DNA of 14,141 nt from a virus (Duplodnaviria > Heunggongvirae > Uroviricota > Caudoviricetes): positions 1 through 14,141 of the IMG/VR virus record IMGVR_UViG_3300033405_000012. The stretch is one strand, 5' to 3'. Every line of letters begins with the position of its first letter. Positions within the stretch are counted from its first letter, which is position 1. The notes beneath the pieces were generated by a model. That model saw only the letters and a program-made list of their open reading frames with translations, had not been told where the DNA came from and ran no database searches. Below are positions 1-14,141 of the stretch, in pieces. The translations under genes were made by a program, and so were the position numbers.

Positions 1-1073
1 ATGATTCCATATAGGCCGGCGAATCCATGTGTTGTCAGCCACCCGGAATTTGGCAGCTTGCCGCCATGCTTGGCGACGAGGCGCTTGGCGATTGCGACCC
101 ATTCCTGCGGCGTGCGTTTTTTCTTTTCCTGCGGGATGCCGGCGAAGAGCTTCGGACGCCTCCTCATGGCCTCAGAAAGGCTGGAAAAGCCGTGTGTTGT
201 CAGCCACCACGAATTTGGCAGCTTGCCGCCGTGCTTGGCGGCCAGGCGCTTGGCGATGTGGACGTGTTCCGTCACACTTTTATGCGCGCGCACCTGCACG
301 ATATGTGCAAACGTGCTGCGATTCTTTTGGATGACCGTGCAAAGCTGCCGGTGCCCGTGTTGCATGAGCCATTGATAATTGGGCAGTTTGCCGTGCTTCC
401 GTGCAAGTTGCTCGGCTTCTCGAACATATTTGGCAACGGTAGCCGCATGACGAGTTGATCGGGACGCGCGTGGCAGGTGGGCAAAGTGGTTAGGGTGGTC
501 TTTCATCGCCTCGAACAGGTTCTTCCGGCCGTGATTCGCAAGCCACCGAAAGCCTGGCACATGACCGTGAATCTTGGCTAGGCGCTCCGCGTCTTGGATA
601 TAAGCGGCCAGTAGTTCCTTTCGTCGCGGCGCTTGATGCAAGTGTGCGAAGGCACTGGGATGTTTCCGCAGGGCACGATAGATGTGTTCCTTGCCTATGC
701 GGATAAGCTGTGCAGGTAATTTGCCGCCGTTCGCTCTCGCAAGTTCTTCCGCCTCACGGACGCATTCCGCCAGGGACCGGCCGCGTTGGGGATGTTGTGG
801 AAGGTGCGCGAATGCCCCGGGATATTTCCAGAGCATGGCGGCCAGGGCTGGTTGACCGTGTTTGAGAAACCAGAAGCCTGTCGGCAGCGTACCGTGTTCC
901 CTGACGAAGTGTTCGGCGTCCTTGACATGCTCTAGCAGGCGTTTGCGGCATCGCGCCTGTGGAATGTGGGCGAATGCTTCAGGACGGCGGTTCTTGATGT
1001 CAACAAGATCACTGTAGCCATTTGCAAGAAGCCAGCTCAAAGGCGGCAATAGTCCTTTATACTTGCGTCTCAT
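1..1073 (-). CDS. Tandem ~55-aa helical-repeat protein, 3'-partial (runs off window; not in supplied ORF track)
   Basis: Manual translation from ATG 1073 gives 357 stop-free codons: MRRKYKGLLPPLSWLLANGYSDLVDIKNRRPEAFAHIPQ...RLLEHVKDAEHFVREHGTLPTGFWFLKHG...SVTEHVHIAKRLAAKHGGKLPNSWWLTTHGFSSLSEAMRRRPKLFAGIPQ...PQEWVAIAKRLVAKHGGKLPNSGWLTTHGFAGLYGI. At least 7 repeat units of 54-58 aa. Start codon uncertain (weak SD). Confidence 0.9.
   Translation of the reverse strand, partial: MRRKYKGLLPPLSWLLANGYSDLVDIKNRRPEAFAHIPQARCRKRLLEHVKDAEHFVREHGTLPTGFWFLKHGQPALAAMLWKYPGAFAHLPQHPQRGRSLAECVREAEELARANGGKLPAQLIRIGKEHIYRALRKHPSAFAHLHQAPRRKELLAAYIQDAERLAKIHGHVPGFRWLANHGRKNLFEAMKDHPNHFAHLPRASRSTRHAATVAKYVREAEQLARKHGKLPNYQWLMQHGHRQLCTVIQKNRSTFAHIVQVRAHKSVTEHVHIAKRLAAKHGGKLPNSWWLTTHGFSSLSEAMRRRPKLFAGIPQEKKKRTPQEWVAIAKRLVAKHGGKLPNSGWLTTHGFAGLYGI
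29..257. repeat. Direct repeat, 64-nt copies at 29-92 and 194-257 (period 165 nt = 55 codons)
   Basis: gtgttgtcagccacccggaatttggcagcttgccgccatgcttggcgacgaggcgcttggcgat vs gtgttgtcagccaccacgaatttggcagcttgccgccgtgcttggcggccaggcgcttggcgat; 59/64 identical. Confidence 0.95.
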
Positions 1074-1097
1074 GGCGTCGTTGTATCCACTGGCGTA

Positions 1098-1148
1098 TTG
1101 GTCGATTCGTTTCGACCAAGTGCCCGGAGGCTGGCCGGGCACTTGGTC
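1098..1148 (-). promoter_or_regulatory. Two overlapping inverted repeats (14-bp and 8-bp perfect stems), possible RNA switch or terminator
   Basis: GACCAAGTGCCCGG (1114-1127) pairs with CCGGGCACTTGGTC (1135-1148), 7-nt loop. TTGGTCGA (1098-1105) pairs with TCGACCAA (1112-1119), 6-nt loop. The two share 1114-1119. Function is inferred. Confidence 0.6.
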
Positions 1149-1163
1149 TTGAAGGTTGCGGGC

Positions 1164-1340
1164 TCACCGGGTTCTCCGTGAACGGTGTCGAAAGGCGTCC
1201 GGGCGCTTTTCGATGGCATTGGCAATTACGGGATAGTTTGCCTTCAGCCAGCTTGTGTCCTTCGGCAGCGCGATGTTGTTGGCCGCCAGGTGCTCGGCGG
1301 TGCGAACGTGCTCAGCCAGGGTTTTCGTGGAACGGGACAT
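1164..1340 (-). CDS. 58-aa protein consisting of a single copy of the ~55-aa repeat
   Basis: GGAG SD 8 nt before ATG 1340. MSRSTKTLAEHVRTAEHLAANNIALPKDTSWLKANYPVIANAIEKRPDAFRHRSRRTR matches the repeat consensus L.EHV..AE.LA...LP...WL.......A..K.P.AF.H. Confidence 0.75.
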   Translation of the reverse strand: MSRSTKTLAEHVRTAEHLAANNIALPKDTSWLKANYPVIANAIEKRPDAFRHRSRRTR

Positions 1341-1385
1341 GGTAGGAACTCCGGCGTTCCAGGTGGATGTCCGGCACAATGCCGA

Positions 1386-1630
1386 TCAGTTCTTAGGTGG
1401 AAAATGCGGGACGAAGGCGCGAACCGTGCTATTGGTAGGCACGGCGAATTCCTCAACGCCGTTCCGAAGTGCCAGGGCTTCGGCGCGGGCAATGTGCTCG
1501 TCAAGTGTTAGGGTGCTCCGGCCGAGAATCCGGCGCATGTCGGTGAAGGTGCTTGTCCCGCAGAGGCCCGAGGCCAGCGTCAGGAAGCCTTCGGACAGGT
1601 CCATTGTTTTGAGGACCTCGAAGGGGACTT
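1386..1630 (-). pseudogene. Frameshifted C-terminal continuation of the SF2 helicase
   Basis: Adding one base near 1627-1628 (GGC AAG [G]TC CCC TTC GAG) joins ...RRQRGK to VPFEVLKTMDLSEGFLTLASGLCGTSTFTDMRRILGRSTLTLDEHIARAEALALRNG...PKN* (TGA 1386-1388). This gives a ~618-aa product. Confidence 0.65.
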
Positions 1631-3241
1631 GCCGCGCTGCCGCCGGACGGTGTAAGCAAACCGTCGCCAGAGCCGTTCCCAAGTGGCCTTCCACCGTTCT
1701 TTCGGGATGCCATACTTGCTCAGCAGGCCGCGACATTGACGGTAGGCCGTCTCGTAGTCATGGTCGTGGACGGCGATGAAGAATTCTCGCTGGAATTCAA
1801 GAAAGGCGTTGCTGTCGGGGAACAGGTCGATCAACTTGTCCGAGTGGCGGTCGCGTGTGCGCCTGCTCCGTTTACACTTGGCGTCCGGTCCCGTGACGCT
1901 GATCGGCAGGAATACGTCCTCCAAGAGCATGGCCGCAAACATCACGGTAAGGATGCTGTTTTGCCGATCCTTGAAGTCCTTGCAGTTCGGCACGGCGGCC
2001 GGGAGCACCTGGTAGACTTCCGCGTGTTTCTTGCCGGGGCCGCGACGGAAGAGGCGGCCAATCATCTGAATCTTCTCGGGGATCGAGTACCGCTCGCCAA
2101 GAATGATGCAGCGCTGGGCGGAATCCCAGTCGAAACCTTCTTTGCAGGTGTCGAGCGCTAGGATGATGTCCACCTTCTTGCTCTTGTCCTCTTTGCTGCG
2201 GTCAAGGTAGTGTTTACGTGCGGCCCGGCCCTGCTCGGTCACAAGGTCAAGAATATGCAGGTGTCCGATACGAATGAGCCTCGCACCTGTCTCGGGGTCC
2301 GTGATTCGCTTGGCTGCCTTGTGGTAAAGTTGCGAAAGCTGCCGAATGATTTTTCGGACCTCCGTGTACTTGCAGGCTTCTGCATAACGGCTGTTGCGCT
2401 TGGCCAGATAGAGGATGGTGGACGCCTGCCGCCGGAAGATGCGTTTCAAGGCTTCCAGAGTGCTGCCGCAAATGACCCTGAACTCGAACGACTCGACAGG
2501 GGCGCACTCTCGAAAGTATTCCTCGTAGTCGATGTGGGCCTCCACGAATTGAGCTTCCCGCAGCGCGTCCGGGATGATGTGCCGCATGTCGCCGCGCTGG
2601 TAAGTGGCTGTGGCTAAGCCGACATGGGTGCCACGGTGGGCGGCAGCGTGCTTGACCAGTTCACCGAGCGCATTGCTGATCGTCTCGCGGCTGTTGACGA
2701 CTTGGGCGTTCATTACGTGGTGCCCTTCGTCAATCCAGACTAGCGTGTTCTTGAGCGCATCTAGTCGGTTGCTGCGCTTCAGTCGGCGATACGCTTGCGC
2801 CAGCGTGGCATGGGTACAAATGAGGATGCGGTCGGCGAGACTGATGGGCCGCCGGGTGAGAAAGCTGAGAAGCTCGTGGACCGTGTTGAGGGTGTACGGT
2901 TCACAGAGATTGTACTGTACCTCCCATCGGAGGCGTTCGGCGTGTCCCGGCACATGAAGCTGCCAGTCACGTCGGAAATTGCTGCCGATGGTGGTTTGCG
3001 GAACGGCGATAACGCAACGCAGACGTGGATCGCGCAGTAGCTTGGCCAGCGTCAGGATGCACATGGCGAGGCTCTTGCCCCACCCTGTAGGTGCTTCCAG
3101 AATCATGCAACGGGCGTCCTTGAGAACGCGGACCACCTTGTTCTGCGAATCCCGTAGCACGGGCTCGGCCGGCGGGGCGATTGGCGGGAGGGCAACACGA
3201 TCCCACCGGTGGGAAATCAGACGTTGTGTTTTCAGAGTCAT
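1580..3241 (-). CDS. Superfamily 2 (DExH-box) helicase, YeeB-like; apparent frameshift near C-terminus
   Basis: AAGGAGA SD before ATG 3241 (MTLKTQ). Walker A APTGWGKS, ILICTHATL, motif II DEGH, motif III TAT, KEGFDW, motif VI QMIGRLFR. The motifs IAVPQTTIG, YNLC, RGD, IILALDTCKEGFDW and MLLEDVFLP resemble the YeeB helicase family as I recall it (not searched). Confidence 0.9.
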   Translation of the reverse strand: MTLKTQRLISHRWDRVALPPIAPPAEPVLRDSQNKVVRVLKDARCMILEAPTGWGKSLAMCILTLAKLLRDPRLRCVIAVPQTTIGSNFRRDWQLHVPGHAERLRWEVQYNLCEPYTLNTVHELLSFLTRRPISLADRILICTHATLAQAYRRLKRSNRLDALKNTLVWIDEGHHVMNAQVVNSRETISNALGELVKHAAAHRGTHVGLATATYQRGDMRHIIPDALREAQFVEAHIDYEEYFRECAPVESFEFRVICGSTLEALKRIFRRQASTILYLAKRNSRYAEACKYTEVRKIIRQLSQLYHKAAKRITDPETGARLIRIGHLHILDLVTEQGRAARKHYLDRSKEDKSKKVDIILALDTCKEGFDWDSAQRCIILGERYSIPEKIQMIGRLFRRGPGKKHAEVYQVLPAAVPNCKDFKDRQNSILTVMFAAMLLEDVFLPISVTGPDAKCKRSRRTRDRHSDKLIDLFPDSNAFLEFQREFFIAVHDHDYETAYRQCRGLLSKYGIPKERWKATWERLWRRFAYTVRRQRGKSPSRSSKQWTCPKAS

Positions 3242-3254
3242 TTCACGTCTCCTT

Positions 3255-3273
3255 ACACTTTCCACATCAACGT
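3255..3273 (-). promoter_or_regulatory. Conserved 19-nt intergenic motif ACGTTGATGTGGAAAGTGT, copy 1
   Basis: Identical to 9494-9512. Lies immediately upstream of the helicase SD. Confidence 0.75.
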
Positions 3274-3302
3274 CCGTGTGGGCCGCCATAGGGAATCCGC
3301 GC

Positions 3303-3339
3303 AAAAAAACGCCGGCCCGGCATCGACAAGTGCCGCCGG
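3303..3339 (-). terminator. Probable Rho-independent terminator
   Basis: Minus strand CCGG-CGGCA-CTTGTCGA-TGCCG-GG-CCGG-CG-TTTTTTT: a bulged GC stem followed by T7, 36 nt after the stop of the 3375-3731 gene. Confidence 0.6.
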
Positions 3340-3374
3340 AGAGCGGGTTCAAGGGGTTGTGCGGATTGTGCGGC

Positions 3375-3731
3375 CTAGCGGCGGCGGCATCCAAGCCGTC
3401 CGTGACGGCAAGCGCAGCCGCGCCGCACCGGCCATGTCTCCATTGCCGATTCGACGGCAGCGGGCGGCCGGGCGATTTCAGCCGTCACTTCGACGGTTGC
3501 CACGCGGAAAGAAACCGGGAGCGGGGCCGCGGCAGTCGTGACGGGCGGTGGGGCCAGCGTGGGCAGGAGAGCGACGGGTGTGTCCGCGGCCCGCTCCGGG
3601 GCTGCTGATGGCTGAGGCAGGTCAGGCGGCGAGTGGTGAGCAGCCAAGACGCTCAGGGCCGCGACAAAGGCCATCAGCACAAGGAGAACAGCCCTGGCGG
3701 GCTGGAAGTTGGTGACGGCAGGCGTTCTCAT
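3375..3731 (-). CDS. Hypothetical exported/membrane-anchored protein (Pro/Ala-rich, basic Cys-containing tail)
   Basis: Hydrophobic N-terminal segment AVLLVLMAFVAALSVLAA, a Pro/Ala/Thr-rich linker and C-terminal RRGCACRHGRLGCRRR. Followed by a terminator. SD weak. Confidence 0.6.
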   Translation of the reverse strand: MRTPAVTNFQPARAVLLVLMAFVAALSVLAAHHSPPDLPQPSAAPERAADTPVALLPTLAPPPVTTAAAPLPVSFRVATVEVTAEIARPPAAVESAMETWPVRRGCACRHGRLGCRRR

Positions 3732-3829
3732 GGTGTTGCTACAGGGTCAGTGGGCTCTGGGGTTCAGGCTAAGATCAGCCGGGGCAACCATAGCGGGCTT
3801 CAAGGGAACTGGTGCTCAGAGGTGCCGCT

Positions 3830-4036
3830 TCATGCCGCTCCATACTCCACGATCACGCCGGGCAGTTCTTGCAGCCGGCGGAAGGCGGCCTTTCGCTGGG
3901 GGTCGTCGCCGGTGTAGACGAGCTTGAGCAGGTCCTTGGCGTCCAGGGCGGGCATCGGTATGTCCCGGCCCAAGACCGTCACAATGTCATCGCAATGGGC
4001 GTTTGCAATGGACCGGCTAATGTGGAGTACGGGCAT
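3830..4036 (-). CDS. Hypothetical protein (68 aa)
   Basis: AGAGGAAG SD before ATG 4036 (MPVLHISRSIAN...). Co-oriented with neighbours. Confidence 0.7.
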   Translation of the reverse strand: MPVLHISRSIANAHCDDIVTVLGRDIPMPALDAKDLLKLVYTGDDPQRKAAFRRLQELPGVIVEYGAA

Positions 4037-4073
4037 GTCTTCCTCTCGGTGGAAAGTGCAACGGTGTTGTCGA

Positions 4074-4517
4074 TCATGGGACGTGGTGCTCGTTGACCTC
4101 GTGGAGGATGTGGCGGATGTACCGGCGGGCCGACTTGAAGCGCAGCACCAGGGCACTGCCGAGGCAACCGCCGATGGCCATGCCGACGCCGGAGAGGGCT
4201 GAGTTGCCCAGGTTGACTAGCGTTGCGGTTCCGTGCATCACGGCGTAGGTGATGGCGGAGCCCGTGGCCCCGGCCACGACCAGCAGGGCCAGCGCCCCGG
4301 TGACAAACGCGATCAGACGCTTCATGGCGGACTCCCGCTGGGACGGTTGCAGGAAGAGACGCTCGCCCCAAGCACGAATCGTGTCGCGCACCAGGGGGCC
4401 GTGGTTGCTAGGCTCCAAGAGGACCGTGGCGGTGCGGCCGGCGTTCTCGATGGTCAGCCACAGGCCCTCGTCGTTTCTGGTCACGTCCACGGTCGCTTTT
4501 GCAGTCTCAACGGGCAT
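4074..4517 (-). CDS. Hypothetical protein with C-terminal transmembrane segments (147 aa; possible internal start at 4325)
   Basis: AAAGGAA SD before ATG 4517 (MPVETAK). Two hydrophobic helices follow MKRLIAF, which has its own GGGAG SD. Confidence 0.7.
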   Translation of the reverse strand: MPVETAKATVDVTRNDEGLWLTIENAGRTATVLLEPSNHGPLVRDTIRAWGERLFLQPSQRESAMKRLIAFVTGALALLVVAGATGSAITYAVMHGTATLVNLGNSALSGVGMAIGGCLGSALVLRFKSARRYIRHILHEVNEHHVP

Positions 4518-4539
4518 GTTGGATTCCTTTGCTTCGGGG

Positions 4540-4710
4540 TCACTCCAAGGGCGGCAGGGCAAGATCGCGGGCGATCTTCGCAGCCAGCTTGTGCTCCAAG
4601 GTGTCGAGCCCTTCGCTGGCCGCGATGTCGTAGAGATACTCGTAGACGCGACGCGCTTCGGTCGCGCTGAGGACCACGATCACGCTTCCGTCAATGTCCG
4701 TACTCGGCAT
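4540..4710 (-). CDS. Hypothetical protein (56 aa)
   Basis: GGAGG SD before ATG 4710 (MPSTDIDGSVIVVLSATEARRVYEYL...). Confidence 0.7.
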   Translation of the reverse strand: MPSTDIDGSVIVVLSATEARRVYEYLYDIAASEGLDTLEHKLAAKIARDLALPPLE

Positions 4711-4790
4711 CAAACCAGCCTCCGCTCGTAGGATGTGGAAACGGCCATCCGTGGCCAGTACAAAGGCAGCACCGGGCACAACCCTGCCTG

Positions 4791-5180
4791 CTATTGGGCC
4801 GTGGATGGCTCGCTCGTGGCGGCGGGACGCAGCTTGCGCCACACCCGCTGCTCCAGGCGCGGGGCACGAAGCGTCTTGAAGACCCGCGTCAAGGCGGCGG
4901 TCGCGGCATCCTCGGCCTTCTTCAACTCGGTCAGGGCCAAGGTGACGATCCCCGCGGCCTCCACGCCGACCGACACGTCGGCGAGGATCGCCTGCTTATC
5001 GGTGCTGCTGGCCCACTTGGCGTCATTGGCCGTGTGCAGGGCGGTCAACAGGCTTTGCAGCTTCTCGCGGGCCTCGGCAAGCGTCTGCGGCGGGTTGCCT
5101 TCCAGGTCGTTGACGAGACGCTCGACGACTTGGGCCGGCGTGTTCTTGGCGAGTTCTGAGGTACGGCTGGAATCGGACAT
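4791..5180 (-). CDS. Hypothetical alpha-helical protein (129 aa)
   Basis: GGAG SD before ATG 5180 (MSDSSRTSELAK). Ala/Leu/Glu-rich heptad-like composition. Confidence 0.75.
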   Translation of the reverse strand: MSDSSRTSELAKNTPAQVVERLVNDLEGNPPQTLAEAREKLQSLLTALHTANDAKWASSTDKQAILADVSVGVEAAGIVTLALTELKKAEDAATAALTRVFKTLRAPRLEQRVWRKLRPAATSEPSTAQ

Positions 5181-5221
5181 GGTAGCGATCTCCAAGGGGG
5201 TTAAAGGTGACAAGTAGAAGT

Positions 5222-5252
5222 GGTGCCGCCGTCGATCAACGCGCCCGGCACC
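5222..5252 (-). terminator. Possible weak hairpin/terminator
   Basis: GGTGCCG (5222-5228) pairs with CGGCACC (5246-5252), 17-nt loop, followed on the minus strand by ACTTCTACTTGT. No strong U-tract. Confidence 0.3.
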
Positions 5253-5328
5253 GTGGGCTTATTCCAACCAGGGGTCAGGAGCGTTTGGGTCTGGTTGCTT
5301 GACGGGCTCTTGACGGCTTACCCGAAAA

Positions 5329-6009
5329 CTAGGACGAGTGGTTGTGGCCGGTTAGGGCCTCATTGATGAACATGGCGTCCCATGCCACGGTGCGGTCCAG
5401 GATGTAGCCGTGGGGCTCCAGGATGCGCCGCAATCGCATCAGTTCGCCGGCATCTTCGCGGTACTCCACGGTCAGGCAGCGGAAGCGGTGGGTCGGACAA
5501 CCGTAGCGGAAGAATTCTCCCAAGACTGTGACTTCGGCCCCTTCGATGTCGAGCGAGAAGTAGTCGATGACCCCTGGTGCCTTGCTGAGCGCCAGCAGGT
5601 CCGCGAGCCTGATGGTCGTGACCCAGATCTCCTCGGCACGCCGATGCTCGTGTTCCCGACGCCAGGCGTCCGGCAGGAAAGCCGTCAGGCCGCCCCACTG
5701 GCCGCCACGAGTGAATCGCACCGTGCTGTCGCTGGTGCAACTCAAGGCGCGGGTGACGTGCTGACAATTCGGCCGGTTGTCGCGGGCCCGCTTGCTCAGG
5801 TCGGGGTCTGCCTCCACCAACAGGCCGGTCCAATCGAAATGATGCTCCAAAGCCAGCGTGTTGCTGTGCTGGAAACCGTCGTTGATGCCGCACTCCACGA
5901 AATAGCCGCCGGTCAGGCCGCGAAGGGTCTCAATCACCCACTCGTCCTGCCGGGTGGCTGGCTGGGAAGCAAGCATCACGTCTCGGTTAAAGAGCCGGCG
6001 GGTTCGCAT
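5329..6009 (-). CDS. FkbM-family (Methyltransf_21-like) SAM-dependent methyltransferase
   Basis: SQ...QDEWV, GYFVECGINDG...SNTLALE...WTGLLVEAD, IDYFSLDIEGAE and LTVEY motifs. ATG 6009 overlaps the TGA of the upstream exonuclease (TGATG). Confidence 0.9.
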   Translation of the reverse strand: MRTRRLFNRDVMLASQPATRQDEWVIETLRGLTGGYFVECGINDGFQHSNTLALEHHFDWTGLLVEADPDLSKRARDNRPNCQHVTRALSCTSDSTVRFTRGGQWGGLTAFLPDAWRREHEHRRAEEIWVTTIRLADLLALSKAPGVIDYFSLDIEGAEVTVLGEFFRYGCPTHRFRCLTVEYREDAGELMRLRRILEPHGYILDRTVAWDAMFINEALTGHNHSS

Positions 6010-6719
6010 CAGTGGGGCCTCATACGCTTGATGCCCGTGCGAAGCAGTTGCACCACGGCCACGGCGTCTTCCAGGGCAGTGTGGGCGACCTTCGGGTTCA
6101 TGCCCGCCCGCTCGTAGCACGTCTTGCTGTCGGGCAGCTTTTCGTCGCCAGGCAGCCAGAAGAGCATTGCCGGGTCCAGCGTGCGGTGACTGAAGCGGAC
6201 CTTGTTCTCGAAGTCCGGCAACCGCTTGAGGAACTGCCGGTCGAAGCTGGCGAAGTTCTTGCCGGCCGGCGTGATCGACTTGGACAGGTCCCATGCGCAA
6301 CCGCCGAGCCAAGCGGCCATCTTGCCGGCTACTTCCTCCGGCAGCAGCAAGTCTTCACCCTTCTCCGGGTCGGCGAGCCGCCGCAGGGTTTCCCCATTCA
6401 GTGCGAGAGCGTATGGCTGCCCGACGATCTGCTTGTGGACCACGTAGCAGTGGAACGTCGGCAGTTCGCGTAGGGGCCGTGTCCAGTCGTCATAGACGGC
6501 ACCGATCTCAAGGATTTGGCACACGTTCGGGTCCAGGCCGGTCGTTTCGATGTCGATGCTCACGTAGGGCAGCGCCGGCTTCGGATTGGGCAGCCGTGGC
6601 TCGCTGAGGCCGTAGGCAAACTCACCCTGCCAGCCGCACGCGCACCGGGCGATGGTACAGCCCGGGTCGGTCGGGTCGAGTTGCCGTAGCGGCCATTCGC
6701 ATTCGGGGCACAACTTCAT
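6009..6719 (-). CDS. DEDDh 3'-5' exonuclease (DnaQ/RNase T-like) with N-terminal Zn ribbon
   Basis: ExoI SIDIETTG, ExoII GKNFASFD, ExoIII HTALEDA. N-terminal CPEC...CACGW. ATG 6719 has an ATGA overlap with the upstream stop. Confidence 0.92.
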   Translation of the reverse strand: MKLCPECEWPLRQLDPTDPGCTIARCACGWQGEFAYGLSEPRLPNPKPALPYVSIDIETTGLDPNVCQILEIGAVYDDWTRPLRELPTFHCYVVHKQIVGQPYALALNGETLRRLADPEKGEDLLLPEEVAGKMAAWLGGCAWDLSKSITPAGKNFASFDRQFLKRLPDFENKVRFSHRTLDPAMLFWLPGDEKLPDSKTCYERAGMNPKVAHTALEDAVAVVQLLRTGIKRMRPH

Positions 6720-7231
6720 TGGATCACCGTGTTGTGTCGGGCCAGGGTTTCGCGGACCCAATCTTCCGTGGCGTGGTGCCACGCGCCGCACGAGCAGGGG
6801 CCGACCAGCATGTCGCAAGGCTCATGGGAGGCGTTGTAGTGGTAGTCGGTCCACTCCGCAGGCCAGGGCACCATGCCGCTGGAAGCCGTTTTCAGGACGA
6901 CGGACGGCAGGGCGTGGGGCCGTCGCAAGGCCGTGAACAGTTCCACCAGCGAGTGCAAGGCGTTGCGAACCTCAGCCTTGATCCGGTGCAGGTCCATCTC
7001 TGTGGCGTTGCCGGCGTCGTAGACCTGCTCGGCGACAAGCTCTTGCCGGCACACGTCCCGAAACAACGTGAGGGCCTGGACCGCCGCCAGGACCGGGTTG
7101 AACTGGTCGCTGGGCGGCGGTGCCTTGGCCGTCTCGCCGCTGTCGCCGAACCACCCGCAGGCATCGCAGTAGCGGCAGTCATCGCCACTGTCGTCCAGGG
7201 GTGTTCCGCACTTCGGACAGAACTCAGCCAT
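6716..7231 (-). CDS. Hypothetical Zn-ribbon protein (171 aa)
   Basis: Start MAEFCPKCGTPL...CRYCDACGW. C-terminal H..C....GPCSCGAWH is a second Cys/His cluster. Overlaps both neighbours. Confidence 0.8.
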   Translation of the reverse strand: MAEFCPKCGTPLDDSGDDCRYCDACGWFGDSGETAKAPPPSDQFNPVLAAVQALTLFRDVCRQELVAEQVYDAGNATEMDLHRIKAEVRNALHSLVELFTALRRPHALPSVVLKTASSGMVPWPAEWTDYHYNASHEPCDMLVGPCSCGAWHHATEDWVRETLARHNTVIQ

Positions 7232-7526
7232 GCCGGGGATTCTTTCCGATGTTGGGGTCGCGCGGGACGTTCTTGAACGCGGCGTTGAACTCCCGGACGG
7301 CACGCTCCGCTTCCTTGTCGCCGAACCGCTTCTTGATCTGAGCCAGGATGCTGGTGGCCTTGCTGGTGGGCGTATTGTGACGGCTCATTTGCAGCTTGAG
7401 GGTTTCCCGCAGGGCGTCCAGTTGGGCGTCGGTGCCGTACTGGTTGCCCTCTTTCGGGTTGCCGACCAGCGAGCGCGAGGCGGCGTTCTTCGCCAGCGGT
7501 AGTTGTCTGACTCGTGGGCGCGCCAT
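7224..7526 (-). CDS. Small basic hypothetical protein, paralog 1
   Basis: AGGTGA SD. Clear similarity to 7530-7859 (QLPL, LVGN, LRE.LK.Q, QI...FG.KE..RA.REFN..F, RDP). Confidence 0.85.
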   Translation of the reverse strand: MARPRVRQLPLAKNAASRSLVGNPKEGNQYGTDAQLDALRETLKLQMSRHNTPTSKATSILAQIKKRFGDKEAERAVREFNAAFKNVPRDPNIGKNPRHG

Positions 7527-7529
7527 TGC

Positions 7530-7859
7530 TCACCTGCCTTTCGGTCCGCTGGCGGGGAGCGTTCTGGTCGGCGGACGCCGGCCTTCTTCGGGATCACGCT
7601 CGATGCCGCGGAAAGTGAGGTTGAACTCCCGGATGGCCCGTTGAAGTTCCTTCTGGCCGTACTGCGTCCTGATCTGGTCCATGACGGCCTGGGCCTTCTT
7701 GCCGGCGGCGCGCCGGCTTTGGGCCTTGAGGCTCTCGCGCAGCTTGGCGAGTTCCACCTTGCCGCGGTCCTTCTGGTTGCCCACCAGCTTGTTTTGGGCG
7801 CGAACCTGGGCGGCCATCATCGCGGTCAGGGGCAGTTGTTTCGCTTGTGCTCTCGGCAT
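7530..7859 (-). CDS. Small basic hypothetical protein, paralog 2
   Basis: GAGGTGA SD. Paralogous to 7224-7526. Confidence 0.85.
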   Translation of the reverse strand: MPRAQAKQLPLTAMMAAQVRAQNKLVGNQKDRGKVELAKLRESLKAQSRRAAGKKAQAVMDQIRTQYGQKELQRAIREFNLTFRGIERDPEEGRRPPTRTLPASGPKGR

Positions 7860-7862
7860 GGT

Positions 7863-8174
7863 TCACCTCGGGCCGTTGCTGTCGCCAAGATGTTCGGGGA
7901 TCACGTCCATCCCCTTGTAGGTCGGGTTGATAAGCCGCAGGGCGGTTGGCGGAATCTTGTCACGGCCCTTGGCGGCCGTTTTCTTCAGTGCGCCGGCGAT
8001 CTTGGCCTTGGCCTGCGGACCCTTGGTTCGGGCCTGTGCTTGCAGGTCCTCGCGCAGGGCGGCCAATCCCGCCTTGCTGCGGCGGGCGGCCAGGGCCTTG
8101 CGGCGGCCGTCCAGGCTGGTAGCTTCTTCCATGCTCACCTTGTTGTCGGTTTGTCTTGCACGGGGCTTCCCCAT
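7863..8174 (-). CDS. Small basic hypothetical protein, diverged paralog 3 (alternative start 8132)
   Basis: MGKPRARQ resembles MARPRVRQ, and LAALREDLQAQ resembles LAKLRESLKAQ. GGAG SD at 8174. The AAGGTGAGC-ATG junction supports 8132 as an alternative start. Confidence 0.7.
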   Translation of the reverse strand: MGKPRARQTDNKVSMEEATSLDGRRKALAARRSKAGLAALREDLQAQARTKGPQAKAKIAGALKKTAAKGRDKIPPTALRLINPTYKGMDVIPEHLGDSNGPR

Positions 8175-8602
8175 GTCACGCTCCAGCTTCTTGTTGCGTC
8201 GCCCACGGCCCCGTCGAGCACGGCGTAGGCTTTGCGGTTGATCTTCTTCTTGATCCACAAGGGGAACCCTCGCGGGATCATGCCGAAGAGGTCTTGCAAG
8301 CCGCGGACGCCTGTGGCCTCACAGGCTTGCAACCAACGAGCGTAATGCCGCTCACAGTCCTCTTGGGCCGCCTTCATCGTCTTGTAGAGGCGGTGCCTGT
8401 CGTTCACGAAGTCCCACATCTCGAAGGACTCGTCCGATCCGCCGTAGTGCGGAATCACAAGCCGCACGCCGGCCTGGAACCGGGCCGGCACCCGCACGCC
8501 GAAGATCGCCCTGCGCCAGATGATCCGGTAGCCCTCCGGCGTGAACCATGTCCGGCGGACCTTTTGATTCTGGCCGCGCTTCTTCTTGCGGACGAAGTTC
8601 AT
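8135..8602 (-). CDS. Hypothetical basic protein (155 aa)
   Basis: ORF starting 3 nt after the upstream TAG. Aromatic/basic globular composition. Confidence 0.75.
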   Translation of the reverse strand: MNFVRKKKRGQNQKVRRTWFTPEGYRIIWRRAIFGVRVPARFQAGVRLVIPHYGGSDESFEMWDFVNDRHRLYKTMKAAQEDCERHYARWLQACEATGVRGLQDLFGMIPRGFPLWIKKKINRKAYAVLDGAVGDATRSWSVTWGSPVQDKPTTR

Positions 8603-8604
8603 GG

Positions 8605-8799
8605 CTACTGGCGACTGGCGAGGACTTCCAGGTGATCGTTGAGGTCGTCCAGTCTGCGGGCGATCTGGTTGAGCCGTTCCGCGACCATCAGTTGGATGAT
8701 GGCGGAATTGTCGATGCGCAGATTGGCCGCCTGCACCTTGTCGCGGAAGGCCAGAAAGGCAGTCACGGTGTTGCCTGCGTCAGTCTCGGTGCGGGTCAT
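8605..8799 (-). CDS. Hypothetical coiled-coil protein (64 aa)
   Basis: GGGAGG SD and ATGA overlap at 8796-8799. MTRTETDAGN...ERLNQIARRLDDLNDHLEVLASRQ. Confidence 0.75.
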   Translation of the reverse strand: MTRTETDAGNTVTAFLAFRDKVQAANLRIDNSAIIQLMVAERLNQIARRLDDLNDHLEVLASRQ

Positions 8800-9002
8800 T
8801 CTTTCCTCCCGATGCCCTTTCCGCGGCCGGCACGCGGATGGAGCGGGCTGTAGTGATCGTGGTAGGCCGGTGGCGACAGGAGGGTCCGGTAGGCCCGTCG
8901 CTTGCCGCATTTCGGGCACTTGAACGGCCCCTTGGCGTTGCGGTTCTGCCACGACTCGAAGTAGGCGTCACAGGCCCGGCAGTGCATGTCGTAGAGCGTC
9001 AT
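8796..9002 (-). CDS. FmdB-family zinc-ribbon protein
   Basis: MTLYDMHCRACDAYFE...CPKCG matches the MPxYxYxCxxC..FE..CPxCG pattern. GAGGA SD. Confidence 0.8.
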   Translation of the reverse strand: MTLYDMHCRACDAYFESWQNRNAKGPFKCPKCGKRRAYRTLLSPPAYHDHYSPLHPRAGRGKGIGRKE

Positions 9003-9009
9003 GCCGTCC

Positions 9010-9222
9010 TCACAGGGTCTCGGGCTTGGGCACGATGACCGTGTTCTGCACGTTCCGAATCGTCAGACGGCTGCCGAGGGAGTTGAAGCCCACGATGCTG
9101 TCGTCGTTGACCTGGGTGACGTTCAGTTTGTTGAGCCACATCTTGCTGCCCCGGCGCACGGGGTAAACGACGACGTGGCCAGCCTCGATGATGCGGCCGG
9201 TGAAATCTCGGGCGGGGGTCAT
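9010..9222 (-). CDS. Hypothetical small beta-rich protein (70 aa)
   Basis: GGAGG SD and ATGA overlap. MTPARDFTGRIIEAGHVVVYPVRRGS... is possibly SH3/KOW-like (inference). Confidence 0.75.
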   Translation of the reverse strand: MTPARDFTGRIIEAGHVVVYPVRRGSKMWLNKLNVTQVNDDSIVGFNSLGSRLTIRNVQNTVIVPKPETL

Positions 9223-9458
9223 GCAACCTCCAGGCTCTCGTAATGGGGGACCTTCGGCGGAAACTTGTGTTTCAACTGCTTCGACAGTTCCGCCAGGATG
9301 GTGTCGAGGGCAGCCTTGTAGTTGACGACGTGCCGCAGCCGGGTCAGCAGTTCCCTGCTCGGCCGCGTGCCCTGGAAGACCAACGCCTTCATCTCGGGCC
9401 AGAAGGTCGGGTGAATGTCGTTCTGCTCCAGGATCAGTTCGAGTTTCTCGCTGCTCAT
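9219..9458 (-). CDS. Hypothetical protein (79 aa)
   Basis: AAAGGGAG SD before ATG 9458 (MSSEKLELILEQ). Confidence 0.75.
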   Translation of the reverse strand: MSSEKLELILEQNDIHPTFWPEMKALVFQGTRPSRELLTRLRHVVNYKAALDTILAELSKQLKHKFPPKVPHYESLEVA

Positions 9459-9493
9459 GTTGCTCCCTTTCACGCTGTTGAAGTGGTGTCCCC

Positions 9494-9512
9494 ACACTTT
9501 CCACATCAACGT
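9494..9512 (-). promoter_or_regulatory. Conserved 19-nt intergenic motif ACGTTGATGTGGAAAGTGT, copy 2
   Basis: Identical to 3255-3273. The match extends to 22/24 nt (acactttccacatcaacgtYcgYg). Intergenic, between the stop at 9525 and the SD of the 9458 gene. Confidence 0.75.
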
Positions 9513-9524
9513 TCGCGCGACCCG

Positions 9525-9776
9525 TCAGAGTGAATTTCGCTCCCCGACGAGGTTTTTCAGCACGCGATGGAGCAGGTCCCACGCTAAGAGCCGCTTGCGC
9601 GGAAAATCCGTTACTATGCCATGCTGCCACGGCCATCCGGCGGCGTCCCGCAGGTCGGCGAAGTAATTGCCGCGGGTCTTACTGCCGGTGCCCAGGTTCG
9701 TGATGGTGCCCGTGGCGAGGGTCCGTTTGCGGGCCTCGCAGCCGCCGGGCCAGAGTTCGATCCGCACGACCAGCAT
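9525..9776 (-). CDS. Phage-type hypothetical protein (83 aa)
   Basis: MLVVRIELWPGG...ITNLGTG...RGNY...FPRKRLLAWDLL resembles a common phage small-protein family (recalled, not searched). Starts 4 nt after the MTase stop. Confidence 0.75.
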   Translation of the reverse strand: MLVVRIELWPGGCEARKRTLATGTITNLGTGSKTRGNYFADLRDAAGWPWQHGIVTDFPRKRLLAWDLLHRVLKNLVGERNSL

Positions 9777-9780
9777 CGGG

Positions 9781-10530
9781 TCAGCCTTGCCAAACGGCAC
9801 GGTGAGGGTAGTTGATCGGGGCCAGGCCGTTTTCGGCGGCGATCCGAAGGCAATACTCCCGGTCCAGCTCGATCAGGGTGCAGGGGAGATTGATGCGTTT
9901 ACACACACGGAGCGTGGTCCCGGTGCCGGCGAAGGGGTCCAAAACCGTGCCGGCCGGCGGGGTAGTCAGCTTCAGGCAGCGCTCGACCAGGCCCTCATTC
10001 AGTTGGGTCGGGTGCCAGGTGCGACGCTGCTTGCTGTTGCCCACGACGCGGGTGAAGTCGAACACGTCGCCGGGCACCCGGCCTCGCGGGTCTGCTCGCT
10101 TGTCGCCGTTCTCTTGCCGCCATGACGGCACGCGGATGGCGTCGGGGAAGAGCGGCGCGTCGTGCCAGCGGAGCCGCCAGAGCGGCCGGTGGTTGTTGCC
10201 CAGGTCATGGTGGTTGTGCTGGCCGAAGGTGTAGGTCTGGACACAGGGCTTGACTTCCAGGCCGCGAAGCCGCTCCAACATGCCGGCCACGATGCGGCCG
10301 GTCTCGAAGGTCCACCGGGCGTTGAACGACAACCAGACGGTCTTGGCCTTGTAGATGAAGTGATGGAGCCACTCGCCGAGCAAGCCGAGGTACTTGTCGT
10401 CCGGCAGCTTGTCCCGGTAGGTGGCATAGTCCAGGCCGAGGTTGTCCGGCGGGTCCGCGAAGATCGTGTCCACGGGCTCCAGGCTTGGGAGCACTTCCAG
10501 GCAGTCGCCGCTGTAGAGGTGGTAGTTCAT
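9781..10530 (-). CDS. Beta-class N6A/N4C DNA methyltransferase-like protein with non-canonical DPPD motif IV
   Basis: GDCLEVL, IFADPPDN (codons GAC CCG CCG GAC), HPTQ and C-terminal motif I VLDPFAGTGTT. The IV-TRD-I order indicates beta class. Confidence 0.9.
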   Translation of the reverse strand: MNYHLYSGDCLEVLPSLEPVDTIFADPPDNLGLDYATYRDKLPDDKYLGLLGEWLHHFIYKAKTVWLSFNARWTFETGRIVAGMLERLRGLEVKPCVQTYTFGQHNHHDLGNNHRPLWRLRWHDAPLFPDAIRVPSWRQENGDKRADPRGRVPGDVFDFTRVVGNSKQRRTWHPTQLNEGLVERCLKLTTPPAGTVLDPFAGTGTTLRVCKRINLPCTLIELDREYCLRIAAENGLAPINYPHRAVWQG

Positions 10531-10575
10531 AAGGTGCAGGGTCGATGTGGGTGGCCATGCCAGGAAGCGCGTCGA

Positions 10576-10827
10576 TCACCGCTGCCTCGCCCGTAGGCTG
10601 ACGACTACGAAAGTGCCCAACCAGCCGCCGAGGATGTAGACGGCCACGGCCAGGAAACACTTCTCCACGATGAGGACTGTGGAGACGACGGTGCAGAAGT
10701 AGAGCAGCGCGCTCAGGTTTGCCGCTGCCAGCGGCCGGCGCATCTGGACGGCATCGACGCACAGCGTCCACACCAGGTCCATGATGAACCCGCAGAGAAA
10801 CGCAAGGCTGATGACGGCCCACGACAT
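10576..10827 (-). CDS. Small membrane protein (~3 TM helices)
   Basis: 83 aa, almost entirely hydrophobic, ending GGWLGTFVVV. Starts 2 nt after the upstream TAG. Confidence 0.8.
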   Translation of the reverse strand: MSWAVISLAFLCGFIMDLVWTLCVDAVQMRRPLAAANLSALLYFCTVVSTVLIVEKCFLAVAVYILGGWLGTFVVVSLRARQR

Positions 10828-10829
10828 GG

Positions 10830-11144
10830 CTAACCGGGAAGAATGAGACGAGGGGGCGGAGGAGCCATGACGGCATCCGGTTGGGCCTTTCGGACCCCGA
10901 AGGTCACGGACGGCAACAGATCGGTCAGGCCGTAGACCTCGCCCTCCCGGACGTATTCCAGGGTGATGGCGGCGTCCGGGATGCCGTGCCGGTTGATGGC
11001 CTCTTCCAGGCTGCTGAACACCTGCGTCAGACGGGCGGGCGTCAGCAGCGCCAGCAACACGCGCTGGCGGACTTCCACGGGGATTTGGAAGCGAAGGGAG
11101 GCTTCCGGCTCCGGTTTCGGTTCGGGTTGCGCATCAGTGGACAT
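10830..11144 (-). CDS. Hypothetical protein (104 aa)
   Basis: GAGGT SD, abuts the nuclease stop. Pro-rich termini. Confidence 0.75.
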   Translation of the reverse strand: MSTDAQPEPKPEPEASLRFQIPVEVRQRVLLALLTPARLTQVFSSLEEAINRHGIPDAAITLEYVREGEVYGLTDLLPSVTFGVRKAQPDAVMAPPPPRLILPG

Positions 11145-11147
11145 TGG

Positions 11148-12146
11148 CTACCTCTTGAATTGGGGCCGGGTGACTTCGTTGAACCAGTCGTCGTAGGGGC
11201 CGGCGGTCTTGCCCAGGCTCAGGGCCGTCTCCTCCAGCACCTCGCGGCGGCCGGCGTTCTCCTCGGGCGTCAGGTCCGGGAAGATGTTGCCGGAGGTGAC
11301 GGCTTCCCAGCAACGACCGACACGCTCCAAGAGCTTCGTTTGGTGGTCAGCCTTGATGCGGGCGCGATGATTGGCGACCCGCAGCAAGGGCGCGGGGCTG
11401 GCCGGCTTGGCGGCGATCTCTTCGATCATGCCGACCACGTTCTCGTCGCCTGGCTTCTCGCCCAGCAACCAGCCGTAGAGGCAGAGTTGGTCGGCGTACT
11501 CTTCGTTGCAACACTCCATGTAGCCGGCGTTGACGATGAAGCCGCGGTGGTTGAACTCCAGGAAGTTGGTGTGCTGGGTCCCGTGGCTCTTGCTCGGCTT
11601 CTCGCTCCGGTAGCCGTCGCGGCAGAGCATGTAGCCCTTCGACGGGCTGGTGGCGTACTTGCTGCAATACCCGCGGACCTTCCAGTCCAGGATGCAGTGG
11701 ATCAGGCCGAGGCCGAAGTCCAGCACGAAGCGGCAGTCCGGCTTGCCCGTGAACGGCGCGCCGGCAATGACGCCATCGACCTTGAACTCGAAGCGCGGCC
11801 TCTCAACCGACCTTTGCAGCAGGGCGAGCAGCTCGTCGAAGCTGCCGGTCAGCTTGTAGCAATCGAAGACGTGCTGGCCGGCGGCACGGGCGAAATCCCG
11901 GCACGGCTCTTCGACCTGGCTCTCAAAGATCGCCTCAAAGGCGAACTTTGGATCGGCCCCGGTGCCGAAGAGGGCGGCCTGCAATGCGGACTTCACGTAG
12001 GCGTCGAAGCTGGCACCCACGGCCATCGGCGGCTCCTGCGGCAGGCGCGGAGCCGCGTGGTCTGCCTGATAGCGCAGGTAGAACTCCTCGGGGTTCTTTT
12101 CCCAGAGGGTCAAGGACGAGTAGCTGAGGCTCTTAGGTGTTCGCAT
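11148..12146 (-). CDS. PD-(D/E)XK nuclease (RecB/Exo VIII/PDDEXK_1-like)
   Basis: N-terminal LSYSSL, EFK, GKPD, ILDWK and QLCLYG motifs. ATG 12146 overlaps the upstream stop; 332 aa. Confidence 0.85.
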   Translation of the reverse strand: MRTPKSLSYSSLTLWEKNPEEFYLRYQADHAAPRLPQEPPMAVGASFDAYVKSALQAALFGTGADPKFAFEAIFESQVEEPCRDFARAAGQHVFDCYKLTGSFDELLALLQRSVERPRFEFKVDGVIAGAPFTGKPDCRFVLDFGLGLIHCILDWKVRGYCSKYATSPSKGYMLCRDGYRSEKPSKSHGTQHTNFLEFNHRGFIVNAGYMECCNEEYADQLCLYGWLLGEKPGDENVVGMIEEIAAKPASPAPLLRVANHRARIKADHQTKLLERVGRCWEAVTSGNIFPDLTPEENAGRREVLEETALSLGKTAGPYDDWFNEVTRPQFKR

Positions 12147-12621
12147 CGGACGGCTGCGCGTTGAGGGTGAGGGTGCCAGGGCCAACGTCGATCGTCGTGT
12201 CACCGGCCTGAATCTGACCGTGCGTGGTGTGAACGACGCTGGCCGGCATGGGGGCTGCCGGCTCCGGTGGTGGTTCCGGCGCAGCCTTCTCGGTCTGTTG
12301 GGCCACCAGGTTCTTGAAGCGCTGCTGGACGGCCGCGGGGATTGGGGCCGGTGGCTCGGTGGTTGGCCAGTGCCCCAGGATGCTGGCGACGATCGCCTGG
12401 GTACGAACGACCGGCGGCATAGCCGCCATCGCCCGAAGGCGAGGCAGGCAGCACTTCTTCGCCTTCTTGCCACTGCCGCAGGGACAGAGTTGGTTGCGGC
12501 GAATGTCCACCCGCCTCTGGACCGGGAGGACCGGGCCACGATACTTCGGCAAACGGCCTCGTGCGGCGTTGCCGCCCGGGGGATTGCCGGCAGAGACGAT
12601 GATGGCGTTGTCAGGGCTCAT
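12133..12621 (-). CDS. SEC-C motif protein
   Basis: IRRNQLCPCGSGKKAKKCC is a canonical SEC-C Zn-binding motif. AGGTGA SD before ATG 12621. Confidence 0.85.
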   Translation of the reverse strand: MSPDNAIIVSAGNPPGGNAARGRLPKYRGPVLPVQRRVDIRRNQLCPCGSGKKAKKCCLPRLRAMAAMPPVVRTQAIVASILGHWPTTEPPAPIPAAVQQRFKNLVAQQTEKAAPEPPPEPAAPMPASVVHTTHGQIQAGDTTIDVGPGTLTLNAQPSDANT

Positions 12622-12629
12622 GTGATTGC

Positions 12630-12950
12630 TCACCTGTGTGGGCCGGGTGGATTCGGATGCGGGGCCGGTGGCTGTGGCCTCGGCGGCTCCGGCCGCGGCA
12701 CAGGCGGTCTCGGCGGCTCCGGTCTCGGTGGCTCCGGCCGTGGGGTCGGCCGCGGCTGCGGGCTCGGATGCGGCCGGCGTCGATTCGGGACCACGGGCAC
12801 CACAATGGGCGGTTCCGGCACGATGATCGGTCGTGGCACGGGAACCGGGATCGGAACTGGAATCGGGATCGGCTGACGCAGTGGTCGCGGCGGCGGGACC
12901 GGCTCGCAGCCGATCAGTGCCGCGAGCAAGAGCAGGGAAAGGTAACGCAT
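12630..12950 (-). CDS. Proline-rich putative lipoprotein
   Basis: GGAGG SD. MRYLSLLLLAALIG-C has a lipobox-like signal, followed by (PI/PV)n and PRPEP repeats. Confidence 0.8.
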   Translation of the reverse strand: MRYLSLLLLAALIGCEPVPPPRPLRQPIPIPVPIPVPVPRPIIVPEPPIVVPVVPNRRRPHPSPQPRPTPRPEPPRPEPPRPPVPRPEPPRPQPPAPHPNPPGPHR

Positions 12951-12966
12951 GTTTGTCCTCCATCTG

Positions 12967-12976
12967 CCACATCAAC
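12967..12976 (-). promoter_or_regulatory. Partial copy (GTTGATGTGG) of the 19-nt motif
   Basis: 10-nt exact core, immediately upstream of the GGAGG SD of the 12950 gene. Confidence 0.5.
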
Positions 12977-13170
12977 ATTTCAGGCGGAAGTTAGAGCGAT
13001 TCCAAAAGAAGCCGGTTACTGCGCGTTTTGCTGGCGTCGGTATGATCTCCGCTACTCCACACGCCCTTGATAAGCTCCCGCCCAAGGCCACCCACCACCG
13101 AAACATAGGCGGCCACCCTCACCGGCTCATGGGTCCCATCAGTAATCGAAGGCGTGGGCGACCATTGCCT

Positions 13171-13386
13171 TCATGGTTCTTTTCCCCAGGGAATCTGGTG
13201 CCACACACGCTCGTGTTCGTAGAACAGGATCAGCTTCACGATGAAGCAAATGGCCGTGAACACCGCGCAGCCGCCAATGTTCCCGAACATCAAGTAGGCG
13301 AGACCAAAGCACACGAGATTGCTGAAGGTCTCCCAAGTCAGGGCCTTGGTGACGGTACGCTTGCGGGTGCTTGGATCGTGTTTCAT
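13171..13386 (-). CDS. DUF2061-family small membrane protein
   Basis: RKRTVTKALTWE...KLILFYEHERVWHQIPWG matches the DUF2061 pattern (KA.SWR...Y.HER.W..I.WG). ATGA overlap with the NDT-like gene. Confidence 0.85.
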   Translation of the reverse strand: MKHDPSTRKRTVTKALTWETFSNLVCFGLAYLMFGNIGGCAVFTAICFIVKLILFYEHERVWHQIPWGKEP

Positions 13387-13985
13387 TTCCTGCCTCGCTT
13401 GACGAGACTGGTGCGCCTGTCGCGGGTTTCCCGACAGTTCTCACCCATCCAGTTGAAGAAGTACCAGCGATTGAGTCGGTCAATCACCGGGTCATGGGCA
13501 ATGTGCCGGAGGTACTTCTTCACCTCGTCCCATGTCGAGAAGATCATCTCGAAGGGGACGGTGCCGAAAAGCCAGTCCGGCGTGTGCTCAACGCCCTGCT
13601 CCACGCGGATCAACACCGGCTTTTTCATGCGGTTCGCCCAGAACAACTCCTCGTATGTGCCGCAGGCATGGACCTCCATGTCCAGGTTGACGACCAGGAA
13701 GTCGCAGATGTCCACCATCCGCAGATCGACGGGGCGGACTTGCTTCATCTGGCCGCGGACGAACTCGAAGTCGCCGGCCCGCTTTGCCTTGTGCCGGAGG
13801 GCACGGTTCTCCAGGTCTTCGACGCCAATGTCGATGGGTTTGCGCGTGGGGTCGAGCCAGAGAACCTTCAAGTCCTTGAGGCTCTGGATCAGGTCTTGAC
13901 GCCAGCCGATGCCGCCGTCTGTCACCCGGTCCATCGCCCCGCACAAGTAGCCGCGGTTCAGGGCGAGGCGGTTCATCTTCTTCAT
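13383..13985 (-). CDS. Nucleoside 2-deoxyribosyltransferase / nucleotide N-glycosidase-like protein (NDT/DNPH1/MilB superfamily)
   Basis: YLCGAMD...WR, DLRMVDICDFLVVNLD, ACGTYEELFWA and KPVLI, with the nucleophilic Glu position retained. Confidence 0.85.
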   Translation of the reverse strand: MKKMNRLALNRGYLCGAMDRVTDGGIGWRQDLIQSLKDLKVLWLDPTRKPIDIGVEDLENRALRHKAKRAGDFEFVRGQMKQVRPVDLRMVDICDFLVVNLDMEVHACGTYEELFWANRMKKPVLIRVEQGVEHTPDWLFGTVPFEMIFSTWDEVKKYLRHIAHDPVIDRLNRWYFFNWMGENCRETRDRRTSLVKRGRK

Positions 13986-14141
13986 GGTGCGCTCAGCAAG
14001 TCGCCAAGAATGGTCCGCTGTCTCTGCTGCAACTCGGCAAAGGCTTCCGATGTAAAAGCGTCCGACCGCTGGAGGTACTCGTGCCAGTTCCGTTCATCGC
14101 GGGTGAAGAATCGGAGCACTTTCGCAGGTGGTAGCAGATAA
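13982..14141 (-). CDS. C-terminal end of an unidentified gene (5'-partial)
   Basis: Open frame YLLPPAKVLRFFTRDERNWHEYLQRSDAFTSEAFAELQQRQRTILGDLLSAP*, with TGA overlapping the ATG at 13985. Confidence 0.7.
   Translation of the reverse strand, partial: YLLPPAKVLRFFTRDERNWHEYLQRSDAFTSEAFAELQQRQRTILGDLLSAP

Follow-up and report, generated by a model that had tools for sequence, protein, structure and literature searches.

An unnamed array of small helical repeats in a Caudoviricetes record is probably the detached C-terminal arm of a neighbouring SF2 helicase

At the very start of a Caudoviricetes record in IMG/VR (IMGVR_UViG_3300033405_000012), a reading frame that runs off the contig encodes tandem copies of a small helical module, and the question is what such an array does and to which neighbouring function it belongs. 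We analysed the first 14,141 nt of this linear 78,792-nt record (CheckV completeness of 77%), hereafter the window; the record begins at window position 1, and nothing lies to the left of the window within it. The stop-less frame had been pointed out by the initial annotation and is real: it lies on the minus strand, is open from position 1163 to the contig start and has a conserved ATG at 1073. The missing 3' end was supplied by P0003, a protein of 435 aa that is identical over the stretch and present on five other contigs; the translation of window positions 3..1073 (minus strand) equals P0003 residues 1-357. One of these, the 8.5-kb ENA contig L003, matches the window over 4 kb with 99.75% identity.

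In the complete P0003, a half unit at the N-terminus (residues 1-39) precedes seven full units (residues 40-93, 94-147, 148-202, 203-260, 261-315, 316-370 and 371-425) and a basic tail of 10 residues, which makes eight units. The window covers the half unit, the next five units in full and part of unit 7, while unit 8 and the 10-aa tail fall outside it, and the features of the array are the following (bit scores are those of each unit against the unit HMM):

1..1073, minus strand: array gene P0003, 5' 357 codons, running off the contig start
957..1073, minus strand: unit 1, a half unit without helix 1 that starts M-R-R-K-Y-K-G-L-LP (HMM positions 20-56)
795..956, minus strand: unit 2, residues 40-93 (40.8 bits)
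633..794, minus strand: unit 3, residues 94-147, with the slot between LP and W one residue shorter and without the conserved W (39.7 bits)
468..632, minus strand: unit 4, residues 148-202 (50.5 bits)
294..467, minus strand: unit 5, residues 203-260, 58 aa with a longer linker (65.9 bits)
129..293, minus strand: unit 6, residues 261-315, the first of three 165-nt DNA-level copies (75.5 bits)
3..128, minus strand: unit 7, residues 316-357 of 316-370, truncated where the contig ends

An HMM trained on units of other proteins alone gave P0003 a score of 433.5 bits, compared with at most 7.9 bits for 200 shuffled sequences, and with this same independent model each of the eight units was recovered with an E-value between 1e-12 and 1e-23. 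The tandem repeats were thus rightly recognised from the sequence, and only the count of at least seven copies has to be reworded, with the partial set listed above in the window and eight units in the whole protein. The spacings first given (55, 54, 58, 54 and 55 aa) are close to those that we measured on the F-A-H-I-x-Q anchor along P0003 (54, 54, 55, 58, 55, 55 and 55 aa). On re-reading the units we also found the same residues between LP and W as had been listed, namely PLS, TGF, AQ (one residue shorter), GFR, NYQ, NSW, NSG and NPK in P0003 and KDTS in a stand-alone unit of 58 aa described below, and the richness in Arg, Lys and His was borne out as well (K+R 20%, His 7%, pI 11.4, net charge of +60). 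Pairwise identity among the units of P0003 ranges from 26 to 64%.

A rough consensus was drawn from 709 units of about 160 proteins. It begins with a K/R-rich linker and T-x-E-E-W-V-x-x-A-E-x-L-A-x-x-(N/H)-G-G-x-L-P-x3, and continues with W-L-x2-N-G-Y-x-G-L-x3-(M/I)-x3-P-x2-F-A-H-I-x-Q; the conserved core comprises A15, L18, G24, L26, P27, W31, L32, L40, P48, F51, H53 and I54. Tandem Repeats Finder, run with the default score on the window, reported no DNA-level array. The last three units of the gene are tandem DNA copies of 165 nt, 79% and 65% identical to the first (L003 5663-6157; window positions 1-270 for the portion present), and the array therefore appears to grow by unit duplication, these copies at the 3' end pointing to a fairly recent event. 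Such tandem duplication would multiply the units and yield the array lengths of 3 to 13 units.

Directly upstream of the array region lies an SF2 DEAD/ResIII helicase, and its link to the array had gone unseen in the first reading of the sequence. The relevant features are:

1580..3241, minus strand: SF2 DEAD/ResIII helicase, shortened in this record (called product P0169, 553 aa)
1386..1632, minus strand: displaced 3' end of the helicase, which the sister contigs alone have in frame; it codes for a degenerate unit 0 and for helix 1 of the unit after it
1458..1508, minus strand: helix-1 half unit T-L-D-E-H-I-A-R-A-E-A-L-A-L-R-N-G (HMM positions 7-24, 8.7 bits)
1164..1340, minus strand: ORF of 58 aa, one complete stand-alone unit (40.6 bits, E 1.7e-14)

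On the sister contigs the intact helicase has 621 aa. The window is without 10 nt (GCTTGAAGCT) between positions 1632 and 1633 that are present at L003 4291-4300, and the frame is therefore shifted, so that the helicase ends at 1580 with its last ~90 residues removed and the helix-1 piece is detached from it in this record. The deletion may be a real variant or an assembly error.

A DEAD/ResIII helicase was found N-terminal in 9/9 of the long array relatives scanned, and 21 of the ~160 relatives retrieved had at least 800 aa, with their 4-12 units placed only after residue ~435-640. Searching with the C-terminal 192 residues of the intact helicase recovered both split forms (547-612 aa) and fused forms (856-951 aa). 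In the alignment, 13 split helicases stop right after a helix-1-like segment (T-L-E-E-Y-V-L-M-A-E-E-L-A-A-R-N), and at that very point the fused helicases continue into G-x-L-P-x3-W-L. The reciprocal half unit, M-K-K-x-x-G-x-LP without helix 1, forms the start of 55 of the 137 stand-alone arrays. Since helicases stop after helix 1 and arrays start at G-x-LP, the two genes are separated at a conserved point within the first unit. The helix-1 piece at 1458..1508, at the C-terminus of the helicase, is the counterpart of the helix 1 that the array lacks. Judged from these sequence comparisons, the array would be the C-terminal arm of an SF2 DExH helicase, which is fused in many relatives and encoded by a separate downstream gene here, in other words the detached tail of the upstream helicase. 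That a small domain is divided between two genes at a conserved point, helix 1 going with the helicase and all that follows it with the array, is in itself of interest, and it leads to a simple prediction of how a helicase and a DNA-binding arm could be joined non-covalently.

Between helicase and array, the window also has the 58-aa ORF with its single stand-alone unit, which has no counterpart in two related elements, L004 (an island in a MAG of Planctomycetaceae) and L007 (a second provirus from IMG/VR). This ORF is preceded by GGAG 8 nt upstream, ends with TGA and is in frame with the array, whose ATG lies 90 nt downstream. In both L004 and L007 the stop codon of the helicase shares the sequence ATGA with the start codon of the array, an overlap that suggests coupled translation of the two genes. 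A programmed frameshift joining the two was considered and rejected; the A-rich run lies past the helicase stop, where a ribosome in the helicase frame would not reach it. A complex prediction for the C-terminal 117 aa of the helicase with array residues 1-95 scored 0.13 against a required mark of 0.32, and was returned as 'no answer'.

The wider neighbourhood was read on longer sister contigs, in which the helicase, the 58-aa unit and the array are followed by a protein of 191 aa, an HTH_17 protein, a tyrosine integrase on the opposite strand and then cellular genes. This order, ending in the integrase and cellular genes, places the module at the integrase end of a prophage, the host of which is probably a member of Planctomycetota. 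The order helicase, array, ~190-aa protein, HTH and integrase is kept in three elements (L003/window, L004 and L007), and more distant arrays likewise adjoin SF2 helicases. The 191-aa protein (P0020, L003 6164-6739) lies just downstream of the array and always follows it, with homologues in L004 and L007; it had no family match, and its Atlas model resembled class I SAM methyltransferases (TM 0.66-0.76). The HTH_17 protein between this methyltransferase-like protein and the integrase is excisionase-like. Searches of PHROGs and PADLOC gave no meaningful match for the array or the 191-aa protein, and only generic DNA-helicase, PbeA and Csf4-type partial matches for the helicase.

Variants of this arrangement were seen in several elements. 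In L007 (4278-8228) the helicase reads as a pair of ORFs (441 and 160 aa), after which come two array genes rather than one, with products of 373 and 401 aa. Another locus, L005 (6001-8657), carries two consecutive arrays with different repeat types, P0007, which belongs to the P0003-type family, and P0167, which showed a faint match to INT_rpt (PF14882). Both start with a similar N-terminal peptide (M-L-K-R-W-Q..G-W-(D/E)-(E/D)-F), perhaps a tag by which the two dock on the upstream helicase.

Taken together, we consider P0003 to be the detached, basic, nucleic-acid-binding accessory arm of the adjacent SF2 helicase, with a probability of about two in three for this predicted function, which is derived from sequence comparison and structural models. 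Helicase and array would be produced together from one operon, and the two polypeptides would rejoin, possibly with the divided first unit completed in trans. The very basic array would use the H2/H3 face of each unit (helices 2 and 3 of the predicted fold) to bind nucleic acid, most likely DNA, and would tether or position the helicase on its substrate. Alternatively, the ligand of the basic helical array could be RNA or an acidic protein. The helicase itself could serve in phage DNA processing, or in defence or counter-defence.

The fold was predicted with AlphaFold2 for the whole of P0003 (7 sequences; pLDDT 79, pTM 0.27) and for two units (44 sequences; pLDDT 91.3, pTM 0.58). In the predicted unit, H1 (~14 aa) is followed by a bridge at LP, H2 (6 aa), H3 (9 aa), H4 (4 aa) and a second bridge at IPQ, and a one-residue bridge is predicted to connect the L of LP with the unit end. 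This order, H1-b1-H2-H3-(H4)-b2, is in the models that of a minimal winged helix. A VIA wide search of solved structures gave a best Z of 3.6, below significance; among the top 50 VIA matches obtained with single units, many were winged-helix or HTH domains, all with Z of at most 3.6, and the winged-helix/HTH assignment of the modelled unit is thus based on many weak matches together with the predicted topology. Foldseek against PDB returned only PPR/TPR-type helical repeats at TM 0.1 for the whole model and nothing at E<=1 for the two-unit model, and the BFVD viral library had nothing at E<0.4. In AFDB the array matched other arrays at E 1e-8 to 1e-3, among them R2SYV7 (5e-6), R2SEH8 (1.8e-4) and an entry named HNH endonuclease (2.3e-4); the names of the matches include HNH endonuclease, LAGLIDADG homing endonuclease, helicase-associated domain protein and helicase. 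R2SEH8 is listed as the representative of PF18780 in PMC8078820.

With these models the initial proposal of a tandem array of small, helical, HTH-like modules gains support, and its loose likeness to HA and homing-endonuclease-associated repeats was recovered as shape matches in AFDB and in the ESM Atlas. A rigid form of the solenoid that was also envisaged is not among the predictions, as no regular superhelix was predicted with confidence either for the whole protein or for two units (pTM as above). A C-terminal effector such as a nuclease, expected beyond the window, is absent: the complete P0003 has no nuclease or other effector domain and ends 10 aa past unit 8.

Three other readings of the array, one of them the TALE-like reader taken up below, were weighed alongside that of a nucleic-acid-binding arm. 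It is improbable that the units form a protein-binding scaffold that assembles or oligomerises the helicase, or recruits phage or host proteins, without binding nucleic acid. Contacts between proteins are indeed a frequent role of small helical repeats, the shape neighbours include the RecX-type tandem three-helix repeats that bind the RecA filament, and the two different arrays of L005 have in common an N-terminal peptide resembling a docking tag; however, the charge of +60 and the pI of 11.4 fit a polyanion better, and the nearest classes of repeats, HA and HNH_repeat, accompany enzymes that act on DNA. We hold it for still less probable that P0003 is a histone-like phage protein that coats DNA or RNA non-specifically and independently of the helicase, in a neighbourhood that is merely historical. 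The protein is extremely basic, and here a truncated helicase stands next to an intact array gene, as such a reading would have it, but fusion and adjacency to a helicase recur across distant members, and the conserved break inside unit 1 argues for a continued joint function of helicase and array.

A more ambitious version of the helicase arm, in which the array is an exchangeable targeting subunit of a helicase-plus-methyltransferase module, seems to us quite unlikely. The array would dock by completing unit 1 in trans, its units would read short DNA stretches with residues before H2 and on H3, and duplication and divergence of units would re-aim the helicase. If this were true, it would represent a modular DNA-recognition principle not yet described for helicases. 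Much depends here on selectivity: if the units are sequence-selective, arrays of 3-13 units would be a natural modular scaffold for DNA recognition, and if they are non-specific, the array would be an ordinary accessory DNA-binding tail.

The initial annotation had gone further and singled out the residues between LP and W as a hypervariable slot with TALE-like specificity. We compared this slot with the remaining columns over the 709 units. Slot columns 28-30 had entropies of 3.32, 3.94 and 3.69 bits, and columns 5, 13, 25, 33, 38, 41 and 42 had 3.36-3.91 bits; with ten columns reaching at least 3.3 bits, the slot is no outlier, and its special status was not upheld. Variable columns 33-34, 38, 41-42 and 45-46 map to H2 and H3 of the predicted module. 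Between P0005 and P0006, a pair of close orthologues, identity was 64% over the ten columns of highest variability and 80% over the rest (one pair, a small sample), and the variable columns are therefore neither fixed determinants nor sharply diversifying. The variability pattern in the sequences looks like that of an ordinary small domain with a conserved core and a free surface rather than a TALE-like design. A TALE-like programmable reader, in which the three LP-W residues of a unit would recognise one base or a few and the array would spell out a long DNA target, is accordingly very unlikely. The slot residues do differ in every unit, the slot lies just before H2 and the other variable columns fall on predicted H2/H3, where an HTH would face DNA, but about seven other columns vary as much as the slot, the range of unit identity spreads the variation over the whole unit, the orthologue pair shows the behaviour just described, the linkers are K/R-rich and variable in length, and a confident regular superhelix is missing from the model (pTM 0.27).

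The extent of the family was assessed with a profile of 30 units, in line with the search that had been proposed at the outset. Among 1.84 billion representatives, 916 clusters (at 50% identity) matched at E<=1e-3 and 294 at 1e-30. Of 301 genomes sampled from the phylum of genome G001, the unit profile matched just one, G001 itself, an occurrence that fits carriage on mobile elements, and a related-locus profile search of genome contigs found only the Planctomycetaceae MAG. That no named family could be assigned still stands: hmmscan against the copy of Pfam used gave no meaningful match for the array, NCBIfam had nothing for the array, PF26683 (Tyr_recomb_halo_N) appeared only as a faint precomputed match, and the unit profile against PDB sequences returned only chance-level rows.

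Four known systems can be compared with the array. TALE repeats are near-identical but for two residues and form a regular superhelix. The array is like them in being made of tandem short helical units, in principle able to follow DNA, and differs in the 26-64% identity of its units, in variability over about ten columns and in the regular superhelix, which is not predicted here. Winged-helix and HTH domains (e.g. the LexA N-terminal domain, Lrp/AsnC, Z-alpha and Rpa2 WH) have the order H1-bridge-H2-H3-bridge predicted for our units, which differ by an extra short H4 and by one-residue bridges in place of a wing.

The helicase-associated domain HA (PF03457; NMR structure 2kta) resembles the units in its arrangement. 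HA is a small helical module that occurs in multiple copies C-terminal on bacterial SF2 helicases, and an HA-like arrangement is present in our family, with the helicase followed by 4-12 units in the fused relatives and the two parts split into adjacent genes here. For DNA binding by HA domains, PMC12191111 refers to Mills et al. 2013 (its reference 64). AFDB entries named helicase-associated domain protein matched the array at E ~1e-3. The two differ in motif and in length (64 HMM positions in HA versus 56 here). Across the 78.8-kb record the HA model (threshold of 28.4 bits) returned nothing at E<=10, no HA row appeared when P0001, P0003 and homologues were scanned with hmmscan, and 2kta was absent among the structure matches from VIA and from Foldseek against PDB. 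Profile comparison with hhalign gave P 0.027, obtained with a thin HA profile of three sequences.

The nearest arrays by predicted shape, in both AFDB and the ESM Atlas, are those of HNH_repeat (PF18780), with Atlas neighbours at TM 0.48-0.50 for two units. They likewise consist of tandem ~54-aa helical units, with the same order of elements, a long first helix, G-x-x-P and two or three short helices. When the unit profile was aligned with hhalign to a PF18780 profile of 18 units from Planctomycetota genomes, columns 2-41 matched columns 2-41 with a probability of 42% and P 2.6e-4, while the reversed control had P 0.025. The PF18780 HMM gave no match on P0003 or at the array locus of genome G001, and on P0005 and P0006 it gave 18.9 and 15.4 bits, compared with a cut-off of 26 bits. 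The signatures are also distinct, LP-x3-WL-x2-NGY and P-x2-FAHI-x-Q here versus F-G-S-W-x2-A-L-x2-A-G-L in PF18780, and so are the partners, a helicase here and an HNH or LAGLIDADG nuclease in HNH_repeat; none of the proteins scanned (P0003, its homologues, the long relatives and the chimeric arrays) had a homing-type nuclease domain. The chimeric arrays P0070 (L034 5001-6827) and P0093 (L035 5001-6953) carry true PF18780 units (E 1e-60 and 1e-13) and, after them in the same polypeptide, units of the P0003-type family. Three array genes were also observed in L034, after a distant homologue of the helicase.

On the basis of sequence profiles and models, the units would thus form an unnamed, distinct sequence family within the HNH_repeat (PF18780)/HA structural class, and a member of neither Pfam family as currently defined. 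It is a sizeable repeat family that the current Pfam models of HA and HNH_repeat miss, and it is tied to both classes through predicted shape and through the chimeric arrays.

What the first reader, a model, noticed from the sequence alone, without database searches (positions are those of the whole stretch)
1..3273. Candidate system: YeeB-like SF2 helicase + single-repeat protein + multi-repeat protein
Seen: a co-oriented block with its own upstream terminator (3303-3339), conserved motif and SD. The helicase's frameshifted tail ends in the first half of the same repeat (TLDEHIARAEALALRNG vs SLAECVREAEELARANG), tying all three genes together. Established (from recall): YeeB-type helicases usually sit between an MmeI-like MTase (yeeA) and a GIY-YIG/T5orf172 protein (yeeC) in defence loci. 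Neither partner is visible here. Inference: the helicase has been re-partnered with a repeat-based targeting module, possibly a new defence, counter-defence or DNA-targeting system on a mobile element.
Basis: partly seen in the sequence, partly recalled or inferred. Interest (0 to 1): 0.8.

Follow-up and report, generated by a model that had tools for sequence, protein, structure and literature searches.

The report
Phage helicase with detachable DNA-binding repeat arm
A prophage of planctomycete bacteria carries a conserved operon in which a YeeB-type helicase works with an array of new 55-residue helical repeats (fused to it in some phages, split off in others) and a small methyltransferase-like protein; the unit is real and undescribed, but its job is not yet known.

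Summary
On the minus strand lie an SF2 helicase, a 58-aa single-repeat gene and a multi-repeat gene, behind a terminator-like hairpin, a 19-nt motif and a strong Shine-Dalgarno site.

Corrections:
- The window is the cut end of a prophage. The multi-repeat gene runs off position 1 (435 aa in full).
- It is followed by a conserved 191-aa methyltransferase-fold protein (p191), an excisionase-like gene and an integrase.
- The helicase "frameshift" is a 10-bp deletion private to this assembly. Four other contigs encode an intact 621-aa protein.

"YeeB-like" is supported. The helicase core is 30% identical to Bacteroides helicases named yeeB that sit between an MmeI-like methylase and a T5orf172 gene.

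Linkage to the repeats is very strong:
- All eight distinct close loci have helicase, repeats and p191 in that order.
- 20 of 23 long repeat proteins carry this helicase family.
- Fused and split forms interleave on the tree. Split helicases always keep the orphan first helix of a repeat.

The repeat matches no Pfam model. It resembles HA and HNH_repeat DNA-binding modules only in architecture.

A defence role is not supported. The operon has no nuclease, is coupled to the excisionase gene, and shares its motif with phage DNA-metabolism operons. This scan had noted YeeABC and HA-array helicases on other DNA, but not this repeat family.

The parts
3299..3324 (-). Terminator-like hairpin (stem 3324-3308) plus T-run. 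It separates the upstream 118-aa ORF from the helicase operon.
   Evidence: pattern scan; sequence
3255..3273 (-). 19-nt motif ACGTTGATGTGGAAAGTGT directly before the Shine-Dalgarno site. It is one of five copies in the phage piece, all in gene orientation. The others lie at 9494, 18285, 32377 and 32459 in genome coordinates.
   Evidence: Genes behind the other copies include a DNA ligase-like protein and a second DNA helicase.
3239..3254 (-). Shine-Dalgarno AAGGAG (3254-3249) and the helicase start codon ATG (3241-3239).
   Evidence: This start gives the 621-aa product called on four other contigs.
1386..3241 (-). YeeB-clade SF2 (DExH) helicase gene. In this window it is broken by a 10-bp deletion between 1633 and 1632, so the frame stops at TGA 1582-1580 (553 aa). 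The intact allele (621 aa) ends at TGA 1388-1386.
1452..1517 (-). Orphan first helix of a repeat (HMM positions 4-21) at the C-terminus of the intact helicase. The equivalent segment ends every split-form helicase of the family.
1164..1340 (-). 58-aa gene encoding exactly one complete repeat (pI 11.3). A 60-aa counterpart is kept in the closest relative, L016.
1..1073 (-). First 357 codons of the 435-aa multi-repeat gene (P0001). It has an N-terminal repeat lacking its first helix, then 7 full repeats, and pI 11.4. The window start cuts the gene. Repeat units lie at 951-1076, 786-950, 624-785, 459-623, 285-449, 120-287 and 3-122.

Best explanation
This is one functional unit of a temperate planctomycete phage. 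It consists of a YeeB-clade SF2 helicase or translocase, a nucleic-acid-binding arm built from roughly 55-residue helical repeats, and a small class-I methyltransferase-fold protein (p191).

SHOWN
- The genes are translationally coupled through ATGA overlaps.
- They are co-inherited in every close relative examined.
- Helicase and repeat array are one polypeptide in many relatives.
- Split helicases always retain the first helix of a repeat, and the array protein starts with a repeat lacking that helix.
- The helicase ATPase motifs are intact.
- The array is extremely basic.
- The operon carries the same upstream motif as phage ligase and helicase operons, and it runs into the excisionase-like gene.

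INFERRED
- The array binds DNA. Its variable positions (23-25, 28-29, 33, 36-37 of the unit) would set the preference of each module.
- The array loads or holds the motor on DNA, either covalently or by docking of the helicase's orphan helix onto the headless first repeat.
- The unit acts on DNA early in the lytic cycle.
- The most likely activity is motor-assisted modification of DNA by p191, giving protection from host restriction. This specific activity is the weakest step.

The 10-bp deletion in this window is a variant or an assembly error, not part of the design.
For: Linkage:
- Loci anchored independently on p191 all show helicase (52-55% identity), then repeats (37-43%), then p191 (63-71%).
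- Loci L015 and L016 show the same order.
- A distant version occurs in L005 and in Tunturiibacter phage Tunturi_5 gp100-gp98.

Fusion:
- L009 and L011 encode an 849-aa fused protein.
- At least 9 fused forms occur among close homologues.
- 20 of 23 repeat proteins of 700 aa or more carry this helicase family. Pfam finds a helicase in 9 of 9 tested.
- The fused or split state changes at least 7 times on well-supported branches.

Split point:
- It is conserved. The helicase C-terminus keeps invariant A, E, A and N of helix 1.
- Array proteins start with the MK.K..G.LP pattern.

Other evidence:
- A same-clade helicase (P0107) carries classical HA domains in the same position.
- Array pI is 11.4.
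- p191 has a methyltransferase fold, with TM 0.66-0.76.
- The motif is shared with ligase and helicase operons.
- The cassette lies next to an integrase in all loci, and p191 overlaps the HTH_17 gene.
Against: - No assay or structure shows that the repeat binds DNA.
- Sequence and profile tests against HA and HNH_repeat were negative or weak.
- Fold searches with one repeat gave only Z of 3.2 or less.
- p191 matches no methyltransferase HMM and has an atypical glycine loop, so it may not be catalytic.
- Second array proteins in L006 and L008 also start headless without an orphan helix upstream. This weakens the docking idea.
- A position next to the integrase also fits accessory or defence cargo.
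- YeeB relatives belong to a cluster with anti-phage activity in Vibrio (PMC9973331, citing 10.1101/2021.05.05.442762).
Confidence: 0.45

Rival explanations
1. The cassette is a prophage-encoded anti-phage system derived from YeeABC. The repeat array replaces the target-recognition part of the MmeI-like methylase, p191 marks self DNA, and the helicase senses or clears unmodified invader DNA, perhaps with a host nuclease.
For: - The helicase belongs to the YeeB clade.
- YeeAB protects Vibrio crassostreae from some phages (PMC9973331).
- The cassette sits at the prophage end beside the integrase.
- Repeat arrays evolve faster than their neighbours.
- One relative (P0018) joins an Mrr-type nuclease and an SF2 helicase to the same repeats.
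- HEPN and Schlafen-type genes lie near the cassette in L003.
Against: - No nuclease or other effector is present in any of the eight close cassettes.
- PADLOC gives only partial hits to PbeA and Csf4.
- The operon is coupled to the excisionase-like gene and shares its motif with replication-type operons. This suggests expression in the lytic cycle.
- The pair also occurs in a 309-kb jumbo phage among ordinary phage genes.
- The helicase core of P0018 is barely related to this one.
Confidence: 0.2
2. The repeat array is not a DNA reader. It is an RNA-binding or protein-scaffolding arm, for example recruiting the helicase to transcripts or to a replication or packaging complex.
For: - Whole-chain fold hits are to helical-repeat RNA binders such as PPR proteins, though at poor scores.
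- SF2 helicases act on RNA as well as DNA.
- There is no significant match to any DNA-binding domain.
Against: - The model is beads on a string (pTM 0.38), not a solenoid.
- The repeats share polypeptides with homing-endonuclease HNH_repeat arrays.
- AlphaFold DB neighbours include HNH, LAGLIDADG and HA-domain proteins.
- The clade's other tails are HA domains. An HA domain has been reported to bind DNA (Mills 2013, PMC3637686, as cited in PMC12191111; I did not read that paper).
Confidence: 0.12
3. In this phage the three ORFs are the decaying remains of one fused helicase-repeat gene, or are rejoined by recoding. All three are in one frame, separated by two TGA codons, and there is a frame break as well.
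For: - Tail, 58-aa ORF and array ORF share one frame, with single TGA codons at 1388-1386 and 1166-1164.
- This copy has a 10-bp deletion.
- The L008 helicase is also broken.
- The deepest branches of the family are fused.
Against: - Four other contigs of the same phage have an intact helicase.
- The closest relative, L016, keeps the small ORF and the array ORF but separates them with TAA, and its helicase is in another frame.
- The array start (MK.K..G.LP) is conserved across split homologues.
- Three ORFs share a frame by chance about 1 time in 9.
Confidence: 0.07

Closest known systems
DnmA(YeeA)-YeeB-YeeC cluster (B. subtilis; homologues in Vibrio crassostreae and Bacteroides)
   Same: - The helicase core is homologous: 30% identity, pairwise E 1e-41, to Bacteroides helicases that JGI names yeeB.
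- Both are tight operons on an integrase-bearing element.
- A methyltransferase-type protein is a constant partner in both.
   Different: - Here there is no MmeI-like methylase and no T5orf172/GIY-YIG protein.
- The partners are instead a repeat array and a 191-aa methyltransferase-fold protein placed downstream.
- The host element is a tailed phage.
- I did not compare directly with B. subtilis YeeB.
Helicase-associated (HA, PF03457) domain helicases, for example B. vulgatus BVU_0683 (Mills 2013, PMC3637686, cited in PMC12191111)
   Same: - Both have an SF2 helicase followed by a C-terminal array of small helical modules of about 55-65 residues.
- A helicase of the same clade (P0107) carries 5 HA units where this family carries its repeats.
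- AlphaFold DB neighbours of the array model include HA-domain proteins.
   Different: - None of 56 repeats matches PF03457.
- The unit length and signature differ (E.V..AE.LA..NGG.LP...WL..NGY..L......P..FAHI.Q).
- The array is often a separate polypeptide.
Homing endonuclease associated repeat (HNH_repeat, PF18780)
   Same: - Both have a 55-residue period and begin with a helix, then G-x-x-P, then two helices.
- Both repeat types occur in one polypeptide in P0155 and P0182.
- The ESM Atlas places the array nearest HNH_repeat clusters.
   Different: - There is no HMM match.
- Profile-profile comparison gave E 0.026 and probability 2%, over the first 26 columns only.
- The partner enzyme here is a helicase, not an HNH nuclease.
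Tunturiibacter phage Tunturi_5 gp100-gp99-gp98 (PP885688)
   Same: - It is the only hit among 50,697 deposited phage records.
- It has a homologous helicase (23% identity, E 1e-17) followed by two proteins made of the same repeat.
   Different: - It is a 309-kb jumbo phage of Acidobacteriota.
- It has no p191 and no adjacent integrase.
- The repeat proteins are annotated only as 'DNA helicase'.

Membership tests
YeeB-type helicase (YeeA/DnmA-YeeB-YeeC cluster) | SF2 DExH helicase core with intact ATPase motifs | tested here: met
   DEAD, ResIII and Helicase_C domains. Motifs I APTGWGKS, II DEGH, III TAT and VI QMIGRLFR.
YeeB-type helicase (YeeA/DnmA-YeeB-YeeC cluster) | Sequence homology to helicases that sit in MmeI-like / T5orf172 operons | tested here: met
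   P0086 (JGI name yeeB) is 30% identical over residues 29-446. Database E is 3e-32 and pairwise E is 1e-41. Its operon context was verified in L012. B. subtilis YeeB itself was not compared.
YeeB-type helicase (YeeA/DnmA-YeeB-YeeC cluster) | MmeI-like N6-adenine methylase (YeeA/DnmA) immediately upstream | tested here: not met
   Absent from the window, from the 10-kb flanks of the longer contigs, and from all eight close loci.
YeeB-type helicase (YeeA/DnmA-YeeB-YeeC cluster) | T5orf172/GIY-YIG protein (YeeC) immediately downstream | tested here: not met
   The downstream genes are repeat proteins and p191.
HA-domain helicases (PF03457) | Match of the C-terminal modules to the HA profile | tested here: not met
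   No PF03457 hit for the whole proteins or for any of 56 single repeats at E up to 10.
HA-domain helicases (PF03457) | Fold of one module like the solved HA domain | tested here: inconclusive
   The single-repeat model has pLDDT 74. PDB Foldseek gave nothing and VIA-align gave Z of 3.2 or less. The whole-array model hits HA-domain proteins in AlphaFold DB at E 6e-3 to 2e-2.
HNH_repeat (PF18780) | Profile match to PF18780 | tested here: inconclusive
   No hmmscan hit. hhalign gave E 0.026 and probability 2%. Both repeat types are found in the same polypeptides, P0155 and P0182.
Known anti-phage defence systems (PADLOC-DB v2) | Full-length match of the components to a described system, with an effector present | tested here: not met
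   Only partial hits: PbeA C-terminal part at 1e-12 and the Csf4 P-loop region. The repeat proteins give no meaningful hit: nothing for the tail and the 58-aa ORF, and only a weak Cas12c match (E 0.0018, 14 bits) for the array. No nuclease or other effector lies in the cassette. DefenseFinder was not available.
Class I SAM-dependent methyltransferases (for p191, just outside the window) | Rossmann-type methyltransferase fold | tested here: met
   The Atlas's own model aligns over residues 1-191 to Methyltransf_11/25 clusters at TM 0.66-0.76.
Class I SAM-dependent methyltransferases (for p191, just outside the window) | Profile match and canonical SAM-binding glycine loop | tested here: inconclusive
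   No Pfam hit. A weak PDB profile hit to methyltransferase 9KO3 (E 0.25) covers the motif I to III region. The glycine loop is atypical.

The most novel reading that the evidence does not exclude
The repeat array is a modular DNA reader. Each 55-residue unit recognises a few base pairs through its hypervariable positions (23-25, 28-29, 33, 36-37). Phages exchange, split and re-fuse arrays to retarget a helicase-methyltransferase machine. The split forms are held together by trans-complementation of one repeat: the helicase donates helix 1 and the array protein supplies the rest. This would be a new kind of programmable, motor-coupled DNA-marking system and a new protein-docking principle.
Probability: 0.12. 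Interest if true: 0.85.

Novelty: new variant of a known kind. Interest (0 to 1): 0.58.

Why it matters
**An uncatalogued repeat family.** It has 915 clusters at 50% identity in a 1.8-billion-protein library and no Pfam model. Among the long members tested it is fused almost only to one clade of SF2 helicases. It therefore behaves like the poorly understood HA domain and could help explain what such arrays do.

**A new context for YeeB.** YeeB-type helicases are the unexplained motor of a widespread methylase-helicase-nuclease cluster. Here the same motor sits in a phage with different partners, which gives a second context for asking what it needs.

**A natural experiment in domain splitting.** The conserved cut inside a repeat, with both halves under selection and repeated switching between fused and split states, is directly testable by pull-down and structure.

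**Practical annotation points.** The deposited "DNA helicase" labels on Tunturi_5 gp98 and gp99 describe repeat proteins, not helicases. Gene callers miss or shorten array genes, as in L016.

Tried and rejected
- **Circular junction.** I first joined the contig ends, which made the array frame run more than 300 codons into a terminase gene. I rejected this. P0001 from longer contigs shows the window start simply cuts the gene, and the 78.8-kb "genome" is an excised piece of a prophage.
- **DNA search of phages.** blastn of 1-3400 against the phage collection found no match.
- **Back-translation from the array alignment.** The search for related loci failed because no stretch was conserved enough. 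I used p191 as the anchor instead.
- **Fold searches.** Whole array against PDB gave only poor helical-repeat rows. Single repeat against PDB Foldseek gave nothing. VIA-align wide gave Z of 3.2 or less.
- **Complex prediction.** Complex prediction on the helicase C-terminus with the array N-terminus returned no verdict (score 0.21, mark 0.32). It counts neither for nor against docking.
- **Pfam artefacts.** Hits such as APP_Cu_bd, ZipA_C and FtsA on repeat proteins have no qualifying single stretch, so I treated them as repeat-summing artefacts.
- **TGA readthrough or selenocysteine idea.** This was weakened because L016 uses TAA and a different helicase frame.
- **Tandem Repeats Finder.** It found no DNA-level tandem repeat in 1-1800. 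The units are old and diverged.
- **Bacteroides YeeB and YeeC.** The YeeB C-terminus and YeeC N-terminus both show a "helix, then G-x-x-PS" element by eye, but BLAST and the repeat HMM give nothing significant.


Full report
**1. What the window is.** The assembly that holds the window is one 78,792-bp contig at 63% G+C, with genes almost all on the minus strand.
- It is a piece cut out of a prophage. The protein running off the window start is found whole (P0001, 435 aa) on five other contigs, one of 141.6 kb.
- On those contigs the order is: helicase (621 aa), 58-aa ORF, P0001, a 191-aa ORF (p191), a 135-aa HTH_17 excisionase-like protein, a convergent tyrosine integrase, then cellular genes.
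- Related loci come from Planctomycetaceae and Thermoguttaceae MAGs, so the host is a planctomycete.
- My first attempt to close the contig into a circle was wrong and is withdrawn.

**2. Check of the observation.**
- A hairpin with a T-run lies at 3324-3299.
- A 19-nt motif lies at 3255-3273, followed directly by AAGGAG and ATG 3241.
- The helicase has DEAD, ResIII and Helicase_C domains and intact motifs I, II, III and VI.
- Contig L002 is identical to the window over 5932 bp, except that the window lacks 10 bp between 1633 and 1632. That deletion causes the frameshift.
- The intact protein reads through to TGA 1388-1386.

**3. The repeat.** I built a 56-position HMM from the units.
- P0001 has one unit lacking its first helix (HMM 17-55) and seven complete units.
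- The 58-aa ORF is exactly one unit (E 5e-19).
- The helicase tail carries only the first helix (HMM 4-21).
- No other copy exists in the 78.8-kb piece, and there is no DNA-level tandem repeat.
- AlphaFold2 models each unit confidently as a 14-residue helix, a G-G-x-L-P turn, then three short helices. The units are strung like beads (pLDDT 86, pTM 0.38).
- The array is very basic, with pI 11.4 and 87 K+R against 27 D+E.
- Across 115 units the invariant scaffold is A10, L13, A14, G19, L21, P22, L27, L35, P43 and F46. The most variable positions are 8-9, 20, 23-25, 28-29, 33 and 36-37.
- No unit matches any Pfam model.

**4.
- Using p191 as an independent anchor, every locus recovered has helicase, then repeat protein(s), then p191. 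These are L003 (same as L010), L006, L007, L008 and L009 (same as L011).
- Two further loci reached through helicase homologues show the same order (L015 and L016).
- Identities are 52-78% for the helicase, 37-43% for the arrays and 61-71% for p191, so the arrays diverge fastest.
- Junctions are ATGA overlaps.
- In all loci a tyrosine integrase is nearby.
- More distant pairs of helicase plus repeat protein occur in L005 and in Tunturiibacter jumbo phage Tunturi_5 gp100-gp98. Tunturi_5 is the only hit among 50,697 phage records.

**5. Fusion and fission.**
- Among close helicase homologues, 27 end with the orphan first helix (typical ending ...TLEEWV..AE.LA..N......AA-stop).
- At least nine are 726-951 aa, with 3-7 full repeats starting at the same residue. 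L009 and L011 are fused as well.
- In a search of 1.84 billion representatives the repeat profile found 915 clusters.
- Of the 23 listed members of 700 aa or more, 20 contain a helicase homologous to this one. Pfam finds a helicase in 9 of 9 tested.
- On a helicase-core tree rooted with a Bacteroides YeeB-like protein, the deepest branches are fused. The state changes at least 7 times on well-supported branches, and 10 times by parsimony. Recombination between phages may account for part of this.
- Comparison of the junctions shows that split forms carry about 12 extra codons, holding the stop and the start, in the loop between helix 1 and the L-P turn.
- Both halves of the cut repeat are conserved. 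I therefore infer that they still form one module in trans. The single complex prediction gave no verdict.
- Second array genes in L006 and L008 begin headless without a donor helix, which argues for caution.

**6. Family of the helicase.**
- The nearest named relatives are Bacteroides DEAD/DEAH helicases, one of which JGI names yeeB.
- Pairwise identity is 30% over residues 29-446, E 1e-41.
- That gene lies between an 898-aa MmeI-like methylase and a 402-aa T5orf172 protein beside an integrase.
- Per PMC9973331, the dnmA-yeeB-yeeC cluster is conserved, gives no protection in B. subtilis, and affects phage sensitivity in Vibrio crassostreae.
- Another clade member, P0107, carries five classical HA domains at its C-terminus. 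Tails built from small helical modules are thus a theme of the clade, and this repeat is a new version of such a tail.
- P0155 and P0182 combine true HNH_repeat units with these repeats. A profile-profile test, however, is not significant.

**7. The third partner.**
- p191 has no Pfam, PHROG or significant PDB sequence hit.
- The Atlas model aligns end to end with class-I methyltransferases at TM 0.66-0.76.
- The weak PDB alignment covers the motif I to III region of a methyltransferase.

**8. When the operon is likely expressed.**
- The 19-nt motif occurs five times, always in gene orientation.
- The other copies precede a 79-aa gene, a DNA ligase-like gene, and the region before a second DNA helicase that matches phrog_62.
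- The stop codon of p191 overlaps the start of the excisionase-like gene.
- Both facts suggest expression with the phage's DNA-metabolism genes after induction, not in the resting lysogen. This is an inference. No expression data were available.

**9. Reading.**
- The unit most likely acts as a DNA motor with a detachable or fused DNA-binding arm and a coupled methyltransferase-type enzyme, used by the phage on DNA during lytic growth.
- A protective DNA-marking role is my best specific guess.
- A YeeABC-like immunity role is the main rival. It lacks an effector here and fits the regulatory context less well.
- Earlier notes of this scan describe YeeB helicases whose C-terminal module recurs at the start of the next gene product. 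The same pattern appears here with a different module. I could see only a faint likeness in the Bacteroides pair.

Noticed in passing
window 3255-3273 and 9494-9512; genome 18285-18303, 32377-32395, 32459-32477 (all minus strand): A 19-nt motif (.CGTTGATGTGGAAAGTGT) lies 0-40 nt before start regions of the helicase cassette, a 79-aa gene, a DNA ligase-like gene, and the region upstream of a second helicase matching phrog_62. It is probably a phage-specific regulatory site for DNA-metabolism operons. It sits too close to the start codon to be an ordinary promoter at the helicase.
   Followed up: partly
window 1632/1633: The window has a 10-bp deletion (GCTTGAAGCT missing) relative to L002, which is otherwise 100% identical. 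It truncates the helicase to 553 aa. Whether it is a real variant or an assembly error is unknown.
   Followed up: partly
genome 77357-78792 (minus strand), far end of the same contig: A GpA-type large terminase ORF is cut at its N-terminus by the contig end. Together with the cut array gene at position 1, this shows that both ends of the deposited piece are artificial.
   Followed up: partly
L008:3054-4777: The orthologous helicase in IMG/VR contig 3300037067_011169 is also split into two overlapping ORFs (441 and 160 aa). Frame breaks recur in assemblies of this gene.
   Followed up: no
L016:8067-9566: In the closest relative the array frame is open for 499 codons (8.7 repeats), but the gene caller reported only a 238-aa product. 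Array genes are easily mis-called. The small single-repeat ORF and the array ORF are again in one frame, there separated by TAA.
   Followed up: partly
L001 (Tunturiibacter phage Tunturi_5, PP885688) 5803-7658: gp99 and gp98 are annotated 'DNA helicase' but consist of 5 and 3 copies of this repeat, with no helicase domain. The true helicase is gp100.
   Followed up: yes
L003:5160-6253, L007:2716-3923, L015:6099-7891: In three loci the cassette is preceded by a sigma-70/ECF-like gene, followed by DUF4326 in L003 and L007 or a ThyX thymidylate synthase in L015. This may be an early operon led by a phage sigma factor.
   Followed up: no
P0155 and P0182 (database proteins): These proteins join canonical HNH_repeat (PF18780) units to units of the new repeat in one chain, without any recognisable catalytic domain.
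   Followed up: partly
window 6009-6818 and 9781-10530 (minus strand): Neighbouring early-region genes include a DNA polymerase exonuclease-subunit-like protein (phrog_192). At 9781-10530, by position in the longer contigs, lies an N6/N4 DNA methyltransferase. The phage therefore already carries a conventional methylase besides p191.
   Followed up: partly
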